In this document: positions 1 through 64,000 of the stretch, piece after piece
Position numbering within the stretch: the stretch's first letter is position 1
Layout: every line of letters starts with the position of its first letter
Virus record (IMG/VR): IMGVR_UViG_2788500300_000002
Span: 34,321-98,320 of that record
DNA: 64,000 nucleotides
Direction: 5' to 3' (one strand)
Origin: a virus
The notes under the pieces: model-generated
The model's database searches: none
What the model saw: only the letters and a program-made list of their open reading frames with translations
What the model was told of the DNA's origin: nothing
Made by a program: the position numbers and the translations under genes

Positions 1-3000
1 CCGTCCCGCGGCTCGATAACGTTCCCTCAGTATCAGGGTGCGCCCATAACTATACATCTTGGGAAGGACGCCGACCGCTCTACTTTCGTGCATGAGTTCG
101 CGCATCTGTATTTCTGGCATCTGCGGAATCTGGCCTCGCTGGACACCGTGCAGAACACAGCGGCATGGGAGGGGCCGGAGGCGGAGTGGAACAGGGATTT
201 GAAGATTGTTTCGCGCTGGTGGGGCGAGAACGCGGAGAATATTGCGCGCCAGGCGGCGCAGTTCGTCGCTGAAGGCGAACGCGGCGGGCTTTCCGCTGAC
301 GGATTCCGAGAGTGGCTTTCTTCCGGTATGGAACGGAGAAGCGCAGCGGGAGCCGCCTACGACCGCGCGGCGCAGGAGTATTTCGCGCGCGGTTTCGAGC
401 GGTATCTCATGGAGGGGAAAACCCCCGCTAATTCCCGCGAGCTGCTTTCCGTGTTCCGGCGTTTTAAGAAGTGGCTCTGCGACATCTACAGGACGCTGAC
501 GGAGCTTGACGTGGAGCTGTCCGACGAGGTGCGCAGCGTGTTCGGCCGCATGGTGGCTGCGGACGAGGCCATAGAACAGCTTCGCGCGGAACGCCAAGTG
601 GACGCGGTCATGGCCGCGCGTCGCGAAGCCGCCGAGGCGGAGGCGCGCGAGACGGACGAGGCGAACTCCGCGTTTGCGCCTGTTCGCGAACCGGAACCGG
701 AATATGATATTGCTTACGACCCATACGAGGACGCTAAGGAAAATCTGCTTGGGCTGCTTTTTTCCGAAGATATGCCGGAGCGCAGGCGCGAGATGGCGGA
801 GCGCGCGGAAGAAATTCGCCCGCAGGTGCTTCAGGCCGTACTTGCCGAGCCCGGGTACAGGGCTTTGGCTATGATGGAACAGGCTCCTGAACTTCGCCTT
901 AATCCGGGCGCCGTCGTGGATATGTTCAGCGAGACGGTGCTTTCGGCTATGCCGGAAGGGAGTATCGCCGATGACGGCATGACTGACATTGAGTTCGCCG
1001 CGCGCAGCCTGAACTTCAAGAGCGCGCATGAGATGATAGACGCGATGGCGGGGCGGCGGACGATAAAGGAAGAGGTCGACGCGAGAGTGCGCGAGATAGT
1101 CGCGCGCGAGTTTACGGACACTTTTTCGTCGCCTGCGGCTATGGACGCCGCGGCGGAGGCCGCGCTTTACGAGAACGATGAGCATGGAGAGAGGCTCGCC
1201 GCGGAAGCGGAGGCGAATTTCGACGACGCGCTCGAGCTTGCCGCGCGCGAGGAGGAGGCAGAAGCCGAGTTCCGCGCTATTTTCGAAGCGGACGAAGCAG
1301 CTAGGGTAGAAAACGAAGACCCCGTCTCGCGTACTAACGTAGTCAGGTGGATGCGCGCGCACGGACGGCCGCGTTATTCGTATGTGGCCCGCGAGATGGG
1401 GCAGGAGGACGCGCAGGCGCTATTGAAGCGTTACGGCCCTTCGTTTTTCTCAAAAGAAGGGCGCGGCCTCAACGACATAGCGCAGGAGCTCGACGGCATG
1501 GGCATCCGCGTCGGTGGAGAGGCGGGGCTTTTCAATCTGCTTATGTCGGAGGCGGTGCCGGAGTCGCCGCTTGACCTTGCACGCGAGGAGGGCCGCCGCG
1601 AGGTGATGGACGAGTACCGCACGAGATACAAGAAACACGTGGCTGGCCAGGAGCGCCGCGCTGCGCGCAACGCCGAAAGGATAAGGCGGATAGAGGCAAA
1701 GGCCGAGGAAAAAACGGGCAAGGCTAAAGCTCGTTACAAAGCCGCCGCGGAACGGCTCAAATCACAGATGAAGGAAAACCATGACAAGGCGGTCGCTCTG
1801 CGCAAGGAAATACGCGCGAGGTATCAGAAGCGAAAGACTGAGCTCGAAGAAAAGTACAAGGCTATGGGCGAACGACGCAGAGCTTCTTTCATCGAGCAGA
1901 AAAACAAAGACTGGACGCGCCGAGCTCTTAACCGTTATCTCAGCGGCTTCAGGACGCATATAGAGAAAAGCGTCAGCAGGAAAGGACTGCACGACGCCGC
2001 TAAGACCGCCGCACGCAATCAGGTCGCAGGGATGACTGTTCAGCAGCTTTACGACGTTACGGGCTGGGTGCGCGTCGAGAAAGATTCCAGAGCCGCGGCG
2101 GACCGTGCGCTTCGTAACTTCGATGAAAAGGCCTTCCGTGAGGCGCGGGAGAAGGAGCTCCATGCGCACGAGATGATTCGCGCGATGTACCGCGCACGCA
2201 GGCGCGCCGAGTATATACGCTCGCGGCTTGTGAAGTATTCGAACCGCAAGCAGAAGCAGACCTTCGGCATGATTCCCGAGTTTCTTTACCAGCTCGATAT
2301 GCTGCTGACGCGGTTCGATTTCACGAAGCGGACGAAGAAAGAGGTCGCGGCGCTTACTCCGAAGGACATCGTCCGGGAGGCGAAGTCTCTTTCTGAATTT
2401 ATAAAGGGGCAGACTGATGCCGGCGTACCGCTTATGATTCCCGACTGGATAGCTCAGAGCGAGTCTCAGATGAAGTACGAAGGGCTTTTCGTACATCAGC
2501 TTGAGAACGCTTTCAACGCCGTCCAGAACATCATGCAGACGGGGCGCGACGAGAAGAAGACTATCGCGCGCGCGAAGAATCTGGAACTTTCGGGAATTGA
2601 GGCGGCGGTGGTCGAGCGGGCGCAGGGGTATTTCGGCAAGGATAAGGTCGACGGCGACACTCATATCAAAGTCGCGCGCAAGGATCCGAACGTAGCCGCG
2701 GATGTGCTGCTTGATTTGAATACCATCGAGGCTATGTGCCGCGGGCTGGACGGCTTCCAGGACGACGGGCCGATGCAGGATTTCTTTTTCCGTCCCGTGC
2801 GCGAGGCTGTGAGTCGCGAATATGCGGAGCTGAATCGTATGTTCGGCGAGTTCCGAAGCCTCAAGCTGCGCGTTTACGGCAAGGACTTCAAGGCCGATAT
2901 GACGCCGAAGGATATAGGCATTCACGAGTATAAGCGCGAGACCGACCGCGAGACGGGGAAGGTTTATCACGTTCCAACGAAGGAAAAGAGCTTTTTCACA

Positions 3001-4719
3001 CAGGAGAATATCATCTGCGCGGCGCTCAATATGGGCAACGCGGACAACCTGGCGCGCCTCAAGGACGGCTGGGGCTGGACGGACGCGGATATAGAAAAGA
3101 TAAAAGAGCAGATGTCGCAGAAAGACTGGGAATATGTGCAGGGCGTCTGGGACTTGCTCGATACGATGTGGCCGAAGATTAAGAAGGTTCACGAGCTTAT
3201 GACCGGTATGACTATCGAGAAGGTCGAGGCTAAGCCGGTCGTCACTAAGTATGGTACCTTCAGAGGCGGGTATTATCCCATCGTCACGGACCTGCGCTAT
3301 TCGGAGACGGCGGCGGCGCAGAATGAGCGCGAGGAGGTCTTTGCTTCCGCGCCTTTGAATTTTGCCTCGAAGCATACGAAAAGCGGACACAGAAAGGCTA
3401 GAGCGGAGAATGTGCTTGGGCGACCGCCGCTGCTTTCGTTTTCGGTGCTGGACAACCATGTCGCCAACGTAATCCACGACTATGAGATGGCTTCGGTGCT
3501 GCGCGACGCCGGGAAGATCCTGCGGCTGGATAAGGTGAAGAGCGTCATTACGGCGGTCTACGGCGACAGGGGGTACAGGAATTTCAGGAAGTGGCTGAAC
3601 GACATAGCGGCGAATACGAAGAATAACGGCGTCGCTTCCGGCTCCGGGGACAGGATAGTCAACGGGATAAAGAGCAAGACGGCGATGTTCGCGCTGGGCG
3701 GCAACCTGGGCGGCGCTGTTTCGCAGCTTCTCGGGTATTTCCCGCTGGCGCACCGTATCGGCTTTGTTAATACGGCGCTCGCCATACTCGACGGGCTGAA
3801 CCCGGGCAGCAGGACTTACGACTTCGTGCGCGAGAAGTCCGCTTTTATGCGCGAGCAGATGGACGACGGCAACTCTGAAGTCCGTAAGCTGCGGCAGAAC
3901 TGGACGACTAACGACCACGGGATTTCCCGAGCGGCGGATATGTTCCTTTCAATATATCCGTTCTTCCAGAATATGTGCAATGTACCGGGATGGGCTCAGT
4001 GTTACAAGATAGGTCTGAAACGCTACCGCAGCGAGGCGAAGGCGGTCGCCTACGCGGATTCCGTGATACGGCAGACGCAGAGCGCTTCCACTATCGCGGA
4101 CCTGACTTCCTTCGAGCGCTCGGGGACTATTGGGCAGCTGACGACGATGTTTTATTCGTGGTTCCGCGTCATGTATCAGATGCAGAACGAGGCCGTCATG
4201 CGCGTGAAGTATGAGCACGGGATAAACCGCGTTAAGGACTTGGCGAGCTACGCCTTTTATATCCTTATCGCGCAGAGCGTTGCGGAGGCGCTGCTTCGCG
4301 GGAACGGCCCGGAGCCGGAGGATGGCGAGGACCCCATGTGGAGCTGGGCGAAGTGGACGACGGCTAGGGTATTGCTTTCGCCGCTTTCTACGGTTCCCTT
4401 CGCGAGGGAGTTTGGAAGCGCGATAGACAATAATTTCAAATTCGGCGTACAGCTCACTCCGGCGCAGGGCGGTCTCGACGCTTTGGCACGGCTGCTTAAG
4501 ATAGCGATGCGCCAAGGCGGTAACGCGCTTAGCGGCGAGGATATCGAATGGGGCGACGTGGCGGAAGGCGCGGCGACTGTCGCTGGCTACCGTTACGGCG
4601 TGCCGAACCGCAAGATGATCCAGGCGGCGAAGGCATTCTGGGCGTATTACGATGAGGAAGAGGCTATCCCGTGGGCCTATCTGATTTTAGGCGGCGGGTA
4701 TAAGCCGAAGGACGAATAG
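1..4719 (+). CDS. Giant phage virion/DNA-ejection-type protein (polyvalent-protein-like), 5'-truncated by the window edge
   Basis: Frame is open from base 1 (PSRGSITF...ADRSTFVHEFAH). HExxH motif, long coiled-coil middle, located just upstream of the tail fibres. Confidence 0.65.
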   Translation, partial: PSRGSITFPQYQGAPITIHLGKDADRSTFVHEFAHLYFWHLRNLASLDTVQNTAAWEGPEAEWNRDLKIVSRWWGENAENIARQAAQFVAEGERGGLSADGFREWLSSGMERRSAAGAAYDRAAQEYFARGFERYLMEGKTPANSRELLSVFRRFKKWLCDIYRTLTELDVELSDEVRSVFGRMVAADEAIEQLRAERQVDAVMAARREAAEAEARETDEANSAFAPVREPEPEYDIAYDPYEDAKENLLGLLFSEDMPERRREMAERAEEIRPQVLQAVLAEPGYRALAMMEQAPELRLNPGAVVDMFSETVLSAMPEGSIADDGMTDIEFAARSLNFKSAHEMIDAMAGRRTIKEEVDARVREIVAREFTDTFSSPAAMDAAAEAALYENDEHGERLAAEAEANFDDALELAAREEEAEAEFRAIFEADEAARVENEDPVSRTNVVRWMRAHGRPRYSYVAREMGQEDAQALLKRYGPSFFSKEGRGLNDIAQELDGMGIRVGGEAGLFNLLMSEAVPESPLDLAREEGRREVMDEYRTRYKKHVAGQERRAARNAERIRRIEAKAEEKTGKAKARYKAAAERLKSQMKENHDKAVALRKEIRARYQKRKTELEEKYKAMGERRRASFIEQKNKDWTRRALNRYLSGFRTHIEKSVSRKGLHDAAKTAARNQVAGMTVQQLYDVTGWVRVEKDSRAAADRALRNFDEKAFREAREKELHAHEMIRAMYRARRRAEYIRSRLVKYSNRKQKQTFGMIPEFLYQLDMLLTRFDFTKRTKKEVAALTPKDIVREAKSLSEFIKGQTDAGVPLMIPDWIAQSESQMKYEGLFVHQLENAFNAVQNIMQTGRDEKKTIARAKNLELSGIEAAVVERAQGYFGKDKVDGDTHIKVARKDPNVAADVLLDLNTIEAMCRGLDGFQDDGPMQDFFFRPVREAVSREYAELNRMFGEFRSLKLRVYGKDFKADMTPKDIGIHEYKRETDRETGKVYHVPTKEKSFFTQENIICAALNMGNADNLARLKDGWGWTDADIEKIKEQMSQKDWEYVQGVWDLLDTMWPKIKKVHELMTGMTIEKVEAKPVVTKYGTFRGGYYPIVTDLRYSETAAAQNEREEVFASAPLNFASKHTKSGHRKARAENVLGRPPLLSFSVLDNHVANVIHDYEMASVLRDAGKILRLDKVKSVITAVYGDRGYRNFRKWLNDIAANTKNNGVASGSGDRIVNGIKSKTAMFALGGNLGGAVSQLLGYFPLAHRIGFVNTALAILDGLNPGSRTYDFVREKSAFMREQMDDGNSEVRKLRQNWTTNDHGISRAADMFLSIYPFFQNMCNVPGWAQCYKIGLKRYRSEAKAVAYADSVIRQTQSASTIADLTSFERSGTIGQLTTMFYSWFRVMYQMQNEAVMRVKYEHGINRVKDLASYAFYILIAQSVAEALLRGNGPEPEDGEDPMWSWAKWTTARVLLSPLSTVPFAREFGSAIDNNFKFGVQLTPAQGGLDALARLLKIAMRQGGNALSGEDIEWGDVAEGAATVAGYRYGVPNRKMIQAAKAFWAYYDEEEAIPWAYLILGGGYKPKDE

Positions 4720-4776
4720 GAACGAAGCACTCCGCATCCTGCGGGGCGCTGTTTATATACGAAAGGAGCTGGTATC

Positions 4777-6381
<1,605 letters not shown>

Positions 6382-6442
6382 ACGGATACGCGCAAGCGTG
6401 TCCAAACATCAAAAAAAGAAAACCTGCAAGGAGGAAAACGAA

Positions 6443-6994
6443 ATGTCGGAAATAGACATAGGCGCGATATATCCGCTTCACAAGGGAACATGGAGCGAGA
6501 CGGAAGCATACGACTTCCTGGATATGGTGATCAAGGACGGCTCAAGCTACCTCTGCATCGCGGAAGACGGCGCGCCGGCGGGAACCGCCGTGACGAACAC
6601 GTCGTACTGGGGACAGATAGCGCAGAAGGGAGATACCGGAGCTCAGGGGCCTAAGGGAGACACCGGCGCGACCGGTCCGCAGGGTCCACAGGGACCTAAA
6701 GGTGCAACCGGAGCCACCGGCCCGCAGGGCCCCAGCGGCGTATATACTGGACCGCTGAAGCCTACGGCGAGTTATTGGCGGGGTGCCGCAATTAGCAGCA
6801 ATAAACCTGCCACGCCATTAGGTGGCACGTGGGTAGTTATATTCATTGGCGGTGTCGACTCGCCAGCGGGTATGGCTAATCCAACTGGTGTAAATGGACT
6901 AGCAAACGTACTCGCTGGCGGAACTACAATATCGAGTGTGTCTACTTCTGCACAGGTTTCAGCAAATAACTGGTTCTGTTGGCGTATTCAGTAA
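6443..6994 (+). CDS. Second short collagen-repeat tail fibre/tip protein
   Basis: RBS AAGGAGG before ATG 6443; G-X-Y repeats; AT-richer C-terminal tip. Confidence 0.7.
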   Translation: MSEIDIGAIYPLHKGTWSETEAYDFLDMVIKDGSSYLCIAEDGAPAGTAVTNTSYWGQIAQKGDTGAQGPKGDTGATGPQGPQGPKGATGATGPQGPSGVYTGPLKPTASYWRGAAISSNKPATPLGGTWVVIFIGGVDSPAGMANPTGVNGLANVLAGGTTISSVSTSAQVSANNWFCWRIQ

Positions 6995-7021
6995 TCAGCG
7001 TAGATGAAGGAGTGTCAATAA

Positions 7022-7687
7022 ATGCAGATAATCAAACGCACCATAGACAACAGCTACGTTATCGAAAAAAACGGTATGCCCTATCACGTCCCCAACGAAG
7101 GCGAGTTCGCCGAAGAGTGGGCCGAGATAAACGCATACGCCGAAGCACACCCCGACGAAGTGACGCTTGAAGAACCGTATGTCCCGACCGATGAAGAAAT
7201 CGCGGAAGCCGAGCGCGCGGCGGCAGAGCGTGAAGCCAACGCCGTCCTCGCCTCCAAATCCCGAGCGAACATGGTACAGACCATGAGCTTCACATCTTCG
7301 GAGTTTGCGCTGCTCGCCAAAGCCGAGCTCTTCCCCGTCTGGACGGTCGGCGAGACATATCCGCAGGGCCGAAGGATACAGCACGACGGCATAGTCTACG
7401 AAGTCGTTGTATCAGCTGGCGTGACGGCGCAGGAATACCAGCCGCCGAGCGGAGAGGGGATGCTTGCCGTCTACCGTCCGCTCTCCGTCGACCCCGAAAC
7501 AGGCACGGAATCGGACGGTACGCAGGACAATCCTTACGTTTATATCTACGGCATGGACGTGGAGAAAGACAGCTACTACAGCTACAACGACAGGCTTTAC
7601 AAGGCTGAGGCGGATATGCCGGCCTGCGTCTGGACGCCGGACACCGAAGGGCTTTGGCAGTGGACGGAGATAACGGAGACGGCGTAA
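7022..7687 (+). CDS. Putative tail fibre assembly/chaperone protein
   Basis: Follows the fibres with a good RBS; shares the ANxxxxxxxRxxxVQTMS segment with the ORF at 63520. Confidence 0.5.
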   Translation: MQIIKRTIDNSYVIEKNGMPYHVPNEGEFAEEWAEINAYAEAHPDEVTLEEPYVPTDEEIAEAERAAAEREANAVLASKSRANMVQTMSFTSSEFALLAKAELFPVWTVGETYPQGRRIQHDGIVYEVVVSAGVTAQEYQPPSGEGMLAVYRPLSVDPETGTESDGTQDNPYVYIYGMDVEKDSYYSYNDRLYKAEADMPACVWTPDTEGLWQWTEITETA

Positions 7688-7711
7688 AATAACGGCAAGG
7701 AGGCGGCTGCT

Positions 7712-7822
7712 GTGGATATGGGCGTTCATAAGAGCTTGAAAGAGCGTATTGCGGAATATGCGGACGAATATGTTTGGGAAGAGTGGGACACTGGCGAGCC
7801 TTGCGGTGGCGAAGTGCTGTAG
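7712..7822 (+). CDS. 36-aa peptide resembling the MazE/PemI antitoxin C-terminus
   Basis: RBS AAGGAGG at 7697-7703, GTG start; MDMGVHKSLKERIAEYADEYVWEEWDTGEPCGGEVL. Too short for the ORF track. Confidence 0.55.
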   Translation: MDMGVHKSLKERIAEYADEYVWEEWDTGEPCGGEVL

Positions 7823-7861
7823 GAAATGCGCCCGGTCCGCTGCGCAGTCATATAGAAAAAC

Positions 7862-7890
7862 AAAAGGCTCGGCACTGCGCCGGGCTTTTT
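7862..7890. terminator. Bidirectional intrinsic terminator
   Basis: AAAAGGCTCGGC-ACT-GCGCCGGGCTTTTT hairpin between convergent genes. Confidence 0.65.
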
Positions 7891-7908
7891 CTCTTCTTTT
7901 CTATGTGT

Positions 7909-8286
7909 CTATGCGTCGTGCTCCTTTATCCACGCGAGCAGATCTTCGTACTGTGCTTCGCCCGCTGCAAGCTTCAGGAATATGTCGGAGAGCTCCTGCT
8001 GTGTGTATCGCAGCTCTATACCGTTGATGGCGAGGAACACGAGCGTCGCGTGCGCCGCTATGCGTTTGTTGCCGTCGATGAAGGCGTGGTTTTTGACCAG
8101 GCCGAATCCGAGGCGCGCCGCCTTATGTACGAGCGTCGGATAAAGCTCCTCGGAGCCGAAGGAAGCAAATGGCGCGGCGAGGGCTGACTCAAGAAGCCCA
8201 TCGTCGCGCAGTCCGGCCTGTCCGCCGGTCTCGATTATAAGGTATTCGTGCAGGGCGAGTATCTGCCGCTTGCTCAGCGTCTTCAC
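7909..8286 (-). CDS. doc: Doc (death-on-curing)/Fic family toxin
   Basis: HAFIDGNKR motif; overlaps the stop codon of the upstream antitoxin gene. Confidence 0.9.
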   Translation of the reverse strand: MKTLSKRQILALHEYLIIETGGQAGLRDDGLLESALAAPFASFGSEELYPTLVHKAARLGFGLVKNHAFIDGNKRIAAHATLVFLAINGIELRYTQQELSDIFLKLAAGEAQYEDLLAWIKEHDA

Positions 8287-8534
8287 TTGGCGAGGACCTC
8301 GTAAGCTTCGCGGTTCTGCTCTATCAGGCGTTTGGAGATGCTCATAACGTCCTCGTCGGTGGCTTCCTGTATTTGCTCTGCCCGGCTGAACTCTATGACG
8401 ATATAGCGCGGCACGTTGTTCTTTAGAATGACAGCCGCGCCTTTTTCATCGACCATCCTCGCGACCTTTGAGAAATTCTGATTCGCTTCGGTTATAGAAA
8501 TAAGATTATCCGTGTTTACCATCATAGCCGTCAC
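8283..8534 (-). CDS. phd: Phd/YefM family antitoxin
   Basis: ISITEANQNFSKVARMVDE...VILKNN pattern; operonic with doc. Confidence 0.85.
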   Translation of the reverse strand: MTAMMVNTDNLISITEANQNFSKVARMVDEKGAAVILKNNVPRYIVIEFSRAEQIQEATDEDVMSISKRLIEQNREAYEVLAK

Positions 8535-8599
8535 ATCCTTTCAAGAAATATTATAGCTTAAATAGGAGAAATATAACCTATATAAAGGAGGCGTTTACA

Positions 8600-9154
8600 G
8601 TGAACGACTGGAAGCCTAACCAAAAAGTCGCGCAGTGGCGCAAACTCGCCGAATACTGGGGCCGTCAGACGGAATGTCCGGCGGCCCTTATTCTTGCCGT
8701 TATAGAGCAGGAATCCGGCGGAGACAAGGACGCCGTGCGCTATGAGCCGGAGTATGAGAAGAAATATAAAGCCAGATGCGAGGAGGTAGCGGCAGAAGCA
8801 GGCATAAGCGTTTCTCAGGCCGCTTCGAGCTACGGCCTTATGCAGCTTATGCTGCCGCTTGCCTGGGGATATATGAGCGAGGAACAGAGGCAGGGAAATG
8901 TAGTCGCCATAGTCTGTGATCCGGCGCAGAACGTCCGTTTCGGAGCGGCGCATCTCGGCGTGCTGCTTAAGAAAGAGCTGAACAGATATAACGACAACGT
9001 CAGCCGCGCGCTCGGACTGGAAAAAGAGATAGACGCCAGGATAATACGCGCTGTTGCCGGAAGGTACAACGGCGCCGGTAGTTCCTCGGATTACGCGAAA
9101 AACGTCTGTTCGCTGTGGCGGCGTTACGAAACATGGCTTAAAGAGGAGGTTTAA
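8600..9154 (+). CDS. Lytic transglycosylase (SLT family) endolysin
   Basis: AVIEQES catalytic Glu, SYGLMQL and RYNG motifs. Confidence 0.85.
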   Translation: MNDWKPNQKVAQWRKLAEYWGRQTECPAALILAVIEQESGGDKDAVRYEPEYEKKYKARCEEVAAEAGISVSQAASSYGLMQLMLPLAWGYMSEEQRQGNVVAIVCDPAQNVRFGAAHLGVLLKKELNRYNDNVSRALGLEKEIDARIIRAVAGRYNGAGSSSDYAKNVCSLWRRYETWLKEEV

Positions 9155-9155
9155 C

Positions 9156-9551
9156 ATGCAGGAAGCTATGGCTCACAGCACAAAGAATTTCAAGGTCACC
9201 GAGTTCGCCTGCAAGTGCGGCCGCTTCGAGTGTCTGCACTACGGGATAAAGCAGGAGCTTATAAACGCCGTGCAGAAACTGCGCGACCTTGCTGGTGTAG
9301 CGATATTCGTCAATTCGGGATACAGATGTCCGTGGTGGAACGAGAAAGTGGGCGGAGAGAAGAACAGCATGCACGTGAAGGGGCTCGCCGCGGATATATG
9401 GTGCGAGGAGCTTACGCCGGAGGAGCTGAAGAAATTTGCAGAGGAGATACCGGAGTTCGCGAACGGAGGCATAGGCATATACAACTGGGGCATCCACGTC
9501 GACGTGCGCGGACGCAGGGCCCGCTGGGACAGACGGACGAAGAGAAAATAA
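9156..9551 (+). CDS. Peptidase M15 family endolysin
   Basis: NFKVTEFACKCG, SGYRC..N, SMHVKGLAAD and IHVDVR motifs; RBS GAGGAGGT. Confidence 0.85.
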   Translation: MQEAMAHSTKNFKVTEFACKCGRFECLHYGIKQELINAVQKLRDLAGVAIFVNSGYRCPWWNEKVGGEKNSMHVKGLAADIWCEELTPEELKKFAEEIPEFANGGIGIYNWGIHVDVRGRRARWDRRTKRK

Positions 9552-9555
9552 GACG

Positions 9556-9900
9556 ATGAGCCAGCAGGAAATAAACGACTTCTTCGAGAGCTGCCGCCGC
9601 GTGTTTACTCTGTTGTTTCCTTTTCTGCTCGTCGGCATGGTGACGAGCTTGGTAGATTTTTTGCAGAAACACCTGGGGAGAGAACGCTTCAGGCTGACGA
9701 AGCTTATAGTCGGCGTTACGTCCGATATGTTCCTGGCCTTCGTCGTCACATGTCTGGGGCAGGAGTTGAAGATAGGCTCTTACGGAATTGCGGCGATGGT
9801 CGCAGTCGCTGTACATAAAGGCGGCGGCTGGATAGACAGAATCGTTGACCAGAGACTTGAGATAGGGAGGCGCGACTATGGAGAAAAAGACGAAGATTAG
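9556..9900 (+). CDS. Putative holin
   Basis: Small protein with 2-3 hydrophobic segments in the lysis cassette. Confidence 0.55.
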   Translation: MSQQEINDFFESCRRVFTLLFPFLLVGMVTSLVDFLQKHLGRERFRLTKLIVGVTSDMFLAFVVTCLGQELKIGSYGIAAMVAVAVHKGGGWIDRIVDQRLEIGRRDYGEKDED

Positions 9901-10129
9901 CAGGCTGTTCGGCTACCTCAACTCGCTGCCGTGGACGAAGCCGCTCGCGATACTCACGTGGGCGGCTATTATGCTCGTCTTCGTCCTATCGTGGGCGCTC
10001 GGACGCGACGTTCCGCCGAACGCTATGGAGCTCGGCATATACTTCGGCGGCGTGGTGTTCGCTGCCGCCGCGGGCAAGTCCGGCTACGAGGCCGTGAAGC
10101 GTCCGAGGGGGCCGCGCGATGAGCGTTAA
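9878..10129 (+). CDS. Putative holin/antiholin
   Basis: Two TM segments and a basic C-terminus, in the lysis cassette. Confidence 0.5.
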   Translation: MEKKTKISRLFGYLNSLPWTKPLAILTWAAIMLVFVLSWALGRDVPPNAMELGIYFGGVVFAAAAGKSGYEAVKRPRGPRDER

Positions 10130-10475
10130 GGACTTATTCAAAGAGCATGAGTGGCTGTGGATTGTAGCCGCACTTGCAATCTTTGTAGCTGGGGCTTTGT
10201 GCGCGGTGTGGACCAACGCGAGAAACGCCGGAGACATACGCGCGCCGGTAGAAGAGATTGCGGCTACGGAAGATGCGTCCCGGAAAATAAGCGAGACGAT
10301 AACCGAAGCCCAGAAGCAAAGAGACAGACTGCCGGAGGTTGTGAAGGATGCGAAAGAAAAAGCTGCTCAGAGCGTCAGCGCTGATACTGACGACGATATT
10401 GCTCGCCGCTGGAACGGCCTGCTCAGACGATACCGCAGCAGTCGAACTCAGACCGACGGGGTACAGTCTGACTGA
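10119..10475 (+). CDS. Putative i-spanin (Rz-like)
   Basis: N-terminal TM anchor followed by a helical periplasmic domain. Confidence 0.55.
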   Translation: MSVKDLFKEHEWLWIVAALAIFVAGALCAVWTNARNAGDIRAPVEEIAATEDASRKISETITEAQKQRDRLPEVVKDAKEKAAQSVSADTDDDIARRWNGLLRRYRSSRTQTDGVQSD

Positions 10476-10794
10476 GCCGTCGTATGTCGTGCCGGTACGA
10501 GACGGGCGCGACACTGTTGAGCTTATCGAGACGCAGGCGGTGGAGCTGACGGCGCTGCGCGAGTATCTCGCCGCGCAGAACGCAAGCCTTGAGCAAATAA
10601 CGAAGGAATTCAGCGTGCTGGAGGCCGCCGTAGCTGAGGAGCGCGCCGCGTGGACGGCAGAAGCTGAAAAGCTCTCGAAACAGAACCGGAGGCTTTCGTC
10701 TCCGTGGTCCGTCGGGTTCTTCGGCGGGTATGACCCGTTTAGGGATGAGGCCGTTTGCGGCGTTGGTGTTGTGTATTCGGTCATTAGGTTTTGA
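10348..10794 (+). CDS. Putative o-spanin lipoprotein (Rz1-like), overlapping the i-spanin
   Basis: Basic N-terminus, hydrophobic core and lipobox-like LAAGTAC; coiled coil. Confidence 0.55.
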   Translation: MRKKKLLRASALILTTILLAAGTACSDDTAAVELRPTGYSLTEPSYVVPVRDGRDTVELIETQAVELTALREYLAAQNASLEQITKEFSVLEAAVAEERAAWTAEAEKLSKQNRRLSSPWSVGFFGGYDPFRDEAVCGVGVVYSVIRF

Positions 10795-10803
10795 GGAAGC
10801 AGA

Positions 10804-10824
10804 CGGTAGACGAGCGGTAGACGA
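10804..10824 (+). repeat. Tandem CGGTAGACGA repeats, candidate integrase arm-type sites
   Basis: Two copies 11 bp apart next to the tRNA 3' end. Confidence 0.45.
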
Positions 10825-10827
10825 AAA

Positions 10828-10861
10828 AGAAAAAGGACTTTCGGAAAACTCCGAAAGTCCT
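10828..10861 (-). terminator. Intrinsic terminator downstream of tRNA-Val
   Basis: AGGACTTTCGGA-GTTT-TCCGAAAGTCCT followed by a T-run on the minus strand. Confidence 0.8.
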
Positions 10862-10871
10862 GTAATATCAA

Positions 10872-10946
10872 TGGTGGGCGATATTGGGTTCGAACCAACG
10901 ACTTCCACCGTGTGAAGGTGACACTCTACCGCTGAGTTAATCGCCC
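10872..10946 (-). tRNA. tRNA-Val (anticodon CAC)
   Basis: GGGCGATT...TTCACAC loop...GGTTCGAACCC...CACCA cloverleaf; upstream TTGAAA-17-TATAAT promoter. Confidence 0.95.
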
Positions 10947-11067
10947 GCCGCAACAGTTAGATATTATATCGGCAAAGACGTGATTTTTCAATAGCTTCGG
11001 TAAAAATTCCTGTGCGGGGGCGTATATGGTGCCGAAAAAAGTTATGCGCCGCCGCCTGGACATAGCG

Positions 11068-13113
11068 TCAGCCTATGAGTATTAAGCCGGCCTGATAGAC
11101 CGCGAACGTCACCAGCCACGCCACCGCGAGCTGAAAGAATGCGGCGAAGCCCATCCAGCTCCAGCTGTTCGACTCTTTGCGTATCGTGCTCAGCGTCGCC
11201 GCGCACGGTATGTAGAGCAGGCAGAACACCATCATGCAGTAGGCGTTCAGCCGCGTGAAGCCGATTGCCTGAAGCTCCTGGGCGAAAGCCGACATGCCGT
11301 CGGGGGAGCTGGCGTTGACGATGCCGAAGAGGACTGCGCAGCTCGACACGACGACTTCTTTCGCGGATATACCCGCGATCAGCGCGACGTCTATCTGCCA
11401 GAAGCCGAGGCCTATCGGCCTGAAGAACGGCGTGAGCAGCTTTCCTATAGAGGCCCCGAAGCTTTTGGACATGTCGGCGGAGTAGCCGTCAGGACCGAAG
11501 TTCAGCAGCGCCCATATGATAAGCGTAGCTACGAAAATCGTAGTCCCGGCCTTGCCGAGGTAATCCTTGACCTTTTCCCATACGTAAATCGCGACCGTTC
11601 TCGAGTCGGGCGTCTTATACTCAGGAAGTTCTATCAGCAGGTAGTTGACGTTGTTTTTCTTATCGATCAGGTGGATGACGGCGGAGACTGCGATAGCTAC
11701 GGCTATTCCGATCAGATACATAGAGTAGGCGACTATCATCGCGTCTTCGGCGAAGAACATTTCAGAGAAAAGGATGTAGATTGTCAGGCGGGCGTTGCAG
11801 CTCATGAATGGAGTGACGAGCATGACCTTATATCGGTCGCGTTCGTTCTCGAGCGCGCGCGATGCCATTATTGCGGGCACTGTGCAGCCGAAGCCGAGCA
11901 GCATCGGTATGAAGGCCTTGCCAGAGAGTCCAAGCTTGCTCATCACGTCTTCCATTACGTAGGCGACGCGCGCCATATAGCCGCTGTCTTCGAGCAGAGC
12001 GAGACAGAGGAACATTATAAGGATGTTCGGAAGGAAGGTCACGATGCTGCCGACGCCTGCGATTATCCCGTCTATCACGAGCGACGAGACGACCTCGCCC
12101 GCGCCTGCCGCGCCGAGCAGCCCTCCGGCTGCGCCTGATATCCAGTCGATGCCGGACTCGAAGTATCCCTTTATCCAGTCGCCGACCGTAAAGGTCAGGA
12201 AGAAAATGACGGCCATGAGCCCGAGGAATATCGGGATGCTCCACACCCTGCTCGTCAGTATTCTGTCGGCGTTTTCCGTGAGCATGTCCTGGCGTTCCTT
12301 GTGGAGCATGACTTCCTTGATGATTTCGCTGATGAAGTCGTATTTCTGATTTATGATGTCGGACTCGTAATTTCCATCCAGAACGTCCGGCATATCAACT
12401 GGATACTTCGCGCTTATCTCCTTGTCGCCCTCAAGCAGCTTCAGCGCGTGCCAGCGGTAGTTGACCAGATTTGGATACCGTCTTTTCAGCTCGGGGATGA
12501 TCTGGTCGATTTTGTCCTCGATGGCGTCTGAGTAGACCATGGCGAATTCCGAGTGGTGGTCGTGCTCGTGTTTTGAAGTATATTTGTGGATGTGTATCAG
12601 TCTGTCAGTAGTGTTGTGATCTTTGTGGTGTATAGCGGCGTGAAGAAGCACGTCGAGTCCGCGGCGTTTTCTCGCCGATACAGGTATTACGGGAATGCCG
12701 AGCATCTCCGGCAGCCTGTGGAGGTCGATCTCCATTCCGCGCTTTTCCACTATGTCCATCATATTCAGCGCCAGCACTACGGGACGCCCGAGCTCAAGCA
12801 GCTGGAGCGTCAGATAAAGGCTGCGCTCGAGCGCCGAAGCGTCTACGACGTTGATGACGACGTCCACCTCGCCGCTCATGATGAAGCTGCGGGATACGGT
12901 CTCCTCCATCGTGTACGAGGTAAGGCTGTACGTCCCTGGAAGGTCTACGAGCCGTATATCGACGTCGTGATCCTTGATAGCTCCCTCTACTTTTTCGACC
13001 GTGACCCCCGGCCAGTTCGCCACTTTGAGGTTGGCCCCGGTATAGGCGTTGAAAAGAGTCGTCTTGCCGCAGTTGGGGTTCCCTATGAACCCTATCGTCA
13101 TTTGTTCGCTCAT
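11068..13113 (-). CDS. feoB: Ferrous iron transporter B
   Basis: GNPNCGKT G1 box, DLPGTYSL, multiple TM gate domains. Confidence 0.95.
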   Translation of the reverse strand: MSEQMTIGFIGNPNCGKTTLFNAYTGANLKVANWPGVTVEKVEGAIKDHDVDIRLVDLPGTYSLTSYTMEETVSRSFIMSGEVDVVINVVDASALERSLYLTLQLLELGRPVVLALNMMDIVEKRGMEIDLHRLPEMLGIPVIPVSARKRRGLDVLLHAAIHHKDHNTTDRLIHIHKYTSKHEHDHHSEFAMVYSDAIEDKIDQIIPELKRRYPNLVNYRWHALKLLEGDKEISAKYPVDMPDVLDGNYESDIINQKYDFISEIIKEVMLHKERQDMLTENADRILTSRVWSIPIFLGLMAVIFFLTFTVGDWIKGYFESGIDWISGAAGGLLGAAGAGEVVSSLVIDGIIAGVGSIVTFLPNILIMFLCLALLEDSGYMARVAYVMEDVMSKLGLSGKAFIPMLLGFGCTVPAIMASRALENERDRYKVMLVTPFMSCNARLTIYILFSEMFFAEDAMIVAYSMYLIGIAVAIAVSAVIHLIDKKNNVNYLLIELPEYKTPDSRTVAIYVWEKVKDYLGKAGTTIFVATLIIWALLNFGPDGYSADMSKSFGASIGKLLTPFFRPIGLGFWQIDVALIAGISAKEVVVSSCAVLFGIVNASSPDGMSAFAQELQAIGFTRLNAYCMMVFCLLYIPCAATLSTIRKESNSWSWMGFAAFFQLAVAWLVTFAVYQAGLILIG

Positions 13114-13376
13114 TGTTCCGGTCTCACTTCGATGTTTCTTGTAATATTACGCCCGAGCGCGAAGCGCGTCCCGCGCAGCTTTATGATAAGAATGCCGTCG
13201 CCCTTCCTGTTAAGGACGGAGACGGACGTTTCTCTTGTCATCCCGAGCGCTTCTAGCCTGCGTTCAAGCTGAAAGGGCAAGGACATACTCTCAACGACGT
13301 ATGTCAGCCCGATTTGCGCGTCCTTCAAAAGCATATTTTCCCCCTCCTCAGAAAGTATGCAAAATTTTAGCAACAA
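13110..13376 (-). CDS. feoA: Ferrous iron transport protein A
   Basis: RRLEALGM...GTRFALGR motif; overlaps the feoB start. Confidence 0.9.
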   Translation of the reverse strand: MLLKFCILSEEGENMLLKDAQIGLTYVVESMSLPFQLERRLEALGMTRETSVSVLNRKGDGILIIKLRGTRFALGRNITRNIEVRPEQ

Positions 13377-13466
13377 CTTTCATTTTACATTGCATAAAAA
13401 CGGTAAGTCAATGATAACCGTTCGCCGCACGTCCGCAGCATACGGAGCGCGGCGTTAATTTTTCAC

Positions 13467-13495
13467 TTGCCTAAAAGTTGTTTGCAATGTAGAAT
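13467..13495 (+). promoter_or_regulatory. Sigma70-type promoter for tRNA-Leu
   Basis: TTGCCT-17 bp-TAGAAT. Confidence 0.65.
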
Positions 13496-13514
13496 GCTTC
13501 TAGCCTGTCGGCTT

Positions 13515-13598
13515 GCGGGAATGGCGGAATTGGCAGACGCGCAAGACTTAGGATCTTGTGTCTATGACGTAGGGGTTCAAGTCCCCTTTCCCGCACCA
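13515..13598 (+). tRNA. tRNA-Leu (anticodon TAG)
   Basis: GCGGGAATGGCGGAATTGG...CTTAGGA loop, long variable arm, GGTTCAAGTCCC, CCA end. Confidence 0.95.
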
Positions 13599-13639
13599 AT
13601 CATTCTGCTAAACTAATCCCAACTCCTTGAAACTCTAAT

Positions 13640-13676
13640 AAAAATCAGGTGATAGCCTGATTTTTGTGCTATTATA
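13640..13676 (+). terminator. Terminator after tRNA-Leu
   Basis: AAAATCAGG-TGATAG-CCTGATTTTT. Confidence 0.7.
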
Positions 13677-13808
13677 TCACCGCAACTCGTTGAAACTTGA
13701 TGAATCTAAACGAAGTAAAAAAACGGCACGAGGTCGGCACCAAACCAAACAGAACCCATATTTAGCTATTTTGTGCCGGGCCTATGTGCCGAGAGGTGGC
13801 GATGAATA

Positions 13809-15011
13809 GTGGCTCTGACTGAAAAAACGCTTGCAAAAGAGATAAAAAAAGCGATGGAATCCGGCAGGCGGGGCACCATCATGGACGAAGGAGGACTGTT
13901 TCTTGAGGTGTTCCCGCAGACCGGGCATAAGTCATGGCGGATAAGGTACTCTCTTCACGGAAAAGAGAAAAAGAAGAAAATCGGGGAATATCCGTTAATG
14001 TCGCTCAAAGAAGCGCGTGCGATACGTGACGAAGCTCGCGCGAAAATTCTACGCGGAATAAACCCCGAGACGCCGGACATAGAGAAAGTAAAGCTCAAAG
14101 ATGTCTATGCCGAGTGGATAGAAAAGCGTTTATGCAAAGAATGCACGCCAACGCACGTTTATAAAACCGGGCTGCGTATGAAGCGCGTGCTTGCTGAATA
14201 CGGCGAGTATCCGATCGGAGCGGTTACGAGCAGCGAGCTTGTCCGTGTGCTGCATGAAATCCAAGACGAAGGACACGTAGAAACGGCTCACATGGTGCGT
14301 CAGCTCTGCGGGCAGATGTTCCGTTACGCAATAGCGGCCGGATATACAAAATATGACCCGACATATGCGCTTCGCGGCGCGCTCACTAGAGTTGTGTCGA
14401 AGAATCTGGCGCGCATTACGGAGCCGGAGGAAGTCGGCCGGTTCCTACGAGATATACGGGATAGAGTTAATTCGCCCACAATGAAAATCATGCTGCAAAT
14501 GCACGCCTATACCTTTGTCCGTCCCGGAGAAATTCGGCGCGCCGAATGGAGTGAGTTTGACTTAAAACATAAAGAGTGGCGAATCCCTGCGGAAAAAATG
14601 AAAATGCGCCGCCCTCATATCGTCCCGCTCGCTAGCCAGGTAATAGCCCTGCTTGATGACTTGCGCGTGATGACCGGGCACGGGCGCTATCTCTTTCATG
14701 GTTTATGCTCATGGGACGGCTCGCGGTGTATTTCAGAAGGAGCAGAGAATAAAATCCTGCGGGAACATGGGTACGGGCATGATGTCATGGTAGCTCATGG
14801 CTTCCGCGGCATGGCCTCGACGTTACTTAACAGCTCGATGCTGTTCCGCCCAGATGTGATAGAGGTGCAGTTGTCGCACATTGACCACAACACGGTGCGG
14901 CTGACTTACAACGACGCCGATTACATGGAACAGCGGCGCGTCATGATGCAGTGGTACGCCGACTATCTCGACTCGCTTAGAGACGGGACGCCTATACCGC
15001 CGAAGCCATAG
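13809..15011 (+). CDS. int: Tyrosine integrase with N-terminal arm-binding domain
   Basis: GGLFLEV...SWRIRY arm domain; RPGEI, HGFRG, LSH and TY catalytic motifs. Confidence 0.95.
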   Translation: MALTEKTLAKEIKKAMESGRRGTIMDEGGLFLEVFPQTGHKSWRIRYSLHGKEKKKKIGEYPLMSLKEARAIRDEARAKILRGINPETPDIEKVKLKDVYAEWIEKRLCKECTPTHVYKTGLRMKRVLAEYGEYPIGAVTSSELVRVLHEIQDEGHVETAHMVRQLCGQMFRYAIAAGYTKYDPTYALRGALTRVVSKNLARITEPEEVGRFLRDIRDRVNSPTMKIMLQMHAYTFVRPGEIRRAEWSEFDLKHKEWRIPAEKMKMRRPHIVPLASQVIALLDDLRVMTGHGRYLFHGLCSWDGSRCISEGAENKILREHGYGHDVMVAHGFRGMASTLLNSSMLFRPDVIEVQLSHIDHNTVRLTYNDADYMEQRRVMMQWYADYLDSLRDGTPIPPKP

Positions 15012-15236
15012 CTCGGCAAGTTACAGGCAAGTAAAAAATATCTGGACTATCACAGGACTTTAACAATGCCGCGCCGGAATTTGCTCCAGCGCGGCAAGTT
15101 AAAATCTGAATCCGGTCAACTAAATTCGGAAAATCCGAATTTTGTGGCGCAACTATCCGGGGTTACCGGATAGTTGAAGGCAGTGCCGCACATACTTACT
15201 GCGTGTATAATGATTATATATTTTGATAAGGATGTG

Positions 15237-15917
15237 ATGTGCGTGCCGTTTATCGAGACGGATTTAGTCAAGTTCATAGTCCTTGTAATTCCCGGCATAC
15301 TGGGGATGTGGGTATATAAGCCGTTTGTTTATCGAAGTGATGACCTTGAACACGAGAAACACGATATAACAATCGCGCTCATATTTGGGCTTTGCGGGTA
15401 CACGGCGGCTTGGGCAATGTCTTACGTTTGGCAGCCCGCACAACAAACCGGGGTGAGCTTGATAATATCCTCTGTAACATCAGTCGTGATAGCGACAGTA
15501 GTCGGGATATTCAGCCGTGAACTTGGACAACTTGCAAACAAGCCTGCTGCGTGGCACAGCAAGCTGCACAACCTTCCGGTAGACCATCCGGGTGGTCGAG
15601 CCGTCAGCGCGTTCTTTACAGACTTCTTTGACAAGATGCCGGACAGGTCGGAATATCGTGTTATCGCCAAAGTCTACCGGGTCGGAGAACCAGAGAAAGC
15701 CGTAATCGGGCCGTTGCTTGTTAAGTCTGACAAGTACAGAGAAATCCTGATAGACTGCTACCCGCCGCTTGATAGCGATTTTCTGGAAAAGAACCGCGCC
15801 CAAATATCAATATGGGCGCGGGCGGTGAATACAGACAGCGGCACGGTTACGGAGTTGGCCGCTTTCTACGGTAAGAAGCTGGACGAACTCTTTGAAGGGA
15901 AATACGAACTAATTTGA
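15237..15917 (+). CDS. Hypothetical membrane protein (accessory)
   Basis: Three N-terminal TM segments; own candidate promoter GTGCCG-17-TATAAT (15183-15211); start placed at ATG 15237. Confidence 0.55.
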   Translation: MCVPFIETDLVKFIVLVIPGILGMWVYKPFVYRSDDLEHEKHDITIALIFGLCGYTAAWAMSYVWQPAQQTGVSLIISSVTSVVIATVVGIFSRELGQLANKPAAWHSKLHNLPVDHPGGRAVSAFFTDFFDKMPDRSEYRVIAKVYRVGEPEKAVIGPLLVKSDKYREILIDCYPPLDSDFLEKNRAQISIWARAVNTDSGTVTELAAFYGKKLDELFEGKYELI

Positions 15918-16067
15918 GTTATCAGCTTCGCCGCTTTTCGCCTCCGTCTCGTTGTTCTTTGATGGTTCGGCAGTCGGCCTGTCCACGGGGACGCGAATTT
16001 TCGCGCTTACCGTCTGATGGTCATACGCCATCGTCGGGCTTTTCGGCTCTTTAGCTTTTTCGCTCAT
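15909..16067 (-). CDS. 52-aa hypothetical peptide
   Basis: Strong RBS AGGAGGTG then MSEKAKEPKSPTMAYDH...; stop overlaps the stop of the convergent gene. Confidence 0.55.
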   Translation of the reverse strand: MSEKAKEPKSPTMAYDHQTVSAKIRVPVDRPTAEPSKNNETEAKSGEADNSN

Positions 16068-16130
16068 AACTTCACCTCCTCACCACACTGAACAGCCCGG
16101 ACGTTCGCACCGCCCGGGCTGGTTTTGTTG

Positions 16131-16349
16131 TTACCTGTCTTTGTTTTCCTCCGCCGCTAGTTCTGGATACGTCTCCTTGAAAATCTCTTCCTCGATGTAG
16201 CGCAGCGCGCCCTCTCGCGTCTGGTACGGCCCGGCTGTATCCTTCGTGATGTGGTAGACGTAAAACCCCGCCGCGTGGTCTTTGCCGAACTGCTTCAGCG
16301 CCTGCTCTCCGTCAAGGTAGACGGTACGGTACTGCTCATATAGGGACAT
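16131..16349 (-). CDS. Hypothetical protein
   Basis: ORF with RBS in the leftward accessory operon. Confidence 0.55.
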   Translation of the reverse strand: MSLYEQYRTVYLDGEQALKQFGKDHAAGFYVYHITKDTAGPYQTREGALRYIEEEIFKETYPELAAEENKDR

Positions 16350-16351
16350 GG

Positions 16352-17206
16352 CTATGCCTTTTTTATTTCAACTTCGCCGCCGTTATTTTCAGCTGCTTCA
16401 CGTATCTGCTCGGCCTTTTCACGCGATACGCCGCGCGCTATCGTGGACGGCGTGTTGTCTACGGCTTCCTTCGCCTCGCGCATGCCTAGTTTTATAACGC
16501 TTCGCATAGCTTTTATAAGGTTGATTCGTTCATTAAAATCAGTACTATGCTCGGTTAATATTACGTCGAAAAGCTCGTCATGCTGGGGTATTTTTTCTGG
16601 CGCTTTTGATGCCGAAGAAGAATTACTGTCTAGCAGTCGGGCTTTTGCTTTCGCAAACTCTTCCTCAGTAAGCGCCCCCGCATTCTTAAGCGCCGCGAGC
16701 TGCGCAAGCTGTCCGGCTAAATCCGACGAAGGCGCGGAAGGCTGCGGCTGCTGTACCGGCTCATCGTCTTCGTAGTCGTCCTCATCGTCGTTGCGATGGC
16801 GGCCTTCGTAAAAATCAAAGTTCCGGTCTACACCCTGAGAGTTTAGAATTAAATCTTGCAGCATTGTAAGCACATCGCCGTCAACGACAGCGACACATTC
16901 TTTATTGTCGCTGAACGTAATCATAACTTGGTGAGTCTTTTTGTTCTTGGCAGATAGAGCCGCCGCAATTCCGACACCGCCGAGCAACACAACCCCAGCG
17001 CCGCCTCGCAGAAGAGCAGAAGACGCGCTCTTTGTCGTGTCTGTGTCGATGATGCCGACCTTCCGCACAGTCTGACGGTTTAATGTAAAACGCTTCGCGC
17101 CGAAAAGTTTTTGCTCTTCAAGACGTAACTCCTTAGACATTATGCCGCGAATCACTAACTTTGCGCCTTTATAAGCGCCCGCAGTTACGACATTCTTGTC
17201 TGCCAT
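16352..17206 (-). CDS. SHOCT-like plus ribosomal protein L7/L12 C-terminal-like domain protein
   Basis: LAQLAALKNAGALTEEEFAKAKARLL (SHOCT); FDVILTE...INLIKAMR...LGMREAKEAVDNTP...REKAEQIREA...GGEVEIK (bL12 CTD). Confidence 0.75.
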   Translation of the reverse strand: MADKNVVTAGAYKGAKLVIRGIMSKELRLEEQKLFGAKRFTLNRQTVRKVGIIDTDTTKSASSALLRGGAGVVLLGGVGIAAALSAKNKKTHQVMITFSDNKECVAVVDGDVLTMLQDLILNSQGVDRNFDFYEGRHRNDDEDDYEDDEPVQQPQPSAPSSDLAGQLAQLAALKNAGALTEEEFAKAKARLLDSNSSSASKAPEKIPQHDELFDVILTEHSTDFNERINLIKAMRSVIKLGMREAKEAVDNTPSTIARGVSREKAEQIREAAENNGGEVEIKKA

Positions 17207-17215
17207 TTTTTTATA

Positions 17216-18307
17216 CTAGCCTTTCTTCTCGGTGCTCTCGGCTACATATCTGGTGGCTGTGGCAATGAGCGCATCGGCAAAATTGTATATGTCGTCAAGG
17301 GTTTCTATGGTATGGCGAACGCCTTCTTTGCTTTCCTCAAAAGTATCTATTGATTTTGAACGTTTCTGGATACGGATACGGCAGATTGTCCACTTCTGTC
17401 TATCATCAAGACAGACACTACAATGCCCTTTATAATCGTGTAGTATCAGCCGATTGACGGGGGCGGTTTTACAAAGGATAGCCTTGACTATATTGTAAGC
17501 ATCTATTTCTTCTTGTGTCGTAACTATTTCGTCCTCACTTTCTGGCTGTTCTGGCTCTTGTGGAGTTTCTTCTTTTGCCTTTGAAGCATCTTTTTCTTCT
17601 TTTAGCGCGGAGGTTAGCCTATCGCTCACGCGCTCGCTGATGAACTGTCCAAATGCCCGTTTGGTTATATTTGTAAACTTTTCCATGAGTCCAGACGTAA
17701 GCCGCCCATCATAGACCTTACGGGACATGAACTTTACAAACTCATCATTCGGCTCATTAAGCATATCAAGTAAATACTTTTTGAGTTCGTTCGTATATTT
17801 CAGTTCTTCAGCGGCGGGAATAATGGAATCAATGTCAAAAGAGCTTTTGCAGAACTTTTTCAGCTCACGTATAACGGCGTCATTTACTTCGTTGATGTTA
17901 AATTTTAAGAAAGGTTTATTATCGAGCTTCTGCGCTTCATCAAGATCTGAATAAAATTCATAATCTACGCCATTGGTCAACACGCCGATACGAGCAGGAA
18001 CAACCATGAAATAGCGCGCGAGCTGTGCTCTGTTGTCAGCCGTTAAATCTGTACCAGTCCACTTACATTCAATGAGCATAATCGGCGCGCCGTCTTTCAT
18101 AATAGCGTAGTCGATTTTTTCGCCTTTCCTATCCACGATGTCCGCAACAAACTCAGGTACGACTTCGGAGGGATTAAATACGTCGTAGCCCAGCGCTTGA
18201 ATAAAGGGCATGACGAGAGCGGTCTTTGCAGCCTCTTCGGTCTGGATGCTTCCTTGCATCTGTTTGTAGCGTTGTGCAATTACCTTTATTGAATCTATTA
18301 GCTCCAT
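17216..18307 (-). CDS. Type I restriction HsdR N-terminal-like nuclease domain protein
   Basis: EEAAKTALVMPFIQALGYDVFNP.EV.PE, KIDYAI, LIECK and GVLTNG motifs. Confidence 0.8.
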   Translation of the reverse strand: MELIDSIKVIAQRYKQMQGSIQTEEAAKTALVMPFIQALGYDVFNPSEVVPEFVADIVDRKGEKIDYAIMKDGAPIMLIECKWTGTDLTADNRAQLARYFMVVPARIGVLTNGVDYEFYSDLDEAQKLDNKPFLKFNINEVNDAVIRELKKFCKSSFDIDSIIPAAEELKYTNELKKYLLDMLNEPNDEFVKFMSRKVYDGRLTSGLMEKFTNITKRAFGQFISERVSDRLTSALKEEKDASKAKEETPQEPEQPESEDEIVTTQEEIDAYNIVKAILCKTAPVNRLILHDYKGHCSVCLDDRQKWTICRIRIQKRSKSIDTFEESKEGVRHTIETLDDIYNFADALIATATRYVAESTEKKG

Positions 18308-18326
18308 CTCGGCACCTCCTATAAAA

Positions 18327-19256
18327 TTAAAAAGCCCTCGGCGGCTTGTTTTTTCTTATTATTGATACGACTTTACCTCTTACCCAAAACCACTCTTTTT
18401 GCGTTGCGTATTCTTTCTCTATCCGTATAGGTGCGTATGCAGGATTTGCTGAGCGTAGCTCGACTGAGCCGTCCGGGAACCACATTACCCACTTTATAAA
18501 CCAGTTATCGTTCCAGACGACAAGAGCCATTTCTCCGCTTATTACTTCGTCAGCAGGATTTACGACTGCGATACACCCTTCATCAAGGCCTGCTCCTACC
18601 ATGCTCTCGCCTTCTATGTGTATTCCGAAGGGCGGGTCTAGATCGTCGTAATGCTGTATGTCCGATGGGTCGATATACACAATATCGTTCGGCGTAGCTT
18701 CCACTCCGTACAGCCCGGCACCTGTCCCACAGCTTGCTATAAACTCCATGCTGGTTACGGGGACGGCGATGGTCTTGACTTTTCTAACGTTTGATTTTTC
18801 TTGAGGCTCTTTGTATTTCAGCCTCGGCCTCCACCCCATAGACTCCATAGCCTGCGTGATGATACGCATACGCCCGCCTGCTGGTTCTATCTCGCCTTTG
18901 GCATAGCGCTCAATATCCTCGCGCGGAATGTTGGTGCGATTTGCAATCTCGTCGAGGCGTGCTACGTCTTCTTCAATAAATTCGCGCAGCATGGCGGCGA
19001 ATACTGGCGAGGCGTTGCGAGGGTGGTCTGTCACGCCCATCAAATAATCTGTGCTTACATCAAAGACCTTGGCAAGTCTTTGAGTTGTTTCAAAGCCAGG
19101 CTTTTTCAACCCTTTCTCGTATTTTGAAATCATTACCTGAGCAACCCCGACCAAATCGGCAAGTTGCTTTTGTGTCATGTTATTGGACTCTCGTAAGGCT
19201 TTTAATCTTTCTGCGACAGAAAACATATACAACACCACCCTGACATTATAGCCCAA
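18327..19256 (-). CDS. cI: CI-like repressor (XRE HTH plus S24 peptidase)
   Basis: N-terminal HTH; GESM serine and FIKW lysine of a LexA-type autocleavage domain. True start may be ATG 19229. Confidence 0.9.
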   Translation of the reverse strand: MGYNVRVVLYMFSVAERLKALRESNNMTQKQLADLVGVAQVMISKYEKGLKKPGFETTQRLAKVFDVSTDYLMGVTDHPRNASPVFAAMLREFIEEDVARLDEIANRTNIPREDIERYAKGEIEPAGGRMRIITQAMESMGWRPRLKYKEPQEKSNVRKVKTIAVPVTSMEFIASCGTGAGLYGVEATPNDIVYIDPSDIQHYDDLDPPFGIHIEGESMVGAGLDEGCIAVVNPADEVISGEMALVVWNDNWFIKWVMWFPDGSVELRSANPAYAPIRIEKEYATQKEWFWVRGKVVSIIRKNKPPRAF

Positions 19257-19345
19257 TAATAGCCTACGGTTTTAAGAGAATCAAATACCCTTTGATTATA
19301 AATATAGCCTTAGGGTTTGACACAAATAAAACCTAAGGCTATAAT
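19247..19345. promoter_or_regulatory. cI/cro switch: PR promoter and operator inverted repeat
   Basis: TTGACA(19317)-17-TATAAT(19340); 12-bp inverted repeat TATAGCCTTAGG (19303) / CCTAAGGCTATA (19332); extra ATAGCC half-sites at 19248 and 19259. Confidence 0.8.
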
Positions 19346-19372
19346 ATGCCCAGTGAGTAAGGGGGTGATTGA

Positions 19373-19624
19373 ATGGCATTTAGAGGGGAACTATTAAAGA
19401 CGTGGAGAATGTCTCACGGCCTTACCCAAGCAGAAGCTGGTGCAAGAATCAATGTTAGTCAGAATTTTTGGCGGAACCTTGAGACAGGCATAAAACAGCC
19501 ATCCGTAGACACATTGGTTCTAATTTCCCAAACCACGGGCATCTCAGTAGACGATCTTCTCGGAAACCCTACCCAGCCCCTGCCCACGCAGGAGCCGGAG
19601 CAGGGGGAACGGGAGGCGGTGTAG
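19373..19624 (+). CDS. cro: Cro-like XRE HTH regulator
   Basis: LTQAEAGARINVSQNFWRNLETG HTH, divergent from cI. Confidence 0.85.
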   Translation: MAFRGELLKTWRMSHGLTQAEAGARINVSQNFWRNLETGIKQPSVDTLVLISQTTGISVDDLLGNPTQPLPTQEPEQGEREAV

Positions 19625-19978
19625 CCGCGCTCGCGCGTATGCCGGGGCTGCTGCAAGCAACGGCAGAGTTCCATGACGCGACGGACGAGGGCTCGGAAGT
19701 CGCTTCTCTCACAGCAGGGATAGTGACAGGGCAACTCGGCACAGCGGAGCGGGAAGCGATACGTAAGCTCGGCAAGCTCGCGGCAGAGGCGGCGGGATTT
19801 CTGAGCAGCCTCGGGACACCTGAGGCACAGGCGGCTATCTCGGTGGTACTAACCAGCCTCGGCGTTTGCTAGAGGCGGGAAAGAACCTTGAAAACAGAAT
19901 AACGGAATCAAGTTGCTGATTAGTAGTTATTAGCAGTGATTAGGAGCGATTAGAAGAGATTAGCAAGGAGGTGAGTCC

Positions 19979-21082
19979 GTGCAGAAACCGATTTACGAGC
20001 TCAAAGAGAACCCGCTGTCTATCGCGATATACGGCGAGACGGAGGACGTGTGCGACCTTGTTGAGGCTATCAAGGCCGAAGGGATTCTCACGGATTTGAT
20101 AATCAAGCCGGACGGCACAATCCTTTCAGGCCACCGCAGATACCGTGCGGCGCGACTGGCGGGGCTTATCACCGTTCCCGTGAAGGTAATGACGCCGCGC
20201 GACGCCGTGCAGGAAGAGCGCTGGATTATCTTCATGAACAGGCAAAGGAAGAAGACGCCGGGACAGCAACTCAAAGAGATTGAGCGACTGCGGACGCTGT
20301 TTGAGCGTGAAGGGCTTCAACGAATGTCAGAAGCCGCAAAAGAAGAGCGTGCATCACGAAAACTCAAGGCGACGGAAGGGAAAAACGAGGCTTTGTTGGA
20401 AACCAACAAACCCTCAAATAAAACCGAAACACCTGTCGCAGAACCCGAGTTCAATATCGAAGAAATTTACGAGGGCGCGATTGAGCGAACCGCTGAAAAA
20501 GAATCGCAAACGCAACATTCAGCGATTGAATCAACACCTTCTGAAGGTCAATCAACACCTTCGGCGGCGCAATCACAACCTTTAGGGCGTCAATCAACAC
20601 CTAAGCCCGCGCCAATCAACATGCGTAAGAAAATCGCGCATGAGATGGGCGTTTCAGAGAACTACGTCCACCAGCTCCAGACCGTCGGCGAGGCCGTCAA
20701 AGCCGGAGTGCCTGAAGCCAAAGAAGCGCTCGACCGCGCTAACAGGGGCGAGATAACAGTAAACCGCGCCTACGAGATAACGAAGAAAGCCACAACGCCG
20801 GAGAAGCCGATACAGATTCCGTTCTCCGAAGGAGCGGCGGCGATACCGGGCACGGCCCTGCACGAGTTCTATAAACGTGCGAAGCCAGTCGGCGCATGGG
20901 TGGAAGAGCTCAAATCGCAGCTTCGGCACGATTCGCCGGACATGACGCTGAGCACGGCTTACAGCTTATCGGGGTTTGTAGCGGTCGAGCTTTTGAGATA
21001 TCGGGAACTCAGCGCCGAGATAGAAGACTATATCGCAAGACACGGAGGCGAAGACATTGAGCAGGACGAAGACGAATACTAA
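19979..21082 (+). CDS. ParB/Srx N-terminal domain protein
   Basis: PLSIAIYG...IKAEGILTDLII...ILSGHRRYRAA motif. Confidence 0.75.
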   Translation: MQKPIYELKENPLSIAIYGETEDVCDLVEAIKAEGILTDLIIKPDGTILSGHRRYRAARLAGLITVPVKVMTPRDAVQEERWIIFMNRQRKKTPGQQLKEIERLRTLFEREGLQRMSEAAKEERASRKLKATEGKNEALLETNKPSNKTETPVAEPEFNIEEIYEGAIERTAEKESQTQHSAIESTPSEGQSTPSAAQSQPLGRQSTPKPAPINMRKKIAHEMGVSENYVHQLQTVGEAVKAGVPEAKEALDRANRGEITVNRAYEITKKATTPEKPIQIPFSEGAAAIPGTALHEFYKRAKPVGAWVEELKSQLRHDSPDMTLSTAYSLSGFVAVELLRYRELSAEIEDYIARHGGEDIEQDEDEY

Positions 21083-21578
21083 GACAAAGCGCGAACGGTT
21101 CAGGGGCGACATCGAAGACGTAAAGGCTTACGCGAGAAAGACCGGCAGCATAGACCAGCCGACGCTGATTGAAATGCTCGACCCCGTGACGGATCTTACC
21201 GAGGCTGTTCAGATGTACAACAGCAAAGTCTGTAACGCTGCGGCGCGTCAGGCCGGACTCATAGCTCACAGGCAAGGCAATATCTTCGTTTACACGCTGG
21301 AAGAGCAGATGAACGACGCCGCAAAAATGTCAGCGGTCGGCTTCCGCTGTCAATGGTGGTTCGGGGCTATGCGGAAGATACGCAAGTACATTTTTGAGCT
21401 GACCGCGCAGCTTAGCCTGTTCGGCGAAGACGAAGAGTCTATGCGCGAAAAGCTCAACTTCATAAGGAAAATCAGAAACGAGCTTAGAGGTGCGTTAAAG
21501 GTTTTTTCCGTCGCGGAGCGCCGCCTGTCCGAGCGGATAAGGCGAGAAGAGCATATACGCGAGAGACGCGCCGGTTAG
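21057..21578 (+). CDS. Hypothetical phage protein
   Basis: ORF coupled to the ParB-like gene. Confidence 0.55.
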   Translation: MSRTKTNTKTKRERFRGDIEDVKAYARKTGSIDQPTLIEMLDPVTDLTEAVQMYNSKVCNAAARQAGLIAHRQGNIFVYTLEEQMNDAAKMSAVGFRCQWWFGAMRKIRKYIFELTAQLSLFGEDEESMREKLNFIRKIRNELRGALKVFSVAERRLSERIRREEHIRERRAG

Positions 21579-21596
21579 GTTAAAGGAGGAATCGCA

Positions 21597-21845
21597 ATGA
21601 AGCGAGAAATAGACGTCAGTAAAATCCCGCGCCGCGGATACATCGGCAAGCGCGAGGTCGAGGCCATTTTCGGCTACACGTGGCAGACGCTCACCCGGCA
21701 CATGGAGAAGGGGTTAATCACTCTTCCGGCTCCGATGTGCAGGCGCGTTCCTGAAGGCGTGTACGGGGCGACAGCTCCGCTCAAGTGGCCAGCAGAAGAG
21801 ATATGGGCGGCGTACAGGGAAAGCCGTAAAGGAGTTGCCGCATGA
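21597..21845 (+). CDS. AlpA/excisionase-like winged HTH protein
   Basis: IGKREVEAIFGYTWQTLTRHMEKG...P...W pattern; strong RBS. Confidence 0.55.
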   Translation: MKREIDVSKIPRRGYIGKREVEAIFGYTWQTLTRHMEKGLITLPAPMCRRVPEGVYGATAPLKWPAEEIWAAYRESRKGVAA

Positions 21846-22414
21846 GCACGCCCACATATCTGCTTATCACGACCGGCTGCTTGACTTTGATAGTAGCGGT
21901 CGGCTTGCTCGCGGCGCACGTAGAAAGCGCACGGCGCGAGCGCGAGATGATACGCCGGCCGCGAGAGTGGCGACACGGGAGGATAGAGCAATGACCTGGG
22001 AAGCCCTTGCGCTCATAGCGCTGATGTTTATCGGCATCGTCGGCGATTGCATCAAGGCGACGCCGGAGGATTGGGAGGAAGACGCAACATGGGAAGAATA
22101 ACCCAAAAAATAGACCACTTGGATTTTGAAAAGATAAAATTCGCCACGCTGTCTGCAATACACAAACTGCAAAAAGACGACTGTTTTATAGTCGCGATTT
22201 TACGAAATGTTGATGAAGGTAAAGCACAAGTCGAAACTCACAGCGGCATAACGCCAAGCGCGGCCCGTTGGCTGTTCCTATCGCTCTTTGAAAACCCCGA
22301 AATGCGGCGGGCCGCATCCTTCGTCCTGTCCTCGTTTAAGAAGATGAGCGCCGAGGAAATACAGGAGCTTCTTGAAGCGCTAGATGCTTCAATGGCAGAG
22401 GAGGAAAACGCAGA

Positions 22415-22720
22415 ATGAAATTCATCCTTTTCAAAGGCCGCCACTCTCACCCGGAGATAGACGGCCTTCCCGCAATATTCCCGGACGGCGTTGACGTGAT
22501 GGACTTCGCGCGGCTGTTTGAGATTGCGACCGCCGCGGTCTCTAAGGTTGCGAAAGTCCACGGCGAGAGGCTGGATTTGTACTGCACCGGGCTGACCCCG
22601 GCGGTCTGCGCCGTAGTCAACGCCTGCATCTGGTGTGACGTAGAGCTTACCTGTTGGCACTACGATAAGGCAGCGGACGGTTACAAGCCGCAGAAGATAA
22701 CGACGACTGCGGCGTTTTAG
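22415..22720 (+). CDS. Hypothetical phage protein (GRH / YxTGLT / WHYD motifs)
   Basis: Coupled ORF with natural alpha/beta composition. Confidence 0.6.
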   Translation: MKFILFKGRHSHPEIDGLPAIFPDGVDVMDFARLFEIATAAVSKVAKVHGERLDLYCTGLTPAVCAVVNACIWCDVELTCWHYDKAADGYKPQKITTTAAF

Positions 22721-22740
22721 GAGTAAGGGGGAATCATACA

Positions 22741-22905
22741 ATGCCCAAAAAGGAAAGTGGCCAGCCGCAAAAACGTAATGTAACTATTAGGTTTTCTGTC
22801 GATGAAATCACATGGTTACAAACAGAGGCCGCCAAAAACTATCGAACGATGGCGCAGTTTGTCAGATGGATAATCGCAAAACACAGAAAAGAACAAGGTG
22901 CTTAG
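22741..22905 (+). CDS. 54-aa ribbon-helix-helix (Arc-like) protein
   Basis: MPKKESGQPQKRNVTIRFSVDEITWLQTEAAKNYRTMAQFVRWII; RBS upstream; not in the ORF track. Confidence 0.7.
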   Translation: MPKKESGQPQKRNVTIRFSVDEITWLQTEAAKNYRTMAQFVRWIIAKHRKEQGA

Positions 22906-23153
22906 AACATATGTCCAAATTTTTTATTGAATTCTTCGTCCGTGAGAAACTTTCCCTCTTCATGGTCGTAGTAAACGTATCCTAGTTGTTCTCTTGTATC
23001 AATGACGTAATTTGTGAGCACACTATAGACTAAGTTTGCAAGAGACCGCATCTCTATATTGGCTAAAAGTTGTAGTTGCTCGCGCAGTTCATCATCAATA
23101 CGAATGGTTAGGTTCTTTTTGGGTTTTACAGTTTTTCTCGGCATCGTCATCAC
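22902..23153 (-). CDS. Ribbon-helix-helix (Arc/Mnt-like) regulator
   Basis: KKNLTIRIDDELREQLQLLANIEMRSLANLV motif. Confidence 0.75.
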   Translation of the reverse strand: MMTMPRKTVKPKKNLTIRIDDELREQLQLLANIEMRSLANLVYSVLTNYVIDTREQLGYVYYDHEEGKFLTDEEFNKKFGHMF

Positions 23154-23196
23154 TCCTCTTGCGAATACATTAAGAGTATAGCACTTACAAGAAATT

Positions 23197-23265
23197 GCAA
23201 TGCAAATACAGCTTTACGCAATGCAAATAAAAACATATAATATAAGCAAGTAAATGCAATGCAAA
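23197..23265. repeat. Three GCAATGCAAA operator-like repeats
   Basis: Copies at 23197, 23218 and 23256 in an AT-rich divergent intergenic region. Confidence 0.7.
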
Positions 23266-23283
23266 AAGGAGGCATGTTGAGCA

Positions 23284-24548
23284 ATGACAATCCTTGAACG
23301 ACTGCAAGACGCACCGAGACAACCGCGCCGGATGGCGACGAACCGCCGCCGCGAGGAATGCTACGAGGCCACGAAAGAGCTTCTCCCTCAAATCATCGAG
23401 GCAAAAGAGTACGGCTACACGTGGCACTCAATACGCAACATGGTGGAGCAGATACTTCGCGAGCGAGGCATCTGGCGCAAGCACTGGGACAACTGGGACA
23501 TACAGGCCAACTATTACAGGCTGATGAAGGAGGCGAAACAGCAATGACCATCGCAGACAAGGCGCGCGAAATCCTTGAGTACGTCTGCTCCGCGGACGCA
23601 CGCAATACTAACCCGCACGCGAAGGACATCGCGGACGTTATGACGGCAAAGCAGGCTATGGCGGTGTGTGCCATAGCCGAGGAAGGAGGTAACTGAAAAT
23701 GGGCTTTGAAGGAGTAAAAGAGACGCCCACGGCGGTCACCGTGAGCGGTCAAAGAACGGGTGTTTTTGCGAGAGACACCACAGATATTTTAACACGGATT
23801 CTCACAGAGATGGAGTTCTTCGAGGGCTTCCGCGCGTGGTGCGGATACGGGAAAGAGCTCGAATGGAGGCTGACGGCATGACGGTCAAAGAGATGTACGC
23901 GCGTCTCGACGCGATAGAAAACGAGCTGGACGAGCTGAGCGAAAAACTTGACATGAACGCCTTTTGCCATAAGTGCAGATACGCGGAGGTTAGGAGCGGT
24001 ACTAAAGAGATATGCGGCTTTGAGCTGCACTATGAATACCTCGATTGCCCTTCTGGCCTTTGGGTTGACGCAAAATGCCCTCGCTTTGAGGAGTACAGAG
24101 AGACAGAGGCTCGTTTCGACGAGCTTAAACGCGAATACTGCGAGATCGCAGACTCGCCGGTGAGCGCAGAGGTGACGAACTGATGACGCTGGACAAACTG
24201 AAATCGAAGATATTAGTCGCCGCGCGTGAAACGGACGGGGCGGCCTTCGACCTTCTCCGCTTCGGCACGACCGACGCGGAGGCCGATACGTACACAGTAC
24301 CGGCCGAGTACGTCCGCAAGCTTAGCGAAAGCCGCATGAAACTCCACGAGGCGATAGATAAGCTCGACATAGAGCGCGACAAAGAGAAGCTGCGCCCTAT
24401 CGTGAGCAGATATGAACAGCGCGTGCTCGATGAGCAGCTAGGGCTCCGCGAGCCGCGTCTAACCATACCGCTCGCAGACGATTATGAAATCGACTGGGAT
24501 TTTGACATGACGGGGCGCCCTGTCTACAGGACGCACATCGGGAATTAA
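23284..24548 (+). CDS. Cluster of small hypothetical early genes (23284-23547, 23544-23696, 23699-23881, 23878-24183, 24183-24548)
   Basis: Tightly coupled ORFs with RBSs and overlapping stop/start codons. Confidence 0.5.
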
Positions 24549-24561
24549 GGGAGGAATTGAA

Positions 24562-25494
24562 ATGGCATTCAGGAAAGCGGAACGCAGACAGGCAAAATTA
24601 CGGCTCGGGCTCATCGGGCCGTCGGGTTCGGGCAAGACATACGGTGCGCTTCTTATTGCGCAGGGGCTCGGAGGAAAGATCGCCCTTATAGACAGCGAAA
24701 ACGGGAGCGGCGAGCTTTACGCCGATATGTGCGACTACGACGTGTGTCAGCTTGCGCCGGAATTTACGCCGCAGAAATACATAGCTGCTATCCACGAAGC
24801 GGAGCGCGCGGGTTACGACGTCATCATCATAGACAGCTTGTCGCACGCTTGGGCGGGCGCAGGCGGCGTGCTTGAAATGGTGGACAAGCGCAAGGGACGC
24901 GGCAACGACTTCGCCGCGTGGCGCGATGTGACGCCGCAGCACAACGCCCTCGTAGACGCAATGCTGCAAAGCCCGTGCCACATAATTGCTACGATGCGCT
25001 CTAAGACCGCTTACGACATGGAGAAGGACGAGCGCACCGGCAAAATCAAACCGGTCAAGATAGGGCTCGCGCCTGTGCAGCGTGAGGGCATGGACTATGA
25101 ATTTACGGTCGTCCTTGAGATAGACCAGCAGAAGCACATGGCGGAGGCTACAAAAGACCGTACGTCGCTCTTCGACGGCGAAATTTTCAAAATCACGCCG
25201 GAGACTGGGGAAAAGCTCAGGGCATGGCTTGAGACCGGCCTACCGGCAGAAACTGTGCGCCCGAACAAAACACAGGCCGCGCCGAAGCCGCTCACCGAAG
25301 CCCAGCAGGCACAACGCACGCTTATCGGTATGTTGACCGACGACGCGGGGCTCGGGCTGCGCAAAGACGAGTGCGGCGCGTGGATAAAACAGACGCTCGG
25401 ACGCGACATCAAGAGCATGAGCGAGCTCGAGCTCGGGGACATAGAGGTCTGCATACAGGCAGCGCAGGACGCTATAGGGCGTAAGGTTGCGTGA
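24562..25494 (+). CDS. AAA-family ATPase (Sak4/AAA_24-like recombination protein)
   Basis: GPSGSGKT Walker A, LIDSE, IIDSLSHAW, EGMDYEFT. Confidence 0.8.
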   Translation: MAFRKAERRQAKLRLGLIGPSGSGKTYGALLIAQGLGGKIALIDSENGSGELYADMCDYDVCQLAPEFTPQKYIAAIHEAERAGYDVIIIDSLSHAWAGAGGVLEMVDKRKGRGNDFAAWRDVTPQHNALVDAMLQSPCHIIATMRSKTAYDMEKDERTGKIKPVKIGLAPVQREGMDYEFTVVLEIDQQKHMAEATKDRTSLFDGEIFKITPETGEKLRAWLETGLPAETVRPNKTQAAPKPLTEAQQAQRTLIGMLTDDAGLGLRKDECGAWIKQTLGRDIKSMSELELGDIEVCIQAAQDAIGRKVA

Positions 25495-25557
25495 TTGGAC
25501 GGTGGCTATTTCCATTTTGGAAATAGCCACTGATGACTAGATAAGGAGGAATTAAAG

Positions 25558-25977
25558 ATGAAAAGAGAATGGATACCTTTTCCCGAGGGAGAAATATATG
25601 ACCCGGTGTTTGAAGCCGTAGCCAGGCGCGCCGGAGTATCAAGAGGCAAGGCGGTTCTCGTCTACATAATGTTGATAAACCATGTAATGAAGAACGGAAA
25701 TTCCTGCGACGGACATTATGTCTATTTTGATACTGATACATGTGATGCAGCGTTTGATTTCGCCGAAGGTACGAGCGCGGCAGTCGTTAGAGCCCTTAAA
25801 GACAAGGACCTTATCGACATGGAAGATGGCAGCTGCTGTTTGACAAGGTGGGTAGACTATGCGTACCTTGAGGCGACCGCATTGGCGGAACAGGATACAC
25901 GGACAAGGGCAAAAATAGAGCTGGAACAGGAAGAAAAAAGCGCGCCTGTTTGTCCAACAAGCCAAGAAAAGAATTAA
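25558..25977 (+). CDS. Hypothetical protein (possible replication-associated wHTH)
   Basis: ORF with RBS upstream of the initiator. Confidence 0.5.
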   Translation: MKREWIPFPEGEIYDPVFEAVARRAGVSRGKAVLVYIMLINHVMKNGNSCDGHYVYFDTDTCDAAFDFAEGTSAAVVRALKDKDLIDMEDGSCCLTRWVDYAYLEATALAEQDTRTRAKIELEQEEKSAPVCPTSQEKN

Positions 25978-25995
25978 AGTCCCTGAGGCCCTTCA

Positions 25996-27051
25996 ATGAG
26001 ATCGCGATATATAAAACCGGGATTTTTTACCAGTGAACAGCTTGCTGAGTGTAGCTTCGCCGCCCGCATTCTCTTTGAGGGGCTATGGTGCTATGCAGAC
26101 CGAAGGGGGAGAATGGAAGATCGTCCTAAGAGATTAAAGGCGGCGATTTTCCCGTATGACAACGTAGATATTTCCTCGCTTCTCAATGAGCTTATAACCA
26201 ATGAGCTGATTGTCCGTTATGAGGTCGATGGCAAGCATTACATTTGGATTCCCAATTTTCTGCTCCATCAACGCCCCCATCAGAATGAAACGGACAGCAT
26301 TATTCCGCCTTGCGAGCTTGAGCTAGAAATGGTGCGGAATGGCGCTATTAAGCCGGAAGAGGGCGAGCCTAAAAATGCGGCAGGACGGCAGAACAACGCC
26401 GAACCATGTCAGTGCAAAGAGCCAAGCACTTGTCCCCAGGGCAATACAGACTTGTTACCAAGGTGCGAAGCCCTTGCCACCAAGGTCGAAAGCACTTGCG
26501 ACCATGGCAACAAGCACTTCGCCCTTGAGAACTTGAGAACTGGAGAACTTGAAAATACAAATACACGTCCCCTGCCGGAGCCGGGGACTGGCGCTAGCGC
26601 GCCCAGCGCGTCGGCGAATGATTGCCCTCACGAGGCCATAATCGGGCTTTACCACGAGATTTTGCCCATGCTCCCGCGTGTCAAGGTCTGGAACGACTCT
26701 CGGCGCTCCATGCTGCGAACGCGATGGCGCGAGGACAAGGCGCGACAAAACCTCGCGTGGTGGCGGCAGTACTTCGAGACCGTCGCGGCGAGTGATTTTC
26801 TCTGCGGCCGATGTCCGCCGGGCAAGTCAAGGCGCCCATTCATGGCAGATTTGGAATGGCTGATTAGGCCTGGGAATATGCCGAATGTGCTTGAAGGGCG
26901 CTACAAGAATCGCGGTTCCACTCTGCCCTCGTCCACGCCCAAGCCGCAGGCAAGCCGGGGGGAAGAACCGATGACCTACGAGAACTGTGGCGAAGTGTGG
27001 GAATGGGCCCCGTGGCCCGAGGACGGAGAACCGGATAAGGCGGTGAGTTAG
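25996..27051 (+). CDS. Phage replication initiator protein
   Basis: MRSRYIKPGFFTSE N-terminus, GLWCYADRRGR, C-terminal ADLEWLIR; precedes the helicase; contains iterons. Confidence 0.8.
   Translation: MRSRYIKPGFFTSEQLAECSFAARILFEGLWCYADRRGRMEDRPKRLKAAIFPYDNVDISSLLNELITNELIVRYEVDGKHYIWIPNFLLHQRPHQNETDSIIPPCELELEMVRNGAIKPEEGEPKNAAGRQNNAEPCQCKEPSTCPQGNTDLLPRCEALATKVESTCDHGNKHFALENLRTGELENTNTRPLPEPGTGASAPSASANDCPHEAIIGLYHEILPMLPRVKVWNDSRRSMLRTRWREDKARQNLAWWRQYFETVAASDFLCGRCPPGKSRRPFMADLEWLIRPGNMPNVLEGRYKNRGSTLPSSTPKPQASRGEEPMTYENCGEVWEWAPWPEDGEPDKAVS
26424..26552 (+). repeat. Putative replication origin: five 22-bp-period iterons plus a GAGAACT triplet
   Basis: CTTG/CTTC cores at 26429, 26451, 26473, 26495 and 26517; consensus AAGCACTTGnnACCAAGG. 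Confidence 0.75.
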
Positions 27052-27055
27052 CAGG

Positions 27056-28231
27056 ATGGAAAGGCCAGTATCGCCGTTAAACATCAAGCAGGCGGGGGCG
27101 AAGTTCAACAGGCCTGAAGCGGAAACGCTCGAGCAAATGTGCATTGCGTTGGGCGAAGAGGCTAAGTGGTGGGCGAGCCGGGGCGGCAAGCCGACGGACA
27201 TAGCGAAACAGCTTATGACTAGCGTTCGGATGTGCGGGGAGCCTCCGTTCATCTCTGCGGCCGATGTTTCGCAGATGGCGGTCAACGCTTTCAAGGCGCT
27301 AGTAGCCGAACGCCGCAGTATGGGCGCGAAAAGCAATGACCCGGCGCTGACTGAGCCCAACGACATGAGGGCTGAGCTGAAAAACATGGAGGCCATGATC
27401 GACTACCGCACGGAGCAGTTTCACTTCGGCGTTCACGAGCTCGACGACGCGATGGGAGGCGGTGTGATGAAGGGCCAGATTATGTCAATCATAGGCAACC
27501 CGGGCTCAATGAAAACGTCGCTTCTGCTTTCCGGGATTGAAACATGGGTAGCAGAAAGCCCCACACCAGTCGCGTTTTTTTCGCTGGACATGGATAAGCC
27601 CGCTATATTCGAGCGCCTTATGCTTAGGGAAATGCGCTGTGGGCGGCACGTGCTCGTAGACAAGTACCGAGCCGGCGCCGAAGAGTACAAAGCGGCGAAA
27701 GAACGCATAGGCAGGCGTTTCTCTGGGCGCATGACGGTGCTGGGCAACACAGACGGCCCCCTCTGGACGATAGACACGCTCGCGAGGTACGTGCAGTTCA
27801 ATGTTCCGGGGCTCCTGGCTATTGATTATCTGACTCTGCTCAAGAAGCTTGGACAAAGCGACTATGACACCGTGAACGAATCTATGCTCATGCTGAAAGA
27901 CCTCGCGCGCCAATACCGGACTGCGATAGTTATACTTTCGCAGATGTCTATGTCCTCGCGACGCGAACAGGCTGCTGGAGGAATGGGCGGTTCGGCCCGC
28001 GGCGGCGGCATCGTTAACGAGCTGGCGGACGTAGAAATTGAGCTGTACCGCGATATGTCAAACGACCCAAATGACACCATGCCGAAAATAATTGCAACAA
28101 TCACGAAGACGCGCAGCGGAATAGCAGGCTCAAGTTGGAAGCTTGATTATAACGGCCCGATGATGACCTTCCGAGGAACGGCGCAGCGTGTGTTTCGTAA
28201 GCGCAAGACCCAGGTATTCGAGGATGCGTAA
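27056..28231 (+). CDS. DnaB-like replicative helicase
   Basis: GNPGSMKT Walker A, FFSLDM, AIDYL, VILSQ, KTRSG. Confidence 0.85.
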   Translation: MERPVSPLNIKQAGAKFNRPEAETLEQMCIALGEEAKWWASRGGKPTDIAKQLMTSVRMCGEPPFISAADVSQMAVNAFKALVAERRSMGAKSNDPALTEPNDMRAELKNMEAMIDYRTEQFHFGVHELDDAMGGGVMKGQIMSIIGNPGSMKTSLLLSGIETWVAESPTPVAFFSLDMDKPAIFERLMLREMRCGRHVLVDKYRAGAEEYKAAKERIGRRFSGRMTVLGNTDGPLWTIDTLARYVQFNVPGLLAIDYLTLLKKLGQSDYDTVNESMLMLKDLARQYRTAIVILSQMSMSSRREQAAGGMGGSARGGGIVNELADVEIELYRDMSNDPNDTMPKIIATITKTRSGIAGSSWKLDYNGPMMTFRGTAQRVFRKRKTQVFEDA

Positions 28232-28689
28232 GAGATGTCGGCGAAATCGATTTCGTCAACATCGTAAGCCTCAGGCGTTCGAAGATGCGTAGCAGTAAGC
28301 TTTTACGGACGACCCGAAAACAGGGCTCACCCTATACGCGCCATATACCCGTTTTTCGGCCTACCGTCCACGACAAGGTTAGCACTTTTGTAAAGACGAT
28401 AAACGTTATGCCTAAAACAAGTTACGCACCTTGTCGTGCGAGATAGAGCCAAAAACGGGGAAATGGGGTGTTGTTGCTGACTGAGTTGCAAAAACTGACA
28501 CTTGAATTGCCGCGGTACGACGACAGGCTCACGGTCGAGCGCAGCGAGATGTTCCCAAAGACGCCATTCGTGATTATGGGCGAGCTTCACGGCGTGAGGT
28601 ACCCGGAGGGCTTTTACAAGACGGAGCAGGACACGCGAAACGGCTTGACCAAATTAGACGTTTATATGAACAGGAGGAGGCGGAGCGGA

Positions 28690-28890
28690 ATGCCGGAAGA
28701 GATAAAAGCGTGTAAATGCGGCTGCGAGGATATATGCGTCGCGGACGGCGTCTCGGGCACTGCGGTATTTTGCCCGCACTGCGGGCGGTTTATCCGGCGT
28801 CTGACGCGAAAGCGCGCGGTAGAGGCGTGGAACGAAGGCAAGGCGAGGGTGAGCAGGGACGAATACCGCGGAAGGAGACGGAGAAGATGA
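28690..28890 (+). CDS. Lar-like zinc-finger protein
   Basis: CKCG...CPHC...AVEAWN; the ORF track extends it upstream to 28468. Confidence 0.5.
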   Translation: MPEEIKACKCGCEDICVADGVSGTAVFCPHCGRFIRRLTRKRAVEAWNEGKARVSRDEYRGRRRRR

Positions 28891-29944
28891 CCGAAACGAC
28901 GCAAGAAACAATCAAAATCGCGCGGAGTTGGCTGGAAAACGAAGAGAAGTTCGGAGACCCAAACGCGCCGACGCCCGGCACGATGACAGCGCTGGCTGTG
29001 GTGGAGCTTGCGGAGAAGGTCAAAGGGCTGGAAGAAAAATACAGGTGGAGGAAATATCAAGACGAGCCACTGTCTACTGCGACGGGATATGTGCTGTTGT
29101 ATTACAAAACATGCGAAGGTAATGAGATTTTTGTTATGGGCGATGCCAGAGAGGTAGAAGAGCAGTACGCCGGTGTGTGGGGGATAAGCGAAGATAGGCG
29201 AGTGTACAAACTGAGTATTTATTGGCATCCGCTGGACTTGCCGGAGGAGGCCGCGAAATGACGAACTTTGAACGCATCCGCATAATGACCACGGAGGAGA
29301 TGGCAACTCTATTGGAATCAGAGGCTTGTCAGTGCTGCGCTTACTATAATCTCGCCCCTTGTAGTTTTAAGTCCTGCAAAGAGGGCATCAAGAAGTGGCT
29401 GGAACAAGAGGTGGAAAACTAATGACGAACCTCGAACACACAAAAGGGAAAAAGCACTTATTAGGTGAAACCCCATGCGAGACGTGCGCTTATAGGGGCA
29501 CGTCTGACTGCGGAACGAAACTTTGCGAAGATGGAATCAATGAGTGGCTGGAAGGGAGGGTGCAGGACGATGAGCGAGTTGACTAAAGGGTTTGAAAAAT
29601 ACTTCCCGCTGCCGTGGGGCATATCGTTTTATGGGGACGGCGTTCACTACATCGACTCGAAAAACGGTAGCGGCTTCTGGATTATGGAGGACAGGGAGGG
29701 CGACGCTACAAAAAAGCAGGACACGGCAGAAGGGCGTGCCGCGATGGAATACATGGCGAAATGCGCGAACCTCATGCCGGAGGTCATAAAGGTATTGAAA
29801 CAAGCACAAGACGGGATAAAAGAAGCGTGCAATTATCACTGTTACTACACTTGCCCTAGTTGCGATTGGTGTGAAGCGCAGTTGGCGGAAGAGCAAATAG
29901 GTGCCCTGCTCGCCAAGCTGGAAGGAGACGCGGAAACAAAATGA
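28887..29944 (+). CDS. Small hypothetical early/middle genes (28887-29261, 29258-29422, 29570-29944)
   Basis: Coupled short ORFs, several Cys-rich (MTNFERIR... type). Confidence 0.45.
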
Positions 29945-30103
29945 TTGCATGTGCATATCTCATAGCGTGGGTAATCTCTGGCGCGTCCCTGCTAGCGCTT
30001 GCGATCTATAAGGACGCGAGTTGGGGCGTCTACTTTGCGATACTGCTGCTCATGCTTATAACGGGTTCAGTCAAAATCAACATAAAGTCTGGAGGCAAGG
30101 GAG

Positions 30104-30520
30104 ATGCGAGAGATTAAATTCCGCGGCAAAGACGCAGAAAACGGCGAATGGGTATACGGAGACCTATGCACTCTGCGCGCGAAAGATGGTGAAGTCACTG
30201 TCAACCGCCTTTATAAGCATGAAGTATCTGGGCTACACGTTGTAATAAGCACTCCCGTTGACCCCACCACCGTAGGCCAGTACACGGGGCTGAAGGACAA
30301 GAACGGCGTAGAAGTCTACGAGGGCGACATACTGTCCCGCAACAATGCCCAGTTCCCAATGCGCGGCCCCGTTAAATACGAAAACGGCGGCTTTTACTTT
30401 CACGATGAAGAATCGGGATTTTGCCAATATCTGTTACCTGATATTGCAAAGCGGGGAGTGCTGAAAGAGTTAGAGGTCGTCGGCAACATACACGACGACG
30501 CGGGGCTGCTCAATAATTAG
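30104..30520 (+). CDS. YopX family protein
   Basis: MREIKFRGK...VGQYTGLKDKNGVEVYEGDIL...EVVGNIHD. Confidence 0.9.
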   Translation: MREIKFRGKDAENGEWVYGDLCTLRAKDGEVTVNRLYKHEVSGLHVVISTPVDPTTVGQYTGLKDKNGVEVYEGDILSRNNAQFPMRGPVKYENGGFYFHDEESGFCQYLLPDIAKRGVLKELEVVGNIHDDAGLLNN

Positions 30521-30607
30521 TAAATCGTTTATTCCACACAAACCATTTTGCGAACCGTAAAACGCGAAATACGAGTAGCAAAAAGTTCAGATAGAAAGGA
30601 GCTTATA

Positions 30608-31432
30608 ATGCCAATTTTACGAGTCTTTCCCCGCCGAACGTCCTGCACACCGACGGACGACTACGCCGTTGTAGGCGACGTGCCGCTTTTCCTGCCGGAC
30701 GACATAGACGAGGTTCACGTCAGCGTTACGTTTTCGTGGGATTTGCCCGAAGCAGAGCGTCTGGCGCGCGCCTACAGCCGGATTGCGCCGGTCAAGATAG
30801 GCGGCCCGGCGACGGGAATGCGCGGCGAGGATTTTACCCCCGGAATGTATCTCAAACGCGGATATGTAATCACATCGCGCGGATGCCCAAACCGTTGCTG
30901 GTTCTGCTCTGTTCCGACTCGTGAAGGGCCGCTGCGCGAGTTGACAGTTACCGAGGGGAATAATGTCTTAGACGATAACTTGCTCGCCTGCTCTGACGAA
31001 CACGTCAAAGCGGTCTTTGCAATGCTTGAGCACCAACCGTCTGTGATGTTTACGGGCGGGCTTGAGGCTAAAAGGCTCAAGCCGTGGCATGTCGAGGCGT
31101 TTGAGCGCATCAAGGCGCAATCAGTGTTTTTCGCATACGACACGCCGGACGATCTTGACCCACTGCTCTATGCGCTTGAGCTTTGCCGCGCGTCTGCCTG
31201 GTATCACATACACAAAGTACGTTGCTATGTGCTCTGTGGCTATCCGGGAGACACAATCGACAAAGCGGATGCGCGTTGTATGACGGTACTGAAAAACGGA
31301 GCTACGCCTTTTGCAATGTTTTATCGCTCGCCGGATAAGCCAACACTCAAAACGCGGGATTGGACGCGATTCCAGACAACATGGACGCGCCCCGCGGCTA
31401 TCAACGCCACAAGAAGGAGGCTGGGGATATGA
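30608..31432 (+). CDS. Radical SAM-like protein
   Basis: SRGCPNRCWFC (CxxxCxxC) motif; DDNLLA. Confidence 0.7.
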   Translation: MPILRVFPRRTSCTPTDDYAVVGDVPLFLPDDIDEVHVSVTFSWDLPEAERLARAYSRIAPVKIGGPATGMRGEDFTPGMYLKRGYVITSRGCPNRCWFCSVPTREGPLRELTVTEGNNVLDDNLLACSDEHVKAVFAMLEHQPSVMFTGGLEAKRLKPWHVEAFERIKAQSVFFAYDTPDDLDPLLYALELCRASAWYHIHKVRCYVLCGYPGDTIDKADARCMTVLKNGATPFAMFYRSPDKPTLKTRDWTRFQTTWTRPAAINATRRRLGI

Positions 31433-31557
31433 TTATCTGCCACTTTTGCGGAACCCCGCTCGACACCTGATGCGCCGATTACGTCGTTGTTGACGGCGCT
31501 GAAGTACCTTGCTGCGCGGAGTGCGCGGCGGAACACAAGGATAAGGGGGTTAATTAA
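31429..31557 (+). pseudogene. Small CxxC...CxxC zinc-finger ORF interrupted by an in-frame TGA (31468)
   Basis: MIICHFCGTPLDT*CADYVVVDGAEVPCCAECAAEHKDKGVN in a single frame. Confidence 0.5.
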
Positions 31558-31714
31558 CAATGGTTGAATATAGAGTAACGCAGAAACAATTACGTGCGCT
31601 TGAGGACTTAGCGGATTTTATCAAACAGGCGGAAGCTTGTTTAGACGTTGAGACTGCATTTTTGAGATATATCGTTGATTGCATTTCAGAGCAGCCATTG
31701 GGAGGTGCGAGCAA

Positions 31715-32188
31715 ATGAAAGAATACAGAGTGACGGAGAAACAGCTTGAATCACTAAAAAAACTATTTGAGGCGCTCAGCCTAAGAAACTGTGAACAGAT
31801 ATTGAACGAATTGCGTGGAGAGGGATTTATAGAGTATGACGATGTCGGCGAATTTCTGGACAGGCTATGTAACGACCTATTGGAAGAGAGTGCAGAGGAA
31901 ATAGGGAACTACACCGAGGTAAAGCGCGAGTTGAAATACCTTATAGAGGACATCGAGGGGCAGGAAGTTGCGCACAAGAGACCAATGACGTTGCTCGAAG
32001 TGGTAGAAACATCATTCGTAAGGGTAGGAGGATGCCCCGGGGATGTTAGATTCAGCGATGCTTTTAGAAAAGCCGGATATAAACAGCCAAATGTTAGTTG
32101 TCCGCGGGACGCTGACGGAAATTGCTTGACCTGCTCCGACTGCTGGAAACGCCCCGCCGAGCCGCTGGAGGACGACCATGCCCGCTAA
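31715..32188 (+). CDS. Hypothetical protein
   Basis: RBS GGAGGTG; AT-richer; Cys-rich C-terminus. Confidence 0.5.
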   Translation: MKEYRVTEKQLESLKKLFEALSLRNCEQILNELRGEGFIEYDDVGEFLDRLCNDLLEESAEEIGNYTEVKRELKYLIEDIEGQEVAHKRPMTLLEVVETSFVRVGGCPGDVRFSDAFRKAGYKQPNVSCPRDADGNCLTCSDCWKRPAEPLEDDHAR

Positions 32189-32375
32189 GCTCGAGTCGTG
32201 CCCGTTTTGCGGCAATGCCGAGCCGGAGGTCGTGATAACGCATAGCGAAGGTTGCGGTGACGTGAGATATAAAGTGTTCTGTTTTTCGTGCGGCGCGTCA
32301 GGAACAGTAACATTAAGCACCGAAGAAGCGGCTTATTCATGGAACAGGAGGGCGAACGATGAACGAGACAACTAG
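32178..32375 (+). CDS. Lar family restriction alleviation protein
   Basis: LESCPFCG...CFSCGA...EAAYSWNRRA. Confidence 0.8.
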   Translation: MPAKLESCPFCGNAEPEVVITHSEGCGDVRYKVFCFSCGASGTVTLSTEEAAYSWNRRANDERDN

Positions 32376-33117
32376 CACCACCCACGGCGGCACTGCCGCA
32401 GACGCGACGCACTACCAGACACTCGCACAGCAGCCCATAGAGATAATGCAGCGGCTGATGACAAAAGAGCAGTTCCTCGGCTTTTGCCACGGTAACGTAG
32501 TCAAATATGCGCTCAGATGTGGGCATAAAGACGACCCCGCGAAAGAGATGGAGAAGGTCAGGCAGTACGCGGATTGGTACGTCAGTGCCGCGCGTGGCGA
32601 GACGATAGACCCGATGAAGAAGGCGCAAGTTGAAACGATTGGGCCGGGCTGCTATCTGTATGCCGCCCCAAAAGCACATGGGACGGAGAAATCCGCAGAA
32701 GCACCCTCACCCGACCCCGAGCAGAAATCATGGATTGACTGCGTAAAAGAATTCAACAAAGCCTACGACGTTCCGACTCTTCCCGGCCCGGCGCTCAGGT
32801 ATGTTGAATACCTCGACACTCTTGCTACGCAGGCAGAACTTATAAATGAAGAGATTAACGAACTGAACGTTGCTTTTGACGACTGGATGGGAGGGGGAGA
32901 CGCTAAGGTAGCAATCCTCGACGCCATCTGCGACAGCATCTATGTCCTAATCGGCCTCGCCCTCAAAATGGGCTTCAACCTCGATGCCGCGTTCAGAGAA
33001 GTCCACCGCTCAAACATGAGTAAGCTGGGCGAGGACGGTAAGCCTATCAAGCGGGACGACGGAAAAGTGTTGAAAGGCCCGAACTTCACGCCGCCCAACC
33101 TTGAACCGTATATCTAA
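32359..33117 (+). CDS. DUF3310 (SaV-like) fused to MazG-like/HAD pyrophosphohydrolase
   Basis: HYQ..QPIEI...GNVVKYALRCGHK...EMEK; then EEINEL...DAICDSIYV...EVHRSNMSK...GKVLKGPNF..P. Confidence 0.8.
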   Translation: MNETTSTTHGGTAADATHYQTLAQQPIEIMQRLMTKEQFLGFCHGNVVKYALRCGHKDDPAKEMEKVRQYADWYVSAARGETIDPMKKAQVETIGPGCYLYAAPKAHGTEKSAEAPSPDPEQKSWIDCVKEFNKAYDVPTLPGPALRYVEYLDTLATQAELINEEINELNVAFDDWMGGGDAKVAILDAICDSIYVLIGLALKMGFNLDAAFREVHRSNMSKLGEDGKPIKRDDGKVLKGPNFTPPNLEPYI

Positions 33118-33144
33118 CGAATAAGAAAAGGAGAAGATGCAGAG

Positions 33145-33786
33145 ATGAAAACAGTAATTATCAGCGGTCCACACTTCGTGACGGAAGCACTCTTCGGCAT
33201 AGGGTTAAGCTACGGGCTTACGTCGTGCATTGAAAACGTGAAAGACCTTGAGCGCGCCGAGTGCTACGACCGGCTTATGCAGATAGCCCGCGGACTCGCA
33301 CACAAAACAGGCGGCGGACACAACAAGTTTCTTGAGACGATAACGCTCACGCTTGACGTGAAGGCTCCGCGCTACTGGTGGCAAGAGTTCGACACATACC
33401 GTGTCGGCGTGACGAAGCAGAGCGAAAGCACCATGCACACGATTATGGCGCGCGAGCTTGAACCCTCAGACTTCGAGCGTGGGGCACGAGCCGATATGCT
33501 TCGCGTGCTGAACTTGACGCGCAGTGTTTATGTCAACGAGGCGAACGAGAAAGAGAAGCAAAGGCTCTTTCTTGACCTTAAAAACGACCTTCCCGAAGGC
33601 TTTCTCCAGCGTCGTATAGTCTGTCTCAATGCGAAGACCCTGCAAAACATGTACACACAGCGCAAAAATCACCGTCTGCCGGAGTGGCACGGCTTTTTCG
33701 ACGCCATCAAAGAGCAGATGCGTGGACGGGAGTACGGCGAGTTTGTGAGCTTCTGCGTGTTCGGAGGCGCGGACAAATGCGCCTAA
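33145..33786 (+). CDS. ThyX-like (flavin-dependent thymidylate synthase-like) protein
   Basis: GHNKFLE, APRYWWQEFDTYRVG, SESTMH, LPEGFLQ, RKNHRLPEW. Confidence 0.65.
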   Translation: MKTVIISGPHFVTEALFGIGLSYGLTSCIENVKDLERAECYDRLMQIARGLAHKTGGGHNKFLETITLTLDVKAPRYWWQEFDTYRVGVTKQSESTMHTIMARELEPSDFERGARADMLRVLNLTRSVYVNEANEKEKQRLFLDLKNDLPEGFLQRRIVCLNAKTLQNMYTQRKNHRLPEWHGFFDAIKEQMRGREYGEFVSFCVFGGADKCA

Positions 33787-34362
33787 GAATTACATACACC
33801 TATTGGGACGCAAACGGGCGCGAGTACTTCGTCCAGCGCGCGCCCGTCAGTGGATATGGCGTCTACTCCGCTATCGGACGGCGGACGCCTAAGCCGGAGG
33901 TGACGGAGACTTTCGACACGGCAGAAGAAGCACAGGCGCGGCTCGACCAGCTCGCGATGGAGCTAAAACTATGCGCTGCGTAGAGTGCCGGTACTTTCAC
34001 CGTCTCGACCTGCACACGTCGCCCGCGCGCGTCGTATGTGCTAAAAGCGTTTTAGTCGGCAACGATGTAGACGTGCGGCGCGGTTGCGGGATTGGAAAAC
34101 TTAAGTCAAGGGGTGCTGCGGTCTGGAAGCCGGGCGGCGGCACGTCGTGGAACAGAGCATAAGGAGGAATCATGATGTTAGAAATTACGCCGGAACTAAT
34201 AGAAGTTGTAAATAGCACAACTCTTAGGTTGAGAAAGGCCATTCGCTTAGATAAAGAGCTTTTAACGAAGGAAGAATATGAAGAGTACGCCCCAATTTTA
34301 ATAGAGCTTGTCGATGTGCTTGTACTTTGTTCGATGGCCAAATTTGTCCGCGGAGAAACAAA

Positions 34363-34893
34363 ATGAGCAGAGATTTTAACAAAGTCATTTTGACGGGGCG
34401 GCTCGCGAGAGACCCGGACGTGCGGACTACGCAGGGAGGGCAAAAGAACGCGCGCATATCGCTGGCGTGCGGGCGCGAGCGGAAGGACAAGACAACTGGA
34501 GAGAAAAAAGCCGAGGCGGAGTTTCACCCCGTCATGGCGTGGGGGTTCGCGGCGGATCTGCTCGAAAAGTACTGCCGCAAGGGCAAGCTGATACTTGTAG
34601 AGGGACGACTGCACTCTTACGACTACACAGACAAAAACAACGTGCGTAAATGGGTAACAGAGGTTGTCGCGGACAATATCATTCTTATGCCGGACAGCAA
34701 AAACAACGGGCAGGCGGCTGGGGCTTCGGCCTCTTCCACGCCAGCACCAGCACCCGCGGCTCAGTATTACCCGGGCGGCTCTGATGCGACATCGCTGCGC
34801 GGTGAGATGGGCTTCGAGGATGAGTTCGATTCGTTCCCACTAGATTTTTCTGAAATACATGGAGGCGATAGCGATGTGTCTATCCCATTCTGA
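34363..34893 (+). CDS. ssb: Single-stranded DNA-binding protein
   Basis: NKVILTGRLARDPDVR...VEGRL; acidic tail ending in IPF. Confidence 0.92.
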   Translation: MSRDFNKVILTGRLARDPDVRTTQGGQKNARISLACGRERKDKTTGEKKAEAEFHPVMAWGFAADLLEKYCRKGKLILVEGRLHSYDYTDKNNVRKWVTEVVADNIILMPDSKNNGQAAGASASSTPAPAPAAQYYPGGSDATSLRGEMGFEDEFDSFPLDFSEIHGGDSDVSIPF

Positions 34894-35422
34894 TAAGGTA
34901 AACAAAGCACAATTTAGGCATAAGCAACAACGACATGGTTGTGCAAACGGCAAGGATGGATATATACGCTTATATCAAATATGGCTCAGCATGCGAAATC
35001 GGTGCGATAGTCCTAATAACAAATGTTACTCAAACTATGGCGGTCGTGGAATCAAAATGTGCGATGAGTGGAAAAGCTATTTGAATTTTAAGGCATGGTC
35101 GTTATCTCATGGCTATGCCAACAACTTAACTCTAGACCGTATTGATACAGACGGTGGTTATTGTCCTTCCAATTGTCGTTTTCTCCCGATGTCTGAGAAC
35201 CAAAAACGACGAACGATGAATACGTACATTCTCTGTGAAGGAAAGGTCTACACTCTAGCTTCGCTAGCACGCCTCTTGGGAATAAAAGAAAAATATTTAT
35301 ATGTTCGAGTTCGCAGACGAGGCATAAAACGAATTTTAGAAGAGCTTAAACTTCAACATGGCAAAACGTTAGAGCTCACGACTCTACGAGAAGTTGAGCA
35401 CAACGGCTGGGCCGTCGTGTAA
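34874..35422 (+). CDS. HNH-type homing endonuclease-like protein
   Basis: YGGRGI.MC.EW...F..W...GY...LTLDRID.DGGYCPSNCR; AT-rich relative to flanks. Confidence 0.75.
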   Translation: MCLSHSDKVNKAQFRHKQQRHGCANGKDGYIRLYQIWLSMRNRCDSPNNKCYSNYGGRGIKMCDEWKSYLNFKAWSLSHGYANNLTLDRIDTDGGYCPSNCRFLPMSENQKRRTMNTYILCEGKVYTLASLARLLGIKEKYLYVRVRRRGIKRILEELKLQHGKTLELTTLREVEHNGWAVV

Positions 35423-35604
35423 GTAATGGGATGAAATGGGCACCATGTCCCGCCTACCCTGCATTAAAGGCTGCATTTACTTCCGAGGCATTGACGAGCG
35501 CCGCAAGGCAATCTGCGCCAGTCCGCATGTGCCGAAGCCACAGAACATAGACCCTGATGTCGGCTGCTGGTGGGGCGAGCGCGCCCCTGTTGAAAGGAGG
35601 ACGG

Positions 35605-36015
35605 ATGATGAGGATAAGGCGCAAGGCATTCTCTTTTGACAGAGACGGATATGTTCCAACGGAGCACGAAGAGCAGGCGCAGCTAATCCGCATGGTAAAC
35701 GCGGCGTTCCCGCGCGATGTGGCGGCTCTGCTTTGGGCTATCCCAAACGGCGGCGGACGGCACATCAAAACGGCGGTAGACCTCAAGCGCGAGGGCGTCC
35801 GCGCGGGCGTGCCAGACTTGATGTTCGCCTACCCTCACAAGGGGTACGCCGGGCTTTTCATCGAGATGAAGCGCCGGAAGGGCGGGCGCATCAGTGAAGA
35901 GCAGAAACGATATATCGAGCTTCTACGAGCGCAGAGCTACGCCGTCGTCGTCTGCAAAGGCTGCGACGAAGCTTTCCGCGCGATAACGTCTTACTTGGGG
36001 AGGGATGCGGCATGA
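35605..36015 (+). CDS. VRR-NUC domain nuclease (resolvase-like)
   Basis: EHEEQ, AIPNGG, GVRAGVPDL, FIEMK, SEEQ. Confidence 0.85.
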   Translation: MMRIRRKAFSFDRDGYVPTEHEEQAQLIRMVNAAFPRDVAALLWAIPNGGGRHIKTAVDLKREGVRAGVPDLMFAYPHKGYAGLFIEMKRRKGGRISEEQKRYIELLRAQSYAVVVCKGCDEAFRAITSYLGRDAA

Positions 36016-36619
36016 CAAAAGAGATAAACAGGCTTGTGCTTACGGTTTTAATTGGGCTGACGTGTCCGTTGGTGCTGCCGATGATGGAGGATTTACGCAA
36101 TGACTGATAACACCGCAGCCGTACTAATGCTTGCTGCACTTTTTGCGCTGTGTGGGTTCGTCTGCTGGCTTCACGCGCGATACCCGCGGTCGAGCGGCGA
36201 GCGTGAAAGCAGCGTCTACAAGTGGACGATAACGCAGGCCCAACCCGGGCGTATCGCGCCGAACGGCAACATCGAGTGTGCGCCAACGCGCAAGCCGAAG
36301 CCGGTTAAACCACCGCAGCCGAACCGCAGGAAGAAAAAGAAAGCGAGAAAATGACGCTCGTGATTTATTACATTGGCGTTGCTACGTGTATCGGTGGCGG
36401 CGCGTTGCTCGCAGCAATCAGCATATATACGGGCGTGGCTGTGGCAGTGTGGAGCATAGCCGAGCCTATCGGTACTATGGGTACTTTAAGCGGCTTCGGG
36501 TTACATTTAGAGCAATTCCCGAAGACGAGGCCCAAGATAAGCCCAAGATAAGGCCCAAGACATAAAAATCTCCCCGCCGCCGGGGCAAACGGCTAACGGG
36601 GAACTCCAGTAAAGGTGAT

Positions 36620-37174
36620 ATGCGCGTACAGATATTATACATCATGGAGGTACGCGCATACATGGGCAGGAAGAAAAAGCTTCTCATACTCCAAACGAAA
36701 GTCATTAAAATAATGGATATAATCTCGCTCATGCTCGACTGCCATCCGGTCGGCTATCTTGTCCTGTGCGGACGCGAAGAGTGGCCGAGCGATGAAGACA
36801 TCGCGGAAATGCTGCGCCTCCGAAACGGTTCAAGCGAGCCCGTCCATGTGCAGGGCGGGCCGGAAATCCCGGAGGCGCAGCGCCGCGTCGAAGCGATAGA
36901 GGGCGCGCGGCGGTACATGTCGGCGCTCGACCGCTACGGCGGCACGCATGCACTCATCTCCGCGGTCAACGACTACCGCCGCCACGATCCGCAGCGGTGC
37001 GAGTTGCTGAAACGCATCGGTATGGCTGGGATGCCCGGAGCGAAAAGCCTTGAAGCCCTTGCTGGGGAGTATTGCATGGACATGAAAACGCTGTACGCGA
37101 ACAGGCGCGAGGCGGTCAAGGACATCGCGATGATGGTCGTGTACGGCGGGGAAGATTTTGAGCTGGCTGGGTAA
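36620..37174 (+). CDS. Putative late transcription activator
   Basis: Last gene of the early operon; C-terminal HTH-like LEALAGEYCMDMKTLYANRREAV. Confidence 0.45.
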   Translation: MRVQILYIMEVRAYMGRKKKLLILQTKVIKIMDIISLMLDCHPVGYLVLCGREEWPSDEDIAEMLRLRNGSSEPVHVQGGPEIPEAQRRVEAIEGARRYMSALDRYGGTHALISAVNDYRRHDPQRCELLKRIGMAGMPGAKSLEALAGEYCMDMKTLYANRREAVKDIAMMVVYGGEDFELAG

Positions 37175-37182
37175 AGCGCATC

Positions 37183-37211
37183 TTGACACGTATAAAAACA
37201 CGTATTATAAT
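37183..37211 (+). promoter_or_regulatory. hicAB promoter with ACACGTAT direct repeats
   Basis: TTGACA-17-TATAAT; ACACGTAT at 37186 and 37198. Confidence 0.8.
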
Positions 37212-37237
37212 TATAAACAACAAGGGGAGCTGATTCA

Positions 37238-37432
37238 ATGAAGAGTTGGTCTTCACGAGAAGTGATAAAGGTACTTAAAAAAGACGGATGGGTTCAGGTG
37301 AGGTCAGAAAGCACACACAAGCAATTCCGTCACCCAACGAAAAAGGGGACAGTTACGGTGCCTCACCCTAAAAAAGACCTACCGTATGGGACAGTAAAAA
37401 GTATCTTTACACAAGCGGGGATTAAATTTTAA
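37238..37432 (+). CDS. hicA: HicA toxin
   Basis: SSREVIKVLKKDGW...STHKQFRHP...VTVPHPKKDL...SIFTQAG. Confidence 0.92.
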   Translation: MKSWSSREVIKVLKKDGWVQVRSESTHKQFRHPTKKGTVTVPHPKKDLPYGTVKSIFTQAGIKF

Positions 37433-37472
37433 TCCCCTTTATCTCCCCAACATGGAAAGGAGAATGCACAAA

Positions 37473-37871
37473 ATGGCAAAAGATAATTATATCTATCCTG
37501 CAATATTAGATTACGCGGATGACGGAATAACGATCACTTTCCCCGATTTGCCGGGGTGCGTATCGTGCGCGAAAAATGACGAGGAAGCCTATTTTATGGC
37601 GCGTGACGCGATGCGTGGCTGGCTGCTCGTCTCCGAGGAATACGGCGACGAGATAAAAGAGCCTACGCCGCTAAAGGACGTGGCTCTGGAAAGTAACCAG
37701 CGTGCTATGCTTGTCGATGTCAATCTTGCGTTTTACCGAGAGCCGCACCGCAATAGAGCCGTGAAGAAAACGTTAACAATCCCCGCGTGGCTGAATGAGC
37801 TTGCGGAGAAGGAGAACGTCAATTTTTCGTATGTTTTGCAAAACGCATTGAGACAACAGCTCAACGTATAA
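37473..37871 (+). CDS. hicB: HicB antitoxin
   Basis: YPAI...FPDLPGC; C-terminal KKTLTIPAWLN...NFSYVLQ. Confidence 0.92.
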   Translation: MAKDNYIYPAILDYADDGITITFPDLPGCVSCAKNDEEAYFMARDAMRGWLLVSEEYGDEIKEPTPLKDVALESNQRAMLVDVNLAFYREPHRNRAVKKTLTIPAWLNELAEKENVNFSYVLQNALRQQLNV

Positions 37872-37876
37872 GAAGG

Positions 37877-37902
37877 GCCGCCCACGAAGGGGCGGCTTTT
37901 TT
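37877..37902 (+). terminator. Terminator after hicB
   Basis: GCCGCCC-ACGAAG-GGGCGGC-TTTTTT. Confidence 0.8.
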
Positions 37903-37962
37903 ATTGTCTGCGTCTAGCTTTTATCATATCGTTAACGTCACCGATATGATAAGAAAAAAATA

Positions 37963-38050
37963 TCGCTCCAGGTTTTTCTCCCTAAAATGCTCCAGAAAAA
38001 CCTCCATAAAACGCTCCATAAAAACCTCCCTGAAAGTCTCCCTAAAAAAT
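37963..38050 (+). repeat. Seven 12-bp-period CTCC-core repeats
   Basis: CTCC at 37966, 37978, 37990, 38002, 38014, 38026 and 38038. Confidence 0.8.
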
Positions 38051-38289
38051 CTGGAAAAAGCCGATACACTAGTATCATCGAATTTCGACGATGAGACCTA
38101 AGAACACGGCGCGCCACGCCCCGCGGTCTGGCAGCAGAGGAAGAGATTGCTTCCCGCCATTCCGCGGGGTATCATTTTCGTGACCTCACGAAAATGGTAG
38201 AGGTTGACATAGCACACAGACGAACCCCGCACGCGGAGGCACGCGAAAGCGACCAAAGCGAGGCGGGGTAATTTTATGGGGGTGCTAAA

Positions 38290-39528
38290 GTGGATATTAA
38301 AAAGGTTAAACTGTCGGAGTTAAAACCCGACAAAAAGAACGCGCGTAAGCACGACAAGCGCAACATTGAAGAAATTAAGAGAAGCCTACAGAAGAATCCT
38401 CAGTACCGTCCCTTTGTTGTGCAGAAAAGCACTGGGCGCATCCTTGTTGGGAACGGTATGTATCAGGCGATGAAGGAACTCGGCATCACCGAAGGCTGGG
38501 TCGAGTATCGAGACCTTAACGATGAAGACGCGACTGTGCTCGCACTCTCAGACAACCGGACGGCGGAGTTAGCCGACTGGGACACGGCGGTGCTCAAAAA
38601 TCTATTGGAAGAAATGGGGCCGGATATAGATGTCCCAGGCTGGGATACGAGTGAAATTGAAGGGTTATTTAGCTTACCATCTGATGGCGTACGAACTGAA
38701 ATCATAGAGGATGAAGCACCTGAACCGCAATCTGACACAGTATCGCAGCTGGGTGATGTATGGCTTCTCGGGCAGCACCGACTTATGTGCGGAGACAGCA
38801 CAAAAGAGGGTGATGTGGCGGTATTGATGGGCGGGGCTATGGCAGACATGGTTTTTACAGACCCGCCGTACAATGTTGATTACTCGTCGAAAAACACATA
38901 CCTGAATGCGGTTGCCCCTGGCAATCGCATTCAAACACCGATAGAAAATGACAATTATGCTGATGACGGCGAAATTGCAGAAAAGATATGGGGACCAGCG
39001 TTTGCAAATATGAGGGCATATGCCGCGCCGCATTGCTCTATTTACTGCACTATGCCGCAAGGTGGCGCACACATGATGATGATGATGATGATGGCTTCCG
39101 CCCATTGGCAGGTAAAGCATGAGCTGATATGGCTAAAAAATAATCATGTGCTTGGACGTGCCGATTACTTGTATAAACACGAACCTATTTTATTTGGCTG
39201 GGCAGAAAAGCATTGTTTTTACGGCAAAGGCGAATTTACAAAAAGCGTTTGGGAAATACCGAAACCGCAAAAAAGCGACTTGCATCCTACAATGAAACCT
39301 GTCAGCTTAATTGTCAACGCTTTATTGAACTCTTCGCAAGTTGGTGAGTTTGTTCTTGACCTTTTCGGCGGCTCAGGTTCAACACTCATAGCCTGCGAGC
39401 AGACTGGACGTGTATGCTACATGATGGAGCTGTCCCCGCATTACGTCGATGTTATCATTCGTCGCTGGCAGGCACTGACTGGTGGCAAAGCGATACATGA
39501 GAAAACAGGTGAGATATTTCCGGGATAG
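38290..39528 (+). CDS. ParB-N domain plus N4/N6 DNA methyltransferase
   Basis: N-terminal ParB-like region; FTDPPY, HPTMKP and DLFGGSGST motifs. Confidence 0.9.
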   Translation: MDIKKVKLSELKPDKKNARKHDKRNIEEIKRSLQKNPQYRPFVVQKSTGRILVGNGMYQAMKELGITEGWVEYRDLNDEDATVLALSDNRTAELADWDTAVLKNLLEEMGPDIDVPGWDTSEIEGLFSLPSDGVRTEIIEDEAPEPQSDTVSQLGDVWLLGQHRLMCGDSTKEGDVAVLMGGAMADMVFTDPPYNVDYSSKNTYLNAVAPGNRIQTPIENDNYADDGEIAEKIWGPAFANMRAYAAPHCSIYCTMPQGGAHMMMMMMMASAHWQVKHELIWLKNNHVLGRADYLYKHEPILFGWAEKHCFYGKGEFTKSVWEIPKPQKSDLHPTMKPVSLIVNALLNSSQVGEFVLDLFGGSGSTLIACEQTGRVCYMMELSPHYVDVIIRRWQALTGGKAIHEKTGEIFPG

Positions 39529-39549
39529 ACGTAGAAAGGCGGTGATTTT

Positions 39550-40020
39550 ATGCCGCGAGGCAACCCTGAAAATTTAGTGTCTAACAGCGATAGAACCCCG
39601 GAAGAACGCCGCAAGAACGCGCAAAAAGCGGGGCGCGCGTCGGGCAGAAAACGCCGTAAAATTAAGGCCGCTAAAGAGTACATGAAGATGCTTATCGGAC
39701 TGCCCCTTGATGCTTCGCAGCGGAACCTCGCGAAATATATGTCGGAGGCAGGAATCGACGAGCAAGACCAGAATCAACTCTCTCTCATGCTGATGAGTCT
39801 TATGAAGCAGGCACAGAAGGGGAACATCAAGAGCGCGGAGCTTGTGCTGCAGCTTGTCGGCGAAATGCCAGCTAGCAAGACGGAAATAACCGGCGCGGAC
39901 GGGGCTCCGCTAATCCCCGAGCGACCGCCGCTCTACGACCTCTCTAAACTGTCGCATGAAGAACTTACGTCTCTTGCTCGTGACGCATTCAAGGAGGACA
40001 AAGGCGGCGAGGAAAATTGA
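39550..40020 (+). CDS. terS: Terminase small subunit (putative)
   Basis: NPENL...EERRKNAQKAGRASG; directly upstream of terL. Confidence 0.7.
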   Translation: MPRGNPENLVSNSDRTPEERRKNAQKAGRASGRKRRKIKAAKEYMKMLIGLPLDASQRNLAKYMSEAGIDEQDQNQLSLMLMSLMKQAQKGNIKSAELVLQLVGEMPASKTEITGADGAPLIPERPPLYDLSKLSHEELTSLARDAFKEDKGGEEN

Positions 40021-41486
40021 GCCGCGCCGCACAGCCAAAGTTAGACCGGGAGACCTTGCGCCGCAGCATTGCGGCTAACTCCATGTCCGGCTTCGTCCGC
40101 TATACATATCCGTCATATCTCATGGGCTGGTGCCACGAAGAGATATGCTTGCGGCTGGATAGGTTTCTCGACGATGTGCGGGCGCGGCGCTCTCCGCGCC
40201 TCATTATCTGTATGCCGCCGCGCTCTGGAAAGTCAGAACTGGCCTCGCGCCGCTTCCCGGCCTATGCGTTCGGACGCGAGCCGAACATCAGCGTTATAGC
40301 GGCGTCCTACTCGGCGGACTTGGCGTCGCGTATAAACCGCGACGTGCAGCGCATAATGGACGATGCTCCATACTTAAGCATCTTCTCTGACACGCGACTC
40401 CCAGGGGCTAACGCGAGGACGGGGCGCAGCGGCTACGTCCGCAACAATGACATATTCGAGATAGTCGGCCACAACGGCAGTTATCGCAGCGCGGGCGTCG
40501 GCGGCGGCATTAACGGAATGGGCGCTGACATTATGATAATCGACGACCCTTTCAAATCGCGCGCCGAGGCGGACAGCCCGACGATACGGGAAAAGATATG
40601 GGACTGGTACACCTCGACGTTTTACACGCGCCTCGCGCCCGGCGGCGGCATACTCGTCATAGCCACGCGCTGGCACATGGACGACCTTACGGGACGGCTT
40701 ATCGAGGCCGCGAAGACAGGCGAGGGCGACCAGTGGGAGATAGTGGACTATCCCGCCATAGCGACGTGCGACGAAGCGCACCGCAAGAAGGGCGAGGCTC
40801 TTCACCCAGAGCGCTACCCGCTCGATCAGCTTATGCGCATCAAGGCCGCCATAGGCACGCGCGACTGGGAGGCGCTGTATCAGCAGCACCCGACAGTCGA
40901 GGGCGGCGCGGTGTTCCGCACTGAGTGGCTGAGGCTGTATAACCCGGCGGATCTGCCGCAGAGCTTCGACGAAACGATTATCTCATGGGATATGACCTTC
41001 AAAGAGGGCGACGACAAGGACTTCGTTGTCGGGCAGGTCTGGGCGCGCAAGGACGCGCGCTATTTCCTTCTCGACCAGGTGCGGCGGCAGATGGATTTTG
41101 TCGCCACTATGGAGGCGTTTGTCGCGTTGTCGCAGAAATACCCGCGCGCGCTAAAGAAGCTCGTTGAGGACAAGGCCAACGGCCCGGCGGTGATAAGCGC
41201 GCTCAAGTCTCACGTGCCGGGAATCGTGCCTATAGAGCCGGACGGTTCAAAGACGGCGCGGGCTTACGCGGTCACGCCGCTTTTCGAGGCTGGGAACGTA
41301 TATATCCCCAATCCGTCATGGTGCCAGTGGGCGCGCGAGTATATAGACGAGCTGACGCAGTTCCCGACGGCTGCGCACGACGACCAGGTTGACGCTACGA
41401 CGCAGGCGCTGAGGCAGTTCACGGCGCGCCCGTCTATCCGCATTAACCCCTCGATACTACAGCCGCGCGGACTATACAGGAGGTAA
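40017..41486 (+). CDS. terL: Terminase large subunit
   Basis: PPRSGKS Walker A, IIDDP, ATRWH, YQQHP, EDKANG, HDDQVDA. Confidence 0.93.
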   Translation: MSRAAQPKLDRETLRRSIAANSMSGFVRYTYPSYLMGWCHEEICLRLDRFLDDVRARRSPRLIICMPPRSGKSELASRRFPAYAFGREPNISVIAASYSADLASRINRDVQRIMDDAPYLSIFSDTRLPGANARTGRSGYVRNNDIFEIVGHNGSYRSAGVGGGINGMGADIMIIDDPFKSRAEADSPTIREKIWDWYTSTFYTRLAPGGGILVIATRWHMDDLTGRLIEAAKTGEGDQWEIVDYPAIATCDEAHRKKGEALHPERYPLDQLMRIKAAIGTRDWEALYQQHPTVEGGAVFRTEWLRLYNPADLPQSFDETIISWDMTFKEGDDKDFVVGQVWARKDARYFLLDQVRRQMDFVATMEAFVALSQKYPRALKKLVEDKANGPAVISALKSHVPGIVPIEPDGSKTARAYAVTPLFEAGNVYIPNPSWCQWAREYIDELTQFPTAAHDDQVDATTQALRQFTARPSIRINPSILQPRGLYRR

Positions 41487-41489
41487 GGC

Positions 41490-43115
41490 ATGAGCCGAAA
41501 ACAACGAAAACCAAAGGCGGCATACCGAACGCCGTCGATGAAGATAGCCGCGGAGGCTTTGTCGTCTCGCGGCGCGGGCGCGGGCGTTCTCACCCCCGGC
41601 GCAATCCGCGCCATGTTTCAGCCGTGCGAGACGCTGGGCTTCCGCGGTGCCGATAACGCCAGGATTGCGCAGGGCGCGGCGCTCGACTCCGCAGGCGTGT
41701 ACAACCTTTTGCAACACACGCTCTGCAACGGGATGCTCGCCTACGCGTCGCAGTTTGTGGGCTACGGCGTGCTGTCCAATCTCACGCAGGACGGGCTTAT
41801 CCGCTCCGGCGTCGAGATGCGTGCCGACGAAATGACGCGCAAGTGGATAGAGCTGACGTACAACGGCAAAGACCCGGCGGCGCAGAAAGAGCAGGAGCAG
41901 GAAATAGACGGCGGGCTTAACGGCTCGCCTTTTTTGTCGGGCGGCGTTGTCCCGGTAACGCCGGAGGCAGAGGGCGACAGCATTATCCAGACGCTCAACG
42001 GCGAGATGGAGGCGTTCGGGCTGAGGCGGCTGTTCCGCGAGGCCGCCGCGATGAGCGGCTACTTCGGCGGCTGTCTGGCTTACATTGACGTGGGCGACCT
42101 GACCGACGAAGACCTCAAAACCCCGCTGCGTCTTGACGCCGACACGTTCTCGCAGGGCTCGCTGCGCGGCTTCCGTCTCGTCGAGCCGTTCAACATCGCG
42201 CCTGGCTTCTACAACGCGAGCAACCCGGTCTCTGCGAGTTACTTCCGGCCTGAGACGTGGTACGTGCTTGGCACGGAGATACACGCCTCGCGCTTCCTGT
42301 ATTTCACCGAGAACCGCCCGCCGACGCTGCTGCTCCCGTCGTACAACTTCTTCGGCATCCCACTGGCGCAGATTGTGCTCGACGCGGTCACGCACTTCAC
42401 GAGCTGCCGCGAGGCAGAAGCGAGGCTGCTTACCAAGTTCAGCCTGACCGTCCTCAAGACGGATATGCAGGCGGTGCTTGCAGGCGGCGCGAGCGGAGAG
42501 ATTGACAAGCGCATAAGGTACTTCGTCCAGATGTGCGATAACGACGGCGTGGCGCTCATAGACAAGGACATGGAAGACATGATAAAGCTCGAAACTCCGC
42601 TCTCGGGCGTTACAGACATCGTGCGGCAGGCGATGGAGATAGTCGCGGCGATGTTCGGAGAGCCGGTCGTCAAGCTCTGGGGCGTCACCCCCGGTGGGCT
42701 AAACGCCACAGGCGACGCGGATATGCAGAACCATTACGACCATATCAACAGCATACAGGAGAAGATATTCCGTGAGCCGCTGAAACACGCGCTGGACATC
42801 TTACAGCTCAACAAGTTCGGCGTTATCGACGACGCTCTGACCTTCACCTTCCCGCCGCTCGGGGACGACGACGACAAGGCTGTAGCGGACACGCAGCTCG
42901 TCAAGGCCAACACTGCGGCGACGCTCTTCGACCGCGGCATCGTGAGCGGCGAGGAAGTACGCAAGGCGCTCGCGGAAGACCCGAAGAGCCAGTTTACAAA
43001 CATAGACCCGGGCGCGGAAGTGCCGGAGCCAGACCTCGCGCTCCCGATGGAGGGCGCGCAGGAGCCCGGGCGCTCAGACCTTGACGACCGCGACTTCGCC
43101 GGACAGGTCTACTAG
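41490..43115 (+). CDS. Portal protein (DUF1073-type)
   Basis: Position after terL; KLWG.TPGGLNATG.ADMQNHYD motif. Confidence 0.85.
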   Translation: MSRKQRKPKAAYRTPSMKIAAEALSSRGAGAGVLTPGAIRAMFQPCETLGFRGADNARIAQGAALDSAGVYNLLQHTLCNGMLAYASQFVGYGVLSNLTQDGLIRSGVEMRADEMTRKWIELTYNGKDPAAQKEQEQEIDGGLNGSPFLSGGVVPVTPEAEGDSIIQTLNGEMEAFGLRRLFREAAAMSGYFGGCLAYIDVGDLTDEDLKTPLRLDADTFSQGSLRGFRLVEPFNIAPGFYNASNPVSASYFRPETWYVLGTEIHASRFLYFTENRPPTLLLPSYNFFGIPLAQIVLDAVTHFTSCREAEARLLTKFSLTVLKTDMQAVLAGGASGEIDKRIRYFVQMCDNDGVALIDKDMEDMIKLETPLSGVTDIVRQAMEIVAAMFGEPVVKLWGVTPGGLNATGDADMQNHYDHINSIQEKIFREPLKHALDILQLNKFGVIDDALTFTFPPLGDDDDKAVADTQLVKANTAATLFDRGIVSGEEVRKALAEDPKSQFTNIDPGAEVPEPDLALPMEGAQEPGRSDLDDRDFAGQVY

Positions 43116-43126
43116 AAGGAGCGGAG

Positions 43127-44884
43127 ATGGCTGTTAAAAGGACGCTGAGGGCGGTACGTCCGGCTGCCGCGCTCGAGCGCGAGTACCGCGAGAAGCTGGA
43201 CAAGCTTATAGACGACATGCAGCGCTCGGTCATCTGGTGGATGCGCGCTGCTTACCGCAGGCGCGAAAACCAGATAACGCAGGACGCGGGCCCGGCGCGC
43301 GACTTGTCGCAGGAGCTGCAGAGCGTCATGCGCGACTGGCTCAAAAAGTACAACGAGGCCGCTGAGACGCTCGCACAGTGGTTCGCGGATAAGAACTCGC
43401 AGCACGTGCGCAACTCCACGCGCGAGGCATTCAAGGCGGCGGGGATAGCCGAGCTGTTCACGGTCAAATTCCGCTACATGAGCCGCCACGAGCGCGACGT
43501 GCTGCAGTCTATCATCATTGAGAACGTCAATCTGATAAAGTCCATACCTCAGCACTATTTTACGGAGGTGCAGGGGCTTGTGCAGCGGTGCGTGCAGAAC
43601 GGGCGAGACCTCGGCTATCTGACGGACGAGCTCGGCAAGCGCTACCAGATAACGCGCCGCCGCGCTGCAATGATAGCGCGCGACCAGACAAACAAGGCGA
43701 CGGAGAACCTGTCCCGCGCGCGTATGCAGAGCCTCGGGATAACGAAAGGCATCTGGATACACACCAGCGCCGGGAAGACGTACCGGCATACGCACGTGGA
43801 GATGAACGGCAAGGAGTTCGACCTCTCCAAAGGCATGTACGACAGCGCGGTGGGGCGCGAGGTGTTCCCGGGGGAGCTGGTGAACTGCTTCCCAGGCAAT
43901 TCAAAGTTGTATGGACTTCCGTTCGTAGAAAAGCTGTACAGGCGTTTTTACAGAGGCGAACTGACCGAGCTCGTTACGATAAACGGTGTAGTCCTTAGAG
44001 TAACACCGAATCATCCAATACTCACTCTTGAAGGGTGGAAGGCTGCCGGCCTCGTTGATTGCGGAGATTATATTTTCCAGATAGGCGCTAAGGACAGATA
44101 CGTCAGAGAACTCAATCGTTATGGGGCTATACCCACATTCGAGAATTTTTTTGAGGCGTTTGTTGGACATGGTGCTTCTGCCTCGATATTTGGTTGTGCC
44201 GAGTGTGACTTCCACGGCGACGTGTCCGATGGCGAAATCGACGTTATAGATGTCAATAGCTTTTTGACGGACAAAACGAAAACCTCTTTGTTCAAGAAAG
44301 GACGCGAGTTCGGTTTCACCAGGTCCGAAGTGAGAGGCATTGCCGGTGTCCTCTCGGGAGGATGCGTAATGACATCGTTGGCTATGGGGCATTTCTCCGC
44401 GACGAGCTTCACGGGCAGCGTGAGTAAGCGCTTGTCTGTATTCCTCGGTAGTCTCACGATAGCGGAGCTTGTTTGCCTCTTTTCCATTTCTCGGGGTAAT
44501 CCCAGCTCGCAGAATGCGACGACGAATGACATTGCGGGAACACCCAAAATGGCGGGCAATTTCCAGCTCGCTTACGCCGGACTTGTACATGGATATGACC
44601 TCATCTTCGGGGACAAGTGTTCTATCATCGGTTCGTCGGTTTCGTGGAATGGTGAATCCACGCTTCCTAACATGAATGGAGAGGTTGTCGGGGCAGACCC
44701 CCAGCTCTTCAGCAACCGTTTTAAGCATCTTACCTTCGGAGAGACGTTTTACCGCGTCGTTGATAAGCGCGTCAGTGAATTTTCTGGGCATGTTTATAAC
44801 CTCCAGACTTCGCTAGGTTGGTATATCGCAGACCATACCGTTGCGCATAATTGCCGTTGTACTTATAAACCTATTATATCATAG
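43127..44884 (+). CDS. MuF-like head morphogenesis protein containing an intein
   Basis: RAAMIARDQT, WIHT, R..H; PGELVN|C...HN|CRC junctions. Confidence 0.88.
   Translation: MAVKRTLRAVRPAAALEREYREKLDKLIDDMQRSVIWWMRAAYRRRENQITQDAGPARDLSQELQSVMRDWLKKYNEAAETLAQWFADKNSQHVRNSTREAFKAAGIAELFTVKFRYMSRHERDVLQSIIIENVNLIKSIPQHYFTEVQGLVQRCVQNGRDLGYLTDELGKRYQITRRRAAMIARDQTNKATENLSRARMQSLGITKGIWIHTSAGKTYRHTHVEMNGKEFDLSKGMYDSAVGREVFPGELVNCFPGNSKLYGLPFVEKLYRRFYRGELTELVTINGVVLRVTPNHPILTLEGWKAAGLVDCGDYIFQIGAKDRYVRELNRYGAIPTFENFFEAFVGHGASASIFGCAECDFHGDVSDGEIDVIDVNSFLTDKTKTSLFKKGREFGFTRSEVRGIAGVLSGGCVMTSLAMGHFSATSFTGSVSKRLSVFLGSLTIAELVCLFSISRGNPSSQNATTNDIAGTPKMAGNFQLAYAGLVHGYDLIFGDKCSIIGSSVSWNGESTLPNMNGEVVGADPQLFSNRFKHLTFGETFYRVVDKRVSEFSGHVYNLQTSLGWYIADHTVAHNCRCTYKPIIS
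43886..44851 (+). mobile_element. Intein (322 aa) inserted in the MuF N-CRC motif
   Basis: Starts CFPG; block B VTPNHPILT; ends HVYNL...AHN before +1 Cys; AT-richer than the flanks. Confidence 0.88.
43901..44791 (-). CDS. Antisense HTH plus DUF559/Vsr-like endonuclease nested in the intein
   Basis: 296-aa ORF; two HTH-like segments; E..L...L..RGF.F.RQ..I..YNVDFA...VAVEV; RBS GGAGGT 7 nt before the ATG. Confidence 0.78.
   Translation of the reverse strand: MPRKFTDALINDAVKRLSEGKMLKTVAEELGVCPDNLSIHVRKRGFTIPRNRRTDDRTLVPEDEVISMYKSGVSELEIARHFGCSRNVIRRRILRAGITPRNGKEANKLRYRETTEEYRQALTHAAREARRGEMPHSQRCHYASSREDTGNASHFGPGETELASFLEQRGFRFVRQKAIDIYNVDFAIGHVAVEVTLGTTKYRGRSTMSNKRLKKILECGYSPITIEFSDVSVLSAYLENIISAINEAGSLPPFKSEYWMIRCYSKDYTVYRNELGQFASVKTPVQLFYERKSIQL
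44873..44881 (-). promoter_or_regulatory. Extended -10 promoter pointing into the intein
   Basis: TGATATAAT on the minus strand about 80 bp upstream of the antisense ATG. Confidence 0.6.
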
Positions 44885-44932
44885 TGATTAGCTAGTAAGG
44901 CAACGCACGGAAACACACAAAGGAGTGATTGC

Positions 44933-46465
44933 ATGATACGGGACAGACCCCGCAGCGACCGCATTGCGTTCGACGCCGCGGCTAGCCGCCGTCATAAGGA
45001 CGACAACGGCTATCTGCACGTGGACGCGTCGAACATCACCAAGGAGCAGGTCGCGCCGTACTACGGCAATGAAATCCCCGACTGGCAGGGGCTGGGGCTC
45101 GAGCCTGGACGGCTCTACTACATGTACCGCCCCGCGGACGAGCTGGCGAAGGCTGCGGACAGCTTTAACGGGATGCCGCTGCTTTTCGAGCATCATCAGA
45201 CTAACGCCGCGTGCCCCGCTAAGGAGTATGTCATAGGCAGTCTCGGCACCGACGCGGAGTTCCGCTCGCCTTACGTCGTCAACTCACTGATTATCACGGA
45301 CGGCGAGGCGATAGACGCGATAGAGCGTGGGGACTACAAGGAGCTTTCCGCCGCTTATAAGTACACGCCCGTCATGCAGGGCGGCATCTTCGGCGGCGAG
45401 CATTACGACGGACGCATGACGGACATCAGGGCCAATCACGTCGCGCTAGTCAAAGAGGGGCGCGCGGGGCCGGACGTTGCCGTCGCGGACGCGAAACCTA
45501 AATCACTGGGGGCGCTGGCCCCTCAAAGGAGGACGCAAAAAGAGATGAAAAAAACGACCAAGAAGGGCGTGCTTGCCTTCGACGCAGTGCCCGCGATAGA
45601 GGGCATGGAAGTCAATCTCGCCGCAATGATGAAGGCCGTGCAGGTTGTGGAAGCGCAGCGCGAGGGGCTTGACCCGCGCACAATCAACCTCGACATAGAC
45701 GCGGGGGCAAGCATAGACGAGATCGTCGCCAAGTTCTTCCCCGAAGCGGACGAGGACGCGAAGGCCGGGATAGCGGCGATGCTCGAAGAGCTTAAATCCG
45801 CGCCCGCCACGGACACGGACGTTATTACCCCGGCAAAGGACGACGAGAAGGGCAGCCGCGAGTTCGCGGAGGGCGTCAAATACGGTGAAGAGCTTGAACG
45901 CGACCCGGAAGAGCGCCGGAAACTTGACCGCGAACACGAATCCGAAGGGATGCGCCGCGCTATGGACGAATGCGGCGTGGACGCGGACGACCCCGGAAGC
46001 TCCAAGGCCTTCGCTGAGGGCGTTAAGTACGGCGAGAACCTTATGCGCAACCGTGCGGAGCGTGAAAAGCTTGACCGCGAGCACGAGTCGGAAGGAATGA
46101 AGCGCGAACTGGAACACCAGCGCGAGGCGATGGACGCGGCTATCAAGAAAGCTAAAGAACAGGTCGCCGCGGACACGAAAGCCCACATCAAGGCGCTTTA
46201 CGCGGCCGCCAACGACTGCCGCCCAGTGCTCGGGATACTCGCCGACCCGATGGCGTTCGACAGCGCTGACGACATATACCGCAAGGCCCTGACGGCGGCA
46301 GGCGTAGATGTGCGCAACGTCCACCCGTCCGCGTTCCCGCAGATGCTTAAACTCGTGCGCGGCAACAAGAATAGGGCGGCGGGAGCCCCGCAGATGGCTA
46401 ACGACTCCGCGGGCGGCGACTTCCTCAAAGGCGCGTTTGACGGGCTCGCGCGAATCCAGAAGTAA
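44933..46465 (+). CDS. Prohead protease/scaffold (DUF2213-type)
   Basis: DDNGYLHV..SNITKEQVAPY, ELSAAY, NHVALV.EGRAGPDV.V.D. Confidence 0.88.
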   Translation: MIRDRPRSDRIAFDAAASRRHKDDNGYLHVDASNITKEQVAPYYGNEIPDWQGLGLEPGRLYYMYRPADELAKAADSFNGMPLLFEHHQTNAACPAKEYVIGSLGTDAEFRSPYVVNSLIITDGEAIDAIERGDYKELSAAYKYTPVMQGGIFGGEHYDGRMTDIRANHVALVKEGRAGPDVAVADAKPKSLGALAPQRRTQKEMKKTTKKGVLAFDAVPAIEGMEVNLAAMMKAVQVVEAQREGLDPRTINLDIDAGASIDEIVAKFFPEADEDAKAGIAAMLEELKSAPATDTDVITPAKDDEKGSREFAEGVKYGEELERDPEERRKLDREHESEGMRRAMDECGVDADDPGSSKAFAEGVKYGENLMRNRAEREKLDREHESEGMKRELEHQREAMDAAIKKAKEQVAADTKAHIKALYAAANDCRPVLGILADPMAFDSADDIYRKALTAAGVDVRNVHPSAFPQMLKLVRGNKNRAAGAPQMANDSAGGDFLKGAFDGLARIQK

Positions 46466-46479
46466 GGAGGCTGTGAACT

Positions 46480-47154
46480 ATGGCACTACAGAAATCGGTA
46501 AATCTTTATCAGGCTGCGGCGGTGCAGGGGGATAGGGCTTCGCAGAACCCGTTCGTCTACACTCCGCAGAACTACACCGCAGGGGCGGACATCACTGTCG
46601 GCTCGTTCGTCTGGGAGTCCGCCGAGGCTACAGACCCGAAGCAGGTACTCAACACCGGTACGGGCGCTCCGCTCGGTTTCGTCGAGCGCATTCTGGCGGT
46701 CTATAACTACGACCTGACCTCGGAAGGCACGCTGATAATCCCCAAAGGCCAGAACGTGACCGCCGTCGCGCTTCGTGGCGACTTCTATATTCCGGCAAAT
46801 ACGACAGTAACCGTCGGCATGGCGGTCTTCGCAAACACGACTACCGGCGCGGCCACTTTCGCGGAAGCGGGCAGCTCGCAGAGCGGCGCGGTCGAAACGT
46901 CGTGGCGCGCTATGACTGCAGGCAATGAGGGCGACATGATAATCATTTCCAACGAGGCCCCGGTTGTAGCTTCTTCCGGCGGCAGTTCGCCAGACCTCAG
47001 CTCTTACGCCAAGGCCGACCTCTCCAACGTGACTGGACAGCTCCCGATAGCCAACGGCGGCACCGGCGTGACCGCGGTAGGTACGGCGGGGCAGGTGCTT
47101 ACCGTCAACAGCGGCGCGGACGGCACGGAGTGGACGACCCCGACCGGAGCATAA
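46480..47154 (+). CDS. Head decoration/minor capsid protein
   Basis: Lies between scaffold and capsid; G..GD.AS.NP N-terminus. Confidence 0.65.
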   Translation: MALQKSVNLYQAAAVQGDRASQNPFVYTPQNYTAGADITVGSFVWESAEATDPKQVLNTGTGAPLGFVERILAVYNYDLTSEGTLIIPKGQNVTAVALRGDFYIPANTTVTVGMAVFANTTTGAATFAEAGSSQSGAVETSWRAMTAGNEGDMIIISNEAPVVASSGGSSPDLSSYAKADLSNVTGQLPIANGGTGVTAVGTAGQVLTVNSGADGTEWTTPTGA

Positions 47155-47178
47155 CGAGAGACAAGGAGTGATAACGAT

Positions 47179-48207
47179 ATGATTAACGTTTCCTTTGAGG
47201 CCGCCCGCGAGGGCGGTTTTATTTTCCCGCAGGCGCGCGCGTGGATGAACATCAAAGACCACGCCTATATGGAGCAGCTCGCACAGGACGCGGCGCTCAT
47301 CACCACGCCGAACACCGCCGTCCCTGCTGAAATCCTCGCCTATATTGACCCGATGGTCGTCGAGATTCTGACCGCCCCGAGGAACGCGAAGAAGATATTC
47401 CCCGAAGTCAAGAAAGGCGACTGGACGACCCCGTACTTCAAGTTCCGCGTGCAGGAGTACACGGGCGTGACGACGCCGTACAGCGACTATGCCGACGGCG
47501 GCGTTGCCGGAGTCAACGAGAACTGGCCGTCCCGCGAGCAGTATATATTCCAGACGACCATCAAGTACGGCGACCTCGAGTCCGACATGGCCTCCGTCGC
47601 GAAGATGAATCTCGCTTCGGAGAAACAGAAGGCGGCGGCGCGTATTATCGAGATAGACTCTAACCGTTTCTATCTCTTCGGCGTGCAGGGACGCGAAATA
47701 TACGGACTGCTCAACGACCCGAACCTCAACGCCTCGATAACGGCGGGCACAGCCGCAACCGGCGGCGGCACGGAGTGGGCGGACAAGACCGCCGACGAGA
47801 TATATAACGACGTGCTCGCGCTCGCGGCCTCGCTGCGTCAGAACTCGCAGGGCAACATCACCGAGGACACGCCGCTCGTGCTCGTACTCTCGCCGCAGAG
47901 CAATTCCCAGCTCGGCAAGATTAACCAGTTCGGGCTCTCCGTCCGCCAGATGCTCAAGAACGAGTACGGGGACAGGCTCGACTTCGTAGAGCTGCCGGAA
48001 CTCTACAACGCGACGAGCGGCAACACGATAATGCTCATCGCGAAGGAAATCCTCGGTATACCGACGGCGCAGCTCGCTTTCGGCGAGAAGTACCGCGCGC
48101 TCCCGGTCGTCCGCGAGCTGTCCAGCTACAAGCAGAAGGTCACGGCGACGACCTACGGCGCGATAGTCTATTACCCGTTCGCGATAGCGACGATGGAAGG
48201 GCTCTAA
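47179..48207 (+). CDS. Major capsid protein (DUF2184-type)
   Basis: Position, size, and the KGDW, YSDY and YGLLNDPNL motifs. Confidence 0.85.
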   Translation: MINVSFEAAREGGFIFPQARAWMNIKDHAYMEQLAQDAALITTPNTAVPAEILAYIDPMVVEILTAPRNAKKIFPEVKKGDWTTPYFKFRVQEYTGVTTPYSDYADGGVAGVNENWPSREQYIFQTTIKYGDLESDMASVAKMNLASEKQKAAARIIEIDSNRFYLFGVQGREIYGLLNDPNLNASITAGTAATGGGTEWADKTADEIYNDVLALAASLRQNSQGNITEDTPLVLVLSPQSNSQLGKINQFGLSVRQMLKNEYGDRLDFVELPELYNATSGNTIMLIAKEILGIPTAQLAFGEKYRALPVVRELSSYKQKVTATTYGAIVYYPFAIATMEGL

Positions 48208-48240
48208 TAGAGCCTTGATACAACAGGGGGTGCGCACACT

Positions 48241-48735
48241 ATGGCAACGGTAAAACGAAAAACATCAGCGGCAAAAATAAACACGACATCCTCAATCACC
48301 TCCCCTCCTTCTGTTGAGGCGGCAGAGCCTAAAAACTCCGCCGCCTCTTTTATTTCCGCACCGTCGCGGAAATATCAGGGGCGCGTGACCGTGTTTTACA
48401 ACTCGCCGCGCAGCATCATCTTCTCTGTGCTCGACTCTCACGGCGTCGAGCAGAAGCTGCTCATCAACGGCAACGCGACGAACCTGCGCGGGCTGCCGAA
48501 GGGCATACTGCCCGCGGCGGGGACTTTCGGGCGCACGCCGGACGTGGACGGAGGGCTATGGGAGGCCGTCGAGACGAAATACGCGAAGATGCCAGCTTTC
48601 CGCAACGGGCTGATTTTCGCGGTCTCGACCGAAGACGCGGCGAAGTCTGAGCTCAACGACAGGCGCGGGCTGCGCAACGGCTACGAGCCTATAGACCCGA
48701 AACGCGCGCGCACTGAGCCCAAGACCGACGACTAA
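48241..48735 (+). CDS. Hypothetical head-associated protein
   Basis: ORF between capsid and head-tail adaptor. Confidence 0.55.
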   Translation: MATVKRKTSAAKINTTSSITSPPSVEAAEPKNSAASFISAPSRKYQGRVTVFYNSPRSIIFSVLDSHGVEQKLLINGNATNLRGLPKGILPAAGTFGRTPDVDGGLWEAVETKYAKMPAFRNGLIFAVSTEDAAKSELNDRRGLRNGYEPIDPKRARTEPKTDD

Positions 48736-48752
48736 GAAAGGAGGCGCGCCGC

Positions 48753-49139
48753 ATGGCTGTTATCTCTTTCGACATCGCGGCGTTTCGCGCCGCCTATCCG
48801 CAGTTTGCGGACATATCGGACGAGCAGCTTCAAGGCTTCTGGGATGTAGCCTGCATTATCAGCGGGCTTAACCGCGACGGCTCCGTAATCAGCGACCTCG
48901 ACGCGCGTCAGGTCATACTCTTCATGCTCGTCTGCCACCTCGCGACGCTCTATCAGCGCGGGGCGGTAGTCGGGCCGCTCACGAGCGCGACCGAGGGCAG
49001 CGTGTCCTCCGGCTTCGCCGCACCGCCGTACACGCTCCAAAACTGGTGGTACTTGCAGACCCCTTGCGGGGCTGCGTACTGGGAGGCCATGAGGCCGTAC
49101 AGAGTGGGGGTGCGTTACTATGCCTACAAAGGTTGTTAA
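48753..49139 (+). CDS. Head-tail adaptor (DUF4054-type)
   Basis: FDIAAFRAAYPQF...CHLATL...SATEGSVS...QTPCG. Confidence 0.85.
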   Translation: MAVISFDIAAFRAAYPQFADISDEQLQGFWDVACIISGLNRDGSVISDLDARQVILFMLVCHLATLYQRGAVVGPLTSATEGSVSSGFAAPPYTLQNWWYLQTPCGAAYWEAMRPYRVGVRYYAYKGC

Positions 49140-49719
49140 AGTCACGGGCGGCGAGAAGTATAAAGCGCTGCTCGCGAAGATAGCCGCGCAGAAGGTCGGC
49201 GTTAAAGTCGGGATATTGCAGGGCTCGACGACGACGGAGGGGCAGTCTATAGTCCAGTACGCCGCCGCCCATGAGTTCGGCATGACTATCCCAATCCCAG
49301 AGCATACGCAGCTCATGCCTTTCCGTGAGGATAAAAAAACGGGCAAGCTGAAAATGGTAAAGCGTAAAAAGGCGACTATCTTACTTGAAGGACACGTAAA
49401 AAAATCGTCATTTACAATGCCGACACGCCCGTTCTTGCGGCAAACGGTCGAACACCGCCAGGAGGAATGGTGCAAGGAGCTTGCGCAGATGTTAAAGGGA
49501 GAAATCACCAAGGGAACGGCAAAACCCGCGATGCACAAAATCGGCGAGGCAATGAAAGCCGACGTTAAGAGGGAAATTGAATCCGGCAACTTTAAGGCAT
49601 TAAAGCCCGCAACTATCAAGGCCAAACTCAAGAGGGGCAAAACCTCCAACCCTGAACACCCGCTCATTGACACGGGCCAAATGATGGAAGCCGTCGATTA
49701 CGAGGTAGTCGAAGGATGA
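49120..49719 (+). CDS. Neck/tail completion protein
   Basis: AAAHEFG, PTRPFLR, HPLIDTGQM. Confidence 0.75.
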   Translation: MPTKVVKVTGGEKYKALLAKIAAQKVGVKVGILQGSTTTEGQSIVQYAAAHEFGMTIPIPEHTQLMPFREDKKTGKLKMVKRKKATILLEGHVKKSSFTMPTRPFLRQTVEHRQEEWCKELAQMLKGEITKGTAKPAMHKIGEAMKADVKREIESGNFKALKPATIKAKLKRGKTSNPEHPLIDTGQMMEAVDYEVVEG

Positions 49720-50171
49720 GCGGCGGCCTCAACCTCCACAACATCGTGCGCGGCGCAATAACGGCGGTACACCCGGACGAGACGGTGACTCTCTACCAGT
49801 CTACAGGACAGGTCAACAGCTACGGAGTTGTAACTGCACAATACGCCGCACCGCAGACGGTCAAAGCACAGGTGCAGAGCGCTAACAACGCAGACCTTGA
49901 GCTTGTCGAGCGGACGAGCCAAAACACCGTCATTATGCGGTTCTATCTCTACGCGAGCGCGGCAATGCCGCCCGCTCCGATAGATCGCCCGTTCGCACGA
50001 AACGGCGACATGATAAAGCGCGCTGACGGTACATGGTGGCTCGTGACCGCATCGCCGGACGATTTCGCAGGCGTCGGCTGGGTGTGCGTCCTCGGTACAT
50101 TGCAGGAGCTTCCGCCCGCCGGTATAGACGAGGGAGGCGGCGACGATGGCGACTTTCCCCCCGCCGCTTAA
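49716..50171 (+). CDS. Head-tail joining protein
   Basis: LNLHNIVRGAI..V.P; synteny. Confidence 0.65.
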   Translation: MSGGLNLHNIVRGAITAVHPDETVTLYQSTGQVNSYGVVTAQYAAPQTVKAQVQSANNADLELVERTSQNTVIMRFYLYASAAMPPAPIDRPFARNGDMIKRADGTWWLVTASPDDFAGVGWVCVLGTLQELPPAGIDEGGGDDGDFPPAA

Positions 50172-50748
50172 CTTCAAGGCCGTAGACGAGCCGGACGTGT
50201 ACCGCGCCGTCTATGACTTCATCGAGACCTTCGGGCTTCCGGCAATGGCGGACGCCTCCAAGACTGGGCGCATCTTCCGCGGCTGGTCGAACCGTATGAG
50301 CCTGCCGCACGACAACGAATACGCCGTCATGTCTATCATCAGCCATTTTAGGCGCGGCACGAACGTCGAGACCTTCGACGCTTCACAGGCCGCCATAGAC
50401 GAGGACGGCGTACTCACTACCTCGGAGCTGATACTCTGCGACGTGCAGATAGATTTCTGCTCCGACCCGCACACAGGGCGCGACTTCGCGCGGCGGCGCG
50501 CGCAGTCTATCGAGACTGTAGCGCGTTCGTCTTTCGGCCCGCAGTTCTTCGCGCAATATGACATGGGATGCTTATACGCGACGGACGCGCAGGATTTGAG
50601 CTTCATCGGTGACGCAAAGCAGTACGTCAGCCGTTGGATGACCACCGTACGGCTCTCCTTCTGGACGGCGGTCTCGGCTGAATTGCCGTGGTTCGACGCC
50701 GTGAACCTCAAGCGGCTTGAAAACGTGGACGCACACCACAAGCCCTAA
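50146..50748 (+). CDS. Tail terminator-like protein
   Basis: Position before the sheath; VQIDF and RWMT motifs. Confidence 0.6.
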   Translation: MATFPPPLNFKAVDEPDVYRAVYDFIETFGLPAMADASKTGRIFRGWSNRMSLPHDNEYAVMSIISHFRRGTNVETFDASQAAIDEDGVLTTSELILCDVQIDFCSDPHTGRDFARRRAQSIETVARSSFGPQFFAQYDMGCLYATDAQDLSFIGDAKQYVSRWMTTVRLSFWTAVSAELPWFDAVNLKRLENVDAHHKP

Positions 50749-50824
50749 CACACGCGAAACACACGAAAAAACGCACGGCGTGCGTTGCAAACACACGCCA
50801 AACGCACAAAAAGGAGTGATAAAT

Positions 50825-52327
50825 ATGCCTATACCGGCATCATGGATTGTGTCGATAAATCCGAGGCTGATACAGCCCGGAGGCACAGACCTAGAGTTTA
50901 ACGGGCTAATACTGACAGAGAACACGCTCATGCCGCTTTCGTCGATGGTCATGGAGTTTACGACCGCCGACGCGGTAGGCTCGTACTTCGGCCTCGACAG
51001 CGCGGAGTACGCACAGGCGACGCAGTATTTCCTTGGTTATAACAACTCTTTCGCGAAGCCGAAGCGTCTCATGTTCGGCGCGCGAGTAAGCGAAGCCCGC
51101 GCTGCGTTTTTACGCGGCGGCAAGTTCACGGGCACGCTCGCCTCGTTGCAGGCGGTCACTGACGGAGCGATGAAAGTCACCATCAACGGCACAGTCTACA
51201 CCGTGACGGGGCTTGATTTCAACGCAGACACGAGCTATTCAGACGTGGCGGAGACGATACAGACCGCGCTCGCGGGGGAACTACCCTCTACGACCGTCAC
51301 CTATTCGAGCCTCACGGGCGCGTTCCAAATCAACAGCCCGACGACCGGCGCGGAGTCGACGATAGGCTACGCTTCGGCGGGCGACAGCGGCACGGACGTG
51401 TCCGCCTTGCTCTGCCTAACGGAAGCCACCGGCGCGGTGCTCTCCCAGGGCAGCGATGTGCTGTCAGAGACCGCAAACATGGCGGCTATCAAGCAGCAGA
51501 CGCAGAACTGGGTAACGTTTACGACGCTCTACGAAGCGGAGGACGACGAGATACTTGCACTCGCAGAGTGGGCGTCCGGACAGGGCGTGGATTATCTCTA
51601 TGTCCCGTGGAGCGTAGACCCGCAGCTCACGACGCAGGGCTCTACGTCGAGCATAGCAGACCAGATAGAGGCGGCGGAGTACGGCGCTACGGCGCTCGTC
51701 TACGCTAACGTGGACACGGCGGTATTCGTTCTCGGTACGGTCGCGTCCATCGATTGGAACCGGAACCAGGGCGTTATCACGACAGCATTCAAGCACGTTG
51801 ACGGGCTCGCTGCGACTGTGACGGACGAGACCACCGCCAACCTGCTTGAAAATAAGAAGTGCAGCTATATCGGCACCTACGCCACTCGTAACGACGACTT
51901 CACGTTCTTCTATCCGGGGGCGATGTTCGGAGATTACAACTGGATTGACACGTATATCAATTCAATCTGGCTGAAGAACGTCATGCAGGTCGCGATTATG
52001 AACGGACTCAACAGCGCGGGGCGCGTCCCGTACAACGAGCGCGGCTATACGCTTATCCGCTCGTGGCTGCAAGACCCCATCAACCGAGCTATCAAGAACG
52101 GCTGCATAGACACGGGCGTAACGCTCTCCGAGTCGCAGAAAGCTCAGGTCATGAACGAGGCCGGCCTCGACATCAGCAACGAGTTGTGGATTAACGGCTA
52201 CTACATACAGGTTGAGGACGCGGGCGCTCAGGTGCGCGTGACGCGCGACAGCCCGAACGTAAGCGTCTGGTACACGTATGCGGGCAGCGTCCAGCGCATT
52301 GTCGTAGCGAGCACTGCGCTTGTGTAG
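50825..52327 (+). CDS. Tail sheath protein (DUF3383-type)
   Basis: IVSINP, FG.DS.EY..A..YF, VPYNERG; start at ATG 50825. Confidence 0.88.
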   Translation: MPIPASWIVSINPRLIQPGGTDLEFNGLILTENTLMPLSSMVMEFTTADAVGSYFGLDSAEYAQATQYFLGYNNSFAKPKRLMFGARVSEARAAFLRGGKFTGTLASLQAVTDGAMKVTINGTVYTVTGLDFNADTSYSDVAETIQTALAGELPSTTVTYSSLTGAFQINSPTTGAESTIGYASAGDSGTDVSALLCLTEATGAVLSQGSDVLSETANMAAIKQQTQNWVTFTTLYEAEDDEILALAEWASGQGVDYLYVPWSVDPQLTTQGSTSSIADQIEAAEYGATALVYANVDTAVFVLGTVASIDWNRNQGVITTAFKHVDGLAATVTDETTANLLENKKCSYIGTYATRNDDFTFFYPGAMFGDYNWIDTYINSIWLKNVMQVAIMNGLNSAGRVPYNERGYTLIRSWLQDPINRAIKNGCIDTGVTLSESQKAQVMNEAGLDISNELWINGYYIQVEDAGAQVRVTRDSPNVSVWYTYAGSVQRIVVASTALV

Positions 52328-52340
52328 GAGGTGAAGCACA

Positions 52341-52790
52341 ATGTCAGTATCCGCTTTTGGCAACGACATAACTTCCGCAAATATCGAGCTTGTTTTCTCG
52401 GCTGAAGAGATATGCCCGAACGGCATCACGGTGCAGCAGTTCTCTGCCGATCAGATGTACTCGTCGGAGGACGAGCAGTTCGCTGAGACTCGCATGGGCG
52501 TGGACGGCTACCTCGCCGCGGGGCAGACGCCGAACATCAAGACGCTGACCATATCGCTTGAAGCGTCCAGCCCGCTCTACGAAACGTTCAAGAATCTAGC
52601 GATGGCGCAGACGCGAAACCGCAGGCCGTACAACTGCACGATAGTCGCGCGCGTTCCGTCTATCGGACAGGTGTTCACGTGGAGCGAGGGCGTGCTGCAT
52701 AACGCGACGTGGGTCCCGAACGCCGCGCGCGTGCTCGACCCGACGCAGTGGACATTCCACTTCCAGAACCTAGACGTGAGCACGATATAA
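52341..52790 (+). CDS. Tail tube protein
   Basis: DITSAN, MGVDG.L..G, LEASSP; follows the sheath. Confidence 0.8.
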   Translation: MSVSAFGNDITSANIELVFSAEEICPNGITVQQFSADQMYSSEDEQFAETRMGVDGYLAAGQTPNIKTLTISLEASSPLYETFKNLAMAQTRNRRPYNCTIVARVPSIGQVFTWSEGVLHNATWVPNAARVLDPTQWTFHFQNLDVSTI

Positions 52791-52813
52791 AGCGGTAATC
52801 AGGGGGTACAACA

Positions 52814-53484
52814 ATGAGACGAATAAAACGTATAGAGCTTATGGACGGTGACGCGCCGCTCACGTTTGAAATAACGCAGATGTCGGCGACGCAGCAGTAC
52901 AACTGGGTGCTGCGTGCCGGGCTTCTGCTTGCCGCGAGTGCGGGCGAGGCCGGAATCACAGTAGACACAAAGACGGACTTCTCTATGGCGTGGGTTGGCA
53001 AAATGTTCCGCGAGCACGGGCTGGGGCTTTTCAAGGGGCTTGCGCCGGAGAAGGTTCAGCCGCTGCTCGACGAGCTTCTGTCCTGCTGCTCGCGCGTCGT
53101 GGACAACGCGAAATATCCATGCACGCGAGAATCCATAGACGGCTATGTCTCCAACTTCACGACCATCGTGCGGCTGCAAATGGAGGCGTTGTCGGTGTGC
53201 TTCGGCGGTTTTTTTACGCAGAAGAGCACGGACGGGAACGGCAAGCAATCCCCGCTCAAATCCTCAAAGGCGGAAACGACCCTCAAAATCCCGCGCCGCG
53301 CTTAGCGGACTACCCCAACGTCAGCGGGCTTATAGGGACGATAGTCTCTCATAAGCTCGCGACGCTCCACGAACTCCAGACCATATACAGCTATGATGAC
53401 GCGCTTGATATGTATGAGGTGATTTGCGTCAACAACTACAACGAGCGCCAGATATTGAAAACGCAGAAGCCGCGGGGGAGGTGA
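52814..53484 (+). CDS. Tail assembly chaperone G (52814-53305) and probable -1 frameshift extension GT (to 53484)
   Basis: T TTT TTT at 53209-53215; the -1 frame is open to 53484 with LATLHELQTIYSYDDA.DM.E. Confidence 0.65.
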
Positions 53485-53488
53485 GACC

Positions 53489-55279
53489 GTGACAATAGAC
53501 GAACTTGTAATCTCGCTTGGGCTTGACCCCAGAGGCGTAAAAGACGGCATGAACAAGGCCGAAGGCATGATACAGTCCGGCTTGTCTAAAATCGGCAATC
53601 TCGTCAAAAACATTGCCGCGCCGATAGCAGGAGCGTTCGCCGCAAGCGAGCTGTTTAACAGCTACGTCAACGGCGCGACGGCGCTTGACCGTCTCTCGCA
53701 GAGCCTCGGCATGGACATAGAGCGCTTGCAGGAGTGGCAGGGCGCGGCGCGCACGGCAGGCGTCGAAGCGGAGGAGGTAGGCAACATCTTCCGCGACATG
53801 AACGACTATATCACGGACGCGACTCGCTTTGACTCCGGCCCGCTCAAAGAGATAGCGGCACAGCTTGGCATATCTCTGACCGACGTAAACGGAGCCGCGC
53901 GGAACTCGGAGGCCGTGCTGCTTGACCTTGCTGACGCTTTTCAGACGGTCGGCGCGCAGGAGGCTACCGGCTACGGTATGCAGCTATCCTTCGACCCCGG
54001 CATGATTGCTCTCTTACAGCAGGGACGCGACGCGCTCGAAGAGCTCTTCCGCGAACAGCGCGAGCTCGGCGTCTACACAAAGCGCGACGCGGAGATAGCG
54101 AAGACCTTTAACCGCGAGCTCGGGGACTTGTGGCAGAGCATGAAGGCCGGGAGCGCAGTCATTTTGCGCATGATAGTCCCGGCTATGACGAAGATGGTCG
54201 ACTGGATAGACAAAGCCGTGAAGTTCATGCGGCAGCATGAAGATTCCGTAGAAATATTTTTCAAAATGTTCGCCGCAGCGATTACAGCGGTAGCGCTCCC
54301 GGCTCTTGCCCGCCTAGCAAAGGCGACGTTGACAAATCCGTTCACGCTGTTAATAGCGGGAGCCGTCGCGCTGGCGCTGGCGCTGGAAGACTTATTCGGC
54401 TGGATGAACGGGAAAGAAGCAGCCTTCGGCGATTTTTGGAGTAAGTTCGGCACGCCGGAGGAAGTCAAGGCGAGTGTAGAAAATTTTATCGCTACTCTCA
54501 AAAACATTCTTCCGACAGTGCTAAGCGTCGGAAAGGTCATCGCTACGCTCGTCGCAGGACTTTGGACATTACGCGGCGCATTCGGAGCAGTCAAACTCAT
54601 TGGCGGCGTAATGTCACCTTTGATAAAAGTTTTTACTCTTGTCGGCAATGTCGGGGGCGCGGTGATAGCTGTTTTAAAGCTTCTCGGATTGCAGCTTGTC
54701 AAAGTCGCAGCCGTCATTATTTCGACGGTAATCCCCGCCGTCGTGAGCTTCACAGCCGCGTTGCTCGCCAACCCTATAACATGGGTAGTTGCCGCGATAA
54801 TGGCTCTCATTGGCGCGTTGTATTTGCTTTACAAGAACTGGGATACGGTCAAGGAGGGCGCGCAAGCACTCTGGGACGGACTTGTCTCTATCTTCTCCGG
54901 CGCAGTTGACTGGTTTAAGGGGATATTCGACGGCATAGTTGACGCCATCGCAGGGCCGTTTATGACAGCTTTTGAGAAGGTTAAATCGGGATGGAACGCC
55001 GTCAAGGGGTTCTTCGGTTTTGACGAGGCGGCAGGCACGACCGGCGGCCTGAATCACATCGGCCCGCTCGGCGGCGGAGCCGGACAGGCTATATCTCCGG
55101 CGCGAGTGGCGGCGGGCGGCAACAGCTACACGAGCGACACGAGCGTCAATATCGGGAAAATCGAAGTGCAGACGCAGGCGACAGACGCGGAGGGCATAAG
55201 CCGCGACATCGGTAAAGGGCTGCAAAAGAATGTGGCGAAGTTCACCGTTAATCAGGTAAACGCGGGGGTGGTGCAGTAG
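53489..55279 (+). CDS. Tape measure protein
   Basis: IDELVISLGLD start; Ala/Gly-rich amphipathic helices; position. Confidence 0.88.
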   Translation: MTIDELVISLGLDPRGVKDGMNKAEGMIQSGLSKIGNLVKNIAAPIAGAFAASELFNSYVNGATALDRLSQSLGMDIERLQEWQGAARTAGVEAEEVGNIFRDMNDYITDATRFDSGPLKEIAAQLGISLTDVNGAARNSEAVLLDLADAFQTVGAQEATGYGMQLSFDPGMIALLQQGRDALEELFREQRELGVYTKRDAEIAKTFNRELGDLWQSMKAGSAVILRMIVPAMTKMVDWIDKAVKFMRQHEDSVEIFFKMFAAAITAVALPALARLAKATLTNPFTLLIAGAVALALALEDLFGWMNGKEAAFGDFWSKFGTPEEVKASVENFIATLKNILPTVLSVGKVIATLVAGLWTLRGAFGAVKLIGGVMSPLIKVFTLVGNVGGAVIAVLKLLGLQLVKVAAVIISTVIPAVVSFTAALLANPITWVVAAIMALIGALYLLYKNWDTVKEGAQALWDGLVSIFSGAVDWFKGIFDGIVDAIAGPFMTAFEKVKSGWNAVKGFFGFDEAAGTTGGLNHIGPLGGGAGQAISPARVAAGGNSYTSDTSVNIGKIEVQTQATDAEGISRDIGKGLQKNVAKFTVNQVNAGVVQ

Positions 55280-55284
55280 TTAGC

Positions 55285-55380
55285 TTGACGTTGTAATCTT
55301 TGGTGTTAAAATATAGCTAACCAAGAGATGAGTATCACAGATACACCAAAACGCCCCGGGTGAGCACCGGGGCGTTCTTG
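55285..55380 (+). ncRNA. Putative type I antitoxin sRNA (about 55319-55380)
   Basis: TTGACG-16-(TG)TAAAAT promoter; 55323-55347 is complementary to the toxin RBS/start region; ends at a GC hairpin. Confidence 0.7.
55349..55378. terminator. Bidirectional terminator shared by toxin mRNA and sRNA
   Basis: AACGCCCCGG-GTGAGCA-CCGGGGCGTT. Confidence 0.8.
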
Positions 55381-55402
55381 TTGCTGGCTGATTGCTGCTA
55401 GC

Positions 55403-55480
55403 CTACTTGTCCAGCCATTTGCAAATGTAGTAACCGGCTACACTTGCCGCGACAGAGACCAAAAAAGAGATGAATATCAC
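55403..55480 (-). CDS. Type I toxin peptide, Fst-like (25 aa)
   Basis: RBS AAGGGGGTG, GTG start, MIFISFLVSVAASVAGYYICKWLDK; promoter TTGGCA-18-TATACT (about 55528-55557, minus strand). Confidence 0.75.
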   Translation of the reverse strand: MIFISFLVSVAASVAGYYICKWLDK

Positions 55481-55556
55481 AAGATACACCCCCTTTCCGT
55501 TGCCGGATTGGGAGCAGCAACCCGCATAGTATAACTTTAAGGGAGGTGGTTTGCCA

Positions 55557-56117
55557 ATGCCGGACAACACCCGCGAACAGTGGACGCTGATGCAGGAGGG
55601 ACGGACGCTTATCACGTTCACCTCCATGCTCGAGACTCACGTCCAGAGCGACAGCGTTGTACCCGAAGAAGCGCTCGAACAGGGCTCATTCGCGGCCTAC
55701 AACCGCACGCAGTATTCCGACGTGTTCCGCGTGCGGCTCGCCATCGAGGGCGACGCCTCGGAGCTCCAGCAGGCGCAGGAAACGCTCAAGAAGCTCAAGA
55801 GCGGCACGGACACGTTCTCGCTCGTCACGCCGGACTATGAGCACGAAAACCTCACGCTCGAATCCTACGACTACATGCGCAACCAGAGGCAAGGCAACGG
55901 GCTGCTCATCGTCGATATGCGTATCAAGGAGATACGCGAGGTGCAGACCGGCACGGCGACGCTCACGACGACACAGTGCAAAAACGCCTCGAACGCGAGC
56001 AAGCAGAAGACGGGGCGCACTCAGCCAAAGGAGCCAAGTGATAAGACAAAAGAGTCCGTAGACAACAGGACGATGGCGAGGGCTCTGGAGGACGCATTGA
56101 CTGGAGGCGGTGCGTAA
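55557..56117 (+). CDS. Baseplate/tail tube initiator-type protein
   Basis: LEQGSFAAYNR, LVTPD; follows the tape measure. Confidence 0.7.
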   Translation: MPDNTREQWTLMQEGRTLITFTSMLETHVQSDSVVPEEALEQGSFAAYNRTQYSDVFRVRLAIEGDASELQQAQETLKKLKSGTDTFSLVTPDYEHENLTLESYDYMRNQRQGNGLLIVDMRIKEIREVQTGTATLTTTQCKNASNASKQKTGRTQPKEPSDKTKESVDNRTMARALEDALTGGGA

Positions 56118-56440
56118 TGCTTCAGATACCGCTCAAAAACCTTCCGTCGCAGGAGTTTCAGGTCGTCCTCGATAACCAGAACTGTACGATATTCGTCTAC
56201 TGGCGCTTCGGGCTGATGTTCCTCGACCTTACCGTCGGGGATAACGTTGTATGCCGCGGCGCTATCTGCCGCAACGGCGCGAGCATCACGCAGTTCCCGT
56301 CGCTCTACTTCCGCGGCTCGCTGCACTTCTGGGACACGCAGGGTAACCAGAAATCGCCGCAGTGGGACGGGCTCGCAGACCGCTACGTACTGCTCTATCT
56401 CTCCGAGGGCGAGGAAGTACCGCTCGCCTTGCAGTACTAG
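56117..56440 (+). CDS. Small baseplate protein
   Basis: MLQIPL...P.Q...V.LD.Q.C; FWDTQG..P.W.GL..RY.L.Y. Confidence 0.7.
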   Translation: MLQIPLKNLPSQEFQVVLDNQNCTIFVYWRFGLMFLDLTVGDNVVCRGAICRNGASITQFPSLYFRGSLHFWDTQGNQKSPQWDGLADRYVLLYLSEGEEVPLALQY

Positions 56441-56451
56441 GAGGCGCGGAG

Positions 56452-57327
56452 ATGCCGCAGTCGTTCTCACTAAAAACCATTCGCACGACGATAACGCTCG
56501 GGCAAGGTACGTTCTCGTCGGGCGGCAACACAAAGATAATCGAAGGGCTTGCCACTGAGGTCGAAGTCTCAAAGCCCGGACTGCCGGAGAAAAACAGCGC
56601 GACGGTCAAGATTGCGAACATTAGGCTTGACGACATGGAGCAGATGACCTTCCTCGCGTTCCAGCCGCTTCAATCGCTCAAAAACACGATTACGATAGAG
56701 GCCGGGATTCAGGGACAGGAGCTGGACGTCGTTTTCAAAGGCGAGATAACAAGCGCCTTCGCGGACTTCTCCGGTGCGCCGGAGGTGTGGTTCAAAATCG
56801 AGGCTATATCCGGCGGCTACGCGGCGCAGATAGGCGCGAAGCCTATGAGCGTCAACGGCGAAGCTCTCGCTGCCGACCTTATCAAACAGTTCGCTACGGA
56901 GATAGGCTACAGCTTCCGCAATGAGGGCGTGACGGCGAGCGTCCGCAACGCCACGTTCAACGGCTCGCCCATCGAGAAAGCCAAAGCCGTTGCCGACGAG
57001 GTAGGCGCGGAGCTGCTTATAGACGACGACACGATGGTGCTCATGGAGTATGACAAACCGCGCGGCGACAACGTGCCGCTTTCGGTCGAGACGGGGCTCG
57101 TCGGCTATCCGAGCTTTACGTCGGACGGCATCGCATGCTCGTGTTTTTACGACCCGAACCTCAAGCAGGGCGGCGCAATAGAGCTGCAAAGCATCGTGCC
57201 GCGCGCGTCCGGGCGCTGGAAGATAACGAAGCTCACGCACAAGCTCTCGGCCTACGTGACGGGTGGCGGCTCGTGGAACACCGCCATCGAGGCGGCCTAC
57301 ATAGGAGGCGGGAATAATGCCAAGTAA
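56452..57327 (+). CDS. Baseplate hub protein
   Basis: Synteny; ETGLVGYPSFT motif. Confidence 0.75.
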   Translation: MPQSFSLKTIRTTITLGQGTFSSGGNTKIIEGLATEVEVSKPGLPEKNSATVKIANIRLDDMEQMTFLAFQPLQSLKNTITIEAGIQGQELDVVFKGEITSAFADFSGAPEVWFKIEAISGGYAAQIGAKPMSVNGEALAADLIKQFATEIGYSFRNEGVTASVRNATFNGSPIEKAKAVADEVGAELLIDDDTMVLMEYDKPRGDNVPLSVETGLVGYPSFTSDGIACSCFYDPNLKQGGAIELQSIVPRASGRWKITKLTHKLSAYVTGGGSWNTAIEAAYIGGGNNAK

Positions 57328-57934
57328 CGGCGCTGTCAAGGGCAACAAGCGGCTCACGTCCGGCTCGTCGGAGTTCAACGCGATGGAGTTCCTCATACGT
57401 AACACGATTCTCGGGCTCGTGAACACCGCCATCCCGGTAATCGTGACGGCGGTAGACGCGGGCGGCGCGGGCGCGGCGACGGGCTACGTCACGGTCAAAC
57501 CGCTCGTCTGCCAGGTGGACGGCTTCGGCGAGACGTTAGACCCCGCCGAGCTGTTCCGAGTGCCTTACGCGCGCGTGCAGGGCGGCGTCGCGGCTCTGGT
57601 AATCGACCCAGTTGTCGGGGATGTCGGCCTCGCGGTCTTTGCGAAGTCCGACTGCTCCAACGTCGCGCAGATGCAGGACAAGCCGGTGCAGCCCGGGTCG
57701 TTCCGCAAGTTCTCGATGTCCGACGGCTTTTACATCGGCGGCTTCCTCAACCGCGCGCCGTCGGTCTACATCGAGGTCAAGCAAGACCAAAGCATAGTCA
57801 TAACGGCATCGGGCGGCGTGACGGTCAACGCGCCTACGGTGACGGTGCCGAGCGGCGACGTGATAGCGTCGGGAAAATCGTTAGTCAACCACACCCATAT
57901 GGGGGTGCATGGCGAGACGTCGCCGCCGCTATAA
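57317..57934 (+). CDS. Baseplate spike (Gp138/gpV-like)
   Basis: DPVVGDVGL, R.FSMSDG, terminal SLVNHTHMGV. Confidence 0.8.
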   Translation: MPSNGAVKGNKRLTSGSSEFNAMEFLIRNTILGLVNTAIPVIVTAVDAGGAGAATGYVTVKPLVCQVDGFGETLDPAELFRVPYARVQGGVAALVIDPVVGDVGLAVFAKSDCSNVAQMQDKPVQPGSFRKFSMSDGFYIGGFLNRAPSVYIEVKQDQSIVITASGGVTVNAPTVTVPSGDVIASGKSLVNHTHMGVHGETSPPL

Positions 57935-57953
57935 GGAGGCAGGCCATGAAAAC

Positions 57954-58310
57954 ATGAAAAAACGCTCTCTCTTACTCAACGACAAATGGGACATCTTTCT
58001 AAGCCCGTCCGGGGACATAGCTCTCACGGACGGGCTTTATTGTGACGCGCAAAACATCGCGAACGCGGTACGGCTCTTCACCAACGACGCATATCTCGCT
58101 AAGGACAAGGGAGTGCCGCACTTCGCGATTGACCTCGGGCTCATGCCCTCCGCGTCGGTCGTCCGCTCGCGCTTCCGCAAAGCGGCGAACGAAGTCGAGA
58201 ATATCGCGGACTCCGAAGTGACGATAACAGACATAACGCCGGGGCGCGTGCTTGAGGGCTACATAGACGCGATAACGGACGAGGGCGAAGCCCTCCGCGT
58301 GGAGCTGTGA
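57954..58310 (+). CDS. Baseplate wedge protein (gp25-like)
   Basis: WDIFL...G.IA, RLFTND.YL..DKGVP. Confidence 0.7.
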   Translation: MKKRSLLLNDKWDIFLSPSGDIALTDGLYCDAQNIANAVRLFTNDAYLAKDKGVPHFAIDLGLMPSASVVRSRFRKAANEVENIADSEVTITDITPGRVLEGYIDAITDEGEALRVEL

Positions 58311-58325
58311 CGGGGAGGTGAGCGA

Positions 58326-59534
58326 ATGGCAATAACTTTCGACCCGCAGACGGGGCTGTCCGCAGAGGACAGCGAGACGATACGCGCCGCGATAGTCGCG
58401 GACTGGCAGGCGATATTTGACGACGAAGACGCGACGCTCAACACCGAGCCGGAGTCTCCGGCGGGGCAGATAATCGACTCTCTGACCGCCTTCGTCACGG
58501 CTAAGGATACCGAGCTGCTCAACATCGCAAATCAGTTCAATCCGCTTGTTGCGGACGGACGCTTTCAGGACGCGATTGCGAAGATATATTTCATCACGCG
58601 AAAGACCGCCGAACCGACGGTCGTCACGTGCCAGTGTACGGGCTTGCAGGGTACCGTTATCCCGCAGGGCGCGATAATCCAGAACACGGACGGATACAGG
58701 CTTTCCTCGGTCGGCGAGGCCACAATCCCGGACACCGGCGTCGCGAACGTCGAGTTTGCGCTCGAGGAGACAGGGCCTATCGACGTCGGCGCGAACACTT
58801 GCACGACGATAGTCACGGTCATACCCGGCTGGGACACCGTGAACAACGCCGTCGCAGGAGTACCTGGGCGCGACGAGGAAAGCCGCGCGGAGTTCGAGGC
58901 GCGGCGCTACGCGAGCGTGGCAAACAACGCGCACGGCTCGGTTGCGGCGGTCTACGGGACGCTGGCTAACATCAACGGCGTGCTCGACGTGGAAGTGCTC
59001 GAAAACAGGGGTGACTCGCCCACGACGCTGTGGAGCGTGGAAATACCGGGGCATTCCGTCGCCATCTGCATTTACGGCGGCGACAACGACGAGATAGCCG
59101 AAGCCATCTACATGAAGCTCGGAAACGGCTGCGGCACGACCGGGAACACCGAGGTTACGTACACCAACGAGACTGGCGGAGTCTACAACTATTACATTCT
59201 GCGCCCCACGCCCCAGCCGGTGCAGGTGCAGGTGACGATACGCGCGACGGAGCGCACGCCCGCAACGATAGTCAACGACCTCAAGGCAGCGATAGTCAAC
59301 GACTTCTACGGCAACGACGAAAATAGCGGCAACACGCGCGTCGGGCTTGCGGAGGTCGTTTACTCGTCCCGCTTCTCGATAGCCGCCATCAAGACCGCCG
59401 GAGTCGTTGACCTAGTGGACATACAGATAGGGCTTAACAACGGCGCTCTGTCCAATTACATCACGATACCGGGCAACGTCGAGCCGGTGCTTACGGAGGA
59501 CGACGTGACCGTCGTAATCGAGAACGATGATTGA
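58326..59534 (+). CDS. Baseplate J/gp47-like protein
   Basis: PESPAGQ, GRDEESRAEFEARR, VPGHS-type motif, GG....IAEAI. Confidence 0.88.
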   Translation: MAITFDPQTGLSAEDSETIRAAIVADWQAIFDDEDATLNTEPESPAGQIIDSLTAFVTAKDTELLNIANQFNPLVADGRFQDAIAKIYFITRKTAEPTVVTCQCTGLQGTVIPQGAIIQNTDGYRLSSVGEATIPDTGVANVEFALEETGPIDVGANTCTTIVTVIPGWDTVNNAVAGVPGRDEESRAEFEARRYASVANNAHGSVAAVYGTLANINGVLDVEVLENRGDSPTTLWSVEIPGHSVAICIYGGDNDEIAEAIYMKLGNGCGTTGNTEVTYTNETGGVYNYYILRPTPQPVQVQVTIRATERTPATIVNDLKAAIVNDFYGNDENSGNTRVGLAEVVYSSRFSIAAIKTAGVVDLVDIQIGLNNGALSNYITIPGNVEPVLTEDDVTVVIENDD

Positions 59535-60198
59535 TTTTCACGAGCTCAACCTTGAGACGATACAGTCTCAGTACGGCGCGAGCCCGCACCTCCGCGGAAT
59601 CATCGAGGCGGCGGCGAAGCGTATAGACCCTAACAGCGACATCAACACGTTTTACGAGAAGATTTTCAATCTCGACACGGCGGAAGGCATAGGACTCGAC
59701 ATCTGGGGGCAGATAGTCGCCGTTCCGCGCCGCATGTTGGTGCCGAGCGGCGAATACTTCGGCTTCGACGGCTCACAGCTCAACCCGTTCAACCAAGCGC
59801 CGTTTTACAACTCCGCGACCCTGGGCGAGTTCTACGAGCTAGCCGACGAGGCTTACAGAAAACTCATCTACTACAAGGCTATGGCGAACATCTCCGAGGA
59901 CACAGCGGAGGCGCAGAACCGGCTGCTGTCGCTGCTCTTCGGCGACGTGGTAACGTCCATCGGCCTTGAGGGCATCGTCCCAAACGGGATTATGAAGATA
60001 CGAGTTATCTTCTACTTCTACCTTTCGAGCTACGAAATCGAGATTTTTAAGAACTACGGCCTGCTCAACCGCGGCGCGGGCGTCGGCTGGGAATACTACC
60101 AGATCGACCCCGACCGTACTTTTGGCTTCGACGGCTCAGGCTTACAGCCGTTTAACCAGGGGACGTTTGACGGCTACGGCATTGTGCAGGGCGCATGA
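59527..60198 (+). CDS. Baseplate wedge (DUF2612-type)
   Basis: SQYG.SP, TAEGIGLDIWG.IV, L.DEAYR..I..KA. Confidence 0.85.
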   Translation: MIDFHELNLETIQSQYGASPHLRGIIEAAAKRIDPNSDINTFYEKIFNLDTAEGIGLDIWGQIVAVPRRMLVPSGEYFGFDGSQLNPFNQAPFYNSATLGEFYELADEAYRKLIYYKAMANISEDTAEAQNRLLSLLFGDVVTSIGLEGIVPNGIMKIRVIFYFYLSSYEIEIFKNYGLLNRGAGVGWEYYQIDPDRTFGFDGSGLQPFNQGTFDGYGIVQGA

Positions 60199-60211
60199 AG
60201 GAGTGTGAGAC

Positions 60212-60961
60212 ATGGCACAGCCGAATTTTATACCTGAGCCGTTTGCAATAAACGGCGATAAGAACACTATCCCGGAGAGCACGACGGCGGGCGCGGCGAG
60301 CTGGCAGTTGGGCTTCCCGCCGATAACCGCGCTTCCGCTCGGGGCCGGAGGCGTGGCCCCCGACCGCAAGGACTTCAACGCCGTCCTTTACGCGCTTTCG
60401 GCGCACGCGGTGTTCATGCAGACCGGCGGCGTCTGGACATACGACGCGCAGCAGAGCTACGCGCCTCCCGCGCTGGTCTACGACGATTCCGACGACAATC
60501 TGTATTTCTGCGTCGGAGCCAACGGCCCGAATGGCACGGTGATGGCTCCGCACTCGGACACGACGGGGCAATACTGGCAAAAAATGCCGTGGGGAGATAT
60601 GACGTGGCTGTTTGAGCCTATCCCTACGCGGACGGGCGACACTACTTTCACCGTGGCGGGCGACGCCACAGGCAAGTTCCCGATGGGCAAGCTGCTGCGC
60701 TTCAACTCGTCCGACGCTTATCTCTGCCGCGTCTTCGGTTCGCCGGTCTACGGCAGCGGGCTGACGACGGTCACGGTGTGGTTCGACAACGCTAATAACG
60801 TCATACCGTCGCCGATAACGAGGCTCGAGCGCAGCAGGCTTATCCCAGAGGCTACCGCGCGCGGCGTGGCGCTCGTCACGACGACGCAGTACAGCCAAGA
60901 CCAGATTACAAAGCTGCTGCAAAGCTACTGCTACAGCTCGGTCACTATAAAGGGGGCGTAA
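60212..60961 (+). CDS. Proximal tail fibre/baseplate-attachment protein
   Basis: PEPFA.NGDKNTIP, ASW..GFPP.T, P.RKDFN motifs. Confidence 0.75.
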   Translation: MAQPNFIPEPFAINGDKNTIPESTTAGAASWQLGFPPITALPLGAGGVAPDRKDFNAVLYALSAHAVFMQTGGVWTYDAQQSYAPPALVYDDSDDNLYFCVGANGPNGTVMAPHSDTTGQYWQKMPWGDMTWLFEPIPTRTGDTTFTVAGDATGKFPMGKLLRFNSSDAYLCRVFGSPVYGSGLTTVTVWFDNANNVIPSPITRLERSRLIPEATARGVALVTTTQYSQDQITKLLQSYCYSSVTIKGA

Positions 60962-60964
60962 GAC

Positions 60965-61534
60965 ATGAGCATACCGATGGACGTTGTTTATGTGCCGGAC
61001 GAGTACGGCAATCTAATCCAGACCAGGGTCCCGACCGCAATCGGCTTCCCGACGTGGTTCGCTGGCCCGGAAATCCCGGAGGGCTATCTCTACTGCGACG
61101 GCAGCGAGGTCAACCGCAACGTGTACAAGGAGCTCTTTGCCGCCATAGGCACCACGTGGGGAGCCGGGGATGGTGCGGATACGTTCAACATCCCTGACCT
61201 CAGAGGCATCTTTGTGCGCGGCGACGGCGGGGAGAACAATGCGGATTTGGGAGTGAGGCAGGGTGATGCAATACGGAACATTAAGGGACGGTTGTTTGAT
61301 TATCTATGGCAAGATGTAAACGGTGGTGATGTACCGATATTATCAGCATCTAACAATGGTTGCTTTGGCAACAATACAACTGACACGAATGAAGCGCGAA
61401 GTGTAGCGAACCCAAATACAATCAAATTAACCGGTTATGACGGAATTTTGTTTGACGCTTCGCGTGTTGTCCCCACCGCCGCCGAGAACCGCCCCGTAAA
61501 TGTCGCGTTAAGACCCTGCATCAGATACGTATAG
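60965..61534 (+). CDS. Tail-collar-domain protein, paralogue 1
   Basis: PEGYLYCDGS...ELFAAIGT.WG.GDG..TFNIPDLRG; C-terminal RPVNVA...CIRY. Confidence 0.85.
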   Translation: MSIPMDVVYVPDEYGNLIQTRVPTAIGFPTWFAGPEIPEGYLYCDGSEVNRNVYKELFAAIGTTWGAGDGADTFNIPDLRGIFVRGDGGENNADLGVRQGDAIRNIKGRLFDYLWQDVNGGDVPILSASNNGCFGNNTTDTNEARSVANPNTIKLTGYDGILFDASRVVPTAAENRPVNVALRPCIRYV

Positions 61535-61548
61535 GAGGAAACAAAACA

Positions 61549-61593
61549 ATGACAGTTAGTATATGCAAACGGGGGGGGGGCGCTCCTCCATAG
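61549..61593 (+). promoter_or_regulatory. Leader ORF 1 with G10 tract (MTVSICKRGGGAPP*)
   Basis: RBS AGGAGG, ATG 61549, G10 at 61571-61580. Confidence 0.6.
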
Positions 61594-61640
61594 GACGCAA
61601 CATATAGTTAACATATCCCGCGCGCGGAGGGCGGACTGAG

Positions 61641-62231
61641 ATGCCGGACATCGAGAGCTACGGCGTTGACGAATATGGCCAGTCCTCGGGCGTCAGATCC
61701 AGATCGCGCGTGGGTGACATCGTTTTCTCGCCGCGAGCCACCCCGCGCGCTGGCACGCTGGTCTGCGACGGCTCTGCTGTGTCTCGACAGACGTATAAGG
61801 AGCTGTTTGACTTCCTCGGCGTTTCCTGCGGCGCAGGAGATGGCGAGACTACGTTTAACTTGCCCGACCTACGCGACGTATGGATACTCTGCGCTGGGAC
61901 GGAGCACGAGGCGGGGGACCGTGTCGCGGAGGGGCTGCCAAATTTGACAGGACAAATACAAGCACGTAATTATTCCAACAACTCAGGCTCGCCAATGCCG
62001 CCCAATAACATTGTGGATAGTGGAGTTTATAATGGCGCAGGGTTAATATCCACAGAATTCCAATCAGGGGATGAATGGGGAGACGTTTTGAGCACGGGCA
62101 CCAGCAACACAACCGGGCAAAGGACTACTGTGTTGAGGTTTAACGCACAAAACGACAATGACATCTACGGCGCATCCGACCACGTAACGCCCAAAAGCGT
62201 GGTGTTGACGCCGTGCATAATCTACGAGTAG
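61641..62231 (+). CDS. Tail-collar-domain protein, paralogue 2
   Basis: GTLVCDGS..SRQTYKELF...GDGETTFNLPDLR; C-terminal YGASDHVTP...CIIYE. Confidence 0.85.
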   Translation: MPDIESYGVDEYGQSSGVRSRSRVGDIVFSPRATPRAGTLVCDGSAVSRQTYKELFDFLGVSCGAGDGETTFNLPDLRDVWILCAGTEHEAGDRVAEGLPNLTGQIQARNYSNNSGSPMPPNNIVDSGVYNGAGLISTEFQSGDEWGDVLSTGTSNTTGQRTTVLRFNAQNDNDIYGASDHVTPKSVVLTPCIIYE

Positions 62232-62248
62232 ATAGGAGATATTGAACA

Positions 62249-62305
62249 ATGATACAGCATACACGCAGAAAGTGTACACGGGGGGGGGCAATCCTCCCTA
62301 GTTAG
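62249..62305 (+). promoter_or_regulatory. Leader ORF 2 with G9 tract (MIQHTRRKCTRGGAILPS*)
   Basis: RBS AGGAG, ATG 62249, G9 at 62280-62288. Confidence 0.6.
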
Positions 62306-62347
62306 TAGTCATATAGTAGCCATTTCGCCGCTCTCAGGGAGTGCTGC

Positions 62348-62881
62348 ATGATGGCCCGCGTCAGAGAGTACGGCGTCGACGAGACCGGCGCGCCGAGCAG
62401 CGTACTGCTGGGCTGCGCGATAGGCGACATCATCCCGCACTTCGGCAGCACGCCGCCGCCTGGGACGCTCGTTTGCGACGGCTCGGAAATCTCGCGCGAG
62501 ACCTACCACGAGCTTTATGAGGAGATAGGCGCGCTCTGCGGGCCGGGCGACGGCTCTACGACGTTTAATTTGCCAGACCTGCGCGGGCGGTGGATGGTGG
62601 GCGCTGACACAGAACGCGGTGCGGGCGAAGAGGTAGCGGAGGGGCTGCCGGACATCGTTGGTACAGTTGGATGGGTCAACGACAATTTGTTTACCGTGGC
62701 AAGTGGCGCTTTTTCTGGCGTGCCAGGCAAAAACGACTACGGAGTTATTGCGCAACCGACTTCGAACACGACTCTGTCTAGAGTGAACTTCAACGCTTCA
62801 GCGTCTAACCCTACCTACGGTGCATCCAACCACGTCACGCCCGCGAGCGTGGCAATTTTGCCATGCATCGTTTACGAGTAA
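62348..62881 (+). CDS. Tail-collar-domain protein, paralogue 3
   Basis: GTLVCDGSEISRETY...GDGSTTFNLPDLRG; YGASNHVTP...CIVYE. Confidence 0.85.
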   Translation: MMARVREYGVDETGAPSSVLLGCAIGDIIPHFGSTPPPGTLVCDGSEISRETYHELYEEIGALCGPGDGSTTFNLPDLRGRWMVGADTERGAGEEVAEGLPDIVGTVGWVNDNLFTVASGAFSGVPGKNDYGVIAQPTSNTTLSRVNFNASASNPTYGASNHVTPASVAILPCIVYE

Positions 62882-62903
62882 TAATCACAGGAGGACACAT
62901 ACA

Positions 62904-62939
62904 ATGTTAGCATACTGTAAGTATATACGGGGGGGGTAG
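62904..62939 (+). promoter_or_regulatory. Leader ORF 3 with G8 tract (MLAYCKYIRGG*)
   Basis: RBS AGGAGG, ATG 62904, G8 at 62929-62936. Confidence 0.6.
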
Positions 62940-62982
62940 TCCTCCCCAGTAGTCATCTCTTTGTTGCCGCGGAGGACGCAAG

Positions 62983-63489
62983 ATGATTGGCGTCAGGAGT
63001 GGCATCAATGAGTATGGCCAGCCATCGAAGTTCATACTCTCTGGCTATGTTGGCGAGTTCAAGTATTTCGGTTTCGAGAGCGTTCCGCCGCACTGCCTTG
63101 CCTGTGACGGCAGCGAGGTAAGTCGTGAGACGTACAGCGAGCTTTTCGCGGTGTTCGGCACGATGTATGGGGCCGGTAACGGGACTACGACGTTCAACTT
63201 GCCGGATTTCCGTGGCGCGTTTTTGCGTTGTGTCGGCGGCAATGCAGCTAATTTAGGAGTATTGCAAGATGCTACTCTCGTTGGTCAATATTGTCTTGGC
63301 AACAATGGTTCCCAAATTGCACTTGCTGTGTACCAACGAGATAGCGAAGGGACGCTTCCAAGGGCAAATACATCATACTCATATACACCAATGGGGTATA
63401 TACCACAAAGTGAAATTGTAAGCGGAAATATTGGGTGGACATCTCGGCCACTCAACTATGCAGTCAACATCTGCGTAGTCTACGAATAA
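62983..63489 (+). CDS. Tail-collar-domain protein, paralogue 4
   Basis: CLACDGSEVSRETYSELF...GNGTTTFNLPDFRG; RPLNYAVNICVVYE. Confidence 0.85.
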   Translation: MIGVRSGINEYGQPSKFILSGYVGEFKYFGFESVPPHCLACDGSEVSRETYSELFAVFGTMYGAGNGTTTFNLPDFRGAFLRCVGGNAANLGVLQDATLVGQYCLGNNGSQIALAVYQRDSEGTLPRANTSYSYTPMGYIPQSEIVSGNIGWTSRPLNYAVNICVVYE

Positions 63490-63519
63490 TCTAAAAATCC
63501 CGAAAGGAGCAAATTGAAT

Positions 63520-64000
63520 ATGAGCAACAATCAGCAGGCGGAGAGACCCGCCGCACCAGTCATATACACCTACGACAAGACCACCGGCGAGTACAAGCCG
63601 GAGGCAAAGGCCACGTGCCAGTGGTCACCTCGCGAAAATAAGTGGCTTATCCCCGCAGCGGCCACGACCACAGAGCCGCCGACCGCGGGCGAGAAGCAGG
63701 CCGCGTGCTTTGACGCAGCCTCCAAAGCGTGGACGCTCATGCCCGACCACCGCGGCGAGAAGTGGTACGACAAGGCCACGCGCGAGCTGCACGAAATCAA
63801 GGACATCGGCGTCGAGCCTGACGAAACCGTATGGACACAGACCGAACCGAAAGACGGTGAATCCGTCTGGGACGAGGAAACCGGCGGCTGGGTAATCCCG
63901 CCCGAAGTGCAGGAGCGCCGCAACCTCGCAGAGGCACAGCGGCAGGCCAACGACATAATCACAGCCGCCATGCAGCGCAGCGCCGTGCAGACGATGTCAT
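63520..64000 (+). CDS. Tail fibre assembly protein (3'-truncated by the window edge)
   Basis: YTYDKTTGEY...WLIPAAATTTEPP...W...PDHRGE; RBS AAAGGAG; open to the window end. Confidence 0.75.
   Translation, partial: MSNNQQAERPAAPVIYTYDKTTGEYKPEAKATCQWSPRENKWLIPAAATTTEPPTAGEKQAACFDAASKAWTLMPDHRGEKWYDKATRELHEIKDIGVEPDETVWTQTEPKDGESVWDEETGGWVIPPEVQERRNLAEAQRQANDIITAAMQRSAVQTMS

Follow-up and report, generated by a model that had tools for sequence, protein, structure and literature searches.

A predicted Vsr-like homing endonuclease gene on the antisense strand of an intein in a phage MuF head gene

The window, that is, the whole 64,000-nucleotide stretch of viral DNA analysed here, carries a MuF head morphogenesis gene that contains an intein, and the strand opposite this intein holds a complete gene for a protein with helix-turn-helix (HTH) modules and a Vsr-like nuclease core. 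We consider it likely that the two form a composite selfish element, in which an intein and a homing endonuclease are encoded by opposite strands of the same DNA (Table 1). The first-pass annotation, made from the letters alone, took this arrangement to be undescribed, which did not hold, because Gosselin, Arsenault & Gogarten (bioRxiv 10.1101/2025.01.02.630785) described full inteins with anti-sense VSR-like endonucleases in the minor capsid proteins of actinophages, and antisense LAGLIDADG cases are cited from 1998. The window is thus a new, non-actinophage example and no new kind of element.

Table 1. Features of the MuF gene, its intein and the antisense gene, in window coordinates
Feature	Coordinates	Strand	Evidence or remark
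MuF / SPP1 gp7-like head morphogenesis gene, precursor of 585 aa with intein	43127..44884	+	ORF list; Pfam Phage_Mu_F 8.5e-7, residues 147-254
Class-1 intein, 322 aa, in the conserved MuF motif N/CRC (slash, insertion point)	43886..44851	+	Pfam Intein_splicing; profile matches to solved inteins
Sense-frame "linker", intein residues ~67-285, stop-free complement of the endonuclease gene	44084..44740	+	No Pfam domain
Putative homing-endonuclease gene, 296 aa	43901..44791	-	ORF list; Pfam HTH_7 8e-6 and DUF559 2.7e-4, both above gathering scores
Two HTH DNA-binding modules, residues 7-43 and 62-95	44507..44773	-	Pfam HTH_Tnp_1, HTH_7; model helices
Vsr/DUF559-like PD-(D/E)xK nuclease core, residues 159-249	44045..44317	-	DUF559; profile, Foldseek, conserved columns
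C-terminal beta-hairpin region, residues 257-295	43907..44023	-	Opposite N-terminal Hint strands and block B
Endonuclease start codon and Shine-Dalgarno sequence inside intein block F (H-V-Y-N-L-Q)	44789..44804	-	Sequence
Extended -10-like TGATATAAT, reverse complement of these positions	44873..44881	-	Last MuF codons (C-extein)

In the ORF list, the MuF gene is preceded by a portal-like ORF (41490-43115) and followed by another ORF of the head module (44933-46465). Judged by its sequence, the MuF insert is a class-1 intein and is predicted to splice. It starts with C1 (43886-43888) and ends in HN, which is followed by C+1 (44852-44854), while C1, T40, H43 and N322 are invariant across 65 intein homologues, so that the TxxH of block B is present as well. 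Its profile matches the solved inteins 2jmz, Pho RadA and Mtu RecA. The AF2 model of the intein has a mean pLDDT of 63, with Hint ends (residues 1-66 and 286-322) at about 85-95 and an interior in which 114 residues fall below 50. No nuclease, LAGLIDADG or any other, was detected in the sense frame with Pfam and NCBIfam, and no PDB profile match of the sense frame extended beyond the Hint part. A LAGLIDADG-like domain, the finding that the first-pass annotation named as fatal to its reading, was thus absent at the level of domains, profiles and the AF2 model. A canonical bifunctional intein with an in-frame LAGLIDADG or HNH nuclease was rejected on account of this empty sense frame and its low-confidence interior. 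Across the intein, the GC content drops from about 0.62 to 0.45-0.53.

The antisense ORF lies wholly within the intein, codon against codon (relative frame 0), and its stop codon (43901-43903) pairs with the sense Ser6 TCA. The AF2 model of its product (mean pLDDT 91.2) comprises two HTH modules and a Vsr/DUF559-like nuclease. The HTH modules match 2lvs and resolvase HTH domains by profile, and the nuclease core matches 3hrl (8.5e-6) and 3r3p (3e-5); the best Foldseek match of the protein is also 3r3p, which is I-Bth0305I (probability 1.00, TM 0.59 normalised by target). E159, D185, E194 and R212 are its key residues and occupy conserved columns. The nested, codon-aligned HTH and DUF559/Vsr-like ORF proposed at first reading is therefore borne out by Pfam, fold and coordinates, including the nuclease fold itself. 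Sequence and model together support a real, selected gene, for whose product nuclease activity is predicted.

I-Bth0305I (Taylor et al. 2011, PMC3239194), the prototype of the EDxHD nucleases, is the match closest to the nuclease core by both fold and profile, and both proteins have DNA-binding modules at the N-terminus and a Vsr-like catalytic domain at the C-terminus. However, I-Bth0305I comes from a group I intron and carries NUMOD-like modules, whereas the window protein has HTH modules of the resolvase type and K201. Of the EDxHD residues, E159 and D185 are conserved but the last Asp is not, and the His found in 30 of 65 relatives is replaced by K201 in the window protein. Strict EDxHD membership was rejected on these grounds, and the protein was filed as Vsr/DUF559-like and EDxHD-related because of K201 and the unconserved Asp. 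Without the motif His, its chemistry may differ or be weakened.

The two genes also overlap in segments that fold on both sides. About 60 codons of the folded N-terminal Hint part are overlapped by the endonuclease ORF. The beta-hairpin region has a pLDDT of 92-95 in the endonuclease model, and the paired residues reach about 90 in the intein model. Block B (TPNHP, 44003-44017) lies within this region, where the endonuclease residues EYWMIRC are the complement of TPNHPIL.

The same layout, which the first-pass annotation had suggested looking for elsewhere, was found in 103 of 103 related loci. These came from phages of Proteobacteria, Actinobacteria, Chloroflexi, Bacteroidetes and others, and the endonuclease/intein family as a whole comprises 124 GenBank phage records, 289 IMG/VR stretches and 2109 clusters at E<=1e-30. 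In every case the endonuclease ORF falls inside the intein and takes up about 92% of it. No free-standing homologue of the endonuclease occurred among the 103 loci (six from a representative-protein search included), a result to be read with the bias of the viral scan towards intein copies, since one of its patterns mirrors intein block B; the genome scan used the nuclease-core pattern only. Most of the gene was present in only 58 of 450 related records, and Salmonella phage ER2 is precisely intein-less, with exteins that look near-identical to those of PK1 in the alignment. The intein and the antisense gene together look like one mobile unit. The presence/absence polymorphism could also reflect precise loss.

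Both frames were open in the same register in all 103 fetched loci (97 and six more), at identities of 24-52%, so that the antisense stop codons which would have spoken against the gene were looked for and did not appear. The window endonuclease ORF contains no TTA, CTA or TCA codon, and these codons are likewise absent from 79 distinct endonuclease genes, except for one codon at locus L011, where the start chosen for the gene seems to lie beyond the sense ORF; in the exteins, their median frequency is 1.8%. In such a codon-aligned register, both strands would be kept open just by avoiding these three codons, all of which have synonyms. For the window alone, the chance of two open frames is about 1e-2, as high as this because the host codon usage is GC-rich. 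For the 79 distinct homologues, with both frames open in all, the summed log10 P is about -277, although the loci are not fully independent, and it is these sequences and not the window alone that carry the statistical weight. Selection, which the first-pass annotation proposed to compare on both strands, proved stronger on the antisense frame as judged from the substitution pattern: this frame has a coding signature in the order codon position 3 > 1 > 2, and amino-acid differences amount to 0.31, against 0.48 in the sense frame.

The start of the endonuclease gene is built into the splicing sequence. As the first-pass annotation had noticed, the codons of H-V-Y-N-L (CAT GTT TAT AAC CTC C, 44789-44804) read GGAGGTTATAAACATG on the minus strand, which gives a Shine-Dalgarno sequence and a start codon. 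In 70 of 70 loci, the codon opposite the start encodes a His, whose usual distance from the end of the intein is 21 residues, and a GGAG-type Shine-Dalgarno sequence precedes the start in 53 of 73. The claim of an own ribosome-binding site thus stood, while that of an own promoter stood in part. Sites resembling a -10 element occur upstream of the ATG in the endonuclease orientation in 44 of 73 loci, against 10 of 73 otherwise, and a candidate promoter just upstream of the endonuclease start is probable. However, the particular site singled out, TGATATAAT, lies about 82-90 nt upstream of the ATG in an extein site outside the mobile unit, and its position at -90 is unlike the recurrent positions of relatives (-34 and -51); a scan of the window for consensus promoters yielded no complete sigma-70 site.

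Three RNA runs from Aggregatibacter lysogens (prophage copy L007) gave contigs on the MuF gene, the longer of which fall on the intein; these data consist of contigs only, from which strand, transcript ends and level are unreadable and in which gaps prove nothing. RNA runs were also searched for the window, and none contained it; the sole match was a chicken-gut metagenome run with a 5% share.

According to the reading that we favour, a selfish pair of intein and endonuclease, the intein would be translated within the MuF precursor and would then splice out, restoring N-CRC, and its middle ~220 residues would represent merely tolerated stop-free read-through of the endonuclease complement. The antisense strand would act as an independent gene for a site-specific nuclease, with its own start and Shine-Dalgarno sequence made from block F. 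The nuclease probably cuts the intein-less MuF allele of a co-infecting phage or prophage at the site coding for N/CRC, with a predicted target in the element-free MuF sequence composed of GAGCTGGTGAAC followed directly by TGCCGTTGTACT, the insertion point lying between them. Repair of the break by recombination would then copy both the intein and the gene within it.

A further-reaching version goes beyond a nuclease gene lodged in a loop that the intein can spare and sees true two-strand double coding, in which about 75 codons would be folded both ways (as Hint on one strand and as nuclease or beta-hairpin on the other), with the start, Shine-Dalgarno sequence and -10 element in blocks F and G. 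Because these signals sit in block F and G codons, nuclease production might be uncoupled from late transcription and occur even in lysogens, and the antisense transcript might damp MuF expression. We regard this version as possible but doubtful. If true, few natural families of long antisense overlapping genes would be larger in phages, and this one would reach well past the actinophage cases, which were reported as rare.

The selfish pair has to be weighed against readings in which one of the two genes does not work as supposed. An antisense ORF that is an unexpressed by-product of codon bias or sense-strand constraint would agree with the modest odds for this GC-rich window alone and with an ORF that is almost never annotated in public phage records, but the comparative data already contradict it. 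The frame is open in every locus even at 24-52% identity and shows a coding substitution pattern, and the product combines invariant catalytic-type residues and a pLDDT of 91 with Pfam and PDB nuclease homology, which makes a by-product extremely improbable. Hardly better placed is a sense frame that is no working intein, either with a MuF protein that tolerates the insertion unspliced or with a dead prophage head gene. Ward et al. (2004) indeed termed a similar MuF intein in M. capsulatus "degenerate"; however, C1, TxxH, HN and C+1 are intact in the window and vary little or not at all among 65 homologues, some of them from lytic phages, which need MuF, the Hint ends fold confidently in AF2, and the sense frame is open everywhere.

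It is also unlikely, though deserving more weight than either of these, that selection maintains a real antisense protein in a domesticated role, for instance as an HTH regulator or as a superinfection-exclusion or defence nuclease, or that the transcript serves mainly for antisense regulation of the late MuF message. The loss of the EDxHD His in the clade of the window would suit such a change of role, as would the fact that lysogens, which offer few homing targets, yield RNA contigs over the element, and the observation of Gosselin et al. that the inheritance of several VSR-like groups looks vertical. However, E159, D185, E194 and R212 are retained, and the ORF is always confined to the intein, as expected of a co-mobilised gene. 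Its sporadic presence among close relatives and a GC content foreign to the host also argue against domestication.

Compared with the known systems, the selfish pair is closest to the inteins of Gosselin et al. Like those, the window has a contiguous, unsplit intein with a complete antisense ORF inside, a VSR-like core linked to 3R3P by profile (HHpred in their case) and a sense interior that is unstructured in models, and their hosts include minor capsid (MuF-like) proteins. Unlike those actinophage cases, it belongs to a Mu-like prophage whose GC-rich bacterial host is probably no actinobacterium. Antisense LAGLIDADG endonuclease ORFs have been noted in the inteins of Synechocystis DnaX and a Chloroflexus SpoVR-like protein (Gorbalenya 1998; Gogarten 2002; both as cited by Gosselin et al.). 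As far as that citation describes them, they too have the endonuclease on the strand opposite a contiguous intein, whereas the window has a Vsr/PD-(D/E)xK nuclease and other hosts. The "fractured genes" of Dassa et al. (2009, PMC2677866) involve the same nuclease superfamily in phage or metagenome contexts, with a free-standing-type gene that brings its own expression signals to the endonuclease insertion site of the intein. In those, however, endonuclease and host gene share a strand, and the host gene is split into two ORFs joined by trans-splicing, whereas in the window the endonuclease is antisense to one ORF. A fractured gene or split intein was rejected in view of the single 585-aa ORF and the one open frame in 103 of 103 loci.

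What is new here is the breadth of the family beyond actinophages, the overlap with folded splicing segments, the start and Shine-Dalgarno sequence inside block F, the orientation-specific -10-like sites and the longer RNA contigs on the intein in lysogens. The findings support the model in which inteins gain nucleases through invasion by free-standing homing endonuclease genes, the origin that Gosselin et al. proposed. The M. capsulatus intein of Ward et al. (2004) was described as having no endonuclease, and its mobility was doubted; the window resembles this M. capsulatus Bath element in its IF-2-intein similarity and Mu-like head module, a likeness taken here as resemblance only. The endonuclease ORF is unannotated in nearly all public phage records examined (Aaphi23, a Vibrio phage, Snoke and most Jerseyvirus), and because of this, MuF-type inteins have been taken as endonuclease-less. 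The antisense gene explains how such inteins could still be mobile. Its hundreds of loci at 24-90% identity also make the family a large natural resource for work on long antisense overlaps and the constraints of dual coding.

In the window, the class-1 intein interrupting the head-morphogenesis gene MuF, the antisense ORF, the start and SD motif and TGATATAAT, as described in the first-pass annotation, are all present. The C-extein consists of just ten codons (CRCTYKPIIS), and the antisense ORF, whose HTH_7 and DUF559 matches both exceed the gathering scores, lies entirely within the intein and is codon-aligned with its frame. GC content is 0.45-0.53 across the intein vs about 0.62 around it, as expected of acquired DNA. 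The neighbours of MuF are a portal-like 541-aa ORF (41490-43115) and a 510-aa acidic repeat-containing ORF (44933-46465), which with MuF resemble a Mu-like head module.

Features of the MuF intein, its antisense endonuclease and two related loci (L007, Aggregatibacter prophage; L097, contig with two inteins)
Feature	Position	Strand	Basis or remark
MuF ORF, 585 aa	43127..44884	+	matches Phage_Mu_F (residues 147-254) and Intein_splicing
Intein	Cys at 43886 to His-Asn at 44851, then Cys+1	+	sequence
Antisense ORF, 296 aa	44791 to 43901	-	HTH_7 8.4e-6, DUF559 2.7e-4
Sense motif H-V-Y-N-L-Q	44789-44804		GGAGGTTATAAACATG on minus strand
TGATATAAT	44873-44881		complement of these positions
Two three-helix HTH modules	endonuclease residues 7-43 and 62-95		AF2 model
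Helical linker	between HTH modules and nuclease core		AF2 model
Alpha/beta nuclease core	endonuclease residues 159-249		AF2 model
C-terminal beta-hairpin region	endonuclease residues 257-295		AF2 model
Doubly folded segment, incl. block B (TPNHP)	intein residues 7-66 vs endonuclease residues 237-296		AF2 models
Second doubly folded segment	~17 codons at block F end		AF2 models
L007 intein	about 2441-3415
L007 MuF	about 1781-4184		mapped from related locus L001
L097 first antisense ORF	99-1364
L097 antisense ORF of second intein, 410 aa	1395-2627	+	codon-aligned with second intein

In the GC-rich window alone, the probability of both frames being open is only about 1e-2; the comparative evidence is decisive. 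A tblastn search with the antisense protein matched 124 GenBank phage records, including Salmonella Jerseyviruses and Gordonia, Pseudomonas, Klebsiella, Vibrio, Acinetobacter, Edwardsiella, Aggregatibacter and E. coli phages, and the matches among those listed lie beneath MuF/head-morphogenesis genes or CDSs annotated merely as "hypothetical protein". Further scans added 11 loci in bacterial genomes and MAGs and, on viral contigs, 80 of 289 matches. Stop codons in homologues, named in the first-pass annotation as evidence against the reading, did not appear: the opposite strand is open along the entire match in 97/97 loci and in 6/6 more from a representative-protein search, always in the identical, codon-aligned register and within enclosing ORFs of 1.2-3.4 kb. 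TTA, CTA and TCA codons are absent from 79 distinct endonuclease genes (summed log10 P about -277, for loci that are not fully independent), the sole exception being locus L011, where the chosen start appears to run past the sense ORF; in the exteins of those genes, the three codons reach a median of 1.8% and a maximum of 8.8%. Apart from a few ending at a contig end or misaligned, all sense ORFs listed carry the class-1 boundary C1 ... [H/S]N | C, located at the HPN|CRC motif, which is conserved; those shown in their entirety are either MuF-like or portal-MuF fusions. The arrangement is real and mechanistically coherent.

Compared on both strands across homologues (locus pairs at 70-85% nucleotide identity), as had been proposed, the antisense frame proved the more conserved. 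In the middle region it shows a classic coding pattern, with differences per site falling from 0.41 (position 3) to 0.25 (position 1) and 0.16 (position 2), while the sense frame shows the opposite of what is expected of a coding frame; at the amino-acid level, the antisense frame differs by 0.31 and the sense frame by 0.48. Segments overlapping Hint keep the same order of frames with lower overall divergence, which points to constraint on both frames in these segments. Relatives share 25-52% identity with the window sequence in the endonuclease vs 19-43% in the intein.

In AF2 models built from alignments of equal depth (65 rows), the antisense protein reached a mean pLDDT of 91.2 and the sense intein 63.4, the latter with Hint ends (1-66, 286-322) at about 85-95 and 114 interior residues below 50. 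Structurally, the nuclease core best matches I-Bth0305I (3r3p, probability 1.00), and the endonuclease profile matches DUF559 protein 3hrl (8.5e-6) and 3r3p (3e-5). The intein profile matched solved structures only in the Hint parts of inteins. Little or no variation is seen at E159, Y182, N183, D185, E194 and R212. Strict EDxHD membership was rejected, because the position at which 30/65 relatives have His, usually as Trp-His, is K201 in the window and its clade; the endonuclease is accordingly labelled Vsr/DUF559-like and related to the EDxHD family.

The endonuclease start lies opposite a His codon in 70/70 distinct loci, and in 52/70 this His is 21 residues from the intein C-terminus, directly before block F (VYNL). 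The stop lies opposite intein residues 2-22, most commonly residue 6, and pairs with a TCA, TTA or CTA sense codon. Since the ORF lies inside the intein and covers a median of 92% of it, the gene never extends beyond the mobile unit and takes up nearly all of it. Endonuclease residue h pairs with intein residue 303-h, so that on both strands about 60 codons are predicted to specify confidently folded protein.

The suggestion that the endonuclease has its own RBS and promoter was partly borne out. A GGAG-type motif precedes the start by 5-12 nt in 53/73 loci, and -10-like hexamers at -70 to -20 occur in 44/73 loci in the endonuclease orientation vs 10/73 when the same sequences are reversed (TGnTAnnnT, 23 vs 9), recurring at -34 and -51. 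On the other side, TGATATAAT of the window sits at -90, in the C-extein, and a promoter scan called no full sigma-70 site in the window. The Aggregatibacter copy has CTTACA-16-TATAAT, with TG upstream, 29 nt before the ATG. A search of RNA runs for the window itself gave none that contains it. In three lysogen RNA-seq runs from two studies, L007 yielded contigs at 2421-2636 and 2789-3471 and one 60-nt piece in the MuF flanks (1800-2420, 3472-4184); these contigs carry no strand information and their gaps prove nothing, yet they are loosely consistent with a separate transcript across the element. Far deeper than the rest of the head module in these runs are contigs at 1212-1797, adjoining the MuF end (Aaphi23 ORF43-ORF44 region), which may be a lysogen-expressed moron or small RNA.

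The MuF gene of phage PK1 was matched by 450 Guernseyvirinae records, only 58/450 of which cover at least 80% of it. In Salmonella phage vB_SenS_ER2, exactly 272 intein codons are absent (PPAHPN|CRSTTAP) and the exteins are near-identical to those of PK1 by the look of the alignment. This presence/absence is the pattern expected of homing, and it could also have arisen through precise intein loss.

According to Ward et al. 2004, a Mu-like prophage of M. capsulatus Bath carries a similar MuF intein without recognisable endonuclease. Dassa et al. 2009 (PMC2677866) found genes for Vsr-like endonucleases lying between the halves of split inteins and drew the coding regions one after another, and I-Bth0305I was characterised by Taylor et al. 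2011 (PMC3239194). The layout described here was already published for actinophage minor capsid proteins by Gosselin et al. (bioRxiv 10.1101/2025.01.02.630785), with predicted structures and a 3R3P match, so the first-pass claim of an undescribed arrangement fails; antisense LAGLIDADG cases are cited in that preprint from Gorbalenya 1998 and Gogarten 2002. Our analysis carries this description well past actinophages, with 2109 clusters at E<=1e-30 in a search of 1.84 billion representatives, and adds the predicted overlap of the endonuclease ORF with folded splicing segments, putative expression signals inside blocks F and G, and a hint of intein-restricted RNA in lysogens.

The L097 MuF ORF (minus strand, 3-2948) contains a second intein at a different site (..RTC|FPAG...VVHN|CAAC), whose antisense ORF encodes some seven zinc-ribbon repeats of the CxxC type and, at the C-terminus, an EDxHD-type nuclease (PVDF...ALEVDEPYWH); with both antisense ORFs, about 2.5 kb of the 2.9-kb contig is coding on both strands. 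L097-L101 encode endonuclease variants of 421-446 aa with additional N-terminal HTH repeats, and both frames are open across 1266-1341 nt. In contig L102 (2363-4192, scaffold and portal genes on either side), the gene caller replaced MuF with two genes on the plus strand, one for the antisense endonuclease and one for a 190-aa product; dual coding of this kind misleads automatic annotation in the opposite direction.

Follow-up and report, generated by a model that had tools for sequence, protein, structure and literature searches.

A poly-G leader ORF precedes each additional tail-fibre tip gene

In a Cloacibacillus prophage, every additional tail-fibre tip gene is preceded by a tiny leader open reading frame (ORF) carrying a run of G, and the length class of this run (one in three) decides, in silico, whether the leader ends at the start of the next tip gene or already 0–25 nt after the tract. 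Each of these intergenic modules is probably a contingency switch built on a translated leader ORF that works as proposed below. The sequence analysed (the window) comprises 64,000 nt of IMG/VR record IMGVR_UViG_2788500300_000002. Here, downstream of Baseplate_J and DUF2612 genes, the gene for a 249-aa fibre protein, whose residues 1–80 match the N-termini of tail fibre families, is followed by Collar-domain tip paralogues and their leaders:

60212-60961, + strand: tail-fibre proximal protein, 249 aa (PHROG tail fiber protein families, E 2e-19)
60965-61534, + strand: Collar-domain tip paralogue 1, without leader (PF07484, E 2e-20)
61533-61539, + strand: Shine–Dalgarno sequence (SD) AGGAGGA of leader 2, overlapping the TAG stop of paralogue 1
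61549-61593, + strand: leader ORF 2 as sequenced, 14 codons; G9 or G12 would move its end to TGA 61637-61639
61571-61580, + strand: G10 tract
61581-61589, + strand: pyrimidine motif CGCTCCTCC, predicted to pair with the G run
61641-62231, + strand: Collar-domain tip paralogue 2 (PF07484, E 1e-15; alignment of paralogues)
62234-62239, + strand: SD AGGAGA of leader 3
62249-62305, + strand: leader ORF 3 as sequenced, 18 codons; G8 or G11 would move its end to TGA 62349-62351
62280-62288, + strand: G9 tract
62289-62298, + strand: pyrimidine motif CAATCCTCCC
62348-62881, + strand: Collar-domain tip paralogue 3 (PF07484, E 1e-17; orthologous modules found)
62890-62895, + strand: SD GGAGGA of leader 4
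62904-62939, + strand: leader ORF 4 as sequenced, 11 codons, with TAG right behind the tract; G9 or G12 would move its end to TGA 62984-62986
62929-62936, + strand: G8 tract
62940-62947, + strand: pyrimidine motif TCCTCCCC
62983-63489, + strand: Collar-domain tip paralogue 4 (PF07484, E 4e-20)
63532-64000, + strand: tail fibre assembly protein gene, 5′ part, leaving the window (PHROG tail fiber assembly, E 1e-28)
Genome contig C12, 227066-229301: continuation of the array

Judged by their PF07484 matches (E 1e-15 to 2e-20), their PHROG matches and their baseplate, fibre and assembly neighbours, the genes downstream of the leaders are the distal (Collar-domain) parts of tail fibres. The PHROG tail collar fibre match covers positions 486–636 of 673, paralogue 1 matches the C-terminal part of the tail collar fibre PHROGs, and the tip proteins also match solved long and short tail fibres; when the paralogues are aligned, their ends are conserved and their cores variable. 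The tail fibre assembly gene has a weak PF02413 match as well.

The G10, G9 and G8 tracts are the sole G or C runs of at least 7 nt in the 64-kb window. Each lies in a module with the same order of elements: the stop of a Collar tip gene, a strong SD, an ATG, 7–10 codons, the G run, a CCUCC-like motif, and then the following tip gene's SD and ATG. The leader ATGs (61549, 62249 and 62904) have their SDs (AGGAGGA, AGGAGA and GGAGGA) 8–9 nt before them, and the leaders as sequenced have their stop codons at 61591, 62303 and 62937, 0–5 codons past the tract. In the coupled frame, the stop of leader 2 (TGA 61637-61639) lies one base before ATG 61641 (TGAgATG), and the stops of leader 3 (TGA 62349-62351) and leader 4 (TGA 62984-62986) overlap ATG 62348 and ATG 62983, respectively (both ATGA).

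Much of this had been read from the window in an initial annotation. The three tracts are present at the positions it gave, the SD–ATG leaders and their early stops are confirmed, and a single slip does carry each leader to the next start (to G9, G8 and G9, respectively; G12, G11 and G12 would do so too). Its statement that no tract length joins the first leader to its tip gene extends to all three window modules, the gene frame being closed by stops at −36, −45 and −33. Paralogue 1, which it described as lacking a leader, indeed has none and starts 4 nt past the stop of the fibre gene.

The array continues beyond the window and the design recurs in other phages

The array runs on past the end of the window: after the assembly gene come a G7 module, which is coupled as sequenced, and paralogue 5, then a G10 module with paralogue 6, and finally the lysis genes. 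In full it holds six paralogues and five modules; 32 states are therefore possible, and not the eight tip combinations given initially.

The same design recurs in a second prophage of this genome, in a congener, in another genus of the Synergistaceae, on two metagenome contigs and in about a dozen unrelated IMG/VR families. All nine phage-associated G/C runs in this genome share the leader design, with an SD–ATG that lies 21–31 nt upstream and is open to the tract, as is also the case for four runs at the syntenic locus of the congener. Unrelated tip proteins (Collar, GSNANG-type and Gly_rich_2) are preceded by it, with unrelated leader and spacer sequences. The anatomy first noticed in the window is thus more general: 12 of the 13 Synergistaceae modules and numerous IMG/VR phages show it. 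It is not a general feature of Collar genes, since such modules were found at only 1 of 80 other IMG/VR Collar loci. Searches for related phages by DNA in a phage collection, and in IMG/VR with the 249-aa fibre protein, returned nothing useful, and a pattern search of IMG/VR found none of the window's own module types.

The coupling frame is preserved beyond chance

Across the genome, G or C runs of 6, 7, 8, 9, 10 and 11 nt number 158, 32, 6, 5, 6 and 3, respectively: counts drop about fivefold per extra base up to length 8 and are flat thereafter, leaving an excess of runs of 9–11 nt in a genome from which long G runs are otherwise purged. Whether the coupled frame is conserved in related prophages had been suggested as a check by the initial annotation, and it is: among 13 Synergistaceae modules, picked by their G run alone, 12 have kept a frame whose first stop falls between −4 and +8 nt relative to the next start. 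In those modules, the remaining frames stop at −24 or earlier, often by several stops, the exception being the C17/C18 module, where one off frame extends into the gene in a different reading frame. In one module, the tract has decayed to G6 and the coupling frame is missing.

An open frame that ends at a start is found for about 30% of the genes in the genome, mostly as true operon overlaps. The open-frame test is weak by itself, and spacer shuffles were therefore used: against dinucleotide shuffles, preservation of the coupling frame has a Poisson-binomial P of 3.5e-6, or of 1.5e-5 without duplicates. Stop and start codons are placed as TGAgATG, ATGA and ATGA within the window; elsewhere, TGATG, TAGATG, TAATG and TAAATG occur.

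Tract lengths differ between close relatives

Orthologous P6-type modules have tracts of G6, G8, G10 and G11, and P5-type modules of G7, G8 and G9. Near-identical copies also differ, with G10/G11 in C17/C18 (flanks 95.5% identical) and G9/G11 in C22/C24 (flanks 95% identical). IMG/VR family A spans G8–G11 and family B G8–G12 (32 contigs), 15 of the 32 family A and B contigs being in the coupled frame, and contig runs of a related IMG/VR phage display tract differences of ±1 between samples (two runs). Overall, near-identical or orthologous copies span G6–G12 and all three frame states occur; coupled as sequenced are G000 P5, C17, G002 M2, L223 and G076. Homopolymer lengths in assemblies may be off by one, so individual ON/OFF calls are soft. 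In a variant of family A with a 57-nt spacer, the modal tract is still G9, even though G9 is OFF there; thus, there is no sign of selection for the ON length.

In the assembled sequences, the variable lengths and the existing coupled states favour DNA slippage over a fixed recoding signal, which supports the initial argument for slippage from the opposite signs of the required shifts. MutS and MutL are encoded by the host, so slippage rates may be modest. Among the sequencing runs screened, the window was contained in its source assembly alone, which is stored as contigs, and two raw-read runs lacked the related IMG/VR phage. Slippage may also occur within one population and would then yield a heritable mix of tips.

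Translation initiation regions and the pyrimidine motif

The tip genes carry good SDs of their own. Predicted accessibility of positions −15 to +3 averages 0.40 as against a genome mean of 0.45 (300 genes; p = 0.16), and SD masking as a general feature is therefore not supported by the statistics. A conserved SD-masking hairpin is found only in the IG2/IG4/M4/L223/L224 family, and in the predicted fold of paralogue 3 the SD sits in a local CUCUC/GGGAG hairpin. Good SDs together with ordinary accessibility mean that the OFF state may be leaky. Of the ON/OFF switch originally proposed, the coupling anatomy stands, but clean ON/OFF behaviour is doubtful on these grounds; the effect on a tip gene would probably be high/low more than strict on/off.

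A pyrimidine-rich stretch at +3 to +12 is present in 27 module families, and its predicted pairing with the tract averages −8.7 kcal/mol, compared with −3.6 kcal/mol for a control block (p = 1e-4). The flanks of the tract are conserved as well, with AC before it and Y-R after it. Neither this pairing nor the conserved flanks are needed by the coupling model, and the pairing is not explained by the model of the initial annotation. Whole spacers fold no more stably than shuffles (z −1.1 to +0.8); the one element that stands out is the local hairpin that the G run forms with the pyrimidine stretch.

No Rfam families were found in the spacers, the best matches (E-values 0.16 and 0.65) falling far below gathering scores. 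Phase variation of a promoter spacer was rejected, as no promoter-like pair spans any tract and such sites are no commoner than in shuffles; nor were terminators found that would explain the spacers, terminator sites not exceeding those in shuffles. A search of the locus and the prophage for an invertase, a reverse transcriptase or long inverted repeats found none, the sole serine recombinase being encoded on another contig. With this machinery and long inverted repeats absent from the locus, an invertase or DGR reading is ruled out, in keeping with the initial suggestion that the system needs neither.

Proposed mechanism and alternatives

We propose that the late tail operon gives a single message, on which each tip gene would be followed by a leader of 7–10 codons that starts from a strong SD and ATG and enters a G7–G11 tract. 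The tract would gain or lose a G by slipped-strand mispairing, either when the prophage is copied along with the host or when the phage replicates. Two of the three length classes would end the leader 0–25 nt past the tract and at least 24 nt before the next start; in the third, the leader would stay open across the spacer and the next SD and end at the start (ATGA, TGATG, TAATG, TAGATG or TGAgATG). In this coupled state, ribosomes would melt local structure and reinitiate, giving more translation of that tip paralogue. The modules would switch independently of one another, with paralogue 1 always made, and a lysogen population would therefore be a mixture of tip-expression states, heritable and yet reversible. 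Keeping the repeat in its own leader would spare the N-terminus of the tip protein variable poly-Gly. The leader would have to be translated for this, and host range may be affected in turn.

A wider proposition, to which we give even weight, is that the modules constitute a widespread, undescribed class of phage regulation, a 'leader-ORF contingency switch': a hypermutable G run in a translated mini-ORF, accompanied by an anti-SD-like partner in cis, would by its length set ribosome delivery to the next receptor-binding tip gene. Tandem arrays would then yield combinatorial heritable repertoires (32 states here) with the proteins unchanged, and phages of gut bacteria from unrelated lineages would have come by the design either independently or through exchange.

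Ribosomes and RNA polymerase are both known to slip on long homopolymers, and the G run might act as such a site in a non-heritable manner, with a fixed fraction of leader translation reaching the next start in every cell and setting tip stoichiometry instead of switching the tips. The stable predicted hairpin at the tract and the finding that most modules were sequenced one step off the coupled frame would fit recoding of this kind. It is nevertheless quite improbable: tract length is not conserved, the shift needed varies in sign among modules (−1, −1 and +1 in the window) and even from one near-identical copy to another, and several copies need no shift, having the coupled frame as sequenced. 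Furthermore, the hairpin contains the slippery run itself, whereas in known −1 sites it lies 5–9 nt downstream, and RNA polymerase slippage is documented mainly on A/T runs. With length and shift varying and the run included in the hairpin, the tracts do not qualify as programmed frameshift or transcriptional slippage sites. The modules might, alternatively, have no regulatory role, being copied with the tip cassettes by tandem duplication or recombination, or being remnants of a 5′ intragenic poly-G start, with lengths that are neutral or assembly errors. A module and its paralogue have indeed been duplicated as one unit, some related genes (G031 and IMG/VR family C) have poly-G of the classic 5′ intragenic kind, and the decayed G6 module and the rarity of modules at other IMG/VR Collar loci point the same way. 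However, a design that is kept amid unrelated leaders and spacers before Collar, GSNANG-type and Gly_rich_2 proteins, a coupling frame preserved beyond shuffle expectation and the purging of long G runs elsewhere in the genome make this explanation very unlikely.

A frame-independent rheostat is also unlikely. Here, the geometry of the hairpin between the G run and the CCUCC-like motif, or its competition with the SDs of the leader and the downstream gene (each GGAGG), would tune translation gradually with tract length, and the leader ORF would be secondary. The pyrimidine stretch in 27 module families and the strength of its predicted pairing favour this, as does the lower predicted accessibility of the downstream RBS in several modules when folded without the tract; RepG and tlpB (PMC8295292) provide a precedent. 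Conversely, the constant SD–ATG before the tract and the pattern of one frame open to the next start and two closed early are left unaccounted for. Added Gs, moreover, would do no more than widen the loop, and the hairpin by itself should therefore respond little to tract length.

Relation to known systems

In the contingency loci of bacteria such as Neisseria, Haemophilus and Campylobacter, the repeat lies in the 5′ coding region or in a promoter spacer. The present modules share with these loci homopolymers of 8–11 nt, an excess of long runs against a genome background depleted of them, a frame effect (in silico) and length polymorphism between close relatives. By contrast, the repeat here lies outside the regulated gene and its promoter, and the tracts are not bordered by promoter-like hexamers. 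Operons and RNA phages are known to couple translation through overlapping stop and start codons (ATGA, TGATG), and the modules resemble such coupling in having an upstream ORF with its own RBS and a stop on or beside the downstream start; they differ in that a dedicated mini-ORF takes the upstream position and a mutable repeat determines its frame. The tip gene may depend on this coupling. Alternative tips are known from the invertible segments of Mu (Gin/G) and P1 (Cin/C) and from the DGR of Bordetella phage BPP-1. The end would be the same here, namely alternative receptor-binding tips from one genome, but all cassettes lie on one strand and are combinable rather than exchanged, with no invertase, long inverted repeat or reverse transcriptase. 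A literature search, with most subscription journals outside its scope, found no description of a repeat in a translationally coupled upstream ORF.

Among phages, hypermutable polyG tracts are described in receptor-binding protein (RBP) genes of Campylobacter Fletchervirus phages (Sorensen et al. 2021, Cell Rep 35:109214; cited in PMC10877375 and PMC12823448). As far as these citing articles go, the likeness lies in phage G runs, stochastic heritable on/off states of several RBPs per genome and mixed virion populations, the last two of which would apply here too, whereas the Fletchervirus tract is inside the RBP reading frame and the tract here is in a separate leader ORF of 7–10 codons. With stop–start coupling acting through a separate leader, the tip protein sequence would never change, unlike in Fletchervirus; a further difference is that the host here has MutS and MutL. 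An intragenic RBP tract of the Fletchervirus type was rejected for the window modules, in which stops at −33 to −45 close off the frame of the tip gene. For T2, T4 and other phages, an abstract (Gomez, Barrick and Waters, bioRxiv 10.1101/2025.10.21.683753) likewise describes contingency loci, in which short repeats in phage genomes give reversible frameshifts that serve as bet-hedging. Those frameshifts fall in coding genes of every functional class, and the abstract mentions no leader ORF or coupling, tandem switch array or flanking hairpin. In Helicobacter pylori, the mRNA leader of tlpB contains a variable G-repeat that is targeted by the C/U-rich sRNA RepG (PMC8295292). There, as is predicted here, a variable leader G run pairs with a C/U-rich RNA, and the pairing tunes translation; in the present modules, however, the C/U-rich partner is in cis, right behind the run, and the run is within the leader ORF.

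The known routes by which temperate and gut phages keep pace with variable host surfaces are invertible segments, retroelement mutagenesis and, as far as the Fletchervirus sources above describe them, G runs inside receptor-binding genes of Campylobacter phages. If the proposed mechanism is correct, the switching of entire tip genes by a mutable repeat within a coupled leader ORF would be a fourth route, permitting any subset of several tips with the protein itself unaltered. For phage typing and therapy, one lysate might then contain several host-range variants. The modules also caution that homopolymer length in phage assemblies can reflect biology and not error. The signature of the modules is simple (SD, ATG, 7–10 codons, G run, pyrimidine stretch and a frame whose end falls at the following start) and therefore searchable in viromes, where it flags likely receptor-binding genes of uncultured phages.

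A short leader frame carries each G tract

The window corresponds to positions 163553–227552 of contig C12 of a 2.9 Mb genome (58% GC). All three tracts reported in the initial annotation were found, namely G10 at 61571–61580, G9 at 62280–62288 and G8 at 62929–62936, and the run listing contains no other G or C run of at least 7 nt in the 64 kb. They lie in spacers of 100–120 nt, each between two + strand genes, and all three spacers share one layout.

Layout of the three tract-bearing spacers (+ strand, 5′ to 3′)
Stop codon of the upstream gene
Strong Shine–Dalgarno (SD) sequence: AGGAGGA, AGGAGA or GGAGGA
Leader ATG after 8–9 nt: 61549, 62249, 62904
7–10 sense codons, then the G run
3 bases after the G run, then a CCUCC-like stretch
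Second SD, 25–45 nt further on
ATG of the next gene: 61641, 62348, 62983

In silico translation of the leaders with tract lengths 6 to 13 bore out the frames claimed for them: as sequenced, they end 0–5 codons past the tract, whereas with G9, G8 and G9, respectively (or three further Gs), they reach TGA at 61637–61639, 62349–62351 and 62984–62986, giving the stop–start junctions TGAgATG, ATGA and ATGA. Because stops upstream close the gene frame, a leader–gene fusion protein cannot arise at any tract length, as claimed for the first leader.

The tracts lie in a myovirus-type baseplate and fibre block with the gene order Baseplate_J, DUF2612, a 249-aa fibre protein with an N-terminal match to tail fibre families, four Collar (PF07484) proteins of 168–196 aa, and a tail fibre assembly protein. 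The Collar proteins align to the C-terminal 150 residues of far longer tail collar fibre families, with further matches to long and short tail fibres of solved structure; they share a collar domain plus a conserved strand at the C-terminus, and the central segment varies, including in length. Given these shared ends, the variable centre and the C-terminal fibre matches, alternative distal tips are, by homology, a fair reading of the paralogues. By eye, their cores (61280–61440, 61930–62160, 62650–62800 and 63250–63470) are visibly AT-richer than the conserved ends or the remaining prophage.

Paralogues 1–4, with switches on 2–4, are present as first described, but the array is larger. Beyond the window, the assembly-protein gene is followed by paralogue 5, a G10 module, paralogue 6 and then lysis genes, and paralogue 5 is itself separated from the assembly-protein gene by a further module (G7), whose leader as sequenced reads through to TAG-ATG, the coupled state. 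The whole array is therefore six paralogues and five switches, with paralogue 1 hard-wired to the fibre gene.

The coupling frame is kept more often than expected

An open frame ending at the start codon is found for about 30% of the genome's genes, largely through true operon overlaps, so spacer shuffles were used as the null instead: dinucleotides were kept, and the first post-tract stop of any frame had to fall within −6 to +10 of the start. The null probability was 0.11–0.63 per module. Such a frame is kept in 12 of 13 modules, above the shuffle expectation (Poisson-binomial P = 3.5e-6; 1.5e-5 with the 11 non-duplicate modules), although these P values are generous because the modules are related by descent. 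Homologous modules keep the frame despite differing spacer length and stop–start junction type. The other two frames close early, at −24 or further upstream and often with several TAGs, in all modules except those of contigs C17 and C18, where one non-coupling frame stays open into the gene, out of frame with it.

The design recurs, and tract length varies between copies

The whole genome has 20 sites with G/C runs of at least 8; eight of these and a G7 site are phage-associated, and all nine have the same design. Four belong to small contigs (C17, C18, C22 and C24) from a second prophage type, present in two copies, whose tip genes are non-Collar and match a different tail fibre family at its C-terminus. 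At the syntenic locus of a congener there are four, with G9, G10, G9 and a decayed G6, the G10 module being sequenced in the coupled state. In another genus of the family, two modules precede homologues of the second prophage's tips, and a third genus has G7 within the 5′ end of a Collar gene, the classic intragenic arrangement. Orthologues of the paralogue-6 module on two metagenome contigs have G8 (coupled) and G11.

A pattern scan of IMG/VR (SD, ATG, 17–32 nt, AC, G8 or more) returned about 100 sites; since it presupposed SD and ATG, the unbiased test is confined to the Synergistaceae set, whose modules were identified from their G runs alone. Two of the families, A and B, are abundant and occur ~925 bp from each other on shared contigs, A before a Gly_rich_2 protein gene and B before a second protein having its first ten residues in common with A's. 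About a dozen other, sequence-unrelated families have the same layout, and still others are classic 5′ intragenic tracts. Collar genes in general rarely have modules: among the 80 best Collar loci of IMG/VR, one does.

Tract length differs by one and by two Gs between the second prophage's two copies, whose flanks are 95% identical. Orthologues of one module have G6, G8, G10 and G11, and those of another G7, G8 and G9. Among 32 near-identical copies of families A and B, tracts range over G8–G11 in A and G8–G12 in B, and 15 of the 32 are in the frame ending as ATGA on the next start; contigs of two further runs depart from the reference copy by one G. These differences are indirect evidence, consistent with tract variation.

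Family C (L019, L020, L031, L039, L047, L060, L067, L075, L087, L095 and L109) has classic 5′ intragenic tracts of G8–G10, located 12 codons from the start of a ~400-aa ORF; their flanks, AAC-Gn-TAAA, are those of the leader-type families A and B. Other leader-type modules (L017, L052, L062, L063, L078, L084 and L106) have in common a TTGCACAA(A)G motif ~25 nt past the tract. The family B gene (L083:2125–2300) has a shared first ~30 nt (MxRSMMGRKK) followed by two alternative continuations, both occurring within the same sequencing run (runs X11 and X4), which points to recombination at the conserved 5′ end or to an additional cassette there. Downstream of the family A modules, the Gly_rich_2 gene (L053:790–1560) is 95% identical over 758 nt to gp058 of crAss-like phage cr1_1 (NC_055873), where it directly follows its neighbour without a leader module; very different phages thus seem to have exchanged tip-type genes recently. 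On C17 (L225:1395–2124) and C18 (L226:1873–2599), the second prophage's tip genes are oppositely oriented with a 'IVGAISDGAIIE' segment in common and inverted repeats of 65–85 nt, 72–75% complementary and ~600 nt apart, an arrangement that may represent either an invertible fibre segment or no more than inverted paralogues. The genome's sole serine recombinase gene is on contig C4.

Translational coupling as the proposed basis of a switch

These modules are poorly explained by a fixed slippage signal, whether ribosomal or transcriptional: tract length is not conserved, the shift needed differs in sign among modules, as had been argued against a programmed frameshift, and some copies require none. 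Reading the spacers as promoters, terminators or known RNAs found no support, and the prophage encodes neither an invertase nor a reverse transcriptase, in line with the proposed independence from invertase or DGR. We lean towards a contingency switch acting through translational coupling, as originally proposed, in which slippage would alter tip expression and, through it, host range. The analysis establishes the design, its conservation and the between-copy length variation, and the proposal is partly supported; a clean on/off character is doubtful. Every tip gene carries its own good SD, and predicted accessibility of the tip-gene RBS is ordinary (0.40 versus 0.45, p = 0.16), so the switch may be high/low instead of on/off; a conserved SD-masking hairpin is predicted in the IG2/IG4 module family only. 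The host encodes MutS and MutL, which, together with the uncertainty of assembled homopolymers, lowers confidence in a switch.

The conclusion is further tempered by features that plain slippage and coupling do not need. In every family a pyrimidine-rich stretch 3–12 nt past the tract shows predicted pairing with the G run (mean −8.7 versus −3.6 kcal/mol for a control block; p = 1e-4, n = 27), and the tract flanks are conserved (AC before; a pyrimidine then a purine after). When the G run is removed from the fold, the CCUCC stretch is predicted to mask the downstream RBS in several modules, so the G run may also act as a decoy for an anti-SD. This pairing, the most interesting loose end of the analysis, resembles the H. 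pylori RepG/tlpB G-repeat system (PMC8295292).

G runs are described inside receptor-binding genes of Campylobacter phages (PMC10877375, PMC12823448) and contingency loci in T-even phages (bioRxiv 10.1101/2025.10.21.683753); in both the repeat lies within the regulated reading frame, whereas in the modules it lies in the leader ORF. The literature searched, which lacks most subscription journals, yielded no account from phages or bacteria of a leader ORF that is translationally coupled and contains a repeat; this is no proof of novelty.

G/C runs of 9–10 also occur in non-phage, AT-rich intergenic host DNA outside the window (C1:266047–266055, C26:19047–19056 and C30:120007–120016; also G023 loci L124 and L131). 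The C strand places each inside an SD-led mini-ORF (MIT...TPPP...), their 5′ flank is like that of the phage modules (RRTRYNNAC-Gn), and conservation of these elements extends to another genus within the family. An in-frame G10 mid-way in a 597-aa host ORF (C28:47009–47018) marks a candidate ordinary contingency gene.

Follow-up and report, generated by a model that had tools for sequence, protein, structure and literature searches.

Classical translational coupling acts through an occluded ribosome-binding site (RBS), as in the MS2 coat–replicase pair and in many operons. In translational attenuation of the ermC type, a leader peptide goes together with mutually alternative hairpins, and the downstream Shine–Dalgarno sequence (SD) is hidden by one of them. 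In the RepG–tlpB system, a C/U-rich RNA segment acting in trans pairs with a G homopolymer, a hypermutable repeat located in the leader of an mRNA, and the length of the repeat grades the regulation. A repeat inside a leader gene is found in Streptococcus gallolyticus: according to Danne et al. (2014, PMC3894217), a GCAGA repeat in the leader-peptide gene of pil1 sets how far the ribosome travels, and the ribosome destabilises the stem–loop of an intrinsic transcription terminator, which turns the operon on. The polyG tracts of Campylobacter Fletchervirus lie inside receptor-binding genes (Sorensen et al. 2021, as reported in bioRxiv 10.1101/2025.10.21.683753), and in the phage contingency loci described so far, as the latter source presents them, the tract is placed inside the gene.

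Leader ORFs and reading frames in the tail-collar array

The window analysed here is a stretch of 64 000 nucleotides of viral DNA (positions 34 321–98 320 of IMG/VR record IMGVR_UViG_2788500300_000002). It contains a prophage tail module with the gene order baseplate J, DUF2612, fibre N-terminal gene, four tail-collar cassettes and a tail-fibre-assembly-like gene. The host genome has 2.9 Mb and a G+C content of 57.9 per cent. The four cassettes are stand-alone tail-collar (PF07484) genes arranged in tandem (table 1). Cassette 1 has no poly-G leader. Ahead of each of cassettes 2, 3 and 4 stand a strong SD and an ATG that opens an ORF of 10–18 codons; this ORF carries a run of 10, 9 or 8 G, respectively, and the three arrangements are referred to as units 1–3 (U1–U3). 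The length of the third tract is eight G, not seven. The distance from the tracts to the intact tail-collar ORFs is 46–60 nt, and the tracts sit in separate leader ORFs. The array extends past the window with two further units, and four small contigs of the same genome carry additional ones. Alignment identifies the units as paralogues derived from a single module.

Table 1. Coordinates of the tail-collar cassettes and of their leader units in the window.
Feature	Position	Strand	Remarks
Tail-collar cassette 1	60965–61534	+	
Leader 1 SD, AGGAGG	61533–61538	+	overlaps TAG stop of preceding cassette
Leader ORF 1	61549–61593	+	G10, OFF as sequenced; product MTVSICKRGGGAPP, then stop
G tract 1	61571–61580	+	10 G
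Post-tract block 1, CGCT-CCTCC	61581–61589	+	4-nt loop plus pyrimidine arm; followed by TAG at 61591–61593
Cassette 2 SD region, GGAGGGCG	61626–61633	+	cassette ATG at 61641
ON-frame stop 1, TGA	61637–61639		reached with G9 or G12
Tail-collar cassette 2	61641–62231	+	
Leader 2 SD, AGGAG	62234–62238	+	
Leader ORF 2	62249–62305	+	G9, OFF as sequenced; product MIQHTRRKCTRGGAILPS, then stop
G tract 2	62280–62288	+	9 G
Post-tract block 2, CAAT-CCTCCCT	62289–62299	+	then TAG 62299–62301 and TAG 62303–62305
Cassette 3 SD, AGGGAG	62336–62341	+	cassette ATG at 62348
Tail-collar cassette 3	62348–62881	+	
ON-frame stop 2, TGA	62349–62351		reached with G8 or G11; overlaps ATGATG start
Leader 3 SD, GGAGGAC	62890–62896	+	7-mer identical to cassette 4 SD
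Leader ORF 3	62904–62939	+	G8, OFF as sequenced; product MLAYCKYIRGG, then stop
G tract 3	62929–62936	+	8 G
Post-tract block 3, TAGT-CCTCCCC	62937–62947	+	second OFF stop TAG at 62950–62952
Cassette 4 SD, GGAGGAC	62971–62977	+	cassette ATG at 62983
Tail-collar cassette 4	62983–63489	+	
ON-frame stop 3, TGA	62984–62986		reached with G9 or G6; ATGA overlap

Each tract is thus a simple-sequence repeat, inside a small leader ORF with its own RBS, whose length changes the reading frame. The frame outcomes were enumerated for tract lengths from G5 to G13 in the three window units. In one tract-length class out of three, the leader frame crosses the post-tract block, the spacer and the SD, and ends on a TGA at the cassette ATG, so that the leader ORF closes on the cassette start or beside it; relative to that ATG, the stop lies at -4, +1 and +1 in units 1, 2 and 3, respectively. 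The remaining two length classes terminate 33–50 nt upstream, at or right behind the block. With the tract lengths present in the sequence, the three window units are all OFF. Among sequencing runs, the stretch occurs only in its probable source assembly, as contigs, which cannot reveal tract heterogeneity, and no RNA data set is listed with it.

The same logic was examined in 18 curated units from five genomes: the present one, its congener G002 and three others from their family. In all 18, exactly one frame ends between -4 and +8 of the cassette start. The native states are a mix of ON and OFF, five units being ON, and copies that are about 95 per cent identical differ in tract length. This sequence comparison shows that the leader frame would be set by G-tract slippage, and the predicted frame-gated coupling of leader and cassette is well supported by it.

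Close relatives were searched for with DUF2612, cassette 3 and the fibre N-terminal protein; genome contigs and IMG/VR yielded distant loci or none, and nothing close was found among GenBank phages. Order-level genome scans returned classical in-frame poly-G genes in other families and no leader units. The sites retrieved from IMG/VR with the pattern ACG8-N3-7-CCTCC are mostly terminator-like or unrelated, with one clear extra unit (L280). An ssb-associated family is also present among these matches. A second IMG/VR scan, for the arrangement AGGAGG-ATG-short ORF-G8, revealed that many unrelated phage contigs share the design. After clustering, 39 distinct units or clusters were retained, IMG/VR contigs included.

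Like pil1 and pil3 as characterized in the cited account, the units contain a slippage-prone repeat inside a small leader gene, which would set the reach of the ribosome. Unlike pil1 as it is described there, the repeat is a G run, there is no terminator, the ON frame ends on the downstream start and a conserved hairpin includes the repeat. None of the leaders is separated from its cassette by a terminator-like site, and the only two hits, which are located elsewhere, are at the level expected from shuffled sequences. The leaders, having no terminator, are therefore not attenuators of the pil1 type. A reading of the tract hairpin as a transcription terminator was rejected, there being no site in the leaders and no U tail behind the hairpin.

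The units share with Fletchervirus, as summarized in the source cited above, the use of phage G runs of 7–11 nucleotides to diversify the receptor-binding proteins made; they differ from the tracts reported there in that each lies in a separate leader ORF of 10–18 codons upstream of an intact gene. As in classical coupling, the leader finishes on ATGA, TGATG or a neighbouring stop, the SD is often structured by prediction, and the passage of a ribosome would open it. Unlike classical coupling, the process here would be conditional on a hypermutable tract, and the predicted structures close the SDs of the window units by no more than about half. The units resemble ermC in combining a leader peptide with alternative hairpins, but here no inducer-dependent stalling is implied and the SD-hiding helix is not the predicted stable alternative. 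RepG–tlpB is the closest trans analogue of the pairing of pyrimidines with a G repeat that is predicted in these leaders. In contrast to RepG, the partner is here located in cis, only 3–4 nt away, and the output would be set by frame and not by pairing strength, the predicted openness of the SD being flat for 6–14 G.

Partners of the pyrimidine block

A CCUCC motif follows every window tract at a fixed spacing of 3–4 nt, whereas the distance from the block to the SD varies from about 15 to 38 nt. The motif is under-represented in the window (30 observed versus 58 expected occurrences). In the seven aligned homologous units, the six block columns are 100 per cent pyrimidine and 83 per cent identical, compared with 61–65 per cent identity in the spacer and around the SD. 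Directly behind the six pyrimidines lies a stop codon, and block and stop together form the best-conserved element of the spacer. The placement of the block is clearly not due to chance. Classes D and I have no block, which is therefore not essential to the switch. The 3' tail of the host 16S rRNA reads CACCUCCUUUCU, so that the CCUCC block repeats the core of the anti-SD letter for letter. Against this tail, the G run gives a duplex energy of -12.4 kcal/mol and AGGAGGA one of -9.8 kcal/mol. The U of CCUCC is retained in most classes and favours pairing with GGAGG over pairing with the G run, because a C in its place would pair with the G run more strongly.

The preliminary description regarded the block as an element that co-varies with the RBS of its own downstream cassette. 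The complementarities that it listed are all present: CGCTCCTCC can form 8 bp with the cassette 2 SD region with a bulged T, or 6 contiguous bp; CTCCCT (62294–62299) forms 6 bp with AGGGAG in unit 2; and GTCCTCC (62939–62945) forms 7 bp with GGAGGAC in unit 3. Complementarity between block and SD is modestly higher than expected from composition (combined p = 0.03 with block shuffles and 0.005 with random 12-mers). However, the matrix of RNAduplex energies has no diagonal preference. Against the SDs of units 1, 2 and 3, the unit 1 block gives -15.1, -10.9 and -15.7 kcal/mol, the unit 2 block -12.3, -10.6 and -10.6 kcal/mol, and the unit 3 block -15.6, -12.4 and -16.0 kcal/mol; the unit 1 block thus fits the unit 3 SD equally well, and the unit 2 block prefers the unit 1 SD.

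In the alignment (A1), the SD register differs by unit, so the block and SD columns are not homologous; specificity was assessed by own-versus-other permutation of duplexes and helices, and not by column-wise pair counts. No preference for the own SD was found when SDs were permuted across the 10 classes of the five related genomes (p = 0.29 for energy, 0.35 for helix length), nor across the 39 clusters that include IMG/VR contigs (p = 0.18). In several units, the tract hairpin is kept and the match to the SD is broken (V2, CCCCCC versus GGAGG; X2, UCCC versus AGAGG) or reduced to 4 bp (C22u and C24u, CUCC/GGAG). One true compensatory change, from U.G to A-U (CACCUC/GAGGUG), distinguishes U1 from V1, its homologue in G002, and U5 has a specific 7-bp match. 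The proposed co-variation is not upheld by these comparisons: the fit of the block to SDs is predicted to be generic and not to track the own cassette.

Structures were predicted at equilibrium for naked RNA, a treatment that ignores ribosomes, kinetics and proteins. The alternative hairpin between tract and CCUCC, with its 4-nt loop, does exist as had been suggested, and is the MFE fold of all three window units. The leader MFEs are -12.0, -12.7 and -14.3 kcal/mol in units 1–3, and as a whole the leaders are no more stable than shuffled sequences (z = 0.38, 0.15 and -1.07). The tract hairpin is the only consensus helix that RNAalifold recovers from the seven aligned units. The 20 nt behind the tract have a higher potential to form a hairpin with it than random 20-mers do, both among host-related units (p = 4e-6) and among viral units that are unrelated (p = 5e-4).

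For the full leader RNAs of the window units, partition-function folding gives about 4–7 expected pairs between tract and block and about zero between block and SD. The main partner of the block is therefore predicted to be the G tract and not the cassette SD. Pu(SD) is 0.45–0.67 in these RNAs, that is, the SD is roughly half open, and the prediction for each of the three units stays the same with tracts of 6–14 G. These values bear on the earlier proposal of an attenuator-like gate that hides the RBS unless a ribosome traverses the leader, or whose balance depends on tract length. Frame-dependent traversal holds in 18 of 18 units; hiding of the RBS by the block and a balance governed by tract length are not borne out. 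Judged by what that proposal itself named as refuting it, the RBS counts as predicted to be open.

The helix between block and SD appears only in truncated RNAs. When the tract and all upstream RNA are removed, its frequency is 0.9 in U1, 0.02–0.58 in U2 and 0.19–0.72 in U3, the value depending on the folding window; it is then the MFE fold in U1, W1 and W4, and frequent in C17u, C22u and C24u. If the tract alone is made unavailable, the block turns to the SD of the leader itself in preference to that of the cassette. The two roles of the block are not fully separable in silico, because G predominates in the tract and in the SD alike, and a pyrimidine run that suits one suits the other.

By prediction, the SDs of cassettes that follow poly-G leaders are less accessible than control SDs. 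The median Pu(SD) is 0.37 for units folded as full leader RNA (p = 4e-3) and 0.20 for units with the tract removed (p = 5e-6), compared with 0.51 for the controls, 114 SDs located at these same loci. The sequence that occludes the SD varies with the lineage and is usually not the block. Four strongly masked units (U4, V3, U5 and V4; Pu(SD) 0.00–0.23) use other sequences: the SD of U4 and V3, AAGGGAGGC, forms a perfect 9-bp stem around the ATG with codons 2–4, GCCUCCCUU, and in U5 and V4 the SD and start lie inside a local hairpin with the sequence immediately upstream. The cassette 3 SD is part of a local imperfect hairpin (GCCGCTCTC/GAGTGCTGC) that is kept in both class-B relatives. Many viral units have an anti-SD of 4–5 bp a few nucleotides upstream of the SD.

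Proposed switch and alternative roles of the block

We propose a phase-variable leader-ORF switch with translational coupling, placed in front of the spare tail-tip genes, in which the block is the conserved six-pyrimidine 3' arm of a clamp on the G tract, itself similar to an SD; this is a reading for which we hold belief and doubt about equally balanced. Slippage of the G tract would set the frame, and the frame would decide between ON and OFF. In two frames, the ribosome would halt at or just past the block. In the third, it would cross the block, the spacer and the SD and halt on the cassette start, where it could re-initiate by translational coupling. A G-C/G-U hairpin with a loop of 3–4 nt would form between block and G tract, and may serve to keep the SD-mimicking G run out of circulation. 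The block would reach the cassette SD only briefly, when the hairpin is melted by a leader ribosome and the tract and leader SD are both occupied. This brief contact might trim leaky re-initiation from the OFF frames, as a secondary effect at most. Masking of the RBS by the block, if any, would be transient.

Alternatively, the block could be a true cis anti-SD that clamps the cassette RBS unless the leader is read through, with the tract as competitor in a three-element attenuator. The 6–8-bp helices in all three window units, the MFE folds of truncated U1, W1 and W4, the general occlusion of cassette SDs, the compensatory U1/V1 pair and the U5 match are consistent with this; but there is no own-versus-other specificity, the helix is close to zero whenever the tract is present and yields to the leader SD when the tract is blocked, V2, X2, C22u and C24u lose the match and retain the tract hairpin, and the tightly masked units rely on other partners. 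We consider this reading unlikely. That leader SD might itself be the target, the block being an anti-SD for the RBS of the leader and the G tract an anti-anti-SD through which the leader stays open to translation. When the tract is constrained to remain single-stranded, pairing of the block with the leader SD amounts to 5.9 bp in U1, 4.9 in U2, 7.0 in U3 and 5.5 in V2, and is also seen in C18u, V1, V4 and W2; V2 combines a GGGGG leader SD with a CCCCCC block, U4 can pair CUCUGUGGU with GUCACGGAG, and permutation across the 10 classes gives p = 0.015. This specificity nevertheless fades on stratification (p = 0.08 and 0.2 for the 39 clusters), no such pairing is populated as long as the tract is free, and any tract of at least 6 G suffices, so that length would not regulate; a role of this kind seems very doubtful.

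Conservation of the block might also reflect coding, a Pro-Pro-stop in one OFF frame producing a stalled, hard-OFF state; C-terminal Pro-Pro reportedly slows termination and triggers ribosome rescue (Hayes, Bose and Sauer 2002). The leaders can end in APP-stop (U1), NPP-stop (U2, U5, V4 and V2), SPPQ-stop (U3) or RPPC-stop (C17u/C18u), and in V2 the change of the block from CCUCC to CCCCCC preserves Pro-Pro-stop. Yet V1, C22u/C24u, W1/W2 and W4 have no Pro-Pro, and the wobble position of the first Pro is pyrimidine-only in seven of seven aligned units, which fits pairing better than a coding constraint; we regard a coding role as very unlikely. A DNA-level role, in which a single-stranded G-run/CCTCC hairpin tunes slippage, or simple inheritance of a functionless block with the duplicated leader module, would agree with the paralogy of the units, with the possibility of the hairpin in DNA and with the variable tract lengths of nearly identical copies. 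Against it, the block is clearly better conserved than the neighbouring spacer and hairpin potential recurs in unrelated viral units, and we hold such an origin to be highly improbable. A composite of several of these roles is conceivable, in which the block toggles among three G-rich partners (tract, leader SD and cassette SD) and the frame set by slippage chooses the release point, giving coupled ON, clamped OFF and Pro-Pro-stop stalled OFF states. This appears quite unlikely; if true, it would be a slippage-programmed translational attenuator without a described counterpart.

The tailored anti-SD of the preliminary description is dropped here as unsupported, and two general features take its place: a pyrimidine segment on the G run, and an occluded SD whose partner varies with the lineage. 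The block is real and conserved, and it belongs to a class of phage switches that apparently has no earlier description. Considering the 39 clusters, slippery-repeat leader-ORF switches appear to be a common route by which phages randomise their receptor-binding tips, and the only relative known to have been dissected is the bacterial, terminator-based pil1. RNA elements that tighten the OFF state matter for predicting host-range heterogeneity from sequence and for the reuse of such leaders as stochastic switches.

Predicted pairing and coding of the post-tract block

When the G tract was forced to remain unpaired, the predicted partner of the post-tract block (a pyrimidine segment with a CCUCC core) was the Shine–Dalgarno (SD) sequence of the leader itself and not that of the cassette, with which the preliminary description had paired it. 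In unit 3, the leader and cassette SDs are an identical 7-mer, GGAGGAC. In one OFF frame, i.e. one of the two that do not end on the cassette start, the block encodes Pro-Pro followed by a stop, either immediately or one codon on. The same reading is found in U5 (a further unit of the same genome, beyond the window), in V2 and V4 of a congener genome, and in the units on contigs C17 and C18. This OFF frame may be a termination-stall frame.

Short palindromes (GTGTACAC, GTATAC, ATGCAT and ATGTACAT) adjoin many tracts, and the leader peptides share recognisable homology (M-x-T-x-R/C-N/K-V/C-x-R-G-G).

Coordinates of leader-unit features and of example G/C runs in the host
Feature	Position	Remark
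Leader SDs compared with blocks	61533-61538, 62234-62238, 62890-62896	
Pro-Pro-stop readings	61585-61593, 62293-62301, 62941-62952	APP*, NPP*, SPPQ*
Palindromes adjoining tracts	62270-62279; L024:3967, L027:5679, L027:6364	L loci: 5' of the tracts
Units past window end	L024:3946-4062, L024:4600-4705	G000:C12
G076 prophage-copy units	L072:6243; L073:6325	L073 on minus strand
Host G/C runs	C1:266047, C26:19047, C28:47009, C28:177073, C30:120007, C27:213095	

Further leader units and a second cassette family

The array extends past the end of the window, with two more units downstream. The G7 unit is devoid of a CCUCC block and natively ON; its SD, AAGGGAGGC, and codons 2–4, GCCTCCCTT, form a perfect 9-bp stem. 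In the G10 unit, CCCTCCC faces GGGAGGG.

Near-identical leader units are carried by four very short contigs of the same genome, C18, C17, C22 and C24 (loci L025, L026, L080 and L081), where tract lengths differ between copies (G11 versus G10; G9 versus G11). These units sit upstream of a second, non-tail-collar family of tip genes (..GSNANGEWVRW..), and therefore one leader module serves two cassette families. Genome G076 holds two prophage copies, about 95% identical around the unit, with G10 in one and G11 in the other.

Poly-G arrangements in other viruses and in the host

At least 28 additional clusters of poly-G leader units were found (L098, L102, L110, L131, L152, L159 and other IMG/VR loci) in which one frame terminates at the start codon of the downstream gene, as ATGA, as TGATG or by way of an adjacent stop. 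In many of these units, a small anti-SD hairpin lies immediately 5' of the SD. Poly-G with CCTCC also occurs outside tail genes, in a family of viral contigs (L208, L211, L213, L219 and roughly 15 further loci of IMG/VR) with G8–10, then (T)CAAGA-CCTCC, AGAGGAG, GTGATG and an ssb-like gene (MNKVILMGRLT..).

The host genome contains 20 G/C runs of at least 8, several of them intergenic and outside the prophage, with TGYAAAC-like words upstream. Poly-G contingency loci may be used by the host itself.
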